DNA from: Candidatus Thorarchaeota archaeon
Lineage (GTDB): Archaea; Asgardarchaeota; Lokiarchaeia; Sigyniarchaeales; SOKP01
Length of the DNA stretch: 59,349 bases
Assembly: GCA_048882645.1 (NCBI GenBank)
Contig: JBHLRJ010000004.1
Location: forward strand, 1 to 59,349
Direction of reading: 5' to 3'
Numbering within the stretch: position 1 is the stretch's first letter; the number at the start of each line of letters is the position of its first letter. Positions 1-59,349 of the stretch are shown piece by piece. The translations under genes and the position numbers were made by a program. The notes under the pieces were generated by a model, which searched no databases, had not been told where the DNA came from, and saw only the letters and a list, made by a program, of their open reading frames with translations.

Positions 1-304
1 TTTCATTTATTATTTCATCAAAACTTATTCCATATGGAAATAAATAAAAAGATAATTTCTTCCCAATTTCAAAAAGAAGCTTAGAAGATTCATACAAAAG
101 ACAATTTTGGGCGGAAATAATCTTTTTAAAGGAGAAAAAATCTAAATTTTGATTTTGATCTTCATATTTTATGTTTTTTAGGTGGAGCATTTCGGCTTCT
201 TTTAAGATGGACTTCAACCCATCATAATCTAAAATATCTTGATAAGCCTGAAGAAGAGCAGTTACTACTTTATACTTAACTTCTCCTTTAAAATCTCCAA
301 TCAT
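1..304 (-). CDS. Partial CDS running off the window edge; probable V4R-family protein
   Basis: Open frame from ATG at 304 (MIGDFKGEVKYKVVTALLQAYQDILDYDGLKSILKEA...LFEIGKK) to the window start. Family call is by resemblance only. Confidence 0.55.
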   Translation of the reverse strand, partial: MIGDFKGEVKYKVVTALLQAYQDILDYDGLKSILKEAEMLHLKNIKYEDQNQNLDFFSFKKIISAQNCLLYESSKLLFEIGKKLSFYLFPYGISFDEIINE

Positions 305-396
305 TTGTAGTTTAATTATATAAATTTTATTTTTAAAATATACTATTATCTGTAAGTTACTCTTTGTTTAACATTTTCTATTTGAGATCTCACATT

Positions 397-825
397 TTAA
401 ATTTTTAACAGAGATAAATCAAATTGAGGATCCCTTGACCTTTCTAAAGTTCTATCAATTTCTAAAATATGAACTTCACCTGTTATTGAGACTATACTCG
501 GTTGGATTAGATGCCCGCCAATCATAGTGTAATCTCTCCTACCTATAGAAATATGTAAGTGAACTACGGGTTTATCATCCATAAATGATATATTTCCCAT
601 GCATGAAATTAATTCAATATATTCATTAAAAGTTTTTGAGATGTATTCTTTCGAGTTAATATCAAAATACCCTATTGTAAATTGTTTTAAGGCTCCTATG
701 CAATTAACTAAACCAGATTTTATATTATGTTTTTTTATCATCTGTATTATTGATTCAATTAAGTCTTCATCTGGCTCAACCTTTCCTACTATAATCCGGT
801 TAATTGTGCTTTCAATACTATTCAT
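397..825 (-). CDS. PPC/DUF296 domain protein
   Basis: Motifs CIGAL, ELISCMGNIS, HLHISIG and GGHL are typical of DUF296. Confidence 0.85.
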   Translation of the reverse strand: MNSIESTINRIIVGKVEPDEDLIESIIQMIKKHNIKSGLVNCIGALKQFTIGYFDINSKEYISKTFNEYIELISCMGNISFMDDKPVVHLHISIGRRDYTMIGGHLIQPSIVSITGEVHILEIDRTLERSRDPQFDLSLLKI

Positions 826-990
826 GTATATTCATCTAAGTAAGTTCTCATACATATCTGATGAATTCAGATTTTTTATATTTGAGCCTAGGGGGTGAAT
901 TAATTATTAAACAATTTTACTCTTTTTTTAAAAATGAGAGAGAATACCATTAAGTTTTTAATTTTGTATGCCCTTACTTATAATATAAAG

Positions 991-1146
991 GTGGATGTGG
1001 ATGTTATGAAAATAAATATTGTCACTTTACTTTTAGCTCAAAATATTAATGTGATTACATCCACGATTATTATTATATAAATCCTTTTCTTTATGAAGTG
1101 AATTTTCATAAAGCTTACTCCACATCCTACTTCATAGAGAGAAAAG
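991..1146 (+). promoter_or_regulatory. Attenuator-like leader with alternative RNA pairings upstream of ileS
   Basis: 1089-1097 pairs with 1105-1113, or 1084-1099 pairs with 1129-1146. 991-1000 can pair with 1057-1064 or with 1120-1127. Confidence 0.6.
1006..1080 (+). CDS. Putative Ile-rich leader peptide of ileS (MKINIVTLLLAQNINVITSTIIII)
   Basis: 24-codon uORF with 8 Ile codons, ending ATT ATT ATT ATA TAA. It follows AAGGTGGA and lies 176 nt before ileS. In-frame GTGs at 991 and 997 are alternative starts. Confidence 0.7.
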   Translation: MKINIVTLLLAQNINVITSTIIII

Positions 1147-1256
1147 ATTGAGAATTGTTATAATAACTTAAAGATGTTAAAAAACATTATTTTTTATAAT
1201 TTTAATTTAACAAGGTTAGGATATCAATAAGAAAATTATCTCAGGTGTTATAGGGG

Positions 1257-4109
1257 TTGAAACTCGAAAAAGAAATAGAACTTATACGGTTTTGGAAGGA
1301 AAAGCAAATATTTGAAAAAAGTGTGGAACAGAAATCAGAGGAGAACCCATATATATTTTATGATGGACCCCCATTTGCAACAGGATTGCCCCATTATGGA
1401 CATATACTGAGTTTTGTAACTAAAGATGTATTTCCAAGATATTGGACAATGAAAGGATATCGTTGCGAGAGAAGATGGGGTTGGGATTGCCATGGGCTTC
1501 CAATAGAAAGTATATGTGAAGATGCATTAAATATAAAACAAAAAAAAGAAATATATGAAATGGGCATAGGAAACTTCAATGAATTTTGTAGATCAAAAGT
1601 ACTCTGGTATACAAATGAATGGAAAAAGACAGTTGAAAGAATGGGAAAATGGATTGAGTTTGATAATTCATACAAGACAATGGATAATTCATATATGGAG
1701 ACAGTGTGGTATATATTTAAGAAAATCTATGAGGAAGGTTTTGTATACAAGGGTAAAAAAGTATTATTTTATTGTCCACGATGTGAAACGCCATTATCTA
1801 ATTCTGAAATTTCAATGGATAATAGTTATAAAGACATAACCGAACAATCAATAACAGCGAAGTTTAAATTAAAAGAAGAAGAAAATACTTTCCTGTTAGC
1901 GTGGACAACTACACCTTGGACTCTGATTGGTAATGTAGCTTTAGCTGTAAATAGTAAGGAGATCTATGTTAAAATAAAGGTTGGCGATGAATTCTTAATA
2001 TTAATAGAAAATCAGTTAAGCATTGTTAGTGATGATTATGAAATTGTAGAGTGTTTTAAAGGAAAAAAGCTTCTCTTCAAAAAATATGAGCCATTATATG
2101 AAATTTCTAATGGTTCAGAGAAGGAAGGATATATTGTTATTGACGGGGGTGATGAAGTTCTCATTGAGGAGGGAACAGGTGTTATACATCTAGCGGTATA
2201 TGGGGAATTTGACTATGAAATGATTAAAAAATATGGCTTGCCTCTCATTCAACATATTGATGAACATGGTAACCTCTTTCTCGGTCCAAAGGAGTGGATT
2301 GGTTTGTGGTTTAAGGACGTAGATAATGAAGTTTTAGATGATTTAGAACAAAGAGGATTGTTATTTAGTTCTGAGGATCATGTACACTCTTATCCATTCT
2401 GTTATAGATGTGATACACCTTTAATGTATAATGCCTTGGATGCATGGTTCATAAATATTCAGCGAATTAAACCAACACTTTTGAAAACCAATGAAATGAT
2501 CAATTGGTACCCAAAAGAAATTTCTAAAAGATATCAAAATATACTAGAAACAGCTCCAGATTGGTGTATCTCCAGAAATCGATTTTGGGCTACTGCGATT
2601 CCCATATGGGAATGTAAGGGATGTGAAGAGATTGCAGTTATAGGATCCGTAAAGGAATTAAGAGAATTGGCTATAGAAGATGTGCCTGAAGATTTAGATT
2701 TACACCGACATATGGTTGATAAAATACATCTTCAATGCCAAAATTGCGGTTCAGTGATGGATCGCATAACAGAAGTGTTTGATTGTTGGTTAGAATCAGG
2801 ATCTATGCCATATGCGTCGAAACATTATCCATTTGAAAATGTAGAATGGTTTAAATCCAATTTTCCAAGCGATTTTGTGTCTGAGTACGTTGGACAAGTA
2901 AGGGCATGGTTTTACTATATGCATGTAGTATCTATTCTTTTATTTAATAATATTCCGTTTAAAAATGTGGTAGTAAATGGTAATATTCTTGCTGAAGATG
3001 GTACTAAAATGTCAAAATCGAAAAGAAACTTCCCTGATCCAAATCTAATAATTGAAAAGTATGGAGCAGATGCATTAAGGGTTTATCTTTTATCATCACA
3101 ATTGATGCGGGCGCAAGATTTGAACTTTAAGGAAGACATCGTAAAACAAATTTATCGAAGATTCAATTTACTACTGTTTAATGTGTTGAATTTCTACTCA
3201 TTGATTGAAATCGATGATTTGAGTATGAAGTTAAGCAATTTAGATAACGTTTTAGATCGCTGGGTAATTAGTATGCTAAAAATTTTAATTAGGGAAGTTA
3301 CCAATCGAATGGATGATTACGACACAGCAGAAGTATGTAGGCTTTTCTTTAATTTTGTGGAAAATCTCTCAACTTGGTATCTGAAAAATAGTAGAAATCG
3401 TTTTAAAAGTGACAATAAAAACGAGCAATTTTCAGCGATGATCATATTAACTTATGTCCTTGAGAACTTATCAAAACTCCTAGCTCCATTAACGCCTTTC
3501 ATTGCAGAGAATATATATCAGAAGTTAAAGGAAAGGAATGTGGTGGAATTAGAATCTGTTCATTTAGAGAATTGGCCTGATCTTGATGAAAAATTAATAG
3601 ATGTAGAACTTAATAAAAAGATGGATTTAGCACGTGAAATAGTTAAACGATCATTAGAATTAAGAGATAACGCGAAAATACCTATAAGACAAGTGTTAAA
3701 CAAAATCACATTAAGAGGAGTAGTGCTTGAGAGAGATTATTTGGAAGTAATAGCAAAAGCTATAAATGTAAGAGACATCATAATAGAAAAGGGAGAAAAT
3801 GAGGAGTTTAATATAATCTTAGATACAGAAATTACACCTGAGTTAAAACTTGAAGGAATAGCAAGAAATCTAATCAGACATATTAATAATTATAGAAAAG
3901 AACTAAAATTATCGACAAAGAATCGAATTATTCTTTATATAGAAACAAAAAGTAAGGAAGTTATAAAAGGAGTTGAAAAACATGAAGAAAAAATTAAAAA
4001 ATTGGTACAAGCAGATAGTATTGTAACACAGGTTAAAGGAAGGACAGATACAAAGAAATTCAAAATTGAAGACAATATTATTGAAGTATATATAGAACTT
4101 AAAAACTAA
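1257..4109 (+). CDS. ileS: Isoleucine--tRNA ligase (archaeal/eukaryotic type)
   Basis: DGPPFATGLPHYGH (HIGH motif), GWDCHGLP, WTTTPWTL, DWCISRNRFW and KMSKS motifs. Confidence 0.97.
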   Translation: MKLEKEIELIRFWKEKQIFEKSVEQKSEENPYIFYDGPPFATGLPHYGHILSFVTKDVFPRYWTMKGYRCERRWGWDCHGLPIESICEDALNIKQKKEIYEMGIGNFNEFCRSKVLWYTNEWKKTVERMGKWIEFDNSYKTMDNSYMETVWYIFKKIYEEGFVYKGKKVLFYCPRCETPLSNSEISMDNSYKDITEQSITAKFKLKEEENTFLLAWTTTPWTLIGNVALAVNSKEIYVKIKVGDEFLILIENQLSIVSDDYEIVECFKGKKLLFKKYEPLYEISNGSEKEGYIVIDGGDEVLIEEGTGVIHLAVYGEFDYEMIKKYGLPLIQHIDEHGNLFLGPKEWIGLWFKDVDNEVLDDLEQRGLLFSSEDHVHSYPFCYRCDTPLMYNALDAWFINIQRIKPTLLKTNEMINWYPKEISKRYQNILETAPDWCISRNRFWATAIPIWECKGCEEIAVIGSVKELRELAIEDVPEDLDLHRHMVDKIHLQCQNCGSVMDRITEVFDCWLESGSMPYASKHYPFENVEWFKSNFPSDFVSEYVGQVRAWFYYMHVVSILLFNNIPFKNVVVNGNILAEDGTKMSKSKRNFPDPNLIIEKYGADALRVYLLSSQLMRAQDLNFKEDIVKQIYRRFNLLLFNVLNFYSLIEIDDLSMKLSNLDNVLDRWVISMLKILIREVTNRMDDYDTAEVCRLFFNFVENLSTWYLKNSRNRFKSDNKNEQFSAMIILTYVLENLSKLLAPLTPFIAENIYQKLKERNVVELESVHLENWPDLDEKLIDVELNKKMDLAREIVKRSLELRDNAKIPIRQVLNKITLRGVVLERDYLEVIAKAINVRDIIIEKGENEEFNIILDTEITPELKLEGIARNLIRHINNYRKELKLSTKNRIILYIETKSKEVIKGVEKHEEKIKKLVQADSIVTQVKGRTDTKKFKIEDNIIEVYIELKN

Positions 4110-4203
4110 CTCCTTCCTTTTTTCCAATATTTATTTAGGTTAACAAGAATAAGGGATTTAAAACTCCGTAAAATTATTATACCTCGTTATTCTTTTTTTA
4201 TGT

Positions 4204-5659
4204 ATGCTCAAAATCTATAATACAATGACAAGGCAAAAGGAAGTTTTTACACCCCTCGAAGAAGGTCATGTGAAGATCTATACATGTGGTCAAACTGTCG
4301 TAGCATCTAGCTAGATTGGACAAAACAGTCTATGATGATGTTCACATAGGAAATGCGAGAACCTATAGTTCTTGGGATGTAGTAGTTCGATATTTACAGT
4401 ATAAGGGTTATAACGTTTTTCATGTTCAAAACTTTACGGATGTCGGCCATTTAACTGATGATGCAGATCAAGGTGAAGACAAAATAGAAAAACGAGCAAA
4501 GGAACAAAAAGTTAATCCTTGGGAGCTCGTTGATAAACAAATTGAGGAGTATTGGCAAGTAGTTGATGATTTGAATATTCTTAGGCCAAATATCACCCCT
4601 AGAGCGACATCTTTAATCCCTGAAATGATTGAGTTGATTAAAATTCTTATAGATAAGGGTTACGCTTACGAAGTACAGGGGAATGTTTATTATGATATTT
4701 CTAAATTTCCTAATTATACAAAGCTTTCGGGATTAAAACTTGATGAAGAAGCCGCACAAGCTCGAGTAGATCAAGATGAACTCAAACGAAACCCTTTTGA
4801 TTTTGCTCTATGGTTAAATGCAAAAAAGGGGGATGAGATTCATATAATGAGATGGAAATCACCATGGGGAGAGGGATATCCAGGATGGCATCTTGAATGT
4901 TCCATTATGGCATTGAAATTCCTTGGTGATACCATCGATATACATGGTGGTGGCATTGATCACATTCCTACTCACCATCCAAATGAAATTGCTCAAGCTG
5001 AAGCCGCTACGGGAAAGAAATTTGTTCAATATTGGATGCATGCTGCATTTATTACCTTAAACGGAAGAAAGATGAGTAAAAGTCTTGGAAATTATGTCAC
5101 CGCCCGAGAATTGATTGATAAACATGGAGGATTGGTTGTTCGAATGGGATTAATATCTGGGCATTATAGATCAGCTGTCGATTGGAATCCAGATGTTATC
5201 GAAAATGCAAAAAAGAATACTGAAAGAATTCGAAACTGTTTAAGTCTAGTTAATGATTCTCCCGGTGGAAATAAATCTAACCTAAATCAAGCTATAGATG
5301 TTGTAAAACAGGCGTTCGAGCAAGCAATGGATGATGATTTTAACCAACCAAAGGCATTAGCTGCAATTCATGAATTTATCACTCAAATAAATTCTTCCCT
5401 GGATAATAAGAAGGAGATCCTGAATAGAGCAAAGAAAACCCTACTCGAATTACTCGGTGTGTTTGGACTTGATTTTACAGCAAAGAAAGGGATTGATGAT
5501 ACAAAAATAAATGAATTAATGGATATTATAATTAAAGTTAGAGAAAAGGCTAGAAAGGACAAGGATTATGGTTTGAGCGATGAGATACGAGAGAAATTAC
5601 GAACAGTGGGCATCCAAATAGAAGATACAGATGAAGGACCACGATGGAGAATTGTATAA
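4204..5659 (+). CDS. cysS: Cysteine--tRNA ligase, reading frame interrupted by a 31-nt segment (4300-4330)
   Basis: N-terminus [15 protein letters not shown]...YTCGQTV (4204-4299) continues as [10 protein letters not shown] from 4331 in another frame. [12 protein letters not shown] and KMSKS motifs are intact. Confidence 0.92.
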
Positions 5660-5764
5660 AGATTTATTTTTTTAGAAGAAAATTTTCCCATACTATTAAA
5701 TTCTTATTTGTAATATAGTTAAATATTAACAAATAGATTATCAAATATAGAAGGATTTAATGCA

Positions 5765-6508
5765 GTGAAAAGAAAAATCATAATTTTTATGTTTTTATTA
5801 TATATTGGAATATTGAGTTTTCTTTTTTTATATATTCTGTTACCGGGAGTGGCTATAGAAGAAAAAAAATCGATTATTGCAATTGAAAACGCAACAGTTG
5901 ATGCCTATTATCCTGATGTGAATTATGGTGGTAATTCTGAATTAGAAGTTGGATATTGGATTTCTCAATCGAATTTTGGAGGGAGCCAGCCTACAGAATT
6001 TAGTGAATGGACGACATATATAAAGTTTGATTTGTCAGAAGCTCCAGTAAATTTTCATAAAGCAGAATTAAGATTGGAGTGTATTTACGTTGAAACTAAT
6101 ATTTTAATAGGCATTTATGAGACAAGTAGTGAATGGAATGAATTTTCTATCAATTGGAATAACGCACCATTACCTGGAGTCTGGGTGTCATTTAATTATA
6201 TGGTTAAAAAAATTGTATACACCATTGATGTAGTAAATGCTGTTGAGGATGAGATGGGAAATTGGTCAATTTACCTATCCTCTGATAATACAAATTGGTT
6301 ATCATTGGCATCGAAAAACTGCTATAATGGGTATAATCCTCCTGAAGTAGAATTCTATTATTTTAAGACAAGCTATACGCCGACTATTATTGTTTCAATA
6401 GTAGTAATCATTTTACTGATTGTGATTTTTATAGCCATAAGATATAATAAATATCGAAAAAGAGACAATAAAAAGAAAATTAAAAAATTATTTTTTAGAT
6501 TAATTTAA
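5765..6508 (+). CDS. Membrane-anchored DNRLRE/CBM96-like domain protein
   Basis: N- and C-terminal hydrophobic helices; PDVNYGG, YIKFDLS and WNEFSINWNNAP motifs. Confidence 0.65.
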   Translation: MKRKIIIFMFLLYIGILSFLFLYILLPGVAIEEKKSIIAIENATVDAYYPDVNYGGNSELEVGYWISQSNFGGSQPTEFSEWTTYIKFDLSEAPVNFHKAELRLECIYVETNILIGIYETSSEWNEFSINWNNAPLPGVWVSFNYMVKKIVYTIDVVNAVEDEMGNWSIYLSSDNTNWLSLASKNCYNGYNPPEVEFYYFKTSYTPTIIVSIVVIILLIVIFIAIRYNKYRKRDNKKKIKKLFFRLI

Positions 6509-6529
6509 ATAAATAATATATTGAAGAAA

Positions 6530-8269
6530 TTAATCCTTGACAGATTCTAAAAGTTCCTCGATCTCTGCTTGGATTACTTCTGGCTTCTTTGCAGTTTGCC
6601 CTTGTATAGCGAGTTTTCTCTCTACAATTGGTCTGTGGAGTGTGTTCATCGAGCAGAATGGAATTTCGCGGACTTTTGAAGGATCGTCGGGGTCAATGAC
6701 TCCGTAATGAACAAGACAACGGCATACCCTATTAAGGTCAAAATTATAAGAATCTTGAAAATGCATACTAGATACCATTAAATTGCGATTGTGAAGAAAA
6801 TCTCCAGCCGATTTTAGGTTTGGGGCCATAACTAAACGAGCAAATGCTTGATATGTCTTGTTAGTAAGAATTTTCTCCGGATGTTTAATAAATCTCGCTG
6901 CACCAGCAAAATAATAAGCTTTTATCGCCTGTCTATAGCCTAAACTAGTCATATCGTCAACAAAATCGCCAATCTTGGCAACGATTTGACCAAAGTCAGT
7001 TAAATCAATACCTTTTAATAAACCAGTAGGTTTCGGGACTTCTTGCTTTTCAACCATATCCCATACCTGGTTCGACCATCTTATCAATCCCTCCGCATCG
7101 AAGTATTTTTCAATAGGATCCCATTCATTCTTCTCATTAACTATACATATGGTTGCAAAACCGCAATCTGCGTGACTTGTCATGCTAAACGGGGGCATGT
7201 TATCAAACCAAGCTAAGAGTTTTGTCATTTTTGCAGTAGTTGCAATTGGATAGAATTTGGTAACTGCGTTATTTGTATGTAGATTAATCGCTTCTTTCAA
7301 ATCAGAGGTCGTATAACGGATATCCATTAATTCTTCAAAACTGATACGCCCTGTTAACGAAACAGGTTGAAAAATAATACCTGAGACAACATCACAGTTA
7401 TCTCTCGCGAAATCCATAATGGGTCCAATTTGATTGTCATTTACCCCTTTAGCAAGGGTTGGAACTAACATAACGCCATAGAAGCCAATTTTACGAGCAT
7501 TTTCAATGACTCTCTTTTTAAGAGGCCATAAATTAACTCCTCGGATCTTTTTCCATATTTCAGGGGCGTCGGTGGCGTCAAATTGAAGATAAATTGCATC
7601 CATTCCAGCATCCATGCATTTTTTCATAAATTCAGGAGATTTTCCAAATCGAACACCATTAGTGGTTACCATAACTTCTGTAAATCCTAGTTCATGACCT
7701 TTACGAATAATTTCTGGAAGATCATCTCTTACAGTTGGTTCTCCGCCCGATAATTGAAGTAAAACCGCAGGGATAGGCTTCATTGAACGGAAGTGTTCCA
7801 TAATTCTTACAAGTTCTTCGAATGTTGGTTCTACAACATAGCCTTTTGCGCTGGCGTTAGCAAAACAAATAGGACAAGTAAGGTTGCATCGATTAGTGAT
7901 ATCTATTAGACAAATGTTTGGAGCACTTTTGTGATGTGTACATAGTCCACAGTCATAAGGGCATCCTTTTTTTATCTCTTTGATTCCGGAGGATACAAAT
8001 TCAGGTTGAGTGGAGTTATTCACAGTGGACCCGAGTTCTTCTGTAAACGTCTGTTGCCATTTATAATCTTCTGGATTAATAGATAATTTATCTTTGAATT
8101 CACCATGATCTTTACATGTTTTTTGCATCATCACCCAATTTGTATTGGGATCTACAATTATTTCAGCCGGAATATTTTGCATACATTCTGGACAAATGCT
8201 GGTTGTCGTTCGGATTATTTCATAATCACTTTTAGGAGTTGAGTTAGAACTTTGTGTCATAAGACTCAT
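6530..8269 (-). CDS. tes: Radical SAM tetraether lipid synthase (Tes/GDGT-MAS family)
   Basis: N-terminal CPEC...CKDHG, CPYDCGLC, CxxxCxxC (CNLTCPIC), SGGEPT, HADCG, MHFQDSYNFD, RCLVHY and IPFC motifs. Confidence 0.85.
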   Translation of the reverse strand: MSLMTQSSNSTPKSDYEIIRTTTSICPECMQNIPAEIIVDPNTNWVMMQKTCKDHGEFKDKLSINPEDYKWQQTFTEELGSTVNNSTQPEFVSSGIKEIKKGCPYDCGLCTHHKSAPNICLIDITNRCNLTCPICFANASAKGYVVEPTFEELVRIMEHFRSMKPIPAVLLQLSGGEPTVRDDLPEIIRKGHELGFTEVMVTTNGVRFGKSPEFMKKCMDAGMDAIYLQFDATDAPEIWKKIRGVNLWPLKKRVIENARKIGFYGVMLVPTLAKGVNDNQIGPIMDFARDNCDVVSGIIFQPVSLTGRISFEELMDIRYTTSDLKEAINLHTNNAVTKFYPIATTAKMTKLLAWFDNMPPFSMTSHADCGFATICIVNEKNEWDPIEKYFDAEGLIRWSNQVWDMVEKQEVPKPTGLLKGIDLTDFGQIVAKIGDFVDDMTSLGYRQAIKAYYFAGAARFIKHPEKILTNKTYQAFARLVMAPNLKSAGDFLHNRNLMVSSMHFQDSYNFDLNRVCRCLVHYGVIDPDDPSKVREIPFCSMNTLHRPIVERKLAIQGQTAKKPEVIQAEIEELLESVKD

Positions 8270-8590
8270 TCCGTGTTTTGAATTTTAATTAAATAAACAT
8301 TTTAATTAAATAATTAGTATTTTAATAAATATTGAAATCTTTTAAATATTTTAATAATATCTATAGTATTATCAATATTATTAAAAAAGGTTTTTTTTAT
8401 TAATAAAGCTGAAAATTTGATTACTCATTTTAATATTTTTGTTATAAAATATTAGGAGTTTAACACTTTATTGTAATGTTGTTATAAACTCCTTATAATT
8501 GAGATTAAAATAAGTCAAATACATTAACGTCTCTAAGAGATAATCAAAAGAGTGACTTTTTAAAAGCTTTTTAGCCTTTAAGAATAGTAA

Positions 8591-8715
8591 GGGGAGCCTC
8601 CTGCCAACGGACGCAAATTTGCGTCAAAAATACAATAGGGGGAGGAGGGCGAAATCAGAGTGTAATAATTTACACTACTAAAAGACAAAAATCCAGGGTG
8701 TAGGCAGGAGGCATA
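8591..8715 (+). ncRNA. Unassigned GC-rich structured RNA candidate
   Basis: 10-bp closing stem 8596-8605/8703-8712, internal hairpins at 8610-8625 and 8659-8676, and a TATA-like TTTTTAAAA at 8557-8565. The strand is inferred from the promoter position. Confidence 0.5.
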
Positions 8716-8896
8716 TTTATTATTAATTTTGGTTTCGATTTCTAGCACGTATATATTTTATCGGATTTTTAAATGATATTTTATTCTTAAAATGATTTTT
8801 TACTATATTTTAATATCCATGAAAAATTTAAATCCTAAAAAAAGTATATGATTTGAAGCTTATAAATCAAATTAAAAATAATATGGTAAGCTACTT

Positions 8897-9289
8897 GTGA
8901 TTAAGTTAAGGAAGAAAAAGGAACAATCAGTAGGAAGACCGGAGCCGGAATTTAAATTTGGTATTGGAACAATTATATGGTTTATCATTGGATTTATAGT
9001 GTCCTGGGGAAATATGCTTATAATTAGTAAATTTATGGAGATTTGGTCATATTTAACAGTAATTTTTACTTCTGGAGTCCCGGGAGTAATAATTGGATTA
9101 AAAGATAGATACTGGGGTTATGGTTATATTTTTGGATTTGCAATTGCGGGTATTCCATTTTTATTTATAGTTGATGCTTTTGTTGGGGGTTATACATTTG
9201 CGACTGCTTTGTTTCTTTTCATAATCATAATGTTAATATTTTGGACAGGGTGGAGATCGATTTCATCAATTAAGCAAGTAGAGGAATAA
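8897..9289 (+). CDS. Hypothetical membrane protein (~4 TM helices)
   Basis: Hydrophobic, Gly-rich segments throughout. Confidence 0.7.
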   Translation: MIKLRKKKEQSVGRPEPEFKFGIGTIIWFIIGFIVSWGNMLIISKFMEIWSYLTVIFTSGVPGVIIGLKDRYWGYGYIFGFAIAGIPFLFIVDAFVGGYTFATALFLFIIIMLIFWTGWRSISSIKQVEE

Positions 9290-9304
9290 AATTAACATTA
9301 TTAT

Positions 9305-9511
9305 CTATATTAGTATCAAATTTTTACATTTTACACATAATAATGCTTCTTTCTCTGCTTTTTGAGCACACTTCAAGCAATATTTTGTTTTACAGACTCG
9401 ACAGGTGTATATTTCACCCTGAATATCACCCTTATGAAGAAGGCAGAAATTTTCATCAATAATAAAAGAGGGAGGAAATTTAGGGGGTGGAGGTAATTTC
9501 TTTTTTCTCAT
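9305..9511 (-). CDS. Small Zn-finger (RING-like) protein
   Basis: CxxH...CxxC-x4-CxxC...CxxC pattern. Start chosen at MRKKKLPPPP (9511); an upstream ATG at 9562 is possible. Confidence 0.6.
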   Translation of the reverse strand: MRKKKLPPPPKFPPSFIIDENFCLLHKGDIQGEIYTCRVCKTKYCLKCAQKAEKEALLCVKCKNLILI

Positions 9512-9596
9512 GAAACCACAGGAAGGAAGATTTTTAGATTTAGGATTCTGCTTATATTGCATTAATAAAGAACCAAATTAGAAATGATAAAACAAT

Positions 9597-10067
9597 TTAT
9601 AATAGTGCTTGTACATCTTCGATTTCAACGTCAATTACATTTGCTATGGCCATGAATTTATTTTTAATATTACCAATCGACAATGTTCCTGAATCTAATA
9701 TATCCCCAATTAAATAAGTTTCATAAAAGCATTTTTCCATTTCATAACACAATCCTGTTGTGTGTAGGATCTCTTTACTTAAATTCAATTCATTTAGCAC
9801 ATTTGAGATGCCCTTCACTAGATCTGGAGAAAACTCCTTTAATTTTATGAGAATCTTTTTTATGTTTTTATTTTTTGTAGGAAAACAGCTTATTTTAACG
9901 ACATCTTCACGTGAAATGAATATTAGCAAATAGTATGGGGATTTTAGGATTTCTTCCTTAATTTCAGGCGGAAAAATTGGATTGTTATTCAATTCATTAC
10001 TTGTTATTATTAAGCCAACAGAAATTTTATTTTTTTGAGCTCCATTATTGGTTTCCATACCAATCAA
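9597..10067 (-). CDS. Hypothetical protein
   Basis: 156-aa ORF with protein-like composition and no recognised motif. Confidence 0.65.
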   Translation of the reverse strand: MIGMETNNGAQKNKISVGLIITSNELNNNPIFPPEIKEEILKSPYYLLIFISREDVVKISCFPTKNKNIKKILIKLKEFSPDLVKGISNVLNELNLSKEILHTTGLCYEMEKCFYETYLIGDILDSGTLSIGNIKNKFMAIANVIDVEIEDVQALL

Positions 10068-10217
10068 AAACTTTGAAGTAATTAAAGGTAATATTTTTGA
10101 ATAACTATATAAATTTTTATTATTTTTAATGGTTTTTTAATTCATTATAAATATCACAATTTGTTCTGAGCGTATCATCTATAATATTCTTGCTAATTGG
10201 TTGGAACACCATTTTAA

Positions 10218-10562
10218 TTGAGTAAAGTAAGCCAAAACAAGGCTAATGAACTACATTCAATACTATAGACTAGTGAATTGGAAGGAAAGACCTTGGAAAT
10301 GGCTGAAAATGTGACAAAAATAACATCTGATTTATAAATTTTAAATAAAGGATCAGTTTGGCAAGCTATGGAAATTATGGGATATAGAACATAAATAAGA
10401 GCAGGTTATAATCTTTATCCTTTTGTATCGTATCAAAAATCATCACATGAATTCTTTAAGAGCATTATGGGGGATGTAAATGCTTTAAAAAAAGCTTTGA
10501 GTAAGCGAAACGGTAAATGGGGCGATTATAGAACTTCAAAAGATAAAAGGCAAAAATCATAA
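10218..10562 (+). pseudogene. Degraded gene remnant, resembling an enoyl-CoA hydratase/crotonase C-terminus
   Basis: One frame reads ELEGKTLEMAENVTKITSDL*ILNKGSVWQAMEIMGYRT*IRAG...KKALSKRNGKWGDY, with several in-frame stops and no N-terminal part. Confidence 0.45.
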
Positions 10563-10720
10563 ACTAACAAACCAGTCTATTTTTTCATCATTTTTTTTAT
10601 TTTTTTCTGGTACAAATGTTATTGGGATATTATTCGTATTTTATAAATTAGTCAATTTTTGGTTATTTGATATTTTAACTATTGAAAATAAAATTCCTCA
10701 CTTAATTTATTAAAGTTTTA

Positions 10721-11212
10721 GTGATGACCCTCCAAAACACACCAAATAGGAAGTATGGATTTAAACTTGAAAAAATAAATCCTCAAGAGAGCCTCTTTCA
10801 TGCCATTTACTTTTTAGATTATGAAACAGGTTCCTTGCTCGTAAGTAATCGGTTTTCTGACAATTTGAGTTTTTTAAGAGATGATTTAATTTGTAGTTTC
10901 TTAAACGCAATAAACTTATTCATTAATGAACTAAAAGAGGGAGTTAATGAAGAACTCCAAGAGATTAACTTTAAAGACACAAGGATCTTGTATTAAAGAG
11001 AGGGGAGGTTATTAGTCATTGCTGTTACTAGAAAAACAAATCTACAAATCGAACGGGGTATTATTAGGGAAATTTTGGAGGATTTTTATTTGCGATTTAA
11101 AAATTACATAAACAACTTTAATGGGGCAATAGCACCCGCTATTATAGATTATAAAAAAAGATTAAAAGCCATGAATTTGAATACATTATTCAAATTCAAT
11201 ACAGGTTTTTAA
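10721..11212 (+). pseudogene. Longin-like domain protein with one in-frame TAA at 10994-10996
   Basis: DDLICSFLNAINLFINEL...QEINFKDTRILY*REGRLLVIAVTRK...FYLRFKNYINNFNG continues in the same frame to TAA at 11210-11212. Confidence 0.65.
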
Positions 11213-11228
11213 TTTATGAGTGTAAAAG

Positions 11229-12578
11229 TTATTCCTCTTCAGAATCTTTTTTAGCCTTCTCAACCTCAGACTCGAATTTTTCAACAATTTCTTTTGCTTT
11301 AGTTTTTATTCCTATACGGTGTTCATCATGTTCTTTTTGTTCTTCAATTTCTTTAGTTTTCTTTTCTACTGTGCTTAATATCTTTTCACTTGCTCCCTTA
11401 ATGTCTGGGTGGATTTGAGATCGCTGTTCATCTATTTCTCTTCGTTTTTGGATATGAAAAGCTTTTTCTTCAACCGATTTTTCAATTTGCTCTCCCGTAC
11501 CTTCAATATCGGGATGAATCTGTGACCTCTGCTCATCTAATTCTCTCCGTTTTTCAATCATAAATGCTTTTTCATCAATTGATTTGCTAATAGCATCAGC
11601 GGGCTTTTCTAAATCAGGATGAATGTTAATGTGTTTTTCTTTTTCGCGTTCTATTAAAAAAGCCTTCTCTCCTACTGACTTCTCAATTTGTTCTGCAGTT
11701 CCTTTAATATCAGGGTGCATTTCTTTCCGTTTCTCATCTATATCTCTTTTTCTTTCTATAATATATGCTTTTTCATCGATTGATTTACTAATGGCTCCAG
11801 CTGGTGTGTCTAAATCAGGATGAATATTAATACGTTTTTCTTTTTCACGTTCGATTAGAAAAGCTTTTTCTCCTACAGATTTTTCAATTTGTCCAGCTGT
11901 AGTTTCGATATCAGGATGTAGTTCTTTGCGTTGCTTATCTATTTCCTTTCTTCTCTCTATTAGAAATGCTTTTTCTCCAATAGATTTTTCAATTTGTCCA
12001 GCTGTACTCTCAATGTCCGGATGCATCTCTTTACGCTTTTCATCTAATTCCTTTCGTCTCTCTATTAAAAACGCTTTCTCACCAATAGATTTTTCAATTT
12101 GGCCGGCTGTACTCTCAATGTCTGGATGCATCTCTTTACGTTTTTCATCTAATTCCTTTCGTCTTTCTATTAAAAACGCTTTCTCACCAATAGATTTTTC
12201 AATTTTTTCTCCTGTTCCAGTAATATCAGGATGTAAGTCTTTACGTTGCTCATCTAATTCCTTTCGTCTCTCGAGTAAAAATGCTTTTTCTTCAAGAGAT
12301 TTTTCTATTTTTTCTCCTGTTCCAATGATATCAGGATTAAGTTCCTTTAATTGCGTTTTAGTTTCTTTCTTACGATCCATCATGAATGCTTTTTCTTCTA
12401 TTACGTCCGATATGAGTTTCATAGACTCTTCAAAAGCTTTCTTCCTTTGATCTTCTGTATTTTTTAGATAGATTTCTCTCTCTTTCTTTTCCCTCTTGTA
12501 AAGTTCATCTAATATTTTCTTCTGTTTTTCTATTTCCTCCTTTGTTGGAGGTTCTTCATTCTCACTCATTATTCTCAC
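11229..12578 (-). CDS. Charged tandem-repeat helical protein (~10 repeats of 32-35 aa)
   Basis: Repeat unit HPDIxxTxxQIEKSxGEKAFLIERRKELDEKRKEM. Confidence 0.85.
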   Translation of the reverse strand: MRIMSENEEPPTKEEIEKQKKILDELYKREKKEREIYLKNTEDQRKKAFEESMKLISDVIEEKAFMMDRKKETKTQLKELNPDIIGTGEKIEKSLEEKAFLLERRKELDEQRKDLHPDITGTGEKIEKSIGEKAFLIERRKELDEKRKEMHPDIESTAGQIEKSIGEKAFLIERRKELDEKRKEMHPDIESTAGQIEKSIGEKAFLIERRKEIDKQRKELHPDIETTAGQIEKSVGEKAFLIEREKEKRINIHPDLDTPAGAISKSIDEKAYIIERKRDIDEKRKEMHPDIKGTAEQIEKSVGEKAFLIEREKEKHINIHPDLEKPADAISKSIDEKAFMIEKRRELDEQRSQIHPDIEGTGEQIEKSVEEKAFHIQKRREIDEQRSQIHPDIKGASEKILSTVEKKTKEIEEQKEHDEHRIGIKTKAKEIVEKFESEVEKAKKDSEEE

Positions 12579-12716
12579 GAATCATAAGTTTAAACATCTA
12601 TTTTAATTATAATAGAATATTTGGTATTTATTTCTTTTTAGATTTGATTTTTGAATGGATGTTGAATTAGCTAATAAATCGTTAAATTCAAAAGTATCGT
12701 TAAAATCCTTTAATGT

Positions 12717-13466
12717 TTACTTAATAGGAATAGGTTCAATCGAATCTTCGGGGAGATGTTCCATTAAACTTAACATTGTTAACTTCATAGTAAGCATTTC
12801 CCTAGCTTCAATATGCAATTTTTTTGATATCTCTGAATTTTTGGGTAGATTATATTTTAAAATCAGACGATCTAACTCGACCAATAAGTTTTTTCTAAGT
12901 TCTTCTTGTTTATCTAAGGTAATTTCTTGGGCTTTAAGCCACTCGTCTATATCACTTTTGATTTGTATATCTGTAGCATTAATTGAATTATAATCTACTT
13001 CAAATTCTTTAATACCGCTTAAATCTTTTAGATATTCTTGATCTTGATATATAGGTTTAATTAATAAACCTAAATTCATGATAAGTGGTTCAGTTTCAAG
13101 TTTTTCTAATGACGTAGCAAGAAATTTAAGCACTTGTTCCTTTTGATCGATTTTTGAGTAATTAATATATTCCTGAACAAAATGCATAATTGCATTTTTC
13201 ACTAATAATTCCTCAAAATCAAAAACAGATTCAGGTTTGATTCCAAGAGTATTGAGAATGCAAGTGTAAAGAGAATTCATGAAGGGTTTGATATCTTGAA
13301 ACATTGAAAATTTATTAATAAAATTTAAGATGTCTCCTACAATTTCTAGTTTATCAGTGTCAGGTTCCTCTCTAAAATAGTAATTAATATTTTTTTCTAA
13401 ATCGAAGTCCTCATCAGTAAGGGATAAGGATTGTTTTATCTCAGAATAAATAGAATTTAAATTCAC
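12717..13466 (-). CDS. Hypothetical protein
   Basis: 249-aa acidic ORF, likely helical. Confidence 0.7.
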   Translation of the reverse strand: MNLNSIYSEIKQSLSLTDEDFDLEKNINYYFREEPDTDKLEIVGDILNFINKFSMFQDIKPFMNSLYTCILNTLGIKPESVFDFEELLVKNAIMHFVQEYINYSKIDQKEQVLKFLATSLEKLETEPLIMNLGLLIKPIYQDQEYLKDLSGIKEFEVDYNSINATDIQIKSDIDEWLKAQEITLDKQEELRKNLLVELDRLILKYNLPKNSEISKKLHIEAREMLTMKLTMLSLMEHLPEDSIEPIPIK

Positions 13467-13528
13467 AATAAGTTTATTCGTTAAATATCTTTAAAAAAAT
13501 TTCTTGATTTTTCTGTTAAGGATAGTTT

Positions 13529-14872
13529 TTAAAAAGCGGTAGTAATTAATGCTTTAGTACCGTGTTTTTGGGCTTCTTGTATTATTTCCATTAATCTCTC
13601 GAACGAAAGTGGGACTAAATCTAATGCACTCATACCTGATAATTTAAGTATGGCAGTAACGGTTTCTGCTAAGTTATTGCAATCCCCAGAAAAGAATACA
13701 TTCCTCCTTCCAAATTCTTTTCTTAGTTTTTTACCGACCTCATCAATCGCACAGTATCCTGCTACTAATCCTTTAGTGAAACCATCGGATTTTAGTTGAT
13801 CAATGAGATTATCATCATGACCTTTTCCAATTATTAAAAACCAACCTCCTTTAAATTTATCTCGATGGTCGTTGGCAAAAACTTGTAGAGTCGTTAGTGG
13901 ATTGTTTTGACATCCCTCTCTACATACTAATTTTTTTCCCTTAATAATCTTAATATCATCTGGAAATTCTTGCAACATATCCCACCCATATTTTTCAGTA
14001 TAATCTTCTATATTCTTTCCAATTACGTTAATTTTTTTTAGATTACCCTCTCCTAATCCCCTTTCATATGCAATTTTTAAATGTGGAACATCTTCAATTG
14101 TTAATCCAAATATTCTTGCTCCCACTACATCAACTGCTAATGTATCAGTTCCAGCAATCAAAATATTAAACTTTTTCACAAGCCGGTCTTCCCAAACCGT
14201 CGGAGGGTAATGCCCATTTATTGTTCCTTCAATTCCATCAATAATTGTTATATCGGGTTGAATAAGTTCATATACATCAACAAGTTTTGAATGTAAATTG
14301 AAATTATGATCTTTCCCACGATCTGCATGTTGAGGGTATCCCCATTGATTTTTAATACCAAGAGTTACCCCTGCCATGGAGTGAGTTTTTAGTTTCGGAA
14401 TGTTTATATATGTAATTGCATCTCTATTTTCCATAATTTTAACTATTGTTAAGGGTAATCTGAAGCTTTTTAAATTATAACCGTTTGGGTCTTCTTCTAC
14501 AGAAGGTTTTCCAGTGAACTCAAAAGTATTTGTTTCTTCTTCATCTAGATAGACAATTTCCACACCTAATTCCTCACAAATTTCTTTGTAACCAGTAATT
14601 GTGAAAACAACTCGAGTTAAATTTGCTTGTGTAGAATTTTCCATAACATATACTTTTGCATTTTTTGATTGCAGATATTCAATAATAGCTTTTAATACTC
14701 GAGGAGACGTGTAGGTATGTTTTTTAAAATCTATTCCATTAGGTTTAAGATAAATCTCTTTAGATTCCTTTAAGATAGGACCATTAAATTTTTCAATATT
14801 AGCAAAAATTTTATTAACAGCAGATTTTAATCCCTGATTAGTGTCTTCGATAAAAATTTTAGTCATAATCAT
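13529..14872 (-). CDS. DUF362 domain Fe-S protein
   Basis: LKPN, INIPKLKTH, TLGIKN, IIDGIEG and D.LAVD motifs; C-terminal CREGC. Confidence 0.85.
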   Translation of the reverse strand: MIMTKIFIEDTNQGLKSAVNKIFANIEKFNGPILKESKEIYLKPNGIDFKKHTYTSPRVLKAIIEYLQSKNAKVYVMENSTQANLTRVVFTITGYKEICEELGVEIVYLDEEETNTFEFTGKPSVEEDPNGYNLKSFRLPLTIVKIMENRDAITYINIPKLKTHSMAGVTLGIKNQWGYPQHADRGKDHNFNLHSKLVDVYELIQPDITIIDGIEGTINGHYPPTVWEDRLVKKFNILIAGTDTLAVDVVGARIFGLTIEDVPHLKIAYERGLGEGNLKKINVIGKNIEDYTEKYGWDMLQEFPDDIKIIKGKKLVCREGCQNNPLTTLQVFANDHRDKFKGGWFLIIGKGHDDNLIDQLKSDGFTKGLVAGYCAIDEVGKKLRKEFGRRNVFFSGDCNNLAETVTAILKLSGMSALDLVPLSFERLMEIIQEAQKHGTKALITTAF

Positions 14873-14995
14873 TTCCCTCTAAGTAGATATTTTTTTTTTA
14901 AAGATTTAAAAAAGTTCACTTGAATAATAAAAAATAAGGATTAATTAAATTTTTTTTTTTATATAAGAAGCACTTTTGTATTATTGATTTGCCAA

Positions 14996-15448
14996 TTAAA
15001 TTGGTTGTCCGCATTGATCACAATATTTGGCATCTTCATCGTTTAAAGTTCCACATGCTCTACATTTAATCTTTATAATTTGTTCTTTGCTAGTATTGAT
15101 ATCTAATCCACCTGCACTTTTAATACTTCTTGCCAATGCTTCAGATCCCTTACCAATGATCCGTCCATAACCATTTACTGCCTCTTCTGAGGCGGTGCCT
15201 AAAGCCATTCCTGTTTCTTCATAACCATATCTAATAATTTCTCTTTGATATGCCCTAATGAGCAAAATAAGCGCAATTATTATACAAACACCACCACCAA
15301 ACCAGGATCCAGCTGTGGCACCCCCAAATAACATGAAATTGTTACTTCCAGGGTTGCCCATCGAATTGAGTGAAATAATATAAAAGAATATTCCTGCAAT
15401 TATCAATGAAATACCTATTAATATCATAACGATACCGATTATCTTCAT
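14996..15448 (-). CDS. Two-TM protein with a C-terminal zinc ribbon (may start at ATA 15496)
   Basis: Two hydrophobic helices and KCRACGTLNDEDAKYCDQCG. Confidence 0.75.
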   Translation of the reverse strand: MKIIGIVMILIGISLIIAGIFFYIISLNSMGNPGSNNFMLFGGATAGSWFGGGVCIIIALILLIRAYQREIIRYGYEETGMALGTASEEAVNGYGRIIGKGSEALARSIKSAGGLDINTSKEQIIKIKCRACGTLNDEDAKYCDQCGQPI

Positions 15449-15669
15449 TTTCTTCTTACTTCGAATATTAACATCACTATCTTGTTCAGTTTTTATTAGA
15501 TTTCACCTATTCTTGTTTTTTTTATATTAAGTTATGATATTGATATTTAATATATTAAACATTTTGTTGAGAAAAATCTCCCTGAGAACTACTTTAGTAA
15601 TTACATTTTTTCCTCAAAAATGATCTAAGTTAAAAACTAAAATATTTAAATCTTGATATATATCAACAT

Positions 15670-16257
15670 TTGATATATGTAAAAAAATTGGTAACAATCA
15701 TGGCAGAAGAAATTGCCGAGAAATTTGAAAACGCTATGAAAATTGGATTCATTAGTGCCCTTATTCTAATAGTTCTTGAAAAAGATCCTTCTTATGGTTA
15801 TAACATATGTAAGGAAATTGAAAAGCGTACATTAGGAATTTGGAATCCCCCCTCATCAACAATGTACACTGTACTAAAAGATATGGCAGGAAAAGGATTA
15901 ATCACTTTTTCAGAAAAACAAGTTGAAGGGAGGAATAGAAAAATTTATGATGTTACACCAAAAGGTAGAGAAACATTGAAAATAATGCTTGAAAAGCATA
16001 ATATTATTGAGGATTCAATTCAGACACTAAAAACAGCGATGTTGGGGGATGAGAAGGGTGTTTTACCCAAAGGATATCATAAAATTAGCCCAATCGATCT
16101 AATCTTAAATAGACTGGATGAAAAATCGGATGAAGAGAAGTTAGAATACTTAAATCTTCAAAAATTGAGAATCTCTCAAGATCTATCGAGATTAAATACT
16201 CGACTTCAAAAAATTGAAGAAATAATTAACGATTTAGATAAAAAATTAGATAAATAA
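15670..16257 (+). CDS. PadR-family transcriptional regulator
   Basis: SYGYNI, STMYTVLKDM and RKIYDVTPKG motifs. It heads the ABC exporter operon; the true start may be ATG 15700. Confidence 0.9.
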   Translation: MIYVKKLVTIMAEEIAEKFENAMKIGFISALILIVLEKDPSYGYNICKEIEKRTLGIWNPPSSTMYTVLKDMAGKGLITFSEKQVEGRNRKIYDVTPKGRETLKIMLEKHNIIEDSIQTLKTAMLGDEKGVLPKGYHKISPIDLILNRLDEKSDEEKLEYLNLQKLRISQDLSRLNTRLQKIEEIINDLDKKLDK

Positions 16258-16269
16258 AGGCTCATATCA

Positions 16270-18045
16270 ATGAATTCAGCTCGAATGATTGTAAAATATT
16301 GGTTAAAATCGAAAAAATTTTTCATTTTACAATTTGTATATTTATTCTTAGCAACTATTTTTTACATCATTACTCCTGTATTCATAGGGAACATGGTAGG
16401 AGTGCTTGATCCTAAACTAACTCTTAGTTCTGGAGAACGGATTAGGCAATTTTTAAGAAGTTTTTTTCTAATTATAATATTTTCAGCACTTAGATATATC
16501 ACAAATAGAGCAGCAAGACTTAAAGGTGCGGAGGTATCTACCCGAGCAATTTATCATCTTCGTAATGATATTAGTAATGCAATTTATCGGCAATCATTTT
16601 CATATTTTGATAAGACTGAGACAGGTCAATTAATATCTAGGGCTACCAGTGATATTGAAGAAACACAAATGATATTTGGTATGGGATTAACGTTAGGGCT
16701 TCAATCAGCCCTTCAAATGATAGGAGTTGTGGCGGGATTTCTTTTATTTAGCGTCGAATTATCATTTATCTTAGTAATTACAATTTTATTATCCCTTTTA
16801 ATGTCATATTATATTGCTAAAAAGCTCAAACCGATTTTTTTAGAAACAAGAGAGAGTTTTGGTGAACTAACAAATACAATGAGGGAAAATATTGTTGGTG
16901 CTCAGGTGGTGCGCATGTTTAGTACTCAGAATAAAGAGCGACAGAAGTTTCGAAGAAACAATTCCAGATTTTATGACGCGAGTGTTCAATCTGTAAAATA
17001 TAATTCTTTATACCAGCCTTTAATTTATGTGATAATTGGCTTTATGACAATCGCAATCCTCTTTATTGGGGGAATTAAATATATTGATGGGTCAATGGAT
17101 TTGGCTACGTTAGGCACATTACAAGCATATATTATCTCTCTTAGTTTTCCTTTAATGATGTTTGGACAGATATTATTAGCTTACATCCAAGCGGATGCTG
17201 CACTTACACGTGTTAGGGAGGTATTAGAATCAACACCAGATATTAATGACTTACCAGACGCAATTCCTGTTAAATCTTTAAATGGAGATATTAACTTTGA
17301 TAATGTTTCTTTTGGATATACTCAAGATCATAGAATATTAAAAAATTTATCATTTGAACTGCCCGCAGGAAAGAAATTGGCGATATTGGGTACGACCGGG
17401 TCTGGTAAATCAACGATTATAAACTTAATTCCTCGCTTTTATGAGGTTAATGATGGTAGTATTAAAATTGATAATATCGATATTCGAAGGTATTTGTTAA
17501 AGGATTTACGGAAATACATTGGAATTGTGTCTCAAGAAACTTTTCTCTTTAACAAAAGTATAGCAGATAATATCGCTTACGGAAAAGAAGATGCCACTAA
17601 AGACGAAATAATCCAAGCATCCAAAATTGCTAAATTACATGAATTTATTTCATCATTACCTAAAGGTTATAATTCTATTGTAGGAGAAAGAGGTACAAGA
17701 TTGTCAGGAGGGCAAAAACAGCGTTTATCAATCGCTCGGGCTTTACTAATAAAACCGAAAATATTAATTCTTGATGATTCTACAAGTTCGGTTGATGTAG
17801 AGACAGAATATCAAATTCAAAAGGAATTATTAAGAATAATGAAAGGAACCACAACGATCATCATCACTCAGAGAATTTCTACAATTAGAGGAGCAGATTA
17901 TATTTTAATTTTAGATAGGGGAAGGGTCGTCGGTTTTGGAACTCATGATGAATTGATTAGTTCAAATGTTTTGTATAAACAAATTTATGAAACTTTATAT
18001 CAGAAACAAAAATCTAAAATTAAGCTTGAAATTGAAGGCAATTAG
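16270..18045 (+). CDS. ABC exporter, fused permease/ATPase (heterodimer subunit A)
   Basis: TM domain, GTTGSGKS, LSGGQ, and a degenerate Walker B (ILDDS) and switch (ITQR). Confidence 0.93.
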   Translation: MNSARMIVKYWLKSKKFFILQFVYLFLATIFYIITPVFIGNMVGVLDPKLTLSSGERIRQFLRSFFLIIIFSALRYITNRAARLKGAEVSTRAIYHLRNDISNAIYRQSFSYFDKTETGQLISRATSDIEETQMIFGMGLTLGLQSALQMIGVVAGFLLFSVELSFILVITILLSLLMSYYIAKKLKPIFLETRESFGELTNTMRENIVGAQVVRMFSTQNKERQKFRRNNSRFYDASVQSVKYNSLYQPLIYVIIGFMTIAILFIGGIKYIDGSMDLATLGTLQAYIISLSFPLMMFGQILLAYIQADAALTRVREVLESTPDINDLPDAIPVKSLNGDINFDNVSFGYTQDHRILKNLSFELPAGKKLAILGTTGSGKSTIINLIPRFYEVNDGSIKIDNIDIRRYLLKDLRKYIGIVSQETFLFNKSIADNIAYGKEDATKDEIIQASKIAKLHEFISSLPKGYNSIVGERGTRLSGGQKQRLSIARALLIKPKILILDDSTSSVDVETEYQIQKELLRIMKGTTTIIITQRISTIRGADYILILDRGRVVGFGTHDELISSNVLYKQIYETLYQKQKSKIKLEIEGN

Positions 18046-18058
18046 AGGAGATTTTTAA

Positions 18059-20596
18059 ATGTTAGAAAAACCACACCAAGAAGAATCCGAAGAAGAAAAA
18101 GAAATAGTGCAACCAATGGCTACTATGCGTCCAAGATTTATGATCGATTATGAAGAAAAAGAGCTAGAACATCCAAGAAGAACTTTATGGAAATGGTTAA
18201 TCTCCTACTTAATCCCTTTTAAGGGGAAATTTTTTCTATTTCTTGGCTTTCTTTTAGCAGGTACTATAATAACTGCAATTACTCCTGGGATCTCAGCCAA
18301 TATTATTGATCATGGTATCATTCCTGGAAATTTTTATTATGTTTTGATTATGAGCGTAATCTACTTGTCTTTGATGATTTTTATGGCGATATTTACTTAT
18401 TACTCACAATATGGGATGGGAAAAATCTCTCAGAAAGTAACTTTTGAGATAAGAAACGATCTTTTCTATAAGCTCCAAGAGATGTCACTCACCTACTTTG
18501 ATCGAAAGTCATCTGGAGATACTATGTCAATAGTTACTAATGATGTTACTTTACTTAACCAATTAGTAGGGGGGCAATTTGTCCAAATTATTAGTAGCAT
18601 TGTATCAATTGTCTCGACGATTATTGTAATGTTCGTATTAAACCCATTTTTAGGGTTAATTAGCTTACCTATTATTCCAATTTTCTTATTCCTAACTTGG
18701 ATTTTCAGAAAAGTCGCATTTGGTCTTTTTAAAGAATCGCGAAAAACAATCGGTAGGGTTACTTCTTCAATTCAAGAGAATATCGCGGGTGCAAAGGTGG
18801 TTCAGGCTTATGGTCAAGAGGGAAAAGCATCTTCTGAATTTGATAAGGCTAATACAGCAAATTACAATGCAATGGTAAGAATAAGAAAATATATGGCTAC
18901 TATTTTTCCGTTAATAAATATGCTAACCACTATACTTACTGCTGGCATTCTTTTAGCAGGAGGTTATGCTCTACTTGGCAATGTCTCAATTTTTGGTATA
19001 TCTGTTTCGCCAGGTGTTCTTACGGCATATATCGTTTATTTGGGACAATTCTTCAGACCTTTCATGACATTGATGCAGATACAACAAGTCGTAGAATCCT
19101 CAATGGCAGCAAGTGATCGAATTTATACATTATTAGAAGAAGAAGTTGAAATTCCCGATAGCACTGAACCTAAACATTTTAATGAAGTAAAAGGGGCGAT
19201 CGAGTTTGAAGACGTAAATTTTGGATATATTATTGACGATGCTACTAAGAGAGATGATAAACAGATTATAAAACCATTTCCTTTTACCCAAAATCCTATG
19301 GCTCAAAATCCTATCATGAAACAAGGATTTGAATTAATAAAATCTCTGCCTGAACCATATTCTTCTTTTATTCTCAAGAATATAATGCATATGCCTCAAG
19401 ATATTAGACACAAGTTAATGTTTAATTTAATGAAATGGGAGCCTTTAGAAATTCCAAACAAAATTGATGAGATTCTCGGGGATTTTAGCGTTGCTGTCCC
19501 TAATACTGTATTTGCGGAAAATCACCCAAATTATAAAACTTCATTTGAACCTGAACCAAAACTTCTAAAAGGTCAAATTATGAAAGAAGAAGAAAAATTT
19601 CCAAATTTTTCTATTGATCAAATGGTACCTCCAGAAGGAATAAGAATGATGGTCAAATTTTTAGTAAGAAATTTACAATCTAATGCTCCGATCCAACAGA
19701 GTGGTGGAATGAGAGGAGAGGGAGGAGATATGATGGGTGGCGGAATGAGCAGAATGTCACCTCAATCTATGACCGAAATGCTTGCCAATATAACTATTCC
19801 TCCCGAGATATATGATACAATACCGAAAATAGTTAAAGATGCTATAAACGAACAAAAAATATTGATTCAACATAAACAATCTAAAGGTTATGTGTTAAAA
19901 GATCTCTCTTTAAATGTACCAGCAGGGATCACATTGGCTATTGTAGGTGAAACTGGAGCAGGAAAGACGACCTTAGTTAAACTAATAGCTCGATTTTATG
20001 ACATAAATAGTGGAAAAATTCTTATTGATGGAATAGACATTCGAGAAGTTCGTAAAGAAGATTTAAGAGATTTAATAGGTCTTGTACCCCAAGATGCTTT
20101 TCTTTTCACTGGTACTATCAAAGAAAATCTACTATATGCCTTTGATAACCCTACTCCAGAAGACGAGGAAAAAATGATTGAAGTCTCGAAATTTTTAGGC
20201 TTACATAATTTTATTGATACACTGCATAAGAAATATGAAACAAAATTAAAAGAAAATGCATCAAATATTTCAATTGGACAGCGACAATTAATTGCTTTTG
20301 CAAGAGCATTAATCACTGACCCAAAAATCTTAATCTTAGATGAAGCTACATCTTCAGTCGACCCTTACACCGAATCATTAATACAAGATGCTTTGAACAA
20401 AGCCCGTGAAGGAAGAACAACAATTATAATAGCCCACCGGCTCTCAACTATAAAAAATGCAGATCTCATTGTTGTATTAAATGCAGATAAAAAAGGTATA
20501 ATAGAACAAGGAGATCATGAATCGTTAATTGCTTTGAATGGAAAATATAAGCGACTGTTAGAAATGCAACATAGGGACGTTGAAGTAGACAATTGA
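18059..20596 (+). CDS. ABC exporter, fused permease/ATPase (heterodimer subunit B) with a ~220-aa insertion in the NBD
   Basis: TM domain, GETGAGKT, ISIGQ, ILDEA and IAHR. Confidence 0.9.
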   Translation: MLEKPHQEESEEEKEIVQPMATMRPRFMIDYEEKELEHPRRTLWKWLISYLIPFKGKFFLFLGFLLAGTIITAITPGISANIIDHGIIPGNFYYVLIMSVIYLSLMIFMAIFTYYSQYGMGKISQKVTFEIRNDLFYKLQEMSLTYFDRKSSGDTMSIVTNDVTLLNQLVGGQFVQIISSIVSIVSTIIVMFVLNPFLGLISLPIIPIFLFLTWIFRKVAFGLFKESRKTIGRVTSSIQENIAGAKVVQAYGQEGKASSEFDKANTANYNAMVRIRKYMATIFPLINMLTTILTAGILLAGGYALLGNVSIFGISVSPGVLTAYIVYLGQFFRPFMTLMQIQQVVESSMAASDRIYTLLEEEVEIPDSTEPKHFNEVKGAIEFEDVNFGYIIDDATKRDDKQIIKPFPFTQNPMAQNPIMKQGFELIKSLPEPYSSFILKNIMHMPQDIRHKLMFNLMKWEPLEIPNKIDEILGDFSVAVPNTVFAENHPNYKTSFEPEPKLLKGQIMKEEEKFPNFSIDQMVPPEGIRMMVKFLVRNLQSNAPIQQSGGMRGEGGDMMGGGMSRMSPQSMTEMLANITIPPEIYDTIPKIVKDAINEQKILIQHKQSKGYVLKDLSLNVPAGITLAIVGETGAGKTTLVKLIARFYDINSGKILIDGIDIREVRKEDLRDLIGLVPQDAFLFTGTIKENLLYAFDNPTPEDEEKMIEVSKFLGLHNFIDTLHKKYETKLKENASNISIGQRQLIAFARALITDPKILILDEATSSVDPYTESLIQDALNKAREGRTTIIIAHRLSTIKNADLIVVLNADKKGIIEQGDHESLIALNGKYKRLLEMQHRDVEVDN

Positions 20597-20689
20597 TTTT
20601 ATTCACTACTTTTCATAAGGAATTTAAGAAACCTAATTTAGTATCTAAGTTTTAATTATATAGTGATTAAATTTTAATGGTGGTTTAAA

Positions 20690-21412
20690 ATTCCATATTT
20701 CACCTATTCTGGAAAAAAGATTTTTTATCAAATAAAAGATAATGAATCTCAACAGGCTCTTATTTTTATCCATGGATCTGGAGGAAATTCAGACATTTGG
20801 AAAGATCAATTTAAGTTATCTATTAACTATAATATATATACACTTGATTTACCTTCTCATAATAAGTCTGACGTGTTCCCCGAACACTCGCTTGAGTTAT
20901 ATGTAGATGTCCTGAGGAAATTTATTGAATATACAGATTTAAAAAAAATAATTCTTGCTGGTCATTCATTAGGGGGTGCAGTGATTCAATCTTACTATTT
21001 TAAATATCCACATGAAGTCACTGCATTAATATTAATCGGAACAGGAGGAAGATTGCGAGTTTTACCAGAGATCTTAGATAATGTGAAAAACAATTTCCCC
21101 AAGTTTATTAAAGGTATGAATGACAGTCTTAAAAAAGAATTTCTGAAAACGGCTCCGAACGTTTGCTATGATGACTTTAAGATTTGTGATGGATTTGATG
21201 CACTTGATAAGACTGACTTAATCGATATTCCGTGTTTAATTTTAGTTGGTAAGCAAGATGACATGACTCCTATAAAATATTCCGAATTCTTTCATAAAAA
21301 GATAAAAAATTCTGAACTAGTAATAATTGATGATGCTGGGCATTTGGTTATGATGGACCAACCAATAAAATTAAATGAAGCAATAGAAAATTACATTAAT
21401 AATTATCTCTGA
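20690..21412 (+). CDS. Alpha/beta hydrolase; probable ATT start
   Basis: The frame is open from 20678 and encodes the HGSGG oxyanion motif upstream of the first GTG (20873). GHSLG nucleophile, and D and H of the triad, are present. Confidence 0.85.
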   Translation: MPYFTYSGKKIFYQIKDNESQQALIFIHGSGGNSDIWKDQFKLSINYNIYTLDLPSHNKSDVFPEHSLELYVDVLRKFIEYTDLKKIILAGHSLGGAVIQSYYFKYPHEVTALILIGTGGRLRVLPEILDNVKNNFPKFIKGMNDSLKKEFLKTAPNVCYDDFKICDGFDALDKTDLIDIPCLILVGKQDDMTPIKYSEFFHKKIKNSELVIIDDAGHLVMMDQPIKLNEAIENYINNYL

Positions 21413-21424
21413 CCCATAATATAG

Positions 21425-22225
21425 ATGCCGAGAGTATACACTTATGGTCCTTTTCAATCGAGGCGATTAGGCCTCTCTCTAGGTATAAATGTGTTACCTA
21501 ACTATAAGTTATGTACTTATAATTGTGTCTATTGTGAAATTGGTATTACTGAAAAGGAGAATCTAGTTTCTCCCGACTTCAGAATTAAATTACCACCTTC
21601 TACAAATTTTAGAAGAGAATTGATTTCAATATTAACTCATGTTCCTCACTTAGATTCTATAACTTTTGGTTATAATGGAGAGCCAACTCTAAATGAAAAT
21701 CTATTGGATTTCTTAAATATTACCATAGAAGTAAGGAATAAATTAGATTGGGATAAAAAACAACCTAACTTGACAATTTTTACCAATTCTAGTACTATTC
21801 ACCATGAAACAATAAGAAATAGGCTTAAAAACTTTGAGATAGTATTGGCAAAATTAGATGTGGCTACAAGTGAAGATTTTAAACGTACAAATCGACCACA
21901 TGAAAATTCTCCTAATATTGTTAAAATTATTGAATCTTTAGCTAAATTAAAACAAATCATGCCCCATGATCACAGATTAACTATTCAAACATTACTTTAT
22001 GACTCATATAAAGAAGATTTTCTCTCAAATAATAATAAAAAAAATATTGAAGAATTAGCTAAAGCTATCAAAAAAATAAAACCAGATAATGTTCAAATCT
22101 ATACAACCGCAAGAATTCCTGCAGAGTATTTTGTGTATAGTATTGATGATATCAGAAAACAAGAAATAGTAAAATATATAGAAAAGATTGTACTTGATAA
22201 GAATGTTCAAGTCAAATTCTATTAA
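21425..22225 (+). CDS. Radical SAM Fe-S oxidoreductase
   Basis: YGPFQSRRLGLSLG, CTYNCVYC and GEPTL motifs. Confidence 0.88.
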   Translation: MPRVYTYGPFQSRRLGLSLGINVLPNYKLCTYNCVYCEIGITEKENLVSPDFRIKLPPSTNFRRELISILTHVPHLDSITFGYNGEPTLNENLLDFLNITIEVRNKLDWDKKQPNLTIFTNSSTIHHETIRNRLKNFEIVLAKLDVATSEDFKRTNRPHENSPNIVKIIESLAKLKQIMPHDHRLTIQTLLYDSYKEDFLSNNNKKNIEELAKAIKKIKPDNVQIYTTARIPAEYFVYSIDDIRKQEIVKYIEKIVLDKNVQVKFY

Positions 22226-22311
22226 CAATTTTACAAATATTTTAATATAGTATAGATAAAACCATATTAATATTCAAGTTTATATCTTCTGTTGTTTTAA
22301 ATTATTATGAT

Positions 22312-23325
22312 GTGAAGGAAATGGAAGAGGAATATATTGCAGGAGTTGATATAGGGGGTACATGGATTCGAGTTGCCATATGTACAAAGGATTTAAATGA
22401 AAGAAACATAAAAAAAAAGAATAAGAGAACATTAAAAGAGACAAAATTTTCAATTAGTAATTCCGTGTGTGAAATACTATCAGAAATATTAAGAGAGAAT
22501 CATATAGATAGGGAACAACTTTTAGGGATAGGGATAGCTTCTGCGGGTCCTTTAAATATCGAAACTGGTGTAATTTTTAATAATGCGAACCTGGGTTTTA
22601 GAATCATTCCTTTAAAAGAACCAATTGAAGATAAATTTCCGGGAATACCTCTCTATTTTATAAATGACGGTGTGGGTGCAGTATTAGGAGTATATCATTT
22701 CGAAGCAGATGATGATGAAAAAGAGAATTTGGTATATATTACAATCTCAACAGGAATAGGAGGGGGGGCTATTTGTAATGGACATATACTTTTTGGAAAG
22801 GAAGGAAATGCAGCAGAAGTAGGTCATGCCATAGTTGAACCAAATAGCACTGTTAAATGTAACTGTGGTGCTTTTGGTTGTTGGGAAGCATACAGCTCTG
22901 GAATTGGTGTTCAAAAAAGAGCAAAACATGCACTAAAGAAAGGAAAATTGGATGGAGGGAAGCTGTTGAAAATTGTACAAAATGACCCAACTAAAATAAC
23001 TGCCAAAGAAGTATTCCAAGCAGCAAAAGAGGGTGATTATTTGTCGATGAAAATTGTAGATGATTGTATTTTTTATACCAAAGTAGGGATTGGTTTAGTA
23101 AATAACTTTTATGATTGCACTTCAATATATTTTGGGGGAGCAATGATGAAAGATAAGGATCAAATAATCCCTCATTTAGTGGAACACTATGAAACTGAAC
23201 CCTTCAAATTTTCCATAAACAATCCCCCAAATATTAGAATAACAAGATATATAGATGAAATTGGATTATTGGGTGCTTTAGCCCTCGTTAAGTATAAGTT
23301 AGAAAATAACCAAGTAGTTTCCTAA
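22312..23325 (+). CDS. ROK-family sugar kinase (glucokinase-like)
   Basis: DIGGT, STGIGGG, EVGH and CNCGAFGCWE motifs. Confidence 0.92.
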   Translation: MKEMEEEYIAGVDIGGTWIRVAICTKDLNERNIKKKNKRTLKETKFSISNSVCEILSEILRENHIDREQLLGIGIASAGPLNIETGVIFNNANLGFRIIPLKEPIEDKFPGIPLYFINDGVGAVLGVYHFEADDDEKENLVYITISTGIGGGAICNGHILFGKEGNAAEVGHAIVEPNSTVKCNCGAFGCWEAYSSGIGVQKRAKHALKKGKLDGGKLLKIVQNDPTKITAKEVFQAAKEGDYLSMKIVDDCIFYTKVGIGLVNNFYDCTSIYFGGAMMKDKDQIIPHLVEHYETEPFKFSINNPPNIRITRYIDEIGLLGALALVKYKLENNQVVS

Positions 23326-23352
23326 AAATCAATACGCAATTAAGCGGAGAGC

Positions 23353-24792
23353 ATGGAAAACGAAGGATTAATTTTTACATTAAGTGGGATCAGAGGAATT
23401 GCGGGAAAAGAGTTTAATTTTGATACTGCGAAGAAAATAGCAATTGCTTATGGATCTTGGTTCAATGGAGAAAAACAAGTTGTTATAGGAAGAGATACTA
23501 GACCCAGTGGAAAATTTATTGAAAATGGAATTCTTGAGGGTTTAATTCAGCAAGATTTTCATATAATCAATTTAGGAATTTGTCCTACTCCAGTAATAAT
23601 TCACACGAAAAATAAGTTCAATATTCCTGGTGCTATTGTAATTACTGGATCTCATAATCCTTCTATTTGGAATGGTTTAAAATTGCTTTCAAAACATAAT
23701 TTCTTGAGCGAAGATGACCTGAAACAAATCTCAACTAATTTTTCTAAAGTTCAACTTAGTTCTTCTATACCCTTATCTAAAAAAAAAATGCGTAAGAAAG
23801 TTACAAATTTGAATCCCATTCCTGACTATGTCAAAGATCTATATAAACATCTGGATTATAAAGAAATAAAGGAGAATAATAACCTTAAGGTTGCAATTGA
23901 TACAGGTGCAGGTGCTGGAAAGGTTGTAACTCCTCAATTACTAAGAGAAATAGGATGTTCTGTTAATGTAATTAACAATGAATTGCTTGTTAAAAACGCC
24001 TTTCCGAGAGAGATAGAGCCAATCCTAAAAAATCTAAAAGATTTGGTTATGGAAGTTTGGCAAGGAAATTATGATATCGGATTTGCCCACGATTCAGATG
24101 CGGATAGGTTAGCTATAGTTGGGGAGAATGGCATGTGTTACCCCGAAGATATTGGGTTAGCTCTCATTGCAGAAGATTATCTAAAGAAATACACGGGAAA
24201 ATTTGATGAAATAATCTTTGTAACAAACATAGCATCTTCTTTAAGATTTGATGTTATTGCTGAAAAGTATAGTGCTCAAATAATTAGAACATCAGTCGGG
24301 GAGATGTACTTAAAGGAAAAAATGAAAAATTTAATGGAGAATGAAATTAGATCTCCAAAAGAGCGTTTAATATTTGGAGGGGAGGGTTCGTGTGGAGGTA
24401 TTATTTTCCCATATTTCAATATAACGAGAGATGGAATTTTTGCTGCGGCAAAAATTATAGAAATCTTAGTAAAAACAGGAAGAAGTGTATCAGATTTAGT
24501 TTCTGATCTTCCCACTTACTACTCAAAAAGAGAGAAAATTAATATTAAAAATATAAATGTTAGGTTGTTAATGGATTTAGTAAAAAAGGAATTGATGGAT
24601 GAAGGAGAAGAAGTGGAACAAGTAAATAGCGATCTTCGCTTTGGTAAGGGAAAGGAATGGTTCATTTTAATTCATCCCTCTAATACTGAACCCGTAATTA
24701 GAATAATTAGTGAAGCTAAGAGGGAATCTCTCGCCAGAGTTTATTGTGAAGCTACCTCTGAACTTGTAAGACTAATGATTAAAAAGTTATAG
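23353..24792 (+). CDS. Phosphohexomutase (PMM/PGM/GlmM family)
   Basis: SGIRG, GRDTR, TGSHNP, DSDADR, GGEGS and PSNTEP motifs. Confidence 0.92.
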   Translation: MENEGLIFTLSGIRGIAGKEFNFDTAKKIAIAYGSWFNGEKQVVIGRDTRPSGKFIENGILEGLIQQDFHIINLGICPTPVIIHTKNKFNIPGAIVITGSHNPSIWNGLKLLSKHNFLSEDDLKQISTNFSKVQLSSSIPLSKKKMRKKVTNLNPIPDYVKDLYKHLDYKEIKENNNLKVAIDTGAGAGKVVTPQLLREIGCSVNVINNELLVKNAFPREIEPILKNLKDLVMEVWQGNYDIGFAHDSDADRLAIVGENGMCYPEDIGLALIAEDYLKKYTGKFDEIIFVTNIASSLRFDVIAEKYSAQIIRTSVGEMYLKEKMKNLMENEIRSPKERLIFGGEGSCGGIIFPYFNITRDGIFAAAKIIEILVKTGRSVSDLVSDLPTYYSKREKINIKNINVRLLMDLVKKELMDEGEEVEQVNSDLRFGKGKEWFILIHPSNTEPVIRIISEAKRESLARVYCEATSELVRLMIKKL

Positions 24793-24969
24793 CTTTTTTA
24801 TGGTTTTTTTAAATGTAGAATGCGAAATCTATTCCGCTCCCTTTCCAATTAGCTTCACAAAAATAGATTATACCGCAAAATTCTATTATTAAAGTATACC
24901 CTAAAGAGATTAAACATATTTATTGAGAAATCATGGAAGTTAAAGATCATAAATGGATTGGGTCAAAAA

Positions 24970-26796
24970 CTAGTTTTTCAATTTTTCAAGTACTTTTTTA
25001 GCTAATTTTAAACCAATAATTTTAGATATTTCTTCGATATCTGCTTTCTTTAGGGAATCTACACTTCCAAAGTGTTTCAGAAGTTTATTTCTAGTAATTG
25101 GTCCAACACCCTCAATCTCATCTAATATTGATCTGGTGATTCTCTTTTTTCTTTGCTTTTTATGAAGTCGAACAGCAAATCTATGAGCTTCGTCCCTTAC
25201 TCTTTGAAATAGTTTTAGGAGTGAAGAGTTTTTTGAAAGGATTATTGAGTCTTTTCTATTAGGGAGAAAAATTTCTTCATACTTTTTAGCTAATCCTATA
25301 ATCGGAATATTTAGACCTAATTCTTTTAGGACAGAAACTCCAGCGTTTAATTGACCCTTACCACCATCAATTAGGATTAAATCGGGAAGTTCTAAGTTCT
25401 TCTTCAGAAGCATAGTATATCTCCTTCTTAATATCTCTTTCATCATCGCTACATCATCAGGTGTAGATTTTGAACGAATGTTAAAATGTCGATAATTCTT
25501 ATTATATGGTTTTGCTTCCAAAAAATAAACCATTGAACCAGTTGCATCCCTACCTTCGATATTTGAGATATCGAATCCCTCGATAATCCTTGGTTCTGAA
25601 GGAAGATTTAATGTTTTTTTCGCCTCTTTCAAAACAGTCTCTCTAAAGTCGTCTTCATCCATTTTAATTCGTTCCATTTCAAATTGTTGTTGGACCATCA
25701 CATTGGCATTTTTCTTCGCAATCCGTAATAATCCTGATTCATTATCGTTAATTGAAGATCGTAATTGTATCGAGGATTTTAAGTCTTTTAAATAATTAAT
25801 AAGCAATTCAAGACGTTCATCTTTTTTAGAAACAATAATCGTATCAGGTAATTGAGCTTTAAAATCTTGATAATATTGTTCTAAAAGAGAAGTGAACAGT
25901 TCTTCTTTCTGCACTACTTTTTCTCTCAAATCGAAATTAAACGAGCTCTTATTAAGTATTCTCCCCTCACGAATATGGATAATGACCATTGAGAAATAAT
26001 TGTTTTCTGAATAATATCCAATTATATCTTTATTAGCTTCCTGATCTGAAAATACGTGTTGTTGGTCGGTAGCGTGAATAATATCTTCTAATTTATCTCT
26101 CCAAAATGCTGCTAATTCAAACTCTTGCTCTTTAGCAGCATTTTGCATTTTATCTTCAATCTGTTTTCTTATTTTACTTGTTTCTCCCTTCAAAAAGGAT
26201 TCAATACTTCTTATATTTTCTAGATACTCTTCTTTAGTTATATCAGTAAAACATGGAGCTGTACAAAGATCTAATTGGTAATATAAACAAGGCCTATTCG
26301 TCTTTCTAATGGGTTTTTTACAAGAGCAGTAGGGAAAAATCTTTCTTAAATCCCGTAATATTCTTATAATTTCTTTTTTATCAGTAAAAGGTCCTAAAAA
26401 TAAGTTCTCTTGGGAGTATTTTACAGGATTCCTTAAAACACGAATTCGAGGAAATTCTTCAGAATAAAAAATAGCAACCCAAGGATAAGATTTTGAGTCC
26501 CTCATTATCACATTATAGCGAGGTAAATTTTTTTTTATTTGAATGTTTTCCAAGAGGAGTGCTTCTTTTTCATTCTCTGTGACGATGTATTCAATAGAAT
26601 GAATGTTTTTAACTAGTTCATTTATTTTTTCCTCGTAATATGGGTCACTATAACTAGTCTTTAAAAAGTATTGATTAACACGCTTCTTCAGATTTAATGC
26701 CTTGCCAATGTAAATTATTGTACCTGTTTTATCTCCAAATAAGTAAACTCCCGGTTCATTTGGTAAACTTTTTCTTTGAAGGTCTAACTCTTTCAT
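24970..26796 (-). CDS. uvrC: Excinuclease ABC subunit C
   Basis: GIY-YIG domain (PGVY...YIGKA), UVR domain, EGFDISN, LIDGGKGQ, RDEAHRFA and a C-terminal HhH. Confidence 0.97.
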   Translation of the reverse strand: MKELDLQRKSLPNEPGVYLFGDKTGTIIYIGKALNLKKRVNQYFLKTSYSDPYYEEKINELVKNIHSIEYIVTENEKEALLLENIQIKKNLPRYNVIMRDSKSYPWVAIFYSEEFPRIRVLRNPVKYSQENLFLGPFTDKKEIIRILRDLRKIFPYCSCKKPIRKTNRPCLYYQLDLCTAPCFTDITKEEYLENIRSIESFLKGETSKIRKQIEDKMQNAAKEQEFELAAFWRDKLEDIIHATDQQHVFSDQEANKDIIGYYSENNYFSMVIIHIREGRILNKSSFNFDLREKVVQKEELFTSLLEQYYQDFKAQLPDTIIVSKKDERLELLINYLKDLKSSIQLRSSINDNESGLLRIAKKNANVMVQQQFEMERIKMDEDDFRETVLKEAKKTLNLPSEPRIIEGFDISNIEGRDATGSMVYFLEAKPYNKNYRHFNIRSKSTPDDVAMMKEILRRRYTMLLKKNLELPDLILIDGGKGQLNAGVSVLKELGLNIPIIGLAKKYEEIFLPNRKDSIILSKNSSLLKLFQRVRDEAHRFAVRLHKKQRKKRITRSILDEIEGVGPITRNKLLKHFGSVDSLKKADIEEISKIIGLKLAKKVLEKLKN

Positions 26797-27009
26797 AGAA
26801 GCAAAATCGGTTTTTAATAACTATAATATAATAATTTGTTGAAAGATTTATTTTTATTAGTTCAAGCTTTACGATATTATTAATAAGAGAGGAGACTAAA
26901 AGTTTTTTATTATTATTGATTATAAGTAACCATATATTTAGTCTCAAATTAGTTTTTAATGAGATTTAGAAATTAAATATTCTTTCATAAGAGGAGAACA
27001 AGCACATCT

Positions 27010-27210
27010 ATGGTAAAAATTCGAATTTGCCCGAAATGTAAGAAACCTACGCTAAAGATGGCAATGAACGTAAGTGGATGGCTAGCTCCGGACTTATTTG
27101 AGTGCCGCGACCAAAAATGTGGATATGTGGGTCGATTTTACATCGAAATTGATTCTGAAGATTTTGAACTAGAACAAGAGGATAATGAAAAGAATAGTTT
27201 AGAAGAATAG
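27010..27210 (+). CDS. Small zinc-finger protein
   Basis: CPKC...C-x4-CGY pattern, with GAGGAG upstream. Confidence 0.7.
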   Translation: MVKIRICPKCKKPTLKMAMNVSGWLAPDLFECRDQKCGYVGRFYIEIDSEDFELEQEDNEKNSLEE

Positions 27211-27262
27211 TACTAAATTTTTAATACTGAAAATTCTATATTCCTTTAGAATTATAAATTTT

Positions 27263-28207
27263 ATGATGAATATGGAACAGTTATTAAAAGATGCAGAAAG
27301 GATTTCATCTTTAGAAATTCAGGGTGCAACGAATGTAGCAATTAATGCAATCCAATTTCTAAGTAATTATGCAAACCGATTAAAATCAGAAAATGTCGAA
27401 CGGTGTTTTAAAGATTTATACAAAGCTGTAGACATTTTAGTTGATACAAGACCCACAGAACCCGCTATGAAAAATGGTTTGAAATATATCATGAATAAAT
27501 TAGAGCAAGAGAGAGTAAATTGTTATTCTGAATTTATTTCTGATCTAATAGAAAAATATAAAGAAGAATATCACGGGATGCTACAAAGTGCAAAGAAAAG
27601 AATTGCTATAATTGGAGCTCGTCGAATTCCTGCTGTAGAAAAGAAATTTATAGTAATGACTCATTGTCATTCAAGTTTAGTTACAGGTATTTTATTGGAA
27701 GCTAAAAGAGAGAATAAAAATTTTAAAGTGGTCAATACTGAGACGCAACCTAGATTACAAGGAAGGAAAACCGCAAAAGAATTGATAAATAGTGGTATAG
27801 AAGTTATACATGTCGTAGATAGCGCTATGAGGTGGGCAGTAAGACACTTTCAAGTTAATTTGATAATAATCGGAGCAGATAGCATCACAAGTGAGGGAAC
27901 TATTATTAATAAAATAGGATCAAGGTTACTAGCTTTAGTAGCTCATGAAGAGCATATCCCATTTTATGTAGCATCTCCATTATTAAAATATAATCCAGAA
28001 ACCAATCTAGGGATTTTAGAAACCATTGAAATGAGAGAGCCCAAGGAAGTTTGGGAAAATCCCCCGAAAGGTATTGAAGTCTTAAATCCTGCTTTCGAAA
28101 CAGTGTCTAGACGATATATAGATGGTTTAATAACAGAAGCGGGAATATTCGCGACTAGTCATGTACCTAATTATTTTGCTAAATTGTATCCCGAAATGGT
28201 TTCATAA
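27263..28207 (+). CDS. Ribose-1,5-bisphosphate isomerase (eIF2B-related family)
   Basis: IQGA, TRPTEP, THCHS, ETQP, GAD, NKIG and NPAFE motifs; adjacent to RuBisCO. Confidence 0.88.
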   Translation: MMNMEQLLKDAERISSLEIQGATNVAINAIQFLSNYANRLKSENVERCFKDLYKAVDILVDTRPTEPAMKNGLKYIMNKLEQERVNCYSEFISDLIEKYKEEYHGMLQSAKKRIAIIGARRIPAVEKKFIVMTHCHSSLVTGILLEAKRENKNFKVVNTETQPRLQGRKTAKELINSGIEVIHVVDSAMRWAVRHFQVNLIIIGADSITSEGTIINKIGSRLLALVAHEEHIPFYVASPLLKYNPETNLGILETIEMREPKEVWENPPKGIEVLNPAFETVSRRYIDGLITEAGIFATSHVPNYFAKLYPEMVS

Positions 28208-28216
28208 TTTATATCT

Positions 28217-29491
28217 TTATCCCCATTTTTCTATAGCTAGAGCTAATTCAGAATTACTCTTGGCATACTCCTTTAACTTTCTACCTTCTAAAACAGCATC
28301 TACAGCTTGTCTGATTGCTTTTGCTCCAGCTGTCGTTCCATCAGGATGACCATGGCACCCCCCTCCAAACTGGTAAACCATATCCTTTCCTAATAACCTC
28401 ATGAGTTCTGGAATGTGTAAGGGACTCAAACCACCTGAAGCAACAGGTAATGTTGGATGAAAATTGTACCAGTTCTGGTCTAACATTGATATATTGTTGC
28501 CAGTTATTTTTTCTTTAGAAATTACTGAATTTATTTCTAATACCTCTTGACTTTCACCTTCCATTTTACCTATAATCGTACCTGTATGTAATTGATCCAT
28601 TCCAATTAGTCTCATTAATTTAGCTAAAGCCAACATTGATATCCCATGTCTTTTACTTCGAGTAAATGCTGCATGCATTGCTCTATGAGCATGAAGGATA
28701 ACTTCTTTATTCTCAAGGAACTCTCTTATATCTTGTAAAGCAGAAAAACCAATTGTTACAATGTCAACCATGACATATTCACCTCCATTATCAATTACAT
28801 ATTCTGCTCTATTTTTCATCGTTGTAAGGGGAGCTGTTATATTTGGCATATAAAACTTTCTCTCTCCAGTTTCATTCTCAACTTTATCTCGAATTTTTAA
28901 TGTTTCAACAATCCGCTTCTCAAATCGGTTAAAAACCATATTAGTTAAGTTTTCATCATCTTTCACTATATCTAAACCTCCTTTCCACGCTTCTCCACAT
29001 ACCTTAGCGTGTTCAATTTCACTTAAACCAACTTTAGGTTTGACTATTGTACCTAGAAGGGGCCGGTCTTTAACTTTGGTAAGTTGTCTTATTCCTTTAA
29101 TTCCGAATTTAGGTCCTTTATATTTATCAAGAATATCTTTAGGAAATTGGATATCTAACAATCTTAGATATTTTAACACTTTCATACCAAAAATATTTCC
29201 CGCTATAGCACTTAATATTTGTGGTAAGTTATTTGCTTCAAAAAGCTCTTTTGTGTAAGCAATTTTAACAATATTATTTTTTGGATCAATATAAAATACT
29301 GATGGCTTAAGTCTTTCAGCGATATCAGCAGATAAAGTTGCTATTTCTGTCCAAGTGCCAATCGAGCTTTCTTTTGCGATTTCTTCACATGCTTGTTCTA
29401 AATCTCTACAATCAGAAGATTTTTCAACATAATACATTGCGATGAGGTCATCATCATTTGGTGTATAATTTAAATTTACATAATGTACCAA
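28217..29491 (-). CDS. rbcL: Form III ribulose-1,5-bisphosphate carboxylase
   Basis: ESSIGTW, KPKVGL, GGLDIVKDDE, HAHRAMH, GKMEG, SGG and GGGCHGHP motifs. Confidence 0.95.
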   Translation of the reverse strand: MVHYVNLNYTPNDDDLIAMYYVEKSSDCRDLEQACEEIAKESSIGTWTEIATLSADIAERLKPSVFYIDPKNNIVKIAYTKELFEANNLPQILSAIAGNIFGMKVLKYLRLLDIQFPKDILDKYKGPKFGIKGIRQLTKVKDRPLLGTIVKPKVGLSEIEHAKVCGEAWKGGLDIVKDDENLTNMVFNRFEKRIVETLKIRDKVENETGERKFYMPNITAPLTTMKNRAEYVIDNGGEYVMVDIVTIGFSALQDIREFLENKEVILHAHRAMHAAFTRSKRHGISMLALAKLMRLIGMDQLHTGTIIGKMEGESQEVLEINSVISKEKITGNNISMLDQNWYNFHPTLPVASGGLSPLHIPELMRLLGKDMVYQFGGGCHGHPDGTTAGAKAIRQAVDAVLEGRKLKEYAKSNSELALAIEKWG

Positions 29492-29625
29492 TCTATATCA
29501 TCCTCAAATAAAATAAATTTGTATGAACTTATAATTTCTCTAACTGACTTTAGCATAATGAATCATTTTATTAAAATCATAAAAAATTTATAATCTTTTT
29601 AATTATCTTACAAAGTGATTCAAGG

Positions 29626-29937
29626 ATGAGTGAGGAAAAAAGTAAGTCACTTACGATAATTGTAAAAGATCTAAGCTTTAAAAGCGACCAACATGTTGTT
29701 GATTTAATTAGGTTTTTAGCCGAAGCATTACCACAAATTGATCTTAACCGTGATGGAAATGAAATTAGCGTAGAAATGCCAACAAAATTATCGAAAAGAG
29801 CATTGAAACTTAGAATTAAAAAATTCTTATATAAAAAAGGATTGAATAAAGATTTTCGACCTATATTGTTCAAATCGGGTGAACAAGAAGGATATACTGT
29901 AAAAGAAAAGAAAATTATTGAGTTAAGCTATTACTAA
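29626..29937 (+). CDS. rpl22e: Ribosomal protein eL22 homologue
   Basis: SKRALKLRIKKFLYKKGL..DFR matches the eL22 core. Confidence 0.8.
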   Translation: MSEEKSKSLTIIVKDLSFKSDQHVVDLIRFLAEALPQIDLNRDGNEISVEMPTKLSKRALKLRIKKFLYKKGLNKDFRPILFKSGEQEGYTVKEKKIIELSYY

Positions 29938-29987
29938 TTCTATTTCTTTCTTAATATTATTATATAGATTAATAACTATAGTTAGTT

Positions 29988-30962
29988 GTGTCTGTAAAAA
30001 GATCCAATCTCAATTTGTCTATCAATTCAATAGATGATTTGATGAGATGTATTGGTCTAGCAAGCTTATTGGAATTAGCGGGATGGCCCAAACCTGGGAA
30101 TGTACATAGAACAAAAAATTTTGAAACCACAAGATTTGAACATTTTTTAGTGGGAATTATTGCAATACAACCAGACTTTAGGAGCTTCTGTGAGAGGATT
30201 TTCCAACTATCATTTGATAATGAAAATGTCTATAGAGAAATCAGATTAGGTCTTTTCTATCAAGATGCAGTTAAAGAGATGATAAGATGGCAGAGTGGAG
30301 GAAATGTTTTACTAGGACATATTCTTATATTGGCTCCACTGGCAGCAGCGGTGATTACCTGTATGAAAACAAATAAAACAAATATTATCAATTTTCAAGA
30401 TTACTTAAATCGGATTATTCAAGAATCTACTTCTGATGATACTATAGATATGTATAGAGCTATAAGATTGTGCAATCCAGGAGGTTTGGGAAAAGTTAAA
30501 AAATATGATCTTAATGACGAAAATGCTTTAAGAGATATTAAAGCAGACAACATAAATCTACATCAGATTTTCGAGCTTTCAAAAGAATATGATTTAATCA
30601 GTTCTGAATATTCCACAGGTTTTAATATAATATTAGCAGAGGGATTACCTTACTATTTGAATGCCTATACTCAGTATAGAGATCTGAATATCGCAACTGT
30701 TCATACATTTTTATATTTGCTTTCATTACATCCAGATACACTTATAATCAGAAAATCAGGGGTAGCCAATGCTCAGTATGTGTCAGAAAGTGCCTTAAAA
30801 ATATTACAAAAAGGAGGAATTTCTTCTACTGAAGGTTTAAAGTTAACACTGCAATTAGATAATGAACTCCAAGAAAAAAAAGGAAAACTCAATCCTGGAA
30901 CAACTGCAGATCTTCTTGCTGGAATAATTTTCTGTGCTCTAGTTTTTGGATTAAGATTTTAA
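29988..30962 (+). CDS. citG: Triphosphoribosyl-dephospho-CoA synthase (CitG family)
   Basis: PKPGNVHR, DTLIIRK and NPGTTAD motifs. Confidence 0.88.
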   Translation: MSVKRSNLNLSINSIDDLMRCIGLASLLELAGWPKPGNVHRTKNFETTRFEHFLVGIIAIQPDFRSFCERIFQLSFDNENVYREIRLGLFYQDAVKEMIRWQSGGNVLLGHILILAPLAAAVITCMKTNKTNIINFQDYLNRIIQESTSDDTIDMYRAIRLCNPGGLGKVKKYDLNDENALRDIKADNINLHQIFELSKEYDLISSEYSTGFNIILAEGLPYYLNAYTQYRDLNIATVHTFLYLLSLHPDTLIIRKSGVANAQYVSESALKILQKGGISSTEGLKLTLQLDNELQEKKGKLNPGTTADLLAGIIFCALVFGLRF

Positions 30963-31031
30963 AATCCAAAAAAATATTTGGCATTATTCATTTATTTTAA
31001 TTAAAATCATATCTAGTGGGATCGGAGCCCT

Positions 31032-31382
31032 ATGGAATTCTGTGATGAATGTGGAAGCATGATGTTACCATCCTCATTAGACGGAAAAGTAATCTTAAAG
31101 TGCAAATGTGGGGCAATAAAACCATTTTCAGAGGAAACCTCAGAATCATATAAAGTACACACTAAAATTGAACATCCAATTCGAAATGAAGTTACTAACT
31201 TGTCAGAGGTATTGGATTGGAAAGAAGAAAATTTGCGGAGCAGCATCAAAGATTTCAAATGCCCTAGTTGTGGTTATGATAAAGCTCATCTTGAAACAAG
31301 ACAAACGCGAAGAGCAGATGAAGGAATGACTCATTTTATAACTTGTTTAAAATGTGGACGCCATATAAAAATCGGAAGTTAA
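31032..31382 (+). CDS. tfs: Transcription factor S (TFS/RpoM family)
   Basis: Two zinc ribbons and the QTRRADE acidic hairpin. Confidence 0.92.
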   Translation: MEFCDECGSMMLPSSLDGKVILKCKCGAIKPFSEETSESYKVHTKIEHPIRNEVTNLSEVLDWKEENLRSSIKDFKCPSCGYDKAHLETRQTRRADEGMTHFITCLKCGRHIKIGS

Positions 31383-31394
31383 TAAAGTACGTCA

Positions 31395-31691
31395 TTAAGA
31401 TCGAAGTTTTCTAATAATTGATTGTTTTTCGGTTTTTTCTAAAAAATCTATTTGTATTGACTTATTTGAACTTTTTAGTCCTTTCAAAATTTTTATTTGA
31501 TCGGATGCAATATCTAATTTATTTTTTAAAAAACGTATTAATTCAATATTCGCCTTATTTTTTATAGGCTTAGCTAGAACCTGAATAGTAAGAAATTCGC
31601 CAGTATCAATAACACCTTGCTTTTTTGAATTTGTTTTTACATTAATGTGAAGAATGTATGAATACTTACTCAGTTCTTCAATATATCTCAT
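31395..31691 (-). CDS. DUF167/UPF0235 protein
   Basis: KANIELIRFL...I.ILKGLKSSNK pattern. Confidence 0.8.
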   Translation of the reverse strand: MRYIEELSKYSYILHINVKTNSKKQGVIDTGEFLTIQVLAKPIKNKANIELIRFLKNKLDIASDQIKILKGLKSSNKSIQIDFLEKTEKQSIIRKLRS

Positions 31692-31714
31692 TTTAAAAAC
31701 TGAAAATATCTAAT

Positions 31715-33100
31715 TTATGGGTTTATAAACTGATCAGCTGATTCTTTTAATCTAATATATGATGGTTTCGACAAACGTATACCTCCTGCTAGTTTATGCC
31801 CCCCGCCAACACCACCCAATTCATTCTTAATTCTAGATATGATCTTGTTTACTCCATTACTTTCATGGGATTCAAGATAATTTCTTGTACATCGTATACT
31901 CAACTTTATGGTTCCTGATTTTTTTTCGGGTCCTCCTAAAAACAACACTTTTTCAGAATTAAACAACTCATTAACAGCACTAAAACTTGCTGTATCCGAC
32001 CAATTACTAGGAGGTATCTTTCCCTTAACTTCCATGAAAATAGCATGCTCTGTTTCATAGCTGGGATTTTCTTTAGAAACAGTATTCAGATTTTTTACTA
32101 GGTCCTCAAGGTATTCATTATACAAATCTTTAGCATAACGGGTAATCCTTTTTAATTGGATATTCGAAAGAGCTGCACTTATATTTTTAAAACACAAAAT
32201 ATTTAACAATAATGCATGTTCAAAAGCAAAGCTTAACATTCCTAATTTTTGTGGTAACAAAGCGTAATGTCCATGGCAATTAATATGAGCTTTTTCCTGA
32301 ATAAGATTAATTTGATTAGTATTAAGATCAGTTACTTTTATTTTAGGATCAACATTAAGAGAATTTAAAAAGGAGAGTATATGCTTCTCTGATTCACCAC
32401 TAAAACCACTGATAAAGGGTAAAATACTATATCTCAAGCCCATTTTAATAGATTCATGCATGCTTCCGAATAAAGTTAGACCTTCTTTATCTTGAATTAC
32501 TTCTTCATCTATTAATTCTTCATACACTTCTCGATTAAAAGATTGAAGTTTATTCATAGGCTTTAGGGAATCACCAGCAATTCCTATTATTGTGAGCCAT
32601 CCTTGTTTTATTATTGAGGGCTTGAGTTCTTTAGAGAACATGTAGGCTAAAGTCGCTCCAGAGATATGTTCAAGCCCATCATATCCATGAACAGTTGGAT
32701 TTACAAAATGAAAGTTTTCTGGTAGTTCGTCTAGGTTAATATCGTCTTCTATTTCATGATGATCAAGGATATAAAACTGTTCCTTTCGTCTTTTTATTAT
32801 TGGGCTTAATTCTGCTAAATTGGATCCCACATCAGTAAATACAAAAGCCGTTTTTTCAGTTTGTCTTTTTGATAAAATTCCGCTCAGATAATTATTCCAC
32901 GAGACAGATCTATTGTAAATGAAATAATCATAATCTATATTTAGTTTATATAATAAGTGTTGTATTATGTGTAGGCTGCTGATTCCATCAGCATCATTAT
33001 GAGAAATTGCTATTGCTCGTGAATAGTATTGATCATTAAAATGGTCTACAGCATTGTTAAAATCTTCAAAAAATTTAGCTTTATCTGGTTCCTTGGTCAT
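31715..33100 (-). CDS. DHH-family phosphoesterase (RecJ/GAN-like)
   Basis: HNDADG, TDVG, DHH, NP, SGA and GGGH..AGG motifs. Confidence 0.88.
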   Translation of the reverse strand: MTKEPDKAKFFEDFNNAVDHFNDQYYSRAIAISHNDADGISSLHIIQHLLYKLNIDYDYFIYNRSVSWNNYLSGILSKRQTEKTAFVFTDVGSNLAELSPIIKRRKEQFYILDHHEIEDDINLDELPENFHFVNPTVHGYDGLEHISGATLAYMFSKELKPSIIKQGWLTIIGIAGDSLKPMNKLQSFNREVYEELIDEEVIQDKEGLTLFGSMHESIKMGLRYSILPFISGFSGESEKHILSFLNSLNVDPKIKVTDLNTNQINLIQEKAHINCHGHYALLPQKLGMLSFAFEHALLLNILCFKNISAALSNIQLKRITRYAKDLYNEYLEDLVKNLNTVSKENPSYETEHAIFMEVKGKIPPSNWSDTASFSAVNELFNSEKVLFLGGPEKKSGTIKLSIRCTRNYLESHESNGVNKIISRIKNELGGVGGGHKLAGGIRLSKPSYIRLKESADQFINP

Positions 33101-33390
33101 CTAATTCAATCTATTGTAAGAATTGGAATAACTATTAAATATCAACTTGCTCTTAAATATAAACCTTAAATTCAATTAGAAATGCTTAATAATTCTCTTT
33201 TTGGTAATAGAGTTTTTCTATAATATTATTCTTAACTAATTCTGATAAATTCCAAATAGATTTTATAATTATAAACATTTTCATTAATTTAGTTTTTTGA
33301 AGAAATCAAGTAAAAATTAAAATCCAAGCAAAAATTTTTTAATTTAGTTTATATTTCTGTCTTTAACATTTTAAAAGCTAGAGTTTTCCT

Positions 33391-35124
33391 ATGTTTAACA
33401 AAGGTCGGAAAAATCCCATTGTCTTGAAATTTATCTTGCTAATAGCATTTTTTGGCTTTCTATTGTTAAATCCGATAATAATAGGAAATCTTAAAGTTAA
33501 CTCGAGTTTCAACAAAAAAGAGAGTACTTTTGATAAGGAGTTTTTAAATACAAACCAATATTCAAAAGAAAATTATAGTGAAATCCTAACCAGTGAGAGA
33601 TATGGATATGGAAACATAACTCTAGATAATCTTAGAATAAGAAGAAATCTACTAGGATTTACTCATAATAATAATACATACCCACTTCTTGAAGAAGATT
33701 ACTGGTATGATCCTCAACCAAACTTAAATATATCCAAAAAAAGCTTAAAATTCAAGGAAGTTAAAAATGTTGCTATAAGAGACAATTTAGATAAAACAAT
33801 TAAAAATACTAATAAGTTCAGAGTTATATTAAATGAGTCTCTGAAGGTTTGGTTTAATAATTCAATTCATGGATATTTAATTTATCATTCACGCTACACA
33901 CCTACTGTTTTAAAAGAATTTTGGATTGATAATGGCACTGCTATAACAAAATTAAAAGAAAAGAGAGACTATGAAATAGATCATGATGATTTTTTAGTTT
34001 TTAATTACCATGAATATTTCCCGAAGAAAGTTTATAATTCTGACTTTTACAATTTTACGATGTATCTTCTGTGGCAGTATAATTTAACCCTTACAGATTG
34101 GGAAATCGGTCAATATAGGGACAAATCATTAATTATGAAAGAGAATCAAGAAACTTTTAATGCCAGTTTTTATTATCGATTTAAGATTGAAGGTTCTAGA
34201 TTTGAAGGACCAACATATTTTTTATTCACAGAATTTATAGTAGATGTTGACTATATGGATGTAGCTTTAACAATCAATCTACCTGACAAAGAATCATTAA
34301 ACAATCTTGAGCTTGAATTAAACAATAAAACTGTAAACGTTAATAATTATCTTAATCCGGACAACTCTATTAATATTCGCATTTCGAATAGATTTACGAC
34401 AAACAGTAGTGAATTTCTCTTGAATTTCACTTGCTCTTACGATCTTAAATTTAAAGAGGCAGTTGGAAAATCATGGGCTGTTGATAGACTTATAGTAAAG
34501 AACTATATTAGGGAATTAATTTATTTTCCTTCCTTAGTATCAGGTCCGCAACATATATATTTAAAAGGAGTGACATTCTACGAACCTGCTGCTAACTTTG
34601 ATCAAGTAATAAGCAATAAATCATTATTCAAAAGACAAGTTACTTACATCGATGCAAATGAGACAGTTATGGGAAAGAAAGGGATATATATATTTATACC
34701 ATATCTAATTGCTGGTGAAACTTGTCCCTTTTCGATTAAATATAAAGCAAACCAACTTTTAAAACTGATGATCACTGATAATATTAAAATGCCCTTAGTT
34801 GGAGCAAGAATAGAACTTTATTATTATGGATTAATGTATGGTACATATGTATCAAATAAACAAATATATCCTATTTCTCCGGGAAATACCAATGAAAATG
34901 GTAATTTAATAATTAAAAATGTTCCTCGTGGGAATTATTCAGTACGGATTTTCTATAAAGGTAATTTTATTCAAGATACAGTTGTTTCAACGGATAATGA
35001 TATGAATTATGTATATACGACTGTTCCCCATTTCCCGCTTTGGATCTTGATTTTTGGAAGTATAAATGGAATTATTATAGTTATAGGTGCTCTATTTTAT
35101 ATAAAAAATAAAAAATTTCGTTAA
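33391..35124 (+). CDS. Secreted, C-terminally anchored surface protein
   Basis: Signal-like N-terminus, beta-rich body with NxS/T sequons, and a C-terminal TM helix. Confidence 0.7.
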   Translation: MFNKGRKNPIVLKFILLIAFFGFLLLNPIIIGNLKVNSSFNKKESTFDKEFLNTNQYSKENYSEILTSERYGYGNITLDNLRIRRNLLGFTHNNNTYPLLEEDYWYDPQPNLNISKKSLKFKEVKNVAIRDNLDKTIKNTNKFRVILNESLKVWFNNSIHGYLIYHSRYTPTVLKEFWIDNGTAITKLKEKRDYEIDHDDFLVFNYHEYFPKKVYNSDFYNFTMYLLWQYNLTLTDWEIGQYRDKSLIMKENQETFNASFYYRFKIEGSRFEGPTYFLFTEFIVDVDYMDVALTINLPDKESLNNLELELNNKTVNVNNYLNPDNSINIRISNRFTTNSSEFLLNFTCSYDLKFKEAVGKSWAVDRLIVKNYIRELIYFPSLVSGPQHIYLKGVTFYEPAANFDQVISNKSLFKRQVTYIDANETVMGKKGIYIFIPYLIAGETCPFSIKYKANQLLKLMITDNIKMPLVGARIELYYYGLMYGTYVSNKQIYPISPGNTNENGNLIIKNVPRGNYSVRIFYKGNFIQDTVVSTDNDMNYVYTTVPHFPLWILIFGSINGIIIVIGALFYIKNKKFR

Positions 35125-35134
35125 GTAAATTAAC

Positions 35135-35461
35135 TTGATTGTTATTTTCTGTGATAAAATCGAAGATTTTGTCAAATTTTTGGAAAAACGTATTATGCAT
35201 GAGATTTTTTACGAATTTAAAGAAATAACTAGTAATACCTTAATTAGTACAATTAATATAGAAATTATTCTCCATTTCTTAGCAAAAATTGATAGTTCTC
35301 TGATTTTATATGAAACAAAACAAGTTTTATCGAAATCAAGGAATTTAAATATGGATGAGGAGGTAGTAAATACTTTAGAAAAGATTTTTAAAGAAGTGGA
35401 TCCTTCATTATCTCTAGTTAAGGGAAAAATACGAGAAATCATAATGAGTTTCTCCTTATAA
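35135..35461 (+). CDS. Hypothetical protein
   Basis: 108-aa ORF starting 10 nt after the previous gene. Confidence 0.6.
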   Translation: MIVIFCDKIEDFVKFLEKRIMHEIFYEFKEITSNTLISTINIEIILHFLAKIDSSLILYETKQVLSKSRNLNMDEEVVNTLEKIFKEVDPSLSLVKGKIREIIMSFSL

Positions 35462-35492
35462 AATGCGTTGCTTATGTTACATTCTACTTAAT

Positions 35493-37067
35493 TTAAGTGT
35501 GATTAACCTCTTCCCCATATCCTATTAAACGATAACGTCTATTGATGATTCGAGAAATTGCATATATAAAATTTTCTGGAGGACATATTGGTGGAGTAAG
35601 TTTTATTACTGTGCTATTTTTAAGTATCTTGGTTACAGTTCCTCCTGTCTTTTCTGTTCCAACCACTAATAACAACTTTTCCCCATGTTTTAAAGGCTGA
35701 ACTTTCATCTGAACTTCTGCGCCGATAACTCTGTCTAAAAGGTTAACTTTCAACTCAATTTCATTTAAAATCTCTGGGAGTGTTCCTGGACCTCCTACTA
35801 AGTGGCCAATTAGATGATCACCTTTAGTTAAGGCCGGATCCAATTTTGTACCTAATCCAATTAATCCTCCTGGTTTGGCAACTTGTAAGAGATTGTTTCC
35901 TTGACTAATACTAATAACTGTTGATCTAATTGGTATGTATTCATCTTTAATACGAATACCTGGTTTGATCTCAATTTGATCTCCAATATTAATCTTTCCT
36001 TTTAATACAGATCCTCCGATTACCCCACCTTTTAAATCTGTAATCTCTCTTCCTGGTAAGTTGATATCAAACGATCGAGCAATTAAAAATTGAAAGAATT
36101 CTTCTTCATTAAACTCAGGAGAGGGGATTACTTCTTCAAATGCCCTTACAACAGTAGGCATGTTCGCTCCAAAAACGGCAGATACAGGTATGATTGGAGC
36201 GTTCTCAGCAACAGTACCTTTCACAAAATCTATAATCTGTTGATGATTCTCCATAGCTTGCTCTTTGGATACAGCATCAATCTTGTTCTGCAAAATAATT
36301 ATGTTCTTTATACCAGCTATGTTTAGTGCTGCTAAATGTTCACGAGTTTGAGGTTGGGGGCATGGCTCATCAGCAGCAATTAAAAGACATGCACCATCCA
36401 TTAATGAAGCACCACTTAACATAGTCGCCATTAAAATCTCATGACCTGGTGCATCCACAAATGAGATGTTCCTCTTAAACTCCAAGTTTGCTTTACAATT
36501 CGAGCATGTAAATCGAGATTGTCCTTTTGTCCTCCTTTGTTCTGCTAGATAAGCTGTAAGATACTCATCACAAGTGGGGCAATAAAGAATTGTCGCATTT
36601 GAATACCCTAATTTGATGGAGATCCCCCTTTCTTGCTCTTCAGAATGCCGGTCTGTCCAATCTCCTGTTAAAGATTTAACTAAGGTGGTTTTACCATGGT
36701 CTACATGCCCAACTAATCCTATATTGCATTCTGCTTGTTGCTTAATAAGCTCTTTTATCTTTAAACCCTTACCTTCTGAATCTGGTTTTTTTTTTGTTTG
36801 AGTTTTAGATTTTGGTTCTTTTGTTTCGATTTTTTCTTCCTGAACTGTCTTGGAAGGTTGTTCCTTAGTAGAAATTTCTTTCAGAATTTCTTTCGCATTA
36901 GTAATGATCTTCTCTGCAGTTGCCTTTCCGATCCCTTTTATTTTCAATTTTACTAAATCACTGGAAGCTAACTTTGCCAGTTTTTCAATTGAATCTATCC
37001 CTGCAGCTCTCATTTTCTGAGCGGTGGTTTTCCCTATTCCCGAAATATCCTCTAATTCATAAGACAT
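35493..37067 (-). CDS. eif2g: Translation initiation factor aIF2 gamma with an N-terminal helix-hairpin-helix extension
   Basis: GHVDHGKT, RGISIKLGY, DAPGHE, PQPQTREH and NKID motifs; N-terminal ISGIGKTTA and IKGIGKATA. Confidence 0.95.
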   Translation of the reverse strand: MSYELEDISGIGKTTAQKMRAAGIDSIEKLAKLASSDLVKLKIKGIGKATAEKIITNAKEILKEISTKEQPSKTVQEEKIETKEPKSKTQTKKKPDSEGKGLKIKELIKQQAECNIGLVGHVDHGKTTLVKSLTGDWTDRHSEEQERGISIKLGYSNATILYCPTCDEYLTAYLAEQRRTKGQSRFTCSNCKANLEFKRNISFVDAPGHEILMATMLSGASLMDGACLLIAADEPCPQPQTREHLAALNIAGIKNIIILQNKIDAVSKEQAMENHQQIIDFVKGTVAENAPIIPVSAVFGANMPTVVRAFEEVIPSPEFNEEEFFQFLIARSFDINLPGREITDLKGGVIGGSVLKGKINIGDQIEIKPGIRIKDEYIPIRSTVISISQGNNLLQVAKPGGLIGLGTKLDPALTKGDHLIGHLVGGPGTLPEILNEIELKVNLLDRVIGAEVQMKVQPLKHGEKLLLVVGTEKTGGTVTKILKNSTVIKLTPPICPPENFIYAISRIINRRYRLIGYGEEVNHT

Positions 37068-37192
37068 ATTATCATAAAATTTAGTTATTGTATCTGCTGT
37101 ATAATTATATCTCTATAAAAGAGTAAGAAAATATTTTTTATTAAATTAATCAATAAACCAATTTGTTTTAAAAAATTCTAAGAAAAAATCTT

Positions 37193-37411
37193 TTATTTTG
37201 TTAAAATGGTAGTAATCCCACCAGGTTTTTTCTCAAGTTCTTTATATGACACTCTCAAAAGACTGTCTACAAAGAAGGTGGACACTTTTTTACATGATTT
37301 GCACTTAATGTAAACTGGAGCAGGATATTGGCCAGTATCTATATCCTTCATTTCAATTTCAAACACAATCTTCTTCTCGCAATGTGGACAAGTATTAAAT
37401 CGGAGAGGCAT
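37193..37411 (-). CDS. Small zinc-binding protein
   Basis: CPHC and CKSC pairs. Confidence 0.65.
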   Translation of the reverse strand: MPLRFNTCPHCEKKIVFEIEMKDIDTGQYPAPVYIKCKSCKKVSTFFVDSLLRVSYKELEKKPGGITTILTK

Positions 37412-37580
37412 ATTTAATTAATTCTGTTGGATGTATAGAATTCTCGTAGATTTGAGTGTAATTTCAATACGAGGATTTAGGTTTATAAGTATATTCTAAC
37501 AATTTATTTTTATAATAAATAGATTCTTATTTTTATATTATTACTTTTAAAATTAATAATAATTTAGAATTTGATATCAG

Positions 37581-39683
37581 ATGGCAAAGAATCACTTCAG
37601 AATATTAGTTTGCCTTTTCTTTGTTCAAATAATGATTCTGCCAATAATTGGGACTTTCTTAATTTCTCCTGTTTCGTATTTAAACCAAGATTCTTCAAAA
37701 GTGGAAATATCTTCTACTGTATTTTCTAAAGTGGATTTATCAGTTTTGCCTGAGATTGATTACAACACTTTAAATGAACAGTGGTATAATCCAAAAGTTG
37801 AAATGTTAATTATTAGCCCAGATAATCCAGAGTTCATTGATTCTCTTACTCCTTTGATGGATTGGAAGAATGAAAAAGGAGTTAAAACGATTATTTTAAG
37901 TAATTTTTCTTCATATCCGGGGAGGGATAATGAGGAAAAGATAAGAAATATGATAAAATCTTATTATAAGAAAGATAGAATACGTTGGGTTCTCTTAGCT
38001 GGAGATGCAGAAGACAGTTTAATCCCAATTAGGAAAGTGTATAATCCCGATGCTTTAAGATGGGGTGAGGGAAGAACTGAAACTGTGGGAGGAGAATATT
38101 ATAAACCCACAGATTTCTATTATGTAGATCTTAATGGAAGTTGGAATAGTGATGAGGATGGCAATTGGGGAGAGTCTTCTCAAGATAATTCATATGGATT
38201 AGATGAAATTTCATGGGATCCAGAAGTATATGTAGGGAGATTCCCCGCGAATAATGCAGATGAACTTGAAATAATGGTAAATAAAACGTTAAAATATGAA
38301 AAGGATCCTAACATTGGCGAGTGGATGAATAATATGCTTCTTGCAGGTGGTGTGTCCAGTTATGTTCCCCAAGAATTTGAAAGTAGGTTAACAAATTATA
38401 TAATTCATAACTATGCTAAAACTGAGGTTAATTACACCCATTTAGCTGATGAAACAGGAAATTTGTCTAGAGCAATATTGAAAAGTTATTTTAATAATGG
38501 ATTTTCTACGGTTTTAATGGCAGGTCATGGAAGTCCGACAAATTATTATAGAAATCCTAGTGCTCCAGGATATACATCTGGAGATGCTGGTTCAACTACG
38601 AATTTAGACATGCCTTCATTAGTTTATCTTGATGCCTGTTCAACTTCAAGTTATGATATTAATGACAACAGCATCGGTGAAACACTAATAAAGAGACTTG
38701 ATGCAGGAGCGATTGGAGCGATAGGTGGTTTAAGAGTTACTTGGTATTATGAAGATGATAAGAATTTAGAAAAGTTAAATCGTGGAAATGCAAAATTATT
38801 TTGGAAAGAATTCTTTCAAGAAAAGAAATTCCAACAGGGAAGAGCATTATATGATTCCAAAGTTTCGTATATGAATAGTGATTATTTTAAACATGGTTTC
38901 AAAAATTTCGATTTTGAACGTAAAAATCTTCTAACATATTGTCTTTTGGGAGACCCAGAAGTCGATGTTTATACAAATAAGCCAAAATTGGCAATGAATT
39001 CTTTTAAGGAAAATTATTATGAAGGACAACTTGTTTCAATTGTTATTAAAGATATAAATAATAAAATTGTACCTTATGGAAGGGTACATCTTACAAGCCT
39101 TGATGGAAAATACCATACAGTTTATGCAGATATTAATGGTGTTGCTAAATTTCGGCTTCCCGCACAAAGTAATGAAACTTATAACATTACTATAACAGGG
39201 CATAACTTAATTCCTTCCTACTTTAATTTTACAACGCTTCCAGATGAAACAAAACCTATAATCCAAAATACTCAATGTCTTCCGGGGAGACCTTCAACTT
39301 CAGATATTATATCATTTTCATTTAATTCTATTGATAATTATTCAGGAACAGAAGGCGTGTTTCTCTTTATATCTAAAAACAGCTTTGATGATTATTCGTT
39401 TTACAGCATAAATAATAAGTTTCTTGAGAATAAAAACTCATTTACAATAGATACTGAAAGATTCAGTCCAGGGAAATATGCTTTTTTCATGGTTGCTAGA
39501 GATTATGCTAATAATACTGATCTCTATTATCATAATTCCTTCAAGTTTACAATACCAGATCCAATAATAGATTATGTACTACCTATTTCCTTAGTTGTTA
39601 TTATTGGTATCTCTGGAGTGTCTCTATTTATTATCTGTAGAAATATAAGAAAAGAATCTCGAGTAAAGGACGACTTAATATAG
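37581..39683 (+). CDS. Membrane-anchored C25 (gingipain-like) cysteine peptidase
   Basis: WKNEKG, LLAGD, TDFYY, VGRFP, catalytic GHG and DAC, and LLGDP motifs; signal peptide and C-terminal TM helix. Confidence 0.9.
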   Translation: MAKNHFRILVCLFFVQIMILPIIGTFLISPVSYLNQDSSKVEISSTVFSKVDLSVLPEIDYNTLNEQWYNPKVEMLIISPDNPEFIDSLTPLMDWKNEKGVKTIILSNFSSYPGRDNEEKIRNMIKSYYKKDRIRWVLLAGDAEDSLIPIRKVYNPDALRWGEGRTETVGGEYYKPTDFYYVDLNGSWNSDEDGNWGESSQDNSYGLDEISWDPEVYVGRFPANNADELEIMVNKTLKYEKDPNIGEWMNNMLLAGGVSSYVPQEFESRLTNYIIHNYAKTEVNYTHLADETGNLSRAILKSYFNNGFSTVLMAGHGSPTNYYRNPSAPGYTSGDAGSTTNLDMPSLVYLDACSTSSYDINDNSIGETLIKRLDAGAIGAIGGLRVTWYYEDDKNLEKLNRGNAKLFWKEFFQEKKFQQGRALYDSKVSYMNSDYFKHGFKNFDFERKNLLTYCLLGDPEVDVYTNKPKLAMNSFKENYYEGQLVSIVIKDINNKIVPYGRVHLTSLDGKYHTVYADINGVAKFRLPAQSNETYNITITGHNLIPSYFNFTTLPDETKPIIQNTQCLPGRPSTSDIISFSFNSIDNYSGTEGVFLFISKNSFDDYSFYSINNKFLENKNSFTIDTERFSPGKYAFFMVARDYANNTDLYYHNSFKFTIPDPIIDYVLPISLVVIIGISGVSLFIICRNIRKESRVKDDLI

Positions 39684-39862
39684 TAGTAGATATCTGCTCT
39701 AAAGCCATTCCAATCCAAAAATTACTTTAAAAAGATTTATCTCATGCACCTCTTGCCTTAATGCTTTTAAAGTTATTCTTTCTTATGATAAAGTTTAATT
39801 ACTAGTCTTTATTATTTCTATTTACTCATTACCTAATAAGTAAGTATTTACAGAGGAAATAA

Positions 39863-39876
39863 CCGAACTTATTAAA
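39863..39876 (+). promoter_or_regulatory. Putative BRE/TATA promoter of the 5S precursor
   Basis: CCGAACTTATTAAA lies about 20-30 nt before the processing stem that starts at 39895. Confidence 0.45.
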
Positions 39877-39894
39877 TGGTAAACTGGTGGTTTC

Positions 39895-40105
39895 ATAACC
39901 ACATAAATGAATAGCAAATTGCTTAGCGTCGGAAGTTAAACATCTTGCTAGTTTATGGCATTGGACCAAACTGTTTTGCGTAGTTAGATAGTACTGCAGT
40001 TCTTATCTGTGGGAAACTAATAACTGTGAGTTCGCTCACGGTCATGGCAATTTAGGAAAATACCCGGTCCCATCCGAACCCGGAATCGCTTATTTATGTG
40101 GTTAT
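39895..40105 (+). other. Pre-5S processing stem with a bulge-helix-bulge-like motif
   Basis: 39895-39910 pairs with 40090-40105. Outer helix AGCG/CGCT, central helix TCGG/CCGG, bulges AAG and AAT. Confidence 0.8.
39935..40085 (+). rRNA. rrf: 5S rRNA, circularly permuted gene (3' half 39935-40030, UUCG linker 40031-40034, 5' half 40035-40085)
   Basis: Loop C signature ACCCGGTCCCATCCGAACCCGGAA (40062-40085) lies downstream of GTTAAAC and of loop E (AGTACT...GGGAAA). Helix I (ACTGTGAG/CTCACGGT) is closed by TTCG. Confidence 0.88.
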
Positions 40106-40130
40106 ACACTAAATCTTACCTTCGTGTAGA

Positions 40131-40141
40131 GTTTTTTTCTT
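40131..40141 (+). terminator. Oligo-T archaeal terminator
   Basis: T7 run just after the 5S precursor. Confidence 0.5.
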
Positions 40142-40209
40142 ATGGAATAATTTATTTATGTGATCGATAATAAAATATAATATATTTATCAGAAGAAGAC
40201 TAGAAAACT

Positions 40210-40758
40210 ATGCCAAAAAAGTATGTTGTTCTATTTAAAACCATTGGAAGAAAATGGTTTTTATTTCTTGTATTAATTATCATTATTGTTGCTTTCTTTC
40301 ATGTAGTAGCTGCAATTTGGATGGCAGGGATAACCGCTGTGCTGATTTTATTATCGTATGTTCCTAATCTTTTCTTTAAAAATAGATTGCACAGATTCAT
40401 GAAGAAGTATTACTTGATTGAGGATGAATTAATTGCCCGAAAGTTTAATAAACCTTTAAAAAAAATTAGAGATAAAATGTTTGAGTTATCACAAGGCCAG
40501 GAAAAGAAAAAATGGCTAATTGTTTTTTTAAATAAGCAGTATATATTTGTTCATGAAGACACTATTCAAGCATTTAAGGAAGTTTACAATAAAGGATATT
40601 CAGAGAAAGAGATTCTCGATAACTTAAAAGACTATAAAATTACAACTCGTGCAGAAATTAAGATAATTAAAGATACTTTAATAAAGCTTAATAGACTAAG
40701 TGAAAGAGAAATTTCTGTTAAGGAACATAAAGAAAAACAGAGATTCTCAAATCTATAA
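40210..40758 (+). CDS. Hypothetical protein with two N-terminal TM helices
   Basis: Hydrophobic N-terminus followed by a basic soluble domain. Confidence 0.7.
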   Translation: MPKKYVVLFKTIGRKWFLFLVLIIIIVAFFHVVAAIWMAGITAVLILLSYVPNLFFKNRLHRFMKKYYLIEDELIARKFNKPLKKIRDKMFELSQGQEKKKWLIVFLNKQYIFVHEDTIQAFKEVYNKGYSEKEILDNLKDYKITTRAEIKIIKDTLIKLNRLSEREISVKEHKEKQRFSNL

Positions 40759-40805
40759 TTATATTATTAATTTTTATTGCCTTGGAATAAAAGAAAAAAA
40801 GAGAT

Positions 40806-41099
40806 TTACTCTATATCTCCAAATTTCAAATCAAAGCTATAGTATTTCCTAATAGGTCTTTTAACATTCCAAATGCATTCTAATCCTTTTTCAAATTGAA
40901 CAAGGTCACCTTTTTTGAAATCCATTTTTTCTCCTGTTTCAGAGTCAGTTACCTCAAATTCACCCTCAAGTATATAGCACGTTTCTGTGTCTCCATAAGA
41001 CCAATCGAATTCACTCACATCCTTAGTCCAAGTACCCCATGACTCTACGTTGAGTTTTTTTAAGTCTGTTTCCGTAGGGATTTTCTTTTTCATTTTCAT
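40806..41099 (-). CDS. Cupin DUF861/EutQ-like protein
   Basis: W.TW....FDWSY...ETCYILEG and GDLV.F.KG..C.W pattern. Start moved to MKMKKK. Confidence 0.85.
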   Translation of the reverse strand: MKMKKKIPTETDLKKLNVESWGTWTKDVSEFDWSYGDTETCYILEGEFEVTDSETGEKMDFKKGDLVQFEKGLECIWNVKRPIRKYYSFDLKFGDIE

Positions 41100-41349
41100 A
41101 TATAATACTATTACTCCTAGATTAATAAAATTTATTTTGATAAAGATTATTAATGATATATATTTAAAAAACAGATTAAAAATCATTTTTTAAAAAATTT
41201 GTTATAGATTAATTTAGATCCCAACTTATCATTTGAAAAAAGAATATTAATTCGTAGCTAGATTATATTTATAAAATTAAAAAAATTGATTTTAATTTAA
41301 AATTAATATTAAGGATTAATTGCCCTAGAAGAGAGAAGAGAGAAAAGAA

Positions 41350-41871
41350 ATGCCACAAAAATTCATACTTAAGATCTTAACAGCAGGAGAGGGGGGTGTG
41401 GGAAAAACAACGCTTCTCCATAGATACGTGGAAGGAAAATTCTCAGCAGAAACAAAGATGACAATAGGCGTTGAATTCTTTTTAAAAGAGACGGAAATTG
41501 ACTCAAAGCACTGCACATTGCAGCTTTGGGATTTTGGAGGTCAAGAACGATTTCGCTTTCTTCTTGAAAGTTATGTTTTAGGAGCAAAAGGAGCATTACT
41601 CATGTTTGATCTCACACGAATAAGTAGCCTTGAAAATTTGGGACAATGGATTAACATAGTCCGAAAAGGTGATCCAAATCTCCCCGTTCTATTTTTAGGC
41701 ACGAAACTAGACTTAGAAGATGAAATTATGGTCGATGATGACTATGCAAAATCATTTTTAAATGAGTTTAATTTGATTGACTTTCTTAAAATCTCTTCAA
41801 AAACGGGCGAAAATGTTAGTCGAGCTTTTGATATATTAACGAGACAAATATTAGAGCGACAGACATTTTGA
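41350..41871 (+). CDS. Rab-like small GTPase
   Basis: GEGGVGKT, TIG, WDFGGQERF, TKLD and SSK motifs. Confidence 0.93.
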   Translation: MPQKFILKILTAGEGGVGKTTLLHRYVEGKFSAETKMTIGVEFFLKETEIDSKHCTLQLWDFGGQERFRFLLESYVLGAKGALLMFDLTRISSLENLGQWINIVRKGDPNLPVLFLGTKLDLEDEIMVDDDYAKSFLNEFNLIDFLKISSKTGENVSRAFDILTRQILERQTF

Positions 41872-42311
41872 GGCCTACTCTTACTTTGGTTGTGATTGAT
41901 TCCAATTTTATTCTTTTACCCTTTCAATTTAAGGTTGACTATTTAAAGGAGATTAGAGGACATGTTGAAGGACAATTGAAATTTATTGTATTCCAACAAG
42001 TCTTAAATGAACTTGAAGCTAAGAAAAAAAGGGAACCGAATGCAACTAAATTCGATAGGTTACTAAATTCAGGCCTATCTTATCTAGAAAAAAATAAAGA
42101 AAATTATACCATTGACTTTATCGATAGTGTCAAAATGAAAGATGAGACTACAGATGATTTTTTATTACGTAAATCAATAGAATTAAAAGCCGAATCTAAT
42201 TCAGTATTTCTAGCTACAAATGATTCCAACTTACGAGCTAAATCAAGAGATTTGGGTATTAGCATTATCTTCCTACGACAAAAAAAGTATTTATCATTTG
42301 AAAGTGCTTAA
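41868..42311 (+). CDS. PIN-domain ribonuclease (Fcf1/Utp24-like)
   Basis: IDSNF, NELE, TDD and ATND motifs. Confidence 0.85.
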   Translation: MRPTLTLVVIDSNFILLPFQFKVDYLKEIRGHVEGQLKFIVFQQVLNELEAKKKREPNATKFDRLLNSGLSYLEKNKENYTIDFIDSVKMKDETTDDFLLRKSIELKAESNSVFLATNDSNLRAKSRDLGISIIFLRQKKYLSFESA

Positions 42312-42390
42312 CAAAATATAAATTAATAAACTTTGATTATTCATTTAGAATATATTTTTTAATTTTAGTTAATAGAGTTGAAGAAGAGAA

Positions 42391-42906
42391 ATGCGGAAAC
42401 GCAAAATATTAAAGGTTATTACTGCTGGTGAGGGCGGTGTAGGAAAAACAACTCTTCTTTATCGATATGTGGAAGATAAATTTCTGGCAGACACAAAAAT
42501 GACACTTGGTGTAGATTTTTTCATTAAAGAAGTTAATATTAACGGAGAAAAAATAGAATTACAAGTGTGGGATTTTGGAGGACAAGAAAGGTTTCGTTCC
42601 CTATTAGAAGATTATTCAAAAGGAGCTAGAGGAGCTCTTTTATTATTTGATCTTACTCGACCAGCAAGTTTAAACAATATTGAAGATTGGGTTAAAATTT
42701 GTAGGGATAGAAATCCAGAGATTCCGATTATCTTTTTAGGTACAAAATTAGATTTAATGGATGTGATTACAATCGAAGATAGATATGCGGATTATTTTAT
42801 GAACCGGTATAATTTTTTTAAATATCTGAAAATATCTTCTAAAACAGGTTATAATGTGAATTTAGCGTTTGAACTACTCACAAAGGAAATGATAAAAAAT
42901 CTTTGA
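42391..42906 (+). CDS. Rab-like small GTPase
   Basis: GEGGVGKT, TLG, WDFGGQERF, TKLD and SSK motifs; close paralogue of 41350-41871. Confidence 0.93.
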   Translation: MRKRKILKVITAGEGGVGKTTLLYRYVEDKFLADTKMTLGVDFFIKEVNINGEKIELQVWDFGGQERFRSLLEDYSKGARGALLLFDLTRPASLNNIEDWVKICRDRNPEIPIIFLGTKLDLMDVITIEDRYADYFMNRYNFFKYLKISSKTGYNVNLAFELLTKEMIKNL

Positions 42907-42923
42907 AAGCTTAATCCCTTAAA

Positions 42924-44111
42924 TCAGAGACGATTTGTAACAATTAACTTAATCTCTTCCCTGCTTAAGTTAACGGGATTATTTTTTAACCCTGCTTTTT
43001 CTATAATCTTTTCAACATCTTTAGTATCTATACTATATTTACCTAATCGGTCCAATTTTAATTCATGAGTCCATTTATCAAGAATCTCTATTAATTTTGA
43101 ACAATATTTATGAATTTGATCTCCTTCCACATATCCCTTACCATTTAATAATGCTCCAATTTCAGCGTGCTTCTTTAATCCTATTTTTCCCATAGATCCC
43201 TTTTCTTTCAATTTTTCAATATTCATTTTGGTGGCTTCAGCGAGAAGAGTACCACACACTATACCATGAGGAATATTAAAAAAGCCCCCAATTGGAGAAG
43301 CAAGCCCATGGATTATACCCAAACCAGCATTAGCAAGTGCAATACCAGATAAAAGGGATCCATACGCCATAGCTGCTCTCACCTCCATATTTGATGCTCC
43401 ATTTGAACTCGCTTTTAATAGATTAGCGCCAATGTATTTCATACCACTAATTGCTAAAGCATCTGTCATAGGATTTGCCTTAGAGGACACGTATGCTTCA
43501 AGTAGTTGCGTGAAAGCATCCATCCCGCATGCTGCTGAAACTGATGGAGGGCAGGAAAGCACTAATTGAGGATCTATTATTGCTATATTAGGCACTAGAT
43601 TATCATGCCGTAATGATTTTTTAAAACCATTAGGGCCAACTTCACTAATTACCGCGTTTTTTGTAGCTTCACTACCTGTACCAGAAGTTGTGGGAATTGC
43701 AATGTACGGGATTTTAGTTCCATCATGGACTTTATCACCTACGCCCTCTAAGTAGTCTTTAATGGAGTGTACTTTAGGGATCATTGCAGAAATTGCTTTA
43801 CCTGCATCAATAACGCTACCACCGCCAATACCAATCACTAGATCAATACTACTATTTCGAAATTTAGCTGTATTTTCATCAATTAGATTTGGAGAAGGTT
43901 CTCCGGATATCGATAAATAGGAATAATTGATAGATTTGTCTTTTATTGTGGAGATTATCTCATCCCATTTGCCTGACTCTTTAAGAGATTTTTCCCCAAT
44001 AATAAATAGTATGTTTTTACCGAATTTTGGTATAAAATTATATAATTCAAGTAGCTTTCCATTGCCAAAAATTATATATGGAATTCTTGAAAAATTAAAA
44101 GGGGGAATCAT
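42924..44111 (-). CDS. Iron-containing alcohol dehydrogenase
   Basis: GGGSVIDAGK, PTTSGTGSE, DAFTQ, HGLA and PHG motifs. Confidence 0.93.
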   Translation of the reverse strand: MIPPFNFSRIPYIIFGNGKLLELYNFIPKFGKNILFIIGEKSLKESGKWDEIISTIKDKSINYSYLSISGEPSPNLIDENTAKFRNSSIDLVIGIGGGSVIDAGKAISAMIPKVHSIKDYLEGVGDKVHDGTKIPYIAIPTTSGTGSEATKNAVISEVGPNGFKKSLRHDNLVPNIAIIDPQLVLSCPPSVSAACGMDAFTQLLEAYVSSKANPMTDALAISGMKYIGANLLKASSNGASNMEVRAAMAYGSLLSGIALANAGLGIIHGLASPIGGFFNIPHGIVCGTLLAEATKMNIEKLKEKGSMGKIGLKKHAEIGALLNGKGYVEGDQIHKYCSKLIEILDKWTHELKLDRLGKYSIDTKDVEKIIEKAGLKNNPVNLSREEIKLIVTNRL

Positions 44112-44294
44112 AACATTTACCTTCTATATTTTTGTACTGTTGTGAAATTAACTATTAGATTAAATTAATAATTTTAAAATTAAATGATTTTTATTTAAAA
44201 TATCAAACTTTGAATCTCTTTATAATAGGTAAGATTTATAATTTACGCTAGATAATTTGTTTTATACCATAAATTACACCTTTGGTGATCTACA

Positions 44295-44630
44295 ATCAAA
44301 AAAGTACATGAACAAGATTTTGAGTATAGAGGTGGGACTTCAGGAGTTAAATATTTAATGCGAGGCCCATCTATCGATTGGGGAGTTATTCTGTTGAAAC
44401 CCGGTGAATTAATGGGCGAGAAAGCACATGGACATAACATTATAGATGAAACCTTTTATTTTATGGAGGGGGATGGAGTTATGATTATAGACGATAAGGA
44501 ATATATAGCTCCTCAAGGTTCAGTCTTTCTTTTAGAGCCTAAAGAAATGCATAACATTCGAAATGATTCTGATAAACCAATAAAGGTTGTATTCATTAAA
44601 GGGGAATATAAACCTGATGATAAAATCTAA
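44295..44630 (+). CDS. Cupin-domain protein; probable ATC start
   Basis: HGH...E...H metal motif. The frame is open from ATC at 44295 (after TGA at 44286), with GGTGA upstream; the first ATG is at 44358. Confidence 0.8.
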   Translation: MKKVHEQDFEYRGGTSGVKYLMRGPSIDWGVILLKPGELMGEKAHGHNIIDETFYFMEGDGVMIIDDKEYIAPQGSVFLLEPKEMHNIRNDSDKPIKVVFIKGEYKPDDKI

Positions 44631-44662
44631 AATTAAATTAAAAGAAAGATCAAGGTAGAACT

Positions 44663-45040
44663 ATGGCAAAAAAAAAAGGAAAAGGAAAATCTAAGGGTAG
44701 GGATGCCGAAGAACCGGGTGTAACAAGAGTTAAGTATCCAAGTAAGAAATTAGGTGAAATTTTCGCTATTGTGATTGATATCCTCGGTGGCGATCGGATG
44801 AGAGTATTCTGCGAAGATGGACAATATAGAATAGGTCGAATTCGTGGAAAAATTAAAAAGAGGGTATGGATAAGGCGAGCTGACCTAGTCATCGTAAACC
44901 CGTGGGAATGGGAGACTCAAACCAAAGATGGATTAGGAAAGTGCGAAATCACTTGGAGATATACAAGAGCAGAGAGATCATGGCTTGAAAGAAATAATAA
45001 AATCCCTGAAATATTAGATATTAACAATATATCTTTCTAG
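44663..45040 (+). CDS. eif1a: Translation initiation factor aIF-1A
   Basis: LGGDRM.V.C.DG..R.GRIRGK.KKRVWI and I.WRYT motifs. Confidence 0.95.
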   Translation: MAKKKGKGKSKGRDAEEPGVTRVKYPSKKLGEIFAIVIDILGGDRMRVFCEDGQYRIGRIRGKIKKRVWIRRADLVIVNPWEWETQTKDGLGKCEITWRYTRAERSWLERNNKIPEILDINNISF

Positions 45041-45208
45041 TTGAGATTATTGTATTCAAATTTGTAATGTAATCAGTTTCATATATTCATGATGAGAATC
45101 CTTGATTGAAAGCAAAATTTTATAATTTAGTATTACCTAACTAGATTATACTTATTTTTCTTTTTAATTTATATAAAACCTAAATTCAAATGAGATTCGT
45201 GAAAAATA

Positions 45209-45967
45209 TTGACAGGCCAAGATGAAGATATAAAAGAAACTGAAAGGAAAGAAATGAAAATGGTAGAAATAATTCGGGATGAAATTGCAGATGAAAAGGA
45301 AGATTTAACCACTTTATTTGCTGTAAGAACAACTATTAATCAAGAAAGCAACATTTTGAACCAAATTTTCTATCGATTTAAGATCTTGGATGTGATTCCT
45401 GATATAAGAGCTATGCTAGTTTCTCCTTTATTACCTGGTTATATATTCTTTGAGGCACCTCAGAAGCGCGACGTGCAAATTGCTGTTCAAGGAATTCCTC
45501 ATATCAAGGGAAGGATCGTTCAAAATATTAAGTTAACTGAATTAAAGCATGTTTTACTACCCAGAAGTGTTACAGAATATTTAGAAGAAGGAGATACAGT
45601 TGAAATTATAAGTGGAGTGTTTGAAGGATCTCGAGCTATTGTTATGCGTATGCCTCATGAAAGTAGTAGTAGTGAAGAAGTAGTTGTGAGACTGCTTCAA
45701 GAAGAAACACCAATTACGATCAAGATTCACGGAGATTACTTAAAATTAGTAGAAAAGAAGAAACCTATGGAAGAACTTGTCCCTGAGATTACAGCTTCAG
45801 CTGAAATAATTACGGATATTGAAAAATCCATTACTTTCGAAGATGAATTCGAAGAATTTGAAGAAGAGTATCCAGAAAGCGTTAAAAGTAATAATGTAAT
45901 AGATTATGAGGAAGAAGAAGAAGAAGCTGAAGAAGAAGATGAATGGGCCAAATTCGATGGCTTTTAA
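45209..45967 (+). CDS. spt5: Transcription elongation factor Spt5 (NGN + KOW) with an acidic tail
   Basis: FAVRTT..QE, PGYIFFEA and the KOW motif GDTVEIISGVFEG. Confidence 0.9.
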   Translation: MTGQDEDIKETERKEMKMVEIIRDEIADEKEDLTTLFAVRTTINQESNILNQIFYRFKILDVIPDIRAMLVSPLLPGYIFFEAPQKRDVQIAVQGIPHIKGRIVQNIKLTELKHVLLPRSVTEYLEEGDTVEIISGVFEGSRAIVMRMPHESSSSEEVVVRLLQEETPITIKIHGDYLKLVEKKKPMEELVPEITASAEIITDIEKSITFEDEFEEFEEEYPESVKSNNVIDYEEEEEEAEEEDEWAKFDGF

Positions 45968-46192
45968 TTTATGAATTGCTTCATTCCGTTATTTATTTCA
46001 TATTAAGAATGTTGTTCATCTTTAAATCGCAACTTTTGTGATTTATTATCGTAAGATTTAGTTTGTTGATAACCTATTATTTGCTGCGCTTACTTCAAGA
46101 ATACAAATAATAAGAGGATTTTTATACCTTGATTTTTTTTAAAGAAATAATAAGGTTAAGTAAAATCATAAGAATAGAATATTTTGAGTTGA

Positions 46193-46945
46193 ATGATCAA
46201 AAATATCTTCATAATGAAAGGAAACACTGGAGAATTAATCTTTTATAAAACCTATGAAGATATTTTTAACGTAAAGTTAACAAGTAGTTTTTTAAGTGCA
46301 ATTTTTTCATTTGTAAAACAAACTCTCAAAACCGAAGAATTATCCGCAATAGAAGTTGGTTTATTTCGTTTTATATTCGAAATTGAGAAAATTAAAAATG
46401 ATGAACTGCTTTTTGCTTTATTCAGTGATCGAACAGATAACTTAGTGGAACTAAGAAACCAATTACGAGAAATAAAAACCCAATTCTTACAAAAGTTTGA
46501 TCTAAATCTGTTAACTGATAATTATGATGGTGAAATAACGAAATTTCTTGATTTTGAGAGAAATGTGGATAGTGTGATGGAAAATGGGAATCAAATAGTA
46601 TCTGAGGAAATTCAAAAAGACTTATTGGATATATTTAATGAATTGCACACTTTTTCTTCTTTTGTAGTAGCTTCCGGTTTATTAACTCAAACAGGGAGGG
46701 TAATTGTATCAAATTTAGAAGATGATATCCTTCAAGAAATTATTCGCCTTTTAGAGGGTAGATTTCTTTCAGGGAATTATAGAGTCAATGAATTGATCTC
46801 TTTAGAGAAGTTTGGGGTTCTCTCATTAATAGGAATCAGTCAACATTTTATTTCAGTTATTCAATTTAAGAAAAATTGCCCATTTGAAACGGGACTTGTC
46901 ATTTCTAAAAGATTTTCAAATCGGTTGCAAAAGTTAATATGTTAA
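46193..46945 (+). CDS. Longin + roadblock-like fusion protein
   Basis: N-terminal IKNIFIM...LTSSFLSAIFSF (longin-like) and C-terminal ASGLLTQTGRVIVSNL (roadblock-like). Confidence 0.6.
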   Translation: MIKNIFIMKGNTGELIFYKTYEDIFNVKLTSSFLSAIFSFVKQTLKTEELSAIEVGLFRFIFEIEKIKNDELLFALFSDRTDNLVELRNQLREIKTQFLQKFDLNLLTDNYDGEITKFLDFERNVDSVMENGNQIVSEEIQKDLLDIFNELHTFSSFVVASGLLTQTGRVIVSNLEDDILQEIIRLLEGRFLSGNYRVNELISLEKFGVLSLIGISQHFISVIQFKKNCPFETGLVISKRFSNRLQKLIC

Positions 46946-47099
46946 TATATGTACAAAAAATGAATTGTAATAACTATAATATAATTATCCTTTTTAAAAA
47001 AAGAGACAATATTACTAATATCATAAATCTCATTACATAAATTAAAAAACTAATTTTCTTTTTTCACTAGTGTAGTTATTTATTTAATTAATCTTAAAT

Positions 47100-48404
47100 A
47101 TGCAAGGTGGGGATATAATAATGCCTAAGTATGTGGATCAAGTCATAAATGATGAAATTTTAGAAAAGCTTAGTCTCAAAAATCGTTACAATTTCATCAA
47201 TACTAATTTGATGCCAATTTTATCTCAAGAACAATTTTCTTTCTTCAAGAAAGTCCAAAAGTTTTGTATGAGATTCGAAAAAAAAAATAATATTACACAT
47301 GGTCCAGAAGAAGATGTGTATGATTGGATTCCCGCATTTGGGGCTGAAGGATATATTACTCGAGCACATAATTTTGAAATGATTGATATTAATTATGAAT
47401 ATTGGGGAGCTGTGGCCGATTTCCTTCGCTATCTAGCAATAGATATGTTTGATACTCAATATGCGATGGGAAGCGGAGCAACTGTTTTAGCAATAAATCC
47501 AATTATTGAACACCATGAAAATGTTCCAGAGAGACTTGAAGCTTTAAAAGATCTTGTTACAGGTAAGGCTCCTGGGTGTATATGCATAACAGAACCAGAA
47601 AGAGGATCTGATGCAGTACATCAATTAACAGTTTGTGAAGAACAAGAAGATGGAAGTTTTATATTGAATGGTGAAAAAGTGTATAACACTAACGCTCCAA
47701 AATCAAAATGGGCTGTCGCATATGCTACGGCAGAACAAAATAATGGAAATTTGATGGCTCAATTTCTGATTAATACATCATGGGAAGGATGGATCTGTGA
47801 TAGAGTAAATATACCTTATGTTCCAAAACTTTTCCTTGGACACGAGCGTTTTATAAATCTTAGAGTGCCTAAAGAATATGTTTTGGGAGGTGTTGGCAAG
47901 GGAAGAGAACATCTTTTTGAAGGATTAGTTCCTGAAAGAATTGGTATTGCTTGTGGAGCTATATCTCAATGTTGGGGAGCATTATCTCACGCCACTATAT
48001 ATGCGAATATGAGAAAGCAATTTGATCAAGAAATTCTTAAATTCCAAGGCGTGGGATTCTTATTAACTGATCTATGGGCGAGAGCTACCAACATAACACT
48101 TGGATTATTAAAATTCTGTGAAGCCTATGACGAAAAAATGGAAAAATTCGAGGGAAAAATCCCTGGGAACATATCACGAGCAATGGTGGCAAGCGCTTCC
48201 CAGTTTAAATATCATTGCACTCTTTTATCAAAAGAAATATGTTATGAAGCGGCTAACTTAATGGGAGGAGCTGGTTTAAGTGATAATACTATGATGCAAG
48301 ATTATGTAAATATTTCTAGAATACAGGAAATTTTGGGAGGATCTCGGCAAATTCAGCAATATATAATGTCAATGGCATTAAGACAATTGTTTAAAATGCT
48401 CTAA
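47100..48404 (+). CDS. Acyl-CoA dehydrogenase
   Basis: ITEPERGSDA, LNGEK..TN, R.QF, MGGAG and EILGG motifs. Confidence 0.92.
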   Translation: MQGGDIIMPKYVDQVINDEILEKLSLKNRYNFINTNLMPILSQEQFSFFKKVQKFCMRFEKKNNITHGPEEDVYDWIPAFGAEGYITRAHNFEMIDINYEYWGAVADFLRYLAIDMFDTQYAMGSGATVLAINPIIEHHENVPERLEALKDLVTGKAPGCICITEPERGSDAVHQLTVCEEQEDGSFILNGEKVYNTNAPKSKWAVAYATAEQNNGNLMAQFLINTSWEGWICDRVNIPYVPKLFLGHERFINLRVPKEYVLGGVGKGREHLFEGLVPERIGIACGAISQCWGALSHATIYANMRKQFDQEILKFQGVGFLLTDLWARATNITLGLLKFCEAYDEKMEKFEGKIPGNISRAMVASASQFKYHCTLLSKEICYEAANLMGGAGLSDNTMMQDYVNISRIQEILGGSRQIQQYIMSMALRQLFKML

Positions 48405-48492
48405 ATTCTTAATTCTTTCTTTTTCTTTTTTTAAAACTCCTTATAATTCATATAATATTATTTAAAACTAAATCATTTGTGGTAGTTTAAAC

Positions 48493-50748
48493 ATGGAAGA
48501 ATTACTTAATATTGCTAAAAATGCTTTTCCGTTAACATCGGGAAGTGAAGAAATAAAGGGAATTAAGGAAGACGTTGAAATATTATGGGACAAATGGGGT
48601 ATCCCGCATATTTTTGCGAAATCATTAAATGATCTATTTTTTGCTCAAGGTTTTATTCATGCAAGTTATAGACTATGGCAAATGGAATTTTTCCGTCGAG
48701 TAGTTTCTGGAGAATTATCTGAATTAGTTGGAGAAACCACACTAAACAGAGATAAGCATTATAGAATTATTGGATTGCATCGAATTGCTAAGAGATGTGC
48801 TAAGGAAATATCTAGTAATCCCAATAGCGTGATTTTTCAAGCAGTAAATTCATATGTAAAGGGCGTGAATGCATATATTGATAAAGCAAAAGAATACCTC
48901 CCTCTCGAATTTAACATTCTCAATATAACTCCAAACGAATGGAAATTAGAAGATACATTGAAAATTGTTAGTTTGATTGAGTGGGGATTAGGAAATGGAA
49001 GCTATCCATTAGAAATCTTACGTGAGCATTTAATTCAAAAATTAGGAACACAAATGGCAGAAAGAGTTTTTCCACTTTACTCAGGAGTAAATTCAGATCA
49101 ACCTCTGGGTAGCAATTCATGGGCTATAAAACCGAGTAAATCTGAGACAGGTGCAGTATTGTTGGCTAGTGATCCACATTTAACACTTACGGTGCCAGCT
49201 ATTTGGATGTTTGTCCATCTAAATTGCCCAGAATTAAATGCAATAGGAACTTCTTTCCCAGGTACACCTGTTTTGCCTATTGGTCATAATGAAAATATAG
49301 CTTGGGGAGTCACTAATGGATCAGCTGATACTGTAGATCTTTTTAGATTAGAGCTAAATCCAGAAAAGCAAAACCAATATAAATACAACGATAAATGGAT
49401 GGATTTTGAAATATTAGAGGAACCAATAAAAATTTCTGGCAAAGAGGAATTAGTTCCCTTTACAGTGAAAAATACTGTTTTTGGACCTGTTGTCGAATAT
49501 ATTGAATTAACGACAGCTGTACATAAAATTAATCTTCCTGAAAAATTTGCTTTAAGATGGTCAAGTTTTGGTGCAAAACTAGAAGAAACATTAGAAGGTT
49601 TTTTACTAATTAATACTGCTTCAAATTGGAAGGAATTTCGTAAAGGATGTAGTATGTTAACAATTTCACCACAAAATTTTATTTATGGTGATAAGGAAGG
49701 CAATATCGGTCATCAACAAGCAGGAAAGCTTCCTATGCGGAAGCATGGAAATGGAGCGACCATAACTCCAGGTACCGATGAGAAATTTAACTGGAGAGGT
49801 TTGGCACCATTTGAAAAAATGCTTTCAATTTATAATCCTGACCATGGTTTTGTCTACACAGCAAATTACAACGAGGATAAAGCCCCAAATGGGGTACTTA
49901 TTAATCTGGATGGAGTAAAACCTTACCGTCAAATTAGATTAAAAAAACTACTCCAATCTAAAGAAAAATTTTCATTACAAGATTTTCAAAACTTCCAGTT
50001 TGATTATTTTACCGAAGAAGCTGCGGAACTATTGCCCAAAATCCTAAAAATAGTGAAACCTAAGATTTTATCAGATTTACATAAGGAAATTATAGCATTA
50101 TTAGAAAAATGGGATTTTTTCTTATCAAAAAAAACAGTAGCCGGAACCATTTATAAAATTTGGTGTCAAGAAATATTTAAAGCTATCTTAACTCCTCTCA
50201 TTGGGGAAGAACTATTCAATATCTATTTTGAAATATTTCCTTTTGAGCTTACAAGGTTATTCAAATTATATGAGGAAAGAAGTGAAGAACTTAGAGATCT
50301 CCTTCTTGAAACACTAAATAAAACAATAAGCTTTCTTACAAAGAAAATCTCTTCTGATCATCATAAATGGCAATGGGGTAATCTCCATAAACTCATTTTG
50401 ACTCACCCTTTCTCTCAAGCTAATGAAGCAGCAAAGGTCTTAAATATTGGACCCTTTAAAGTCGGTGGTGACCCAAATACACTAAATAATGGATATTTCA
50501 GTACTCAAAATAACTATGAGGTAGTAGTAGGGCCGTCAATGCGTCAAATTCATGATTTATCAGATTGGGACAAGTCTCTTGGAGCTCTTCCTGGAGGTCA
50601 GTCGGGATTATCATTTCATAAGCATTATAAAGATTTAATGAAATTATATGTGAGGGGGCAATATTTTCCTCTACTCTTCACAAAAGGAGCTATATCAAAA
50701 AGTTTGGAAGGAAAGTTTAGATTAATCCCTATACTAGAAAGAGACTAA
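48493..50748 (+). CDS. Penicillin acylase family (S45) Ntn amidase
   Basis: DKWGIPHI, RLWQM, the GSNSW nucleophile site, DPHL, TAN and GQSG motifs. Confidence 0.92.
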   Translation: MEELLNIAKNAFPLTSGSEEIKGIKEDVEILWDKWGIPHIFAKSLNDLFFAQGFIHASYRLWQMEFFRRVVSGELSELVGETTLNRDKHYRIIGLHRIAKRCAKEISSNPNSVIFQAVNSYVKGVNAYIDKAKEYLPLEFNILNITPNEWKLEDTLKIVSLIEWGLGNGSYPLEILREHLIQKLGTQMAERVFPLYSGVNSDQPLGSNSWAIKPSKSETGAVLLASDPHLTLTVPAIWMFVHLNCPELNAIGTSFPGTPVLPIGHNENIAWGVTNGSADTVDLFRLELNPEKQNQYKYNDKWMDFEILEEPIKISGKEELVPFTVKNTVFGPVVEYIELTTAVHKINLPEKFALRWSSFGAKLEETLEGFLLINTASNWKEFRKGCSMLTISPQNFIYGDKEGNIGHQQAGKLPMRKHGNGATITPGTDEKFNWRGLAPFEKMLSIYNPDHGFVYTANYNEDKAPNGVLINLDGVKPYRQIRLKKLLQSKEKFSLQDFQNFQFDYFTEEAAELLPKILKIVKPKILSDLHKEIIALLEKWDFFLSKKTVAGTIYKIWCQEIFKAILTPLIGEELFNIYFEIFPFELTRLFKLYEERSEELRDLLLETLNKTISFLTKKISSDHHKWQWGNLHKLILTHPFSQANEAAKVLNIGPFKVGGDPNTLNNGYFSTQNNYEVVVGPSMRQIHDLSDWDKSLGALPGGQSGLSFHKHYKDLMKLYVRGQYFPLLFTKGAISKSLEGKFRLIPILERD

Positions 50749-50823
50749 AAAACATTAACGCCAAAAAACTAAAAAAGCAAAATTATTTAGAATGCACATT
50801 ATAGAAATAAAATAAATGAAAAA

Positions 50824-52125
50824 TTGGTAAAAATGAGTGAAAAGAAACGATATGAAACTCAAGTTATTAATGATGAGATTTTGGAAAAAATGAGCCTTGA
50901 GAACAGATACAAATTCGTAAATGATAATTTGAGTTCAATTCTTTCGGAGCAACAATTTGTATTTCTTAATCAGGTGCAGAAATTTTGTTTAAATTATGAA
51001 AAAGATCACAAAATAACTCATGGACCTGATGAGGATATTTATGATTGGGTTCCAGATTTTGGGAAAGAAGGTTATATTACCCGTCAGACTCCTTATGCAT
51101 GCATTGACTTAAATTATGAGGATTATGGCATGGCTATTGAATTTATGAGAATCTTGGCTTTAGATAATTTTGATCCTCAATTTGCTATGAGTACTGGTGC
51201 CACTGTTATTTGCCTTAATCCAATCTATGCTCATCACGAAAATATACCTGTGAGACTACAAGCCTTAAAAGAGCTAGTTACTGGGGAAGAAGTAGGATGT
51301 TTACTAATTACAGAACCGGAACGGGGATCGGATGCGGTTCATCAGTTAACTACATGTACTGAGCAAGAGGATGGATCTTTCCTATTAAACGGAACTAAAA
51401 TTTTTAATACCAATGCCCCCAAGTCAAAATGGGCTGTAGCTTATGCTACAGCAGAGCAAAATCAAGGAAATTTAATGGGACAGTTTTTAATTAATACATC
51501 TTGGAATGGGTGGAATTGCCAGCGAGTAGGAATACCTTGGACACCCAAATTATTTATTGGAAAAGAGCGTCTTGAAAATCTTAAAGTGCCAAAAGAATAT
51601 ATATTGGGGGGAATTGGTAAAGGTAGAGAGCACCTTTTTGAAGGATTGATTCCAGAGAGAATTGCTATTGCTGTAAGATGTGTAAGTGCGTGTTGGGGAG
51701 CTTTAGCCCATGCTGTTATTTATGCCAATATGAGGAGGCAGTTTGATAAGGAGATTTTACTGTTTCAAGGAGTCGGATTTACATTGGCAGATTTGTGGGC
51801 TAAAACAACGGCATTAACTCATGGAGTTTTGAAATTTGCGGAGACGTATGATGAAAAAAATGAAAAATATAAAGGAAGATTACCAGAACCGTTAGCTCAA
51901 TCAATGGTATCCTCAGCTAGTCAATACAAATATAATAGTGCTAATTTAGCAAAAACTGTTTGCTTTGAAGCCGCAAACCTGATGGGAGGTGCAGGTGTAT
52001 GTGATAATACTCTAATGCAGGATTACATAAGCGTATCACGAATACTAGAAGTTGTTGGTGGTACAAAACAAGTACAACAGCTCATTATGTCTAGAGGACT
52101 CAGGAGATTATTCAAGAATTTATAA
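50824..52125 (+). CDS. Acyl-CoA dehydrogenase (paralogue of 47100-48404)
   Basis: Same motifs, and clearly similar to the first copy along its length. Confidence 0.92.
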   Translation: MVKMSEKKRYETQVINDEILEKMSLENRYKFVNDNLSSILSEQQFVFLNQVQKFCLNYEKDHKITHGPDEDIYDWVPDFGKEGYITRQTPYACIDLNYEDYGMAIEFMRILALDNFDPQFAMSTGATVICLNPIYAHHENIPVRLQALKELVTGEEVGCLLITEPERGSDAVHQLTTCTEQEDGSFLLNGTKIFNTNAPKSKWAVAYATAEQNQGNLMGQFLINTSWNGWNCQRVGIPWTPKLFIGKERLENLKVPKEYILGGIGKGREHLFEGLIPERIAIAVRCVSACWGALAHAVIYANMRRQFDKEILLFQGVGFTLADLWAKTTALTHGVLKFAETYDEKNEKYKGRLPEPLAQSMVSSASQYKYNSANLAKTVCFEAANLMGGAGVCDNTLMQDYISVSRILEVVGGTKQVQQLIMSRGLRRLFKNL

Positions 52126-52185
52126 TGATTCTCTTATTTTTAAATTAAAAGGAAAAAAAAGTTTTAATTTATATTTAAAAATAGG

Positions 52186-52686
52186 TTATTCTAATTTAGT
52201 ACCACATGTGCCACAAAATTTTTCGAGTCCTGTTAATTCAGCCCCACAATCTGGGCAAAATCCTTTCTTTTCTATAGATTCAGGTTTTGGTACTTCTGCT
52301 TCTACAGATGCTACAGGTTGTGTCAACTGTGCTTTTTCATCTGATTTTCTAGCCATCTCGTTGTACACGGTGCTCCAAATTTTTTGCCATGGTAATTTAA
52401 AGCCATGAGACGGACAAGAACATTTTATTAAAGTCCAAGGTCCTGATATTTTCATATTATTTACTGTAGCTTCCTGACCGCACTTATAACATCGAAATAT
52501 ATTTCTTTCAATCTCAGGAATTAACACATCTTTTTGAACTAATGGGAAGGTAAAACTTCTCCCACCATGAATTGGACATCTTTGTTTAACGATTACTTTA
52601 CTTCCAGCAACTTTTAAAAGATAGATTGCACCCTGTGCTCCACAACGAGGACAGCTGAACATTTTGCTATAATCTATTTCTGCCAT
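52186..52686 (-). CDS. Multi-zinc-ribbon protein
   Basis: Two CxxCG...CPxHG modules plus a C-terminal CPDCG/CGTCG ribbon. Confidence 0.75.
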   Translation of the reverse strand: MAEIDYSKMFSCPRCGAQGAIYLLKVAGSKVIVKQRCPIHGGRSFTFPLVQKDVLIPEIERNIFRCYKCGQEATVNNMKISGPWTLIKCSCPSHGFKLPWQKIWSTVYNEMARKSDEKAQLTQPVASVEAEVPKPESIEKKGFCPDCGAELTGLEKFCGTCGTKLE

Positions 52687-52882
52687 AAAATTTACTCTCC
52701 AAATTTTAATACCATAAAAGAAGAGATTAGACTAACTTAAATTCTTTATTGTATTTTTCAGTAGAGATAGAGATTTAATAAATACTTTGTTAAACTGAAA
52801 TTAGCTGCATGAGTGTTAAAATTAAAAAAGTTAATGAAAAAACTAAAATAAAAAGAATTAAAAAAAGTATTATTTTGAGGGT

Positions 52883-53089
52883 TTAATCTTCGTCTTCTCC
52901 CATCAATTCTTCGATTTTATCTTCTAATTCTTCCACTTTAGCAGAAAGTTCTTCGATTTTTGCATATGCTTCACATCTTTCACACCCATCATCTTCTTCA
53001 CAAATAGGCAATGTATCGCACTTTTCTTCCAGAGCTTCTATTTGGTCTAATAACTCCTCTTTCTGCTCTTCAAGTTTGTCTATACTCAT
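52883..53089 (-). CDS. Small acidic coiled-coil protein with a four-Cys centre
   Basis: Heptad repeats flank C-x4-C-x5-CxxC; AAGGTG lies upstream. Confidence 0.7.
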   Translation of the reverse strand: MSIDKLEEQKEELLDQIEALEEKCDTLPICEEDDGCERCEAYAKIEELSAKVEELEDKIEELMGEDED

Positions 53090-53290
53090 ATTTCACACCT
53101 TATTTATTTGAGTTAATTAAGAAATGCTAATTTAATTCTTTTTGCATTAAAATACGAATTTATAGAAAAAACAAGTTATCGTAAATAATTATGGCTATTT
53201 AAGAAAAAATATCAAGGGGGAAATAATACAAACCTATATCATTGAATTTTACAGACTCTCTTGGCTTGAAATTTGTTTTAGATTAACTAA

Positions 53291-53935
53291 CTAGTCTGAT
53301 TGATCATCTTGTTTCCGATATTTCTTAATAAACTTCTTTACATTTTTGATTGAATCTTTAATTAAATTATGAGTTTCTATAGGTATATCATCATCTTCAA
53401 TTTCAAGGTTTTGTGTCATTAAATCTAATCCTACCGTTAGTTTATAATTTTCTTCAAACTGTTTTTTAACAAAAGAATTAATTAATGAAGATTTTCCAAC
53501 CGCAGCAGCACCTACAAGTAAAATTTTAAACCTAAAATGGTCAAGATCAACAACCTCTCCAATTCGTGGCTTAAAATCTAATAATGCTGTTAAACCTAAG
53601 CGATAAAACAATTTTTCCACATTAATACTTTCTAAAGCAGATGTTTCAATATATTCAAAAAGATTATATTGGTTGACCATTTGTAGAATTTTCTCTCGTG
53701 GAACAACTTCTCCGATTTCTTTTTTCAAATCACTCTTATTTCCAACTAAGATAATTGGAATATTTCCAGAACGATCTCTTATATCATCGAAATAATCATC
53801 AATAGAATCAAATGTATCTGGGCGTCCTAAGTCAAAAACTAATCCCACTGCAGCAACTCCGCTAAAGAAATCTGTCTTAAAGAACTCAAATCGTTCTTGA
53901 CCAGCAATATCCCACATACTGAGAGTTAATTTCAA
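53291..53935 (-). CDS. Rab-like small GTPase with circularly permuted motif order
   Basis: WDIAGQE (G3), NKSD (G4) and ETSA (G5) come before GAAAVGKS (G1) and TVG (G2). Confidence 0.8.
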   Translation of the reverse strand: MKLTLSMWDIAGQERFEFFKTDFFSGVAAVGLVFDLGRPDTFDSIDDYFDDIRDRSGNIPIILVGNKSDLKKEIGEVVPREKILQMVNQYNLFEYIETSALESINVEKLFYRLGLTALLDFKPRIGEVVDLDHFRFKILLVGAAAVGKSSLINSFVKKQFEENYKLTVGLDLMTQNLEIEDDDIPIETHNLIKDSIKNVKKFIKKYRKQDDQSD

Positions 53936-54001
53936 AGAAAAAAAACTTTAATTATTTCAGTTAGTAAATTGAATTCATATTTCTATTTTAGAATTTTGAA
54001 A

Positions 54002-56047
54002 TTAAGGTGGCGAGAGCTGTTTCATCTCATCTTGAATTTGTTTATTCAATTCTCGAATGTTATTATCTAATTTCACGAGTTCCTTTTTAATTGCCTCAAA
54101 TCTAGTTTCTTGTGTATTCAATTTTTTTATGTATCTTTCTTTTAATGATAGAGATTGAGTGTCCTCACCTAAGACTGATATATTTTCTCGTAGCCTAGAT
54201 TGTTCATCAGTCATTGATCCTTTTTCTTCATTCAATTTTTCTCTCTTTGCCATTAAATCATTTAAAGTTTGGATTAAGTCTGCAATTTCTTTCAATTTAG
54301 CTTCAAGTTCAGCGTCTATGAATTTCTTTTTAACATAAAATACGACTCTTTTCATAAGATCTACTTTGCTGTAATTCCATAGATAATTACTTGAATAATT
54401 TTCTCTTTGCTCTGTAAGTTTGAAATTAATGGCATTTTTTGGTTTAAGTGTAATCTTAAAACGCCAGTAGTTTGGAGTTTCTTCAGGTTCAACAGTCTTG
54501 CTAATGAACTTATAGCCATCAGTCTTGGGGTGATCAAGATATAGTTCTTTCTCTTCATCCGTTTTATTGTTTATTTTATATGTAGACATCAAATTAGTAA
54601 AATAATGTTCATAAGAATAGCCGCCTCCAAAAGTTACTCTGTGTACACTTAGATTTTCATATTTTTCTTCATGAATAATAATTACTGCTTGTTCCACAGC
54701 GTAATTAAGTAATCTAGTATCATCTTTATTCAAAAATGGGATGATTGCTTCACCCGCAAGATTATCATCATAGATTATTGTAGCAGGTCCTCTTTCTAAC
54801 GTTAAATTTGTATTATTTGTAATCTCCAGACAGGCATTAGGATTTTTATCATGCTCATGTTTGTTGTATAACAAAATTTTCTTTGCCTTTATGGATTCAG
54901 TTAATATAGGAACCAAGGCAGATTGTTTTCTCTTAATCGTCACTGGATTTGAGATGTTGTATTCAAAAAGTTCTCCTAAATCTTTTGTCTGGGTTTTTGT
55001 TTGTGATTGAATTTTATCTTGGAGTGCTTCATCAGATAAACCACCAGAACCTGCGATTAATCCAAGCCTTCCATGTTTTCCTGGGGCTCTTACACGTTCT
55101 GCTACAGCTCGTTTTTTCATTGCTGGCGCAGCAGCGGGTTCTGCCATTTCCATTCCATAATCTTCAAACTTTTCCATTTCTAATCCTTCCTCAATTTCAG
55201 TAGGACGAGCACTTAAGACTTTAGGAGGTTGAATTACTGGACGTTGGATAAATATTGGCCTATAAAATTCATATACAAAAGAAACAGGCATCCCTGCAAC
55301 TAAAGATAATTCAATATTTCCCCAATCTTGATTTGTGGTGTTTTCTATGAGACTCCACCCTGAGAGTAAGCATTTTTGCTCTAACGCTTGCTCTTTACTC
55401 ATTATTAGCCGATAAGAAGTTTTCCAGATGGGACTCTCACGGATATAAGAGACAAAGATATTTCTCTCTATTTCATCATCACCTCCAGATTCACAATTAA
55501 TTATAATTTTTTTTGCATCTTTCTTTTTTCCAGCTATAACTGTTTCTAAGAAGAATTTTAAATCCTTTTTTATTTCATCATTCAATATATCAAAAGATTT
55601 AATCTCTGAGAAGGGGATTTTGGTTATTACCTCATCATCTTGTAAGAGTATCAATATCTTTTCAACGATTTTTTCGGATTTACTTAGTTTTTCAATGAGT
55701 TCAATTCCCATGATTTGACCTGAAATTTTTTTTGCCCCGCCAATTGTTAAATTTACATTGGCTCCTTTAATCTGTGTTATGAGAGAAGAAAAGGAGTCTC
55801 TATCGGGAATATTTAACATTATAGATTTTAGTAACTGAGAAGTTTCTAAAGCAGCATCGTATGAAATAGATGAGATATATCCTTTTTCACTAGTATCTAA
55901 CACAAAAAGCGATTTTAATACATCATTCATCTCATCGACTTTAAATTCTATCTCATATGTACTTGATCCTTTTAAAGTTCCTTCAAGAATGTAATAGGAC
56001 ACACCATGTTTAAAAATTATAACTTTCTTAACTTTAAGTTTCGTCAT
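54002..56047 (-). CDS. DUF4139-like protein with a C-terminal coiled coil
   Basis: V.IFKHGV, MNDVLKSL, PIWKTSYRL, NTTNQDW.NIELSLVAG.P and GELFEY motifs. Confidence 0.75.
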   Translation of the reverse strand: MTKLKVKKVIIFKHGVSYYILEGTLKGSSTYEIEFKVDEMNDVLKSLFVLDTSEKGYISSISYDAALETSQLLKSIMLNIPDRDSFSSLITQIKGANVNLTIGGAKKISGQIMGIELIEKLSKSEKIVEKILILLQDDEVITKIPFSEIKSFDILNDEIKKDLKFFLETVIAGKKKDAKKIIINCESGGDDEIERNIFVSYIRESPIWKTSYRLIMSKEQALEQKCLLSGWSLIENTTNQDWGNIELSLVAGMPVSFVYEFYRPIFIQRPVIQPPKVLSARPTEIEEGLEMEKFEDYGMEMAEPAAAPAMKKRAVAERVRAPGKHGRLGLIAGSGGLSDEALQDKIQSQTKTQTKDLGELFEYNISNPVTIKRKQSALVPILTESIKAKKILLYNKHEHDKNPNACLEITNNTNLTLERGPATIIYDDNLAGEAIIPFLNKDDTRLLNYAVEQAVIIIHEEKYENLSVHRVTFGGGYSYEHYFTNLMSTYKINNKTDEEKELYLDHPKTDGYKFISKTVEPEETPNYWRFKITLKPKNAINFKLTEQRENYSSNYLWNYSKVDLMKRVVFYVKKKFIDAELEAKLKEIADLIQTLNDLMAKREKLNEEKGSMTDEQSRLRENISVLGEDTQSLSLKERYIKKLNTQETRFEAIKKELVKLDNNIRELNKQIQDEMKQLSPP

Positions 56048-56135
56048 AGAATTATTAAAAACATCTATTAATAAAAATCTTAAGGATTTTAGAAACTAAA
56101 TTGTACTAATAACTCAACAATCTTGTTTTTAATGT

Positions 56136-56642
56136 CTATAAGTTTGATTCTAAGATTTCAAATAGATCTTCTTCAAGAGTTGAAGAGTCCTTAGGATTTT
56201 CTACGATCTGTCCTATGAAATCTTCCTTAGCATTAAAGAAGTAAAAGGTGGGTATTTTTTTTAAATTAAACTTAGGCTCAACTGCTTCTGGAGGTGACCG
56301 TTTCTTATGCCAAATTGATTCTTCTGGTTTGTGTAAGGCATTAACCATTATACCGTAAAGAATTTGAAAATTAACTTCTTTACTATTCATCATTTTAATT
56401 ATTTTAATCATTCTTGGAACATTTATGTTACAATCTGGACACCAATCAGCGCCTAAAACTACAATTTTTAATTTTTCATTTTTATCCTTTAGGATACTAA
56501 GGATTTTATCAAGGATATCTGATTTCGGTTCATAGGATTTATAGTTATTTCCTGTTTTTTCTTCATATTTCTCTAAGTAATCATCAGGACTCATGGTTGG
56601 TGAAACAAGATCTTTCCATTTCAATTCTAAATTTGTAGTCAT
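56136..56642 (-). CDS. Thioredoxin-family protein
   Basis: WCPDC active site and the cis-Pro motif IPT. Confidence 0.88.
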   Translation of the reverse strand: MTTNLELKWKDLVSPTMSPDDYLEKYEEKTGNNYKSYEPKSDILDKILSILKDKNEKLKIVVLGADWCPDCNINVPRMIKIIKMMNSKEVNFQILYGIMVNALHKPEESIWHKKRSPPEAVEPKFNLKKIPTFYFFNAKEDFIGQIVENPKDSSTLEEDLFEILESNL

Positions 56643-56800
56643 AATCTAAAGAATATTCAATTTAAAAAAAAAATTTTCTTAATGGTTCAAAATCTTGTAA
56701 AAAGATTGGATTAATAAATAGAAATAAAGAGCAAAAATAATAAATAAAAAATGTATTTCTTATACCAATTAAAAAAACTGAATTACATTTTGGTTATCAG

Positions 56801-58636
56801 ATGTTAAAAGGCTTTCAAGGTCAATTACTTCATGTAGATTTATCAAGTAGTCAAATTTCTATAAAACCATTGGATCAAAGCATTGCGAAGGATTATTTAG
56901 GTGGTGCGGGTTATGCATGTCGATATTTATACGATAAGGTAGATAAACATACCGATCCTCTCTCTCCGGATAATATCTTAATAATTATGACTGGTCCTTT
57001 AATGGGAACCTTTGCTCCCAATACGGGAAGATGGGTTGTTTGCTCCAAATCTCCTTATACAGGATTATGGGGTGAATCAAATTGTGGTAGTTGGTTTGGT
57101 GCAGAGGTTAAAAAGGCAGGATATGATGGAATAATAATTTCTGGAGCCTCAGCTTTTCCAGTTTATTTGGAAATTAAGGATGAGAACGTAAATATTAAAG
57201 ATGCAGAATTCCTATGGGGTAAGGGAACATACTTTGTTACCAAGAAGCTAAAAGAAGTTTTTGGAAATGACAAGGCAAAGGTAGCTTGTATCGGTCCAGC
57301 GGGTGAAAATCTTGTTAAGTATGCTAATATTGTTTCCGAAGAAAGAGCAGCAGGAAGAACTGGTATGGGGGCAATTTTAGGAGCAAAAAAATTAAAAGCA
57401 ATAATAGTGAAGGGGAGCAAAGTAAAGTTAGAAGTTGCTAATGAGGAGAAGTTAAGAGTTTCTATTGAACTTGCTAGAGAAAATGTAAAATCAGCCATTA
57501 TTTCCAAAGTTTTAAGACAATTTGGTACGTCTTGTGGTTTAGATACTTATAATATTACAGGAGAATTAGATATTAAATATTTTAGTCAAGGGGGTTGGGA
57601 TAAAGCATATAAAATTTCGGGGATAACTATGGCAGATAGTATGTTAGTTAAAAATCGCTATTGTCACTCATGCGTGATTGGATGTGGTCGTAGGGTAGCA
57701 ATTAAAGAAGGCAAATTCAAAACAGATGAGATAGAAGGACCAGAATATGAAACTATTGTAAGTTATGGGAGTTTGATTTTAAATGATGATCTGGAATCAA
57801 TTGTATATATAAATAAGAAATGCTTTGATTATGGAATTGACACTATCAGTTCTGGGGGAGTCATTGGCTGTTTAACGCATCATTTTTATCAAGGGAATAT
57901 ATATCAACAAGAAATCGATGGGATCAAACCAGAGTGGGGAAATATTAAAACTGTTGAAAAAATTTTGGATAAAATTGCCTTTAGAGATGGAATTGGAAAC
58001 ATCTTAGCAGATGGTTCTGACTCCCTCGCAAAAAAATTTAATATCTCTCAAGATGAGATTGCAACTGTAAATGGGTTAGAAGTTACCTATCATGATCTTC
58101 GTTCAAATTATGGTATGGCGATTGCATATGGTATTGGCGGAGCACATAAGGGTCCATCGCATAATCTATGTGATATGTATTATGTGTTAATGGGAGTGCC
58201 TTTTGAAGAACTTAATGCTCCAACTGTTACTCTTGATAAATATTTGGATAATGAAGAAATGGCAAGAGTGTGTTCCATTATAATGGATTATAGAGCATTC
58301 TATAGCTCGATTATAATGTGTTCCTTTTGTAATCCATTGCCATCTCAAGTTGCATCTATGGTAGAACACACAACTGGTTTAAAATTTGGTCTTGATGAAG
58401 TAAGAAACTATGGGGAGAGGATTTTAAACATGAAAAGAATGTTTAATATTAAAATGGGTTTAACAGCTAAAGACGATAATTTACCTAATATATTATTAAG
58501 GCCTCTTTCAGAGGGAGGGTCGGCAGGAAGAACTCCGAACTTTAAGAGTTTGAAAAAGTTATTCTACAAATACAGGGACTGGAATCCAATTACTGGAAAA
58601 CCTAGTGAAAATAAACTTGAATCCCTTCACATTTAG
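56801..58636 (+). CDS. aor: Tungsten aldehyde:ferredoxin oxidoreductase family
   Basis: KSPYTG, AGYD, GPAGE, AAGRTGMGA, CHSCVIGC, GPEYE, G.DTIS and HDLR motifs. Confidence 0.93.
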   Translation: MLKGFQGQLLHVDLSSSQISIKPLDQSIAKDYLGGAGYACRYLYDKVDKHTDPLSPDNILIIMTGPLMGTFAPNTGRWVVCSKSPYTGLWGESNCGSWFGAEVKKAGYDGIIISGASAFPVYLEIKDENVNIKDAEFLWGKGTYFVTKKLKEVFGNDKAKVACIGPAGENLVKYANIVSEERAAGRTGMGAILGAKKLKAIIVKGSKVKLEVANEEKLRVSIELARENVKSAIISKVLRQFGTSCGLDTYNITGELDIKYFSQGGWDKAYKISGITMADSMLVKNRYCHSCVIGCGRRVAIKEGKFKTDEIEGPEYETIVSYGSLILNDDLESIVYINKKCFDYGIDTISSGGVIGCLTHHFYQGNIYQQEIDGIKPEWGNIKTVEKILDKIAFRDGIGNILADGSDSLAKKFNISQDEIATVNGLEVTYHDLRSNYGMAIAYGIGGAHKGPSHNLCDMYYVLMGVPFEELNAPTVTLDKYLDNEEMARVCSIIMDYRAFYSSIIMCSFCNPLPSQVASMVEHTTGLKFGLDEVRNYGERILNMKRMFNIKMGLTAKDDNLPNILLRPLSEGGSAGRTPNFKSLKKLFYKYRDWNPITGKPSENKLESLHI

Positions 58637-58649
58637 GTATAATTCAAAA

Positions 58650-59183
58650 TTACTTCTGATTTGAATTAACATTCTTGAGAATTAATTTTGCTAGTAAGTT
58701 GAATATCTTGTGTACATTTTCTCCATTCTTAGAACTACATTCAATAAACCCATCAACATTTTTTGACATAGCAATTTTCATTGCTTTTCTAGTCGAAACT
58801 TCTTTAAGATGGATTAAATCAGTTTTTCCTCCTACAAAAATGATGGGTAAATAATATTTAATTTCATTATTCACAATTTGGAACCATTCATCAACATGGG
58901 CCAATGATCGATAATTAGTAATATCATACATGAATATTGCTCCGTTCGTACCTTTTATATAAGAGGGAAACAAAAATCTAAACCGCTCTTCACCAGCAAA
59001 ATCCCAAATTTGAAGTTTCACAGTTTCACCATTAACTTCAATTGCTTTTAATAGAAAATCAACACCAATAGTCATTTGAATATCATCTTTAAATAAGTTA
59101 GTTAAAAACCTGTGAGTTAAAGTAGTCTTCCCAGTTTGAGAATCCCCAAACAAAACAATCTTGAAGGTGAAATCCGATAGCAA
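58650..59183 (-). CDS. Rab-like small GTPase
   Basis: GDSQTGKT, TIGVDF, WDFAGEERF, GKTD and CSSK motifs. Confidence 0.92.
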   Translation of the reverse strand: MLSDFTFKIVLFGDSQTGKTTLTHRFLTNLFKDDIQMTIGVDFLLKAIEVNGETVKLQIWDFAGEERFRFLFPSYIKGTNGAIFMYDITNYRSLAHVDEWFQIVNNEIKYYLPIIFVGGKTDLIHLKEVSTRKAMKIAMSKNVDGFIECSSKNGENVHKIFNLLAKLILKNVNSNQK

Positions 59184-59349
59184 CCCAAATATCCGATTAG
59201 TTTTAATTTAATATCTATTCTTTAAATTTACTTAATAGAGTAAGCTTCAGACTTAGTTGAATATAATATTGTTTTTATCTTTAAAAATGTAACATTCAAC
59301 ACAAGAGTGAATTTATTTATAAAAACCATAACCATAATTGATAAATATC

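What the first reader, a model, noticed from the sequence alone, without database searches (positions are those of the whole stretch)
991..1146. Ile-rich leader peptide with switchable hairpins before ileS: possible ribosome-mediated attenuation in an archaeon
Seen: uORF 1006-1080 encodes MKINIVTLLLAQNINVITSTIIII with four consecutive Ile codons before the stop, directly upstream of the Ile-tRNA ligase gene. Right after the stop, a perfect 9-bp hairpin (1089-1097/1105-1113) competes with a longer pairing (1084-1099/1129-1146). The SD-like region 991-1000 can pair with either 1057-1064 or 1120-1127. Known: runs of cognate codons in leader peptides sense tRNA charging in bacteria (pheM-pheST, ilv, thr), and such control is barely documented in archaea. 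Inference: stalling on the Ile codons switches the structure and controls ileS. No classic hairpin-plus-U-tract terminator is visible, so the output mechanism is unclear. Ile codons are common in AT-rich DNA, so chance is not excluded.
Basis: partly seen in the sequence, partly recalled or inferred. Interest (0 to 1): 0.82.

Follow-up and report, generated by a model that had tools for sequence, protein, structure and literature searches.

The report
Isoleucine-sensing leader before archaeal ileS
A short upstream reading frame ending in a run of isoleucine codons, wrapped in two competing RNA folds, is conserved in front of a spare isoleucyl-tRNA synthetase gene in Asgard archaea and looks like an archaeal version of the bacterial leader-peptide attenuator.

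Summary
The window comes from a Promethearchaeota (Loki-type Asgard) MAG. The gene at 1257-4109 is an accessory second IleRS (ileS2); a 1048-aa-frame ileS1 lies on another contig. The uORF 1006-1080 is kept in all 39 genomes of two genera that carry ileS2, and in none of the 96 family genomes that lack it. Each uORF has 20-25 codons, three invariant ATT codons, then 0-2 codons and a stop.

Covariation supports two alternative folds. In the ground state, 991-1000 pairs with 1055-1064 (A:B) and stem P forms (1087-1100/1128-1141).

The output step is unresolved. There is no hairpin-plus-U terminator, no predicted change in ileS2 RBS accessibility, and no RNA data.

The same design recurs in this family: uORFs ending in Leu runs precede leuS (30 of 30 loci) and leuA (29 of 30 loci). 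My six literature searches found no archaeal leader-peptide attenuator.

The parts
945..961 (+). Conserved TACC + T-rich block; candidate BRE/TATA of the leader promoter (inferred)
   Evidence: Invariant or near-invariant columns in alignment A1. The spacing of about 42 nt to GGATGTGG is the same in g1 and g14 sequences, read by eye. Its function as a promoter is inferred, not shown.
978..990 (+). Second TATA-like block directly upstream of element A. It could be a promoter for a leaderless uORF, or the initiator region of the first promoter.
   Evidence: Conserved in A1. Which of the two blocks is used cannot be decided without RNA data.
991..1003 (+). Element A (GTGGATGTGGATG), the 5' strand shared by both alternative helices
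   Evidence: Invariant core in 39 leaders. It pairs with B (97.4% of cells) or with C (99.1% of cells).
1006..1080 (+). Leader uORF of 24 codons; regulatory Ile codons at 1066-1077, stop at 1078-1080
   Evidence: Kept in 39 of 39 leaders. Length differences are always whole codons. There is no codon-position periodicity in codons 2-16.
1055..1064 (+). Element B, the 3' strand of helix A:B, lying in the uORF codons just before the Ile run
   Evidence: Three independent compensatory events, plus wobble-compatible single changes.
1087..1100 (+). P5', the 5' arm of stem P, starting 7 nt after the uORF stop (the stem extends to about 1085 in the window)
   Evidence: Eight of 14 pairs show changes on both sides.
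1089..1113 (+).
   Evidence: 72% of cells paired across 14 leaders, similar to the slid controls.
1119..1127 (+). Element C (TCCACATCC), the alternative partner of A, lying in the loop of P and abutting P3'
   Evidence: Nearly invariant. Two compensatory pairs, including the triple change in L159.
1128..1143 (+). P3', the 3' arm of stem P
1190..1195 (+). T6 tract in the AT-rich spacer; possible archaeal oligo-T termination signal or a TATA-like element
   Evidence: Sequence. A tract of T5 or longer is present in most g1 spacers but only T3-T4 in g14. Its function is unknown.
1244..1247 (+). GGTG Shine-Dalgarno-like motif of ileS2
   Evidence: Invariant GG.G in A1. GGTG is enriched 9-14 nt before ATG starts in this genome.
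1257..4109 (+). ileS2, an accessory type-2 isoleucine--tRNA ligase (TTG start)

Best explanation
Region 991-1146 is the sensor domain of a cis-acting leader that reports Ile-tRNA(Ile) supply to the accessory ileS2 gene of a Loki-type Asgard archaeon.

The leader RNA most likely starts a few bases upstream of 991 and is translated from ATG 1006.

- When charged tRNA-Ile is plentiful, the ribosome runs through ATT-ATT-ATT-ATA to the stop and leaves. The RNA then settles in its ground state: helix A:B (991-1000 with 1055-1064) plus stem P (1087-1100 with 1128-1141).
- When charging is poor, because of Ile shortage or inhibition of the housekeeping IleRS1, the ribosome stalls with an Ile codon in its A site. 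Its footprint covers B, so A stays single-stranded.
- Once C (1119-1127) has been transcribed, A pairs with it. C abuts P3' with no linker, so A:C and P cannot coexist, and P is prevented.
- P is proposed to be the negative element and A:C the anti-P element. Stalling would therefore raise ileS2 expression.

What is shown here: the conserved uORF and Ile run; both alternative helices by covariation; their mutual exclusivity by topology; and co-occurrence with ileS2.

What is inferred: translation of the uORF, stalling, the direction of the effect, and the output step. For the output, my preferred guess is premature transcription termination or RNA processing in the AT-rich spacer between P and ileS2, by the archaeal oligo-U/aCPSF1 route rather than a bacterial hairpin-U terminator.
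For: Conservation and co-occurrence
- R1 finds exactly one leader in 30 of 54 genomes of genus g1 and in 9 of 42 of genus g14. It finds none in 22 other genera of the order.
- ileS2 is found in the same 38 genomes at E <= 1e-150. The 39th genome, G064, has its ileS2 cut by a contig end (L058).
- The other 96 genomes of the 135-genome family scan have no ileS2 match at that threshold. R1 gave no hit in the 93 family genomes it scored without a match, a sample that overlaps but is not identical with that scan.
- 25 of 25 named Promethearchaeota-type loci hit R1. None of the 55 DPANN, CPR or other ileS loci do.

uORF
- 39 of 39 leaders keep a start codon (38 ATG, 1 GTG), 20-25 codons, ATT-ATT-ATT, 0-2 further codons, and a stop (36 TAA, 2 TGA, 1 TAG).
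- The body of the peptide drifts without codon periodicity, as expected for a leader peptide.

Structure
- A:B + P: 94.9% of 934 cells paired, 11 of 24 pairs changed on both sides, 0 of 500 shuffles as good, slid controls at most 50% paired.
- A:C: 99.1% of 351 cells paired, 2 compensatory pairs, 0 of 500 shuffles.
- In L159, one G-to-A change in A is matched by C-to-U changes in both B and C.
- Mean duplex energies are A:B -13.8, A:C -16.1 and P -14.0 kcal/mol.
- Masking a ribosome-sized stretch over the Ile codons turns the MFE of the four leaders printed (window, L037, L051, L104) from A:B to A:C.

Same design elsewhere
- leuS leaders ending ...DLLAVLLL(x)stop occur in 30 of 30 loci. One helix strand overlies the Leu codons, and a second hairpin starts at the stop.
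- leuA leaders ending in 3-8 Leu codons occur in 29 of 30 loci across several genera.

Biological logic
- In Priestia megaterium, IleRS1 is constitutive and IleRS2 is induced about 70-fold by mupirocin (bioRxiv 10.1101/2022.02.09.479832; passages read).
Against: - No RNA evidence of any kind. No RNA run was listed, so the transcript start, uORF translation and read-through are unobserved.
- A second TATA-like block at 978-990 sits at about the right distance for a leaderless uORF. That transcript would leave element A untranscribed. Only the A:B and A:C covariation argues against it.
- No bacterial-type terminator: 0 hairpin-plus-T sites in 826-1300, and P is not followed by a U tract.
- The predicted accessibility of the ileS2 SD and start is the same in both states (0.39 versus 0.39; higher in the stalled state in 24 of 39 leaders). 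No expression platform is identified.
- The spacer between P and ileS2 is poorly conserved between clades, and in g14 it has no run of T5 or longer.
- A and C are nearly invariant, so A:C rests on two single-sequence compensations.
- All 117 core Ile codons are ATT, although genome usage is ATT 51%, ATA 34%, ATC 16%. This may reflect an RNA-level constraint rather than codon identity.
- The alignments used for the pair counts were fitted to the model structure, and the sequences are related.
Confidence: 0.7

Rival explanations
1. Drug-type or nascent-peptide-dependent arrest leader, as in the erm, cat and tnaC class. Here the peptide end (...S-x-I-I-I-x-stop) would be an arrest or slow-termination motif. 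It would sense a translation inhibitor or a small molecule rather than Ile-tRNA charging, using the same RNA switch.
For: The run always sits 0-2 codons from the stop. Some peptide positions are fairly constant: F7, L8, N13, I15 and S19. ileS2 looks like an accessory, possibly resistance-type gene with a patchy distribution.
Against: The regulated gene is the cognate synthetase. The two other leaders in the family carry runs cognate to their genes (Leu for leuS and leuA). The peptide body shows no codon periodicity.
Confidence: 0.08
2. Protein-binding operator. The conserved helices would be a binding site on the RNA for IleRS2 or another protein, giving thrS-like autoregulation. Alternatively, the repeated GGATGTGG / CCACATCC words would be DNA sites for a transcription factor. 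In either case the uORF is incidental.
For: A and C are nearly invariant 9-mers in inverted orientation, which is more conserved than pairing alone requires. A lies between a TATA-like block and the uORF start.
Against: Compensatory and wobble-compatible changes between A and B, and the triple change in L159, fit RNA pairing rather than DNA half-sites about 60 and 120 bp apart. This reading explains neither the strict preservation of the ORF, its frame and the ATT run in 39 of 39 leaders nor the analogous Leu leaders.
Confidence: 0.08
3. An independent small gene. The 24-aa hydrophobic-tailed peptide would itself be the functional product, and its position next to ileS2 would reflect shared mobility only.
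For: The ORF is kept in 39 of 39 loci. A T-rich, TATA-like stretch between P and ileS2 could be a separate ileS2 promoter.
Against: Entropy at codon positions 1, 2 and 3 in codons 2-16 is 0.80, 0.82 and 0.95, and single-base codon differences are 679 synonymous against 2333 non-synonymous. That gives no sign of selection on the peptide sequence. The strongest conservation is in RNA helices partly outside the ORF.
Confidence: 0.05
4. Chance: an Ile-rich small ORF and fortuitous pairings in AT-rich intergenic DNA.
For: III occurs in 2.4% of small ORFs in this genome.
Against: 39 of 39 leaders are conserved with covariation, the fold has z = -3.3, and co-occurrence with ileS2 is perfect.
Confidence: 0.01

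Closest known systems
E. coli pheM-pheST leader (leader-peptide attenuation of an aminoacyl-tRNA synthetase operon); recalled, not from a call
   Same: A short leader ORF with a run of codons cognate to the downstream synthetase, and alternative RNA helices read out by ribosome position.
   Different: The host is an archaeon. No hairpin-plus-U terminator is present. The switch here is a 5' strand choosing between two downstream partners, with a clamp stem P. There is no sequence or Rfam relationship.
Bacterial leu / ilv / trp operon leader-peptide attenuators; recalled; general description seen in the abstract of PMC1183508 (search listing)
   Same: Regulatory cognate codons sit near the end of a 14-30-codon leader, next to mutually exclusive structures. 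The leuA leaders found here (3-8 Leu codons) are the direct archaeal counterpart of a leu leader.
   Different: Archaeal RNA polymerase does not use the bacterial intrinsic terminator (recalled). In all three leader types found here, the hairpin after the stop is followed by an AT-rich spacer without a U tract directly after the hairpin (read by eye for leuS/leuA; for ileS2).
T-box riboswitches upstream of ileS in Firmicutes and Actinobacteria
   Same: The same physiological signal (uncharged tRNA-Ile) and the same class of target gene.
   Different: T-boxes bind tRNA directly and need no translation. No T-box or any other Rfam family matches this region.
Priestia megaterium ileS1/ileS2 pair (bioRxiv 10.1101/2022.02.09.479832; passages read)
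   Same: A constitutive IleRS1 plus an inducible type-2 IleRS2 that is switched on when tRNA-Ile charging fails.
   Different: There, control is assigned to a T-box and CodY. Here it is a translated Ile-codon leader. The archaeal ileS2 is closest to DPANN and CPR enzymes (55-62% and about 47% identity).
Mycobacterial polycysteine leaderless uORF attenuators (bioRxiv 10.1101/834739; abstract in search listing only)
   Same: Runs of cognate codons in a very short first ORF act as an amino-acid sensor for downstream genes without a classical terminator.
   Different: Different domain of life and different amino acid. Whether the uORF here is leaderless is undecided.

Membership tests
Ribosome-mediated (leader-peptide) transcription attenuators | Short leader ORF with tandem codons cognate to the regulated gene | tested here: met
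   ATT-ATT-ATT(-ATA) at 1066-1077 before ileS2. Kept in 39 of 39 leaders.
Ribosome-mediated (leader-peptide) transcription attenuators | Leader ORF maintained as a translatable unit (start, frame and stop) while the peptide sequence drifts | tested here: met
   38 ATG and 1 GTG starts. All length differences are whole codons. No codon-position periodicity.
Ribosome-mediated (leader-peptide) transcription attenuators | Mutually exclusive RNA helices, one strand of which lies under a ribosome stalled at the regulatory codons | tested here: met
   A:B + P versus A:C. B ends 2 nt before the first Ile codon. Masking the footprint gives A:C in the four leaders printed; one search enforced A:C rather than testing it.
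Ribosome-mediated (leader-peptide) transcription attenuators | One alternative is an intrinsic terminator (GC-rich hairpin followed by a U tract) | tested here: not met
   0 terminator-like sites in 826-1300. P is AU-rich and is followed by an A-rich sequence.
Ribosome-mediated (leader-peptide) transcription attenuators | Leader co-transcribed with the gene, and read-through increases on amino-acid limitation | not testable with these tools
   No RNA holder was listed. The organism is uncultured.
Translational attenuation (erm/cat type) | The RBS of the downstream gene is sequestered in one structure and freed by the stalled ribosome | tested here: not met
   The unpaired probability of the ileS2 SD and start is 0.39 in both enforced states across 39 leaders. 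This is an in silico result only.
T-box riboswitch | Match to the T-box covariance model (specifier loop and antiterminator bulge) | tested here: not met
   No Rfam hit at gathering score, and only noise at E <= 10.
Isoleucine--tRNA ligase (for the regulated gene) | Equivalog model above its cut-off, with class I signature motifs | tested here: met
   TIGR00392 scores 821 bits against 621.4. HYGH at residue 46 and KMSKS at residue 584.

The most novel reading that the evidence does not exclude
Leader-peptide sensing of tRNA charging is a general regulatory strategy in Loki-type Asgard archaea, seen before ileS2, leuS and leuA, with a possible echo in Nanoarchaeia. It would work through an expression platform unlike the bacterial one: a hairpin placed at or just after the uORF stop, whose formation is set by ribosome position. 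That hairpin would control archaeal RNA polymerase/aCPSF1-dependent termination, RNA processing, or re-initiation. If so, this is the first case of translation-coupled attenuation in Archaea, in the closest prokaryotic relatives of eukaryotes.
Probability: 0.5. Interest if true: 0.92.

Novelty: new variant of a known kind. Interest (0 to 1): 0.85.

Why it matters
Leader-peptide attenuation is a textbook bacterial mechanism that depends on coupled transcription and translation. My six full-text searches found no archaeal example. Archaeal Ribo-seq papers only list uORFs without assigning them a function (passages read).

This work provides a family of leaders with a clear sensor logic in Asgard archaea:
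- 39 Ile leaders with covarying alternative helices;
- two Leu leader families built to the same plan.

That makes several questions directly testable:
- whether archaea use ribosome position to control downstream genes;
- what replaces the bacterial terminator;
- how an accessory, horizontally acquired IleRS is held in reserve.

It also gives annotators a covariance model and a simple rule for finding more such elements: a cognate codon run, then 0-2 codons, then a stop, then a hairpin.

Tried and rejected
RNA evidence. The look-up of sequencing runs listed 20 DNA or metagenome holders and no RNA holder.

Known RNA families. Rfam gave no hit at gathering score and only noise at E <= 10. No tRNA lies in the window.

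Bacterial terminators and promoters. The scan found 0 terminators. The sigma-70 matches it listed are irrelevant for an archaeon.

RBS sequestration. Enforced-state partition functions showed no difference in accessibility.

Downstream partners. I looked by eye for a downstream partner of P3' or P5' (a 'D' segment) and for pairing between C and the ileS2 SD. Nothing was conserved across clades.

The small hairpin 1089-1097/1105-1113 is not conserved.

ileS1 leader. No Ile-run uORF lies upstream of the housekeeping ileS1, and none upstream of the valS-like gene.

Crude genome-wide scan of G000 for homo-amino-acid-run uORFs.
- First pass: 10 downstream genes annotated, none cognate. The VVV 'uORF' before an acetolactate-synthase-like gene lies inside the upstream gene.
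- Second pass: 47 uORFs with a run at the C-terminus. I annotated 20. Only leuA was cognate. leuS was the 21st, and 26 were not annotated.

leuA leaders. RNAalifold on these returned no pairs because the automatic alignment of diverged sequences was poor. The hairpin after the stop was seen by eye only.

16S rRNA is not assembled in G000, so the anti-SD sequence was not checked.

DPANN and CPR ileS loci. 4 of 51 loci had any III-containing small ORF upstream. Only the Nanoarchaeia pair looked meaningful.

Paper supplements were not requested. Structure, complex, atlas and protein-database searches were not used because they do not bear on this question.

Full report
WHAT IS IN THE WINDOW. Between a divergent PCC-domain gene (397-825, minus strand) and a 950-aa gene starting with TTG at 1257 lies a 431-nt AT-rich spacer. 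The gene is isoleucine--tRNA ligase: TIGR00392 scores 821 bits against a cut-off of 621, with HYGH at residue 46 and KMSKS at residue 584. ATG 1006 to TAA 1078-1080 encodes MKINIVTLLLAQNINVITSTIIII, with ATT ATT ATT ATA at 1066-1077. The pairings it listed are also present. The 164-nt stretch 984-1147 folds at -33.7 kcal/mol (z = -3.3; 1 of 200 shuffles folds as well) into helix A:B plus a long stem P.

ORGANISM AND GENE CONTEXT. The window is contig C4 of a 3.79-Mb, 31% GC MAG that is 88% complete. Public records of its close relatives are titled Promethearchaeota, among them 'Loki_b32', so this is a Loki-type Asgard archaeon. The genome carries a second IleRS with a 1048-aa frame and 34% identity on contig C120. 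That copy is found throughout the genus. The window's gene is therefore an accessory paralogue, here called ileS2. Its nearest relatives outside the group are DPANN archaea (55-62% identity) and then CPR bacteria (about 47%). The only cysS of the genome lies directly downstream, and it follows ileS2 in 12 of 13 relatives' loci.

CONSERVATION AND CO-OCCURRENCE. I built a covariance model (R1) from 14 leaders.
- It finds exactly one copy in 30 of 54 genomes of the genus.
- In a sample of 151 genomes of the order, it hits only two genera of one family: g1 in 28 of 52 genomes plus the window's own genome, and g14 in 9 of 42. The other 22 genera have none.
- A protein search with the N-terminal half of IleRS2 finds the gene in the same genomes (38 of 135 in the family at E <= 1e-150). 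The one exception, G064, has its ileS2 cut by a contig end.
- Leader and gene therefore co-occur in 39 of 39 genomes. The other 96 genomes of the 135-genome family scan lack ileS2, and R1 found no leader in the 93 family genomes without a match in its own, overlapping sample.
- Among 80 named loci retrieved with IleRS2, all 25 Promethearchaeota-type loci (70% identity or more) hit R1. None of the other 55 do.
- The housekeeping ileS1 has no such leader.

THE uORF. All 39 leaders keep a start codon (38 ATG, 1 GTG), 20-25 codons, the triplet ATT-ATT-ATT, then 0-2 codons and a stop (36 TAA, 2 TGA, 1 TAG) (L159 read by eye). Length differences are whole codons. The body of the peptide drifts without codon-position periodicity: entropies are 0.80, 0.82 and 0.95 at positions 1, 2 and 3. 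That is what one expects of a leader peptide in which only the regulatory codons matter. All 117 core Ile codons are ATT, although the genome uses ATT 51%, ATA 34% and ATC 16%. The codon after the run varies freely. By itself an Ile run is not rare here: 2.4% of small ORFs contain III and 0.22% contain IIII. Conservation, not composition, carries the argument.

STRUCTURE. On 39 distinct leaders, the fold A:B (991-1000 with 1055-1064) plus P (1087-1100 with 1128-1141) has 94.9% of 934 cells paired. Eleven of its 24 pairs change on both sides. None of 500 shuffles reaches the observed values, and slid controls pair at 50% or less. The alternative helix A:C (993-1001 with 1119-1127) has 99.1% of 351 cells paired. 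It is mostly invariant but has two compensatory pairs.

The most telling sequence is L159. A single G-to-A change in A is matched by C-to-U changes in both B and C. C abuts P3' with no linker, and A, P5', C and P3' occur in that order. A:C and P would therefore form a pseudoknot with a zero-length loop, so they are mutually exclusive. That conclusion is topological inference.

Mean duplex energies are A:B -13.8, A:C -16.1 and P -14.0 kcal/mol. A:B + P together is thus the ground state, and A:C wins only if B is unavailable. Masking about 34 nt over the Ile codons in silico moves the MFE to A:C in the four leaders I printed: the window, L037, L051 and L104.

MECHANISM. B ends 2 nt before the first Ile codon. 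A ribosome with an Ile codon in its A site would cover B (footprint size recalled, not measured) while leaving P5' free. Poor tRNA-Ile charging would therefore free A for C and prevent P. I propose that P is the negative element. The direction follows from biological logic only.

OUTPUT STEP: WHAT I COULD NOT FIND. There is no hairpin-plus-U terminator. The predicted accessibility of the ileS2 SD and start is identical in both enforced states (0.39 versus 0.39 across 39 leaders). The spacer between P and ileS2 is AT-rich and poorly conserved between clades. It holds T5-T7 tracts in most g1 genomes but only T3-T4 in g14. Such tracts could be archaeal oligo-T termination signals (recalled knowledge) or a second promoter. 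Two TATA-like blocks precede the uORF. The upstream one (945-961) would put A at the 5' end of the RNA. The nearer one (978-990) would give a leaderless uORF without A. The covariation of A with B and C favours the first.

GENERALITY. A crude scan of this genome for uORFs ending in a homo-amino-acid run turned up two further cognate cases.
- leuS. A uORF ending ...DLLAVLLL(x)stop lies 125-159 nt upstream in 30 of the 30 loci fetched, out of 38 genomes of the genus with a match. Its consensus fold has one helix whose 3' strand overlies the A-V-L-L codons, an inner hairpin with many double changes, and a second helix that starts at the stop codon.
- leuA. This is 2-isopropylmalate synthase (NF002085, 569 bits against a cut-off of 517). 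In the window's genome a uORF ending in eight Leu codons stops 96 nt upstream. In 29 of the 30 loci fetched, out of 62 family genomes with a match and from several genera, the uORF ends in 3-8 Leu codons plus 0-1 codon plus stop, 86-122 nt upstream. By eye, a long hairpin with different sequences in different genera follows the stop (alignment; RNAalifold itself returned nothing).
- The other 19 of the 20 run-uORF genes that I annotated were unrelated to amino acids, and 26 candidates were not annotated.
- Two closely related Nanoarchaeia have uORFs MKLIINIIIA and MKFIINKIIIE about 110 nt before their ileS. The five other relatives' loci examined, at about 43-71% identity, do not.

COMPARISON WITH WHAT IS KNOWN. 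The design matches bacterial leader-peptide attenuators such as pheM-pheST and the leu, ilv and trp leaders (recalled). It fails the defining terminator feature. It matches no Rfam family, T-box included. The physiological parallel is the Priestia megaterium pair, where IleRS1 is constitutive and IleRS2 is induced about 70-fold by mupirocin (passages read). Six full-text searches found no leader-peptide attenuator described in archaea. Two archaeal Ribo-seq papers mention uORFs only generically. Supplements were closed, and subscription-journal papers are outside the library, so an earlier description cannot be excluded.

LIMITS.
- Everything rests on comparative sequence analysis of related MAGs.
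- The pair counts use model-fitted alignments.
- A:C rests on few substitutions.
- Translation, stalling, transcript ends and regulation are all inferred.

Noticed in passing
G000 contig C52, leuS at 16359-19250 (minus); loci L177-L207: A conserved uORF ending ...DLLAVLLL(x)stop lies 125-159 nt upstream of leuS in 30 of 30 same-genus loci. One helix overlies the Leu codons and a second hairpin starts at the stop codon.
   Followed up: partly
G000 contig C8, leuA at about 36531-38153 (minus); loci L208, L228-L257: A uORF ending in eight Leu codons stops 96 nt before 2-isopropylmalate synthase. 29 of 30 family loci from several genera have a uORF ending in 3-8 Leu codons, followed by a long hairpin that I saw by eye.
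   Followed up: partly
L141/L160 (G154) and L164 (G157), Nanoarchaeia: Ten- and eleven-codon uORFs (MKLIINIIIA, MKFIINKIIIE) ending ATT-ATT-ATT + one codon + TAA lie about 110 nt upstream of the related type-2 ileS. The five other relatives' loci examined (about 43-71% identity) do not have them.
   Followed up: partly
window 1244-1259 and orthologous loci L032-L061: ileS2 starts with TTG in the window. At the same position after the GGTG motif, many orthologues have ATT or ATA and others ATG. In L045 and L048, the in-frame upstream GTG is followed by TAA, so ATT seems to be the start codon.
   Followed up: partly
window 4204-5659: The genome's only cysS is split. The N-terminal 36 residues (4204-4314) end in a stop, and the rest continues in another frame from 4316. 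About 31 extra bases partly repeat the preceding words. This could be an assembly error, an insertion or a real frame break; it is undecided.
   Followed up: partly
G000 contig C120:4818-7964 versus window 1257-4109: There are two IleRS paralogues in one archaeal genome. The accessory one is patchily distributed (39 of 135 family genomes) and is closest to DPANN and CPR enzymes, which suggests horizontal acquisition.
   Followed up: partly
window 1001-1009: A three-codon mini-ORF (ATG TTA TGA) overlaps the uORF start. It is present only where element A ends in ATG, and is absent in leaders with GGAAG or GGACG.
   Followed up: no

What the first reader, a model, noticed from the sequence alone, without database searches (positions are those of the whole stretch)
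39895..40105. Circularly permuted 5S rRNA gene that would be assembled by BHB-type splicing into a 151-nt circle
Seen: the 5S halves are in reversed order. 39935-40030 carries the 3' half (GTTAAAC..., loop E AGTACT/GGGAAA, helix I 3' strand ACTGTGAG). 40035-40085 carries the 5' half (CTCACGGTCATGGC...ACCCGGTCCCATCCGAACCCGGAA). The normal termini are fused by a UUCG tetraloop. The flanks form a ~16-bp stem (39895-39910/40090-40105), AGCG/CGCT, a 4-bp TCGG/CCGG helix and AAG/AAT bulges. Known: the archaeal splicing endonuclease EndA cuts after the second bulge nucleotide, RtcB circularises the excised piece, and permuted genes matured this way are described for tRNAs and SRP RNA of some Thermoproteales. 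Inference: cuts after 39934 and 40085 rebuild the conserved CCGAACCCGGAA|GTTAA exactly, giving a covalently closed 5S rRNA or one reopened at the UUCG loop. I know of no described permuted 5S gene. A linear covariance model would miss or truncate it. Caveat: the 5'-strand bulge is relaxed (a loop or 2-nt bulge rather than a strict 3-nt bulge).
Basis: partly seen in the sequence, partly recalled or inferred. Interest (0 to 1): 0.97.

Follow-up and report, generated by a model that had tools for sequence, protein, structure and literature searches.

The report
Circularly permuted 5S rRNA gene
This archaeon's only 5S ribosomal RNA gene is written back to front and appears to be put right by the tRNA-splicing enzymes, which cut it out and join its ends, a layout shared by a whole family and several other Asgard lineages.

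Summary
Window 39935-40085 holds the 3' half of a 5S rRNA, a TTCG loop and then the 5' half. It is framed by a 16-bp stem, AGCG/CGCT, a 4-bp TCGG/CCGG helix and AAG/AAT bulges. Rfam finds no 5S gene in the window or the genome.

Rearranged in a script, the sequence matches conventional 5S rRNAs of a sister family end to end. Its helices covary.

The same layout occurs in 118 of 131 sampled genomes of the family. There are two breakpoints. Cutting each after the second bulge nucleotide rebuilds the same sequence, which is contiguous in the DNA of the other type. Other breakpoints occur in further families of the phylum.

A metatranscriptome holds contigs that cross the predicted junctions and close into cycles of 121 and 119 nt. 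DNA runs are colinear with the window. The genome encodes two EndA paralogues and RtcB.

Open points: whether the mature RNA stays circular, and whether the window's 30-nt insert (39940-39969) is a mini-intron, which would give 121 nt rather than 151. No published archaeal case was found.

The parts
39858..39879 (+). Conserved upstream block with a TATA-like box (CTTATTAAAT at 39868-39877). It is the likely archaeal promoter, placing the transcript start near the foot of the flank stem.
   Evidence: The block recurs upstream of the gene in relatives. The promoter role is inferred from position. The bacterial sigma-70 scan found nothing.
39895..39910 (+). 5' strand of the long flank (processing) stem. 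It pairs with 40090-40105.
   Evidence: A leader/trailer stem of 7-20 bp is present in all 113 parsed relatives, in 84 distinct sequence versions.
39912..39925 (+). Small leader hairpin (AGCA / TGCT) between the flank stem and the BHB.
   Evidence: Co-fold. An equivalent hairpin is seen in relatives.
39925..39928 (+). Outer BHB helix, 5' strand AGCG. It pairs with CGCT at 40087-40090.
   Evidence: This helix covaries across the family.
39929..39932 (+). Central 4-bp BHB helix, 5' strand TCGG. It pairs with CCGG at 40080-40083, which is also the 3' strand of 5S helix III.
   Evidence: Compensatory versions seen: CCGG/CCGG, CTGG/CCAG, CTGG/TCAG.
39933..39935 (+). 5' bulge AAG. The predicted cut lies between 39934 and 39935.
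   Evidence: The cut rule was checked against type B genes and RNA contigs.
39935..40085 (+). Excised segment of 151 nt, the permuted 5S rRNA. The order is 3' half (39935-40030), TTCG loop (40031-40034), 5' half (40035-40085).
39940..39969 (+). 30-nt insert, a candidate BHB mini-intron. Its build is 1+23+4+2, with bulges AAA/AAA and a central helix of 3 of 4 pairs. Removing it gives a 121-nt circle.
   Evidence: The insert is unique in the genome. It is present in independent DNA contigs, and absent from an RNA contig of a relative about 97% identical. Its splicing is inferred.
40031..40034 (+). TTCG tetraloop that closes helix I, where a conventional 5S has its two ends.
   Evidence: A 4-nt loop is present in 109 of 113 relatives, TTCG in 62 of them.
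40080..40083 (+). Central BHB helix, 3' strand CCGG.
40084..40086 (+). 3' bulge AAT. The predicted cut lies between 40085 and 40086.
40087..40105 (+). Trailer: CGCT (outer helix), then the 3' strand of the flank stem (40090-40105).
40132..40138 (+). Run of seven T, a likely archaeal transcription stop.
   Evidence: Inferred from position.

Best explanation
Window 39895-40105 is the organism's 5S rRNA gene in circularly permuted order.

Proposed steps:
1. The primary transcript folds its leader and trailer into a long stem that ends in a bulge-helix-bulge motif.
2. The tRNA-splicing endonuclease cuts after the second nucleotide of each bulge, after 39934 and after 40085.
3. RtcB joins the two ends of the excised 151-nt piece. 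This rebuilds loop C and helix III of the 5S rRNA.
4. Helix I, normally open, is closed by a TTCG loop, so the product is a covalent circle.
5. A 30-nt insert (39940-39969) is probably removed in the same way, leaving 121 nt.
6. The circle is most likely the form that enters the ribosome.

Shown here: the gene order, the motif and its covariation, the presence of the enzymes' genes, and junction-spanning RNA in close relatives.

Inferred: which enzymes act, removal of the insert in this strain, and that the circle is not reopened.

Odds: permuted gene repaired by excision and ligation, about 0.95. Insert is an intron, about 0.6. Mature form stays circular, about 0.65. The overall figure given is the last one.
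For: No conventional 5S: there are 0 Rfam hits at gathering score in the window. The only RF00001 hit in the whole genome is 40062-40085, at 21.1 bits over model positions 27-51.

Identity as 5S: in-silico excision, joining and rotation give sequences that align end to end with 9 conventional 5S rRNAs of sister family f2. An HMM built from those 9 scores the window's rearranged form at 42.4 bits with the insert removed, 27.8 bits with it, and 10.6 bits in genomic order. On 23 permuted genes, 95.3% of cells pair. 16 of 26 pairs show changes on both sides, and 0 of 500 shuffles reach this.

Conservation: the permuted core is present, normally as one copy, in 118 of 131 other genomes of the family and in 12 of its 13 genera. 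It is found in 0 of 14 genomes of family f2, which has normal genes.

The cut rule is cross-checked by nature. Of 118 complete family genes, 87 break after ..CCCGGAA and 31 break 16 nt earlier, after ..CCCGGTC. The leader keeps the same motif in both. Each type's predicted junction is contiguous DNA in the other type.

Other families use other breakpoints with textbook motifs. One example has a 10-bp outer helix and CGTG/CACG as the central helix.

BHB statistics are: 110 of 113 and 109 of 113, against 51 of 33,900.

RNA: three contigs of one metatranscriptome match the locus. Two cross predicted junctions: one (151 nt) from a relative about 97% identical to the window, and one (151 nt, depth 17) identical to type B genes. 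The first closes on itself with period 121 and a third (149 nt) with period 119, the predicted circle sizes. Three DNA runs show only the colinear genomic order and no back-joint.

Enzymes: two EndA paralogues, each with the N-terminal and catalytic domains, and one RtcB.

For a closed mature form: helix I is capped by a 4-nt loop in 109 of 113 genes, of UNCG type in 74, and by TTCG or GTAA in distant families. Conventional genes of f2 have a promoter and a T-run directly at the RNA ends. This suggests that no end-trimming pathway would be needed.
Against: - The RNA evidence is assembled contigs from one run, not raw reads, and comes from relatives rather than this strain.
- A closed cycle in a de Bruijn graph can also arise from a mix of precursors and reopened molecules, so circularity of the mature RNA is not shown.
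- The inner helix of the motif is only 2-3 bp, and the 5' bulge may be 2 nt.
- The window's insert has only 3 of 4 pairs in its central helix and a weak hairpin. A blind scan for a canonical motif did not find it.
- The genome is 88% complete, so an unassembled second gene cannot be excluded for this genome alone.
Confidence: 0.65

Rival explanations
1. The circle is only an intermediate. After ligation the RNA is reopened at or near the helix I loop, so the ribosome receives a conventional linear 5S rRNA. This is how permuted tRNAs of a red alga are finished by end-processing enzymes.
For: The permuted-tRNA precedent is mentioned in PMC4267664 and PMC3326292 (passages read). The RNA data are contigs and cannot show molecule ends. 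35 of the 109 four-nucleotide helix I loops are not of the stable UNCG type.
Against: The loop is held at exactly 4 nt in 109 of 113 genes and is mostly a stable tetraloop. Distant families also use TTCG or GTAA. Conventional genes of the sister family appear to need no end processing. The RNA cycles include the intact loop.
Confidence: 0.27
2. The transcript is trimmed but never ligated. The ribosome would use a linear, permuted 5S whose ends lie in loop C, as in the permuted mitochondrial 5S rRNAs of brown algae.
For: Linear permuted 5S rRNAs exist in organelles (PMC4267664, passages read).
Against: RNA contigs read straight across the predicted junctions of both types. The breakpoint lies in the most conserved part of the molecule. 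The flanks form a splicing motif whose central helix covaries with the 5S sequence.
Confidence: 0.04
3. The locus is an assembly artefact or a dead rearranged copy, and the working 5S gene is unassembled.
For: The genome is 88% complete with 7.6% contamination. rRNA genes are often missing from such assemblies.
Against: Independent DNA contigs from three other runs reproduce the order, and one spans all of 39800-40200. 17 runs hold half or more of the locus's sampled words. Two single-contig genomes of the genus carry the same layout and no conventional gene. Only 2 of 135 family genomes have a conventional hit, and both hits lie next to a bacterial-type 23S end. The helices covary.
Confidence: 0.02

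Closest known systems
Permuted SRP RNA gene of Thermoproteus tenax (PMC4731332; abstract and passages read)
   Same: It is a permuted non-coding RNA gene whose leader and trailer form a BHB motif. The motif is cut by a heteromeric tRNA-splicing endonuclease, RtcB is proposed to ligate, and the circular RNA is the functional form. Its authors also suggest an origin from BHB introns.
   Different: The RNA here is a ribosomal RNA. The layout spans a whole family of over 100 species genomes plus other lineages of the phylum. There are several alternative breakpoints, and 30-nt inserts lie inside the permuted gene. Nothing here has been tested biochemically.
Circularly permuted tRNA genes (red alga Cyanidioschyzon merolae; some Thermoproteales). 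Recalled, and mentioned in PMC4267664 and PMC3326292.
   Same: The 3' half is encoded before the 5' half. A BHB-type motif is cut and a circular RNA is made.
   Different: There the circle is an intermediate that is reopened by tRNA end-processing enzymes. No such enzymes are known for 5S rRNA.
Circular pre-16S/23S rRNAs and circular or permuted 23S rRNA in archaeal ribosomes (PMC12918454, passages read; PMC7758197 and bioRxiv 10.64898/2026.03.23.713588, search listing only)
   Same: A BHB motif in a processing stem, excision and circularisation of an rRNA, and in some lineages a circular rRNA inside the ribosome.
   Different: Those genes are colinear, so circularisation joins the normal ends. 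PMC12918454 states that 5S rRNAs are not processed in this way. Here the gene order itself is permuted, and ligation is needed to make the molecule.
Permuted mitochondrial 5S rRNA of brown algae (PMC4267664, passages read)
   Same: A 5S rRNA whose helix I is replaced by a closed hairpin and whose ends lie elsewhere.
   Different: That RNA is permuted in the final linear product, with ends at the three-way junction. It has no BHB and no ligation, and it is organellar.
Engineered E. coli with circularly permuted 5S fused into 23S rRNA (PMC7283268, search listing only)
   Same: It shows that a 5S with its natural ends closed and new ends elsewhere can work in a ribosome.
   Different: It is artificial, and the 5S is part of the 23S rather than a free circle.

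Membership tests
5S rRNA (Rfam RF00001) | Scores at or above the curated gathering score (38 bits) as a colinear sequence | tested here: not met
   There are 0 hits at gathering score in the window. The best hit is 21.1 bits over model positions 27-51, at 40062-40085. This is expected for a permuted gene.
5S rRNA (Rfam RF00001) | Full-length colinear similarity to 5S rRNA once the two halves are put in order | tested here: met
   An HMM of 9 conventional 5S rRNAs from sister family f2 gives 42.4 bits over HMM positions 3-115 with the insert removed, 27.8 bits with the insert, and 10.6 bits in genomic order. The Rfam covariance model itself could not be applied to a rearranged sequence.
5S rRNA (Rfam RF00001) | Helices I, II, IV and V supported by compensatory changes | tested here: met
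   95.3% of cells pair. 16 of 26 pairs change on both sides, 0 of 500 shuffles reach this, and slid controls give 31-48% paired. Helix III spans the breakpoint and was not in that alignment.
5S rRNA (Rfam RF00001) | Conserved loop C and loop E sequence motifs | tested here: met
   The alignment with conventional genes shows CCCATCCGAAC, GAAGTTAA, AGTAC and GGGAA in register. The names of the loops are recalled.
5S rRNA (Rfam RF00001) | Part of the large ribosomal subunit | not testable with these tools
   Needs ribosome purification or a structure.
Permuted RNA genes matured by BHB splicing | Central 4-bp helix flanked by 3-nt bulges on opposite strands, next to an outer helix formed by leader and trailer | tested here: met
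   Window: TCGG/CCGG, AAG and AAT, AGCG/CGCT. Relatives: 110 of 113 have 4 of 4 pairs and 109 of 113 have an outer helix of 3 bp or more, against 51 of 33,900 random position pairs.
Permuted RNA genes matured by BHB splicing | Inner helix on the far side of the bulges (strict hBHBh' form) | tested here: inconclusive
   Only GTT/AAC can pair, and only if the 5' bulge shrinks to 2 nt. This is a relaxed form. Heteromeric endonucleases are reported to accept relaxed motifs (PMC4731332, passage read).
Permuted RNA genes matured by BHB splicing | Cutting after the second bulge nucleotide and joining the ends restores the functional sequence | tested here: met
   The type A and type B junctions are each contiguous DNA in the other type. 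The same holds for breakpoints in families f3, f6, f8, f10, f22 and f24 by eye.
Permuted RNA genes matured by BHB splicing | Splicing endonuclease and RtcB ligase encoded in the genome | tested here: met
   There are two proteins with PF02778 plus PF01974 (101.9 and 63.5 bits) and one RtcB (558.8 bits).
Permuted RNA genes matured by BHB splicing | RNA molecules that read across the junction | tested here: met
   Two RNA contigs of one metatranscriptome cross predicted junctions. One is a 97% relative of the window and one is identical to type B genes. There are no back-joints in three DNA runs. This is not shown for the window's own strain.
Permuted RNA genes matured by BHB splicing | Product is a covalently closed circle | not testable with these tools
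   Two RNA contigs close on themselves with periods 121 and 119, which fits a circle but does not prove one. RNase R, 2D gels or raw reads are needed.

The most novel reading that the evidence does not exclude
Many Asgard archaea, the closest prokaryotic relatives of eukaryotes, build their ribosomes with a covalently circular 5S rRNA. The tRNA-splicing machinery would make it from permuted, intron-bearing genes. The breakpoint would have moved repeatedly during evolution, possibly through the 30-nt mini-introns. This would also explain why 5S genes 'could not be predicted' in closed Asgard genomes.
Probability: 0.5. Interest if true: 0.95.

Novelty: new member of a known kind. Interest (0 to 1): 0.9.

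Why it matters
5S rRNA is a universal ribosome component and is described as 'essentially constant' (PMC7594248, passage read). A recent paper states that archaeal 5S rRNAs, unlike 16S and 23S, are not processed through circles (PMC12918454, passage read).

Here a whole family, and several further families of the phylum, have no conventional gene. They have a permuted one that can only work after excision and ligation.

Consequences:
- Translation in these organisms would depend on the tRNA-splicing enzymes.
- It may explain why 5S genes are 'missing' from Asgard genomes. In PMC8813620 they 'could not be predicted' in closed genomes (passage read). In the phylum sample only 49 of 151 genomes have an Rfam hit over the cut-off. 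This also affects genome-quality standards that ask for a 5S gene.
- It offers a natural test of whether a ribosome can use a circular 5S.
- Two breakpoints within one family, together with 30-nt mini-introns at six or more sites, give material for studying how permuted RNA genes arise.

Tried and rejected
- Rfam at gathering score and ARAGORN on the whole window found nothing.
- The bacterial promoter scan is not relevant to an archaeon.
A profile HMM in the script box was used instead.
Only L211 was relevant.
- A blind search for BHB-like geometry over the flanks gives 24-50 spurious candidates per locus in this AT-rich DNA. The true site is always among them. I replaced it with a test at cut sites predicted from homology, with a random-position control.
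- The script mis-parsed 3 of 116 genes (G095, G099, G117), which I read by eye. G045 and G004 are cut by contig ends and were left out. G106 and G085 were fetched late and read by eye.
- A tree of the 5S sequences cannot say how often the breakpoint switched. It needs 7 changes, but well-supported branches force only 1.
- No canonical BHB was found for the window's insert in a strict scan. A relaxed one exists.
- The insert has no second copy in the genome at up to 3 mismatches, so there is no sign of a repeated mobile element.
- Conventional 5S genes of family f2 have no processing stem, so they are not an obvious precursor state.
- The RNA run covers only about 39968-40093 of the stretch. 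Nothing can be said from it about the leader, the trailer or the insert of this strain.
- Supplementary files of papers were not opened. Those of PMC12918454 and PMC4267664 may bear on the novelty claim.
- The statement that no archaeal permuted or circular 5S gene is in print rests on the searches and 44 of the held library only.
Full report
**The sequence**

- A 16-bp leader/trailer stem: 39895-39910 with 40090-40105.
- A small leader hairpin.
- AGCG/CGCT: 39925-39928 with 40087-40090.
- A 4-bp helix TCGG/CCGG: 39929-39932 with 40080-40083.
- Two 3-nt bulges: AAG at 39933-39935 and AAT at 40084-40086.

Between the bulges lies a 151-nt segment. Its order is the 3' half of a 5S rRNA, the helix I 3' strand (40024-40030), a TTCG loop (40031-40034), the helix I 5' strand (40035-40041), and then the 5' half up to loop C.

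Folding the natural leader and trailer pieces together returns this architecture as the minimum-energy structure.

Rfam finds no RNA family in the window at gathering score. ARAGORN finds no tRNA. At a permissive threshold the only 5S signal is 21.1 bits for model positions 27-51, at 40062-40085. This is also the only RF00001 match in the whole genome, which is 3.79 Mb, 88% complete and 7.6% contaminated.

**Is it a 5S rRNA?**

In a script I cut the segment at the predicted sites, joined its ends and opened it at the helix I loop. I did the same for 21 relatives. All 22 sequences align end to end with nine conventional 5S rRNAs from sister family f2, with the conserved motifs in register.

A profile HMM built from those nine conventional genes gives these scores:

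| Form of the window's sequence | Bits | HMM positions |
|---|---|---|
| Rearranged, 30-nt insert removed | 42.4 | 3-115 |
| Rearranged, insert kept | 27.8 | 3-115 |
| Genomic order | 10.6 | 55-115 |

On an alignment of 23 permuted genes (A1), the 5S helices I, II, IV and V pair in 95.3% of cells. 16 of 26 pairs change on both sides. None of 500 shuffles reaches these values, and slid controls pair at 31-48%.

**Relatives**

Among 41 related genomes, RF00001 exceeds its cut-off in 9. All 9 are in family f2 (9 of its 11 genomes). None of the 24 genomes of the window's own genus passes.

A covariance model of the permuted core (R1) gave these results:

| Group | Genomes with a hit |
|---|---|
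| Family f1, order sample (12 of 13 genera) | 118 of 131 |
| f2 | 0 of 14 |
| f4 | 0 of 4 |
| f3 | 1 of 1 |
| f1, class sample | 113 of 126 |
| f6 (another order of the class) | 2 of 3 |

Hits in f1 are normally a single copy.

Only 2 of 135 genomes of the family have a conventional hit over the cut-off. Both hits lie directly after what looks like the 3' end of a bacterial-type 23S rRNA, so they are probably contaminant contigs.

Two single-contig genomes of the genus carry the permuted gene and no conventional one.

**Two breakpoints that check each other**

I examined 118 complete family genes.
- 113 were parsed by script.
- 5 were read by eye.
- 2 further genes are cut by contig ends and were left out.

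87 genes break where the window does, after ..CCCGGAA (type A). 31 genes break 16 nt earlier, after ..CCCGGTC (type B). The leader keeps the same GCG-C(C/T)GG-AA motif in both types. It pairs with either the second or the first CCGG of helix III.

Cutting after the second bulge nucleotide rebuilds the same sequence in both types. Each type's junction is plain contiguous DNA in the other type. This is an internal control for both the cut rule and the ligation.

At cut sites predicted from homology alone:
- The central helix has 4 of 4 pairs in 110 of 113 genes.
- The outer helix has 3 or more pairs in 109 of 113 genes.
- Random position pairs in the same loci satisfy both conditions 51 times in 33,900.
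- The second pair of the central helix is C-G in 11, T-A in 11 and T.G in 3 of the 25 distinct versions.
- The seven motif pairs are formed in 97.1% of cells, against 74.8% after shuffling partners (maximum 84%).
- The long flank stem is 7-20 bp in all 113 genes, in 84 distinct versions.

Both types occur in two genera. A tree of the 5S sequences cannot resolve how often the breakpoint switched.

**Beyond the family**

- f3: breaks in loop B, with CCGA/TCGG and AAA/AAA bulges, giving a 121-nt circle.
- f6: GCCG/CGGC with a 5-bp or longer outer helix.
- f8 (genomes of 1.3-1.4 Mb, one closed): a textbook motif with a 10-bp outer helix and CGTG/CACG.
- f24: the same motif.
- f10 (two closed genomes), f13, f22 and f25: sub-threshold RF00001 hits turn out to be permuted genes as well.

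In the phylum sample only 49 of 151 genomes have a conventional hit over the cut-off.

The only name obtained is the title of a record holding a type B gene, 'MAG: Promethearchaeota archaeon'.

The window's neighbours include small Ras-like GTPases and an aIF2-gamma-like protein.

**RNA and DNA reads**

Twenty public runs from 16 studies hold part of the stretch. 17 of them hold half or more of its sampled words, and one is an RNA run.

I laid three DNA runs and the RNA run on 39800-40200.
- The DNA contigs are colinear with the window, insert included. One contig spans the whole stretch. There are no back-joints.
- RNA contig 1 (151 nt, depth 2) reads 40043-40082, then six letters, then 39968-40072, with three differences. 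It crosses the type A junction, lacks the 30-nt insert and repeats its first 30 letters at its end, so its period is 121.
- RNA contig 2 (151 nt, depth 17) reads from the helix I hairpin through the 5' half, across the type B junction and on into the 3' half. It is letter for letter the predicted RNA of several type B genomes.
- RNA contig 3 (149 nt) has period 119.

Two contigs therefore cross predicted junctions, and two close on themselves. No word of 31 letters is shared between leader and 5S, so these joins need real junction reads.

The periods equal the predicted circle sizes. The family's circle lengths are 119-123, 149-153 and 180-181 nt.

Limits: these are assembled contigs from one run. 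They come from relatives, not this strain. A closed cycle fits a circle but does not prove one.

**Enzymes**

The genome encodes two splicing-endonuclease paralogues of 197 and 205 aa. Each has the N-terminal and catalytic domains. It also encodes one RtcB.

By recalled motifs, only the first paralogue seems to keep the catalytic residues. That would fit a heteromeric enzyme, the class reported to accept relaxed motifs (PMC4731332, passage read).

**The 30-nt insert**

The window's gene carries 30 extra nucleotides (39940-39969), flanked by an AAAC repeat. All 115 other parsed genes lack an insert at this site.

45 of 113 genes carry one or two inserts of about 30 nt, at six or more other sites: loop C, helix IV, loop D, helix I and others.

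For five tested inserts, a blind scan finds a canonical helix-bulge-helix-bulge-helix motif. Its cuts restore exactly the insert-free sequence of relatives. All have the build 1+23+4+2.

The window's insert has the same build and AAA/AAA bulges. Its central helix has only 3 of 4 pairs and its hairpin is weak. A helix I insert in another genus is similar by eye. The insert has no other copy in the genome.

I rate it a mini-intron at about 0.6. The primary excision product would then be 151 nt and the final RNA 121 nt.

**Circular or reopened?**

For a closed mature form:
- Helix I is capped by exactly four nucleotides in 109 of 113 genes: TTCG in 62, and UNCG type in 74.
- Distant families also use TTCG or GTAA.
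- The RNA cycles contain the loop.
- Conventional genes of f2 start about 25 nt after a TATA-like box and end at a T-run. End-trimming enzymes therefore seem unnecessary in this group.

Against: there are no read-level data.

I put the closed form at 0.65 and reopening at 0.27.

**Comparison with what is known**

The mechanism matches the permuted SRP RNA of Thermoproteus (PMC4731332). It also resembles permuted tRNA genes.

Circular 16S/23S intermediates, circular 23S and permuted 23S rRNA are known in archaea, but for colinear genes. PMC12918454 explicitly excludes 5S.

Low-level circular 5S reads were seen in Sulfolobus but could not be validated (PMC3326292).

Permuted mitochondrial 5S rRNAs exist, but they are linear and unspliced (PMC4267664).

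Searches for a permuted or circular archaeal 5S gene found nothing. PMC8813620 reports that 5S genes 'could not be predicted' in closed Asgard genomes.

I therefore file this as a new member of a known kind, with high interest.

Noticed in passing
Loci of relatives, e.g. L013, L028, L018, L165, L053: About 30-nt inserts of constant build (1+23+4+2) sit at six or more different sites of the 5S gene in 45 of 113 family genes. Several are canonical BHB mini-introns whose removal restores the insert-free sequence. Introns in a 5S rRNA gene, and their constant length, are unexplained.
   Followed up: partly
L172 (G115, about 700 nt downstream of its type A gene): A second, degenerate 5S-like copy (43 bits with R1). 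It has a type B-like 3' end and a long disrupted 5' part. It may be a pseudogene or a remnant of a duplication.
   Followed up: no
L022 (G031, family f4): A colinear but strongly divergent 5S-like gene (28.6 bits) with an odd 3' half. The other three sampled f4 genomes have no hit with either model.
   Followed up: no
L311 (G273, family f12): A conventional-order 5S gene with an insert of about 32 nt after loop C, which lowers its Rfam score to 32 bits.
   Followed up: no
L296, L297 (G076, G094): Conventional 5S hits in two family genomes lie just after a bacterial-type 23S 3' end. They are probably contaminant contigs in the assemblies.
   Followed up: partly
L304, L305 (family f10, two single-contig genomes): Permuted 5S genes in which a 30-nt hairpin sits in the leader, between the outer helix and the central BHB helix. 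Rfam gives only 31 bits.
   Followed up: partly
window 35493-37067 (-), 41350-41871 (+), 42391-42906 (+): An aIF2-gamma-like GTPase with a long N-terminal helix-hairpin-helix-like extension, and two small Ras/Rab-like GTPases flanking a 147-aa ORF. Read by eye from the translations and not searched.
   Followed up: no
L004 (G032, family f2): Three conventional 5S genes in tandem, about 375 nt apart, in a single-contig genome. Such arrays are the kind of substrate from which a permuted unit could arise.
   Followed up: no
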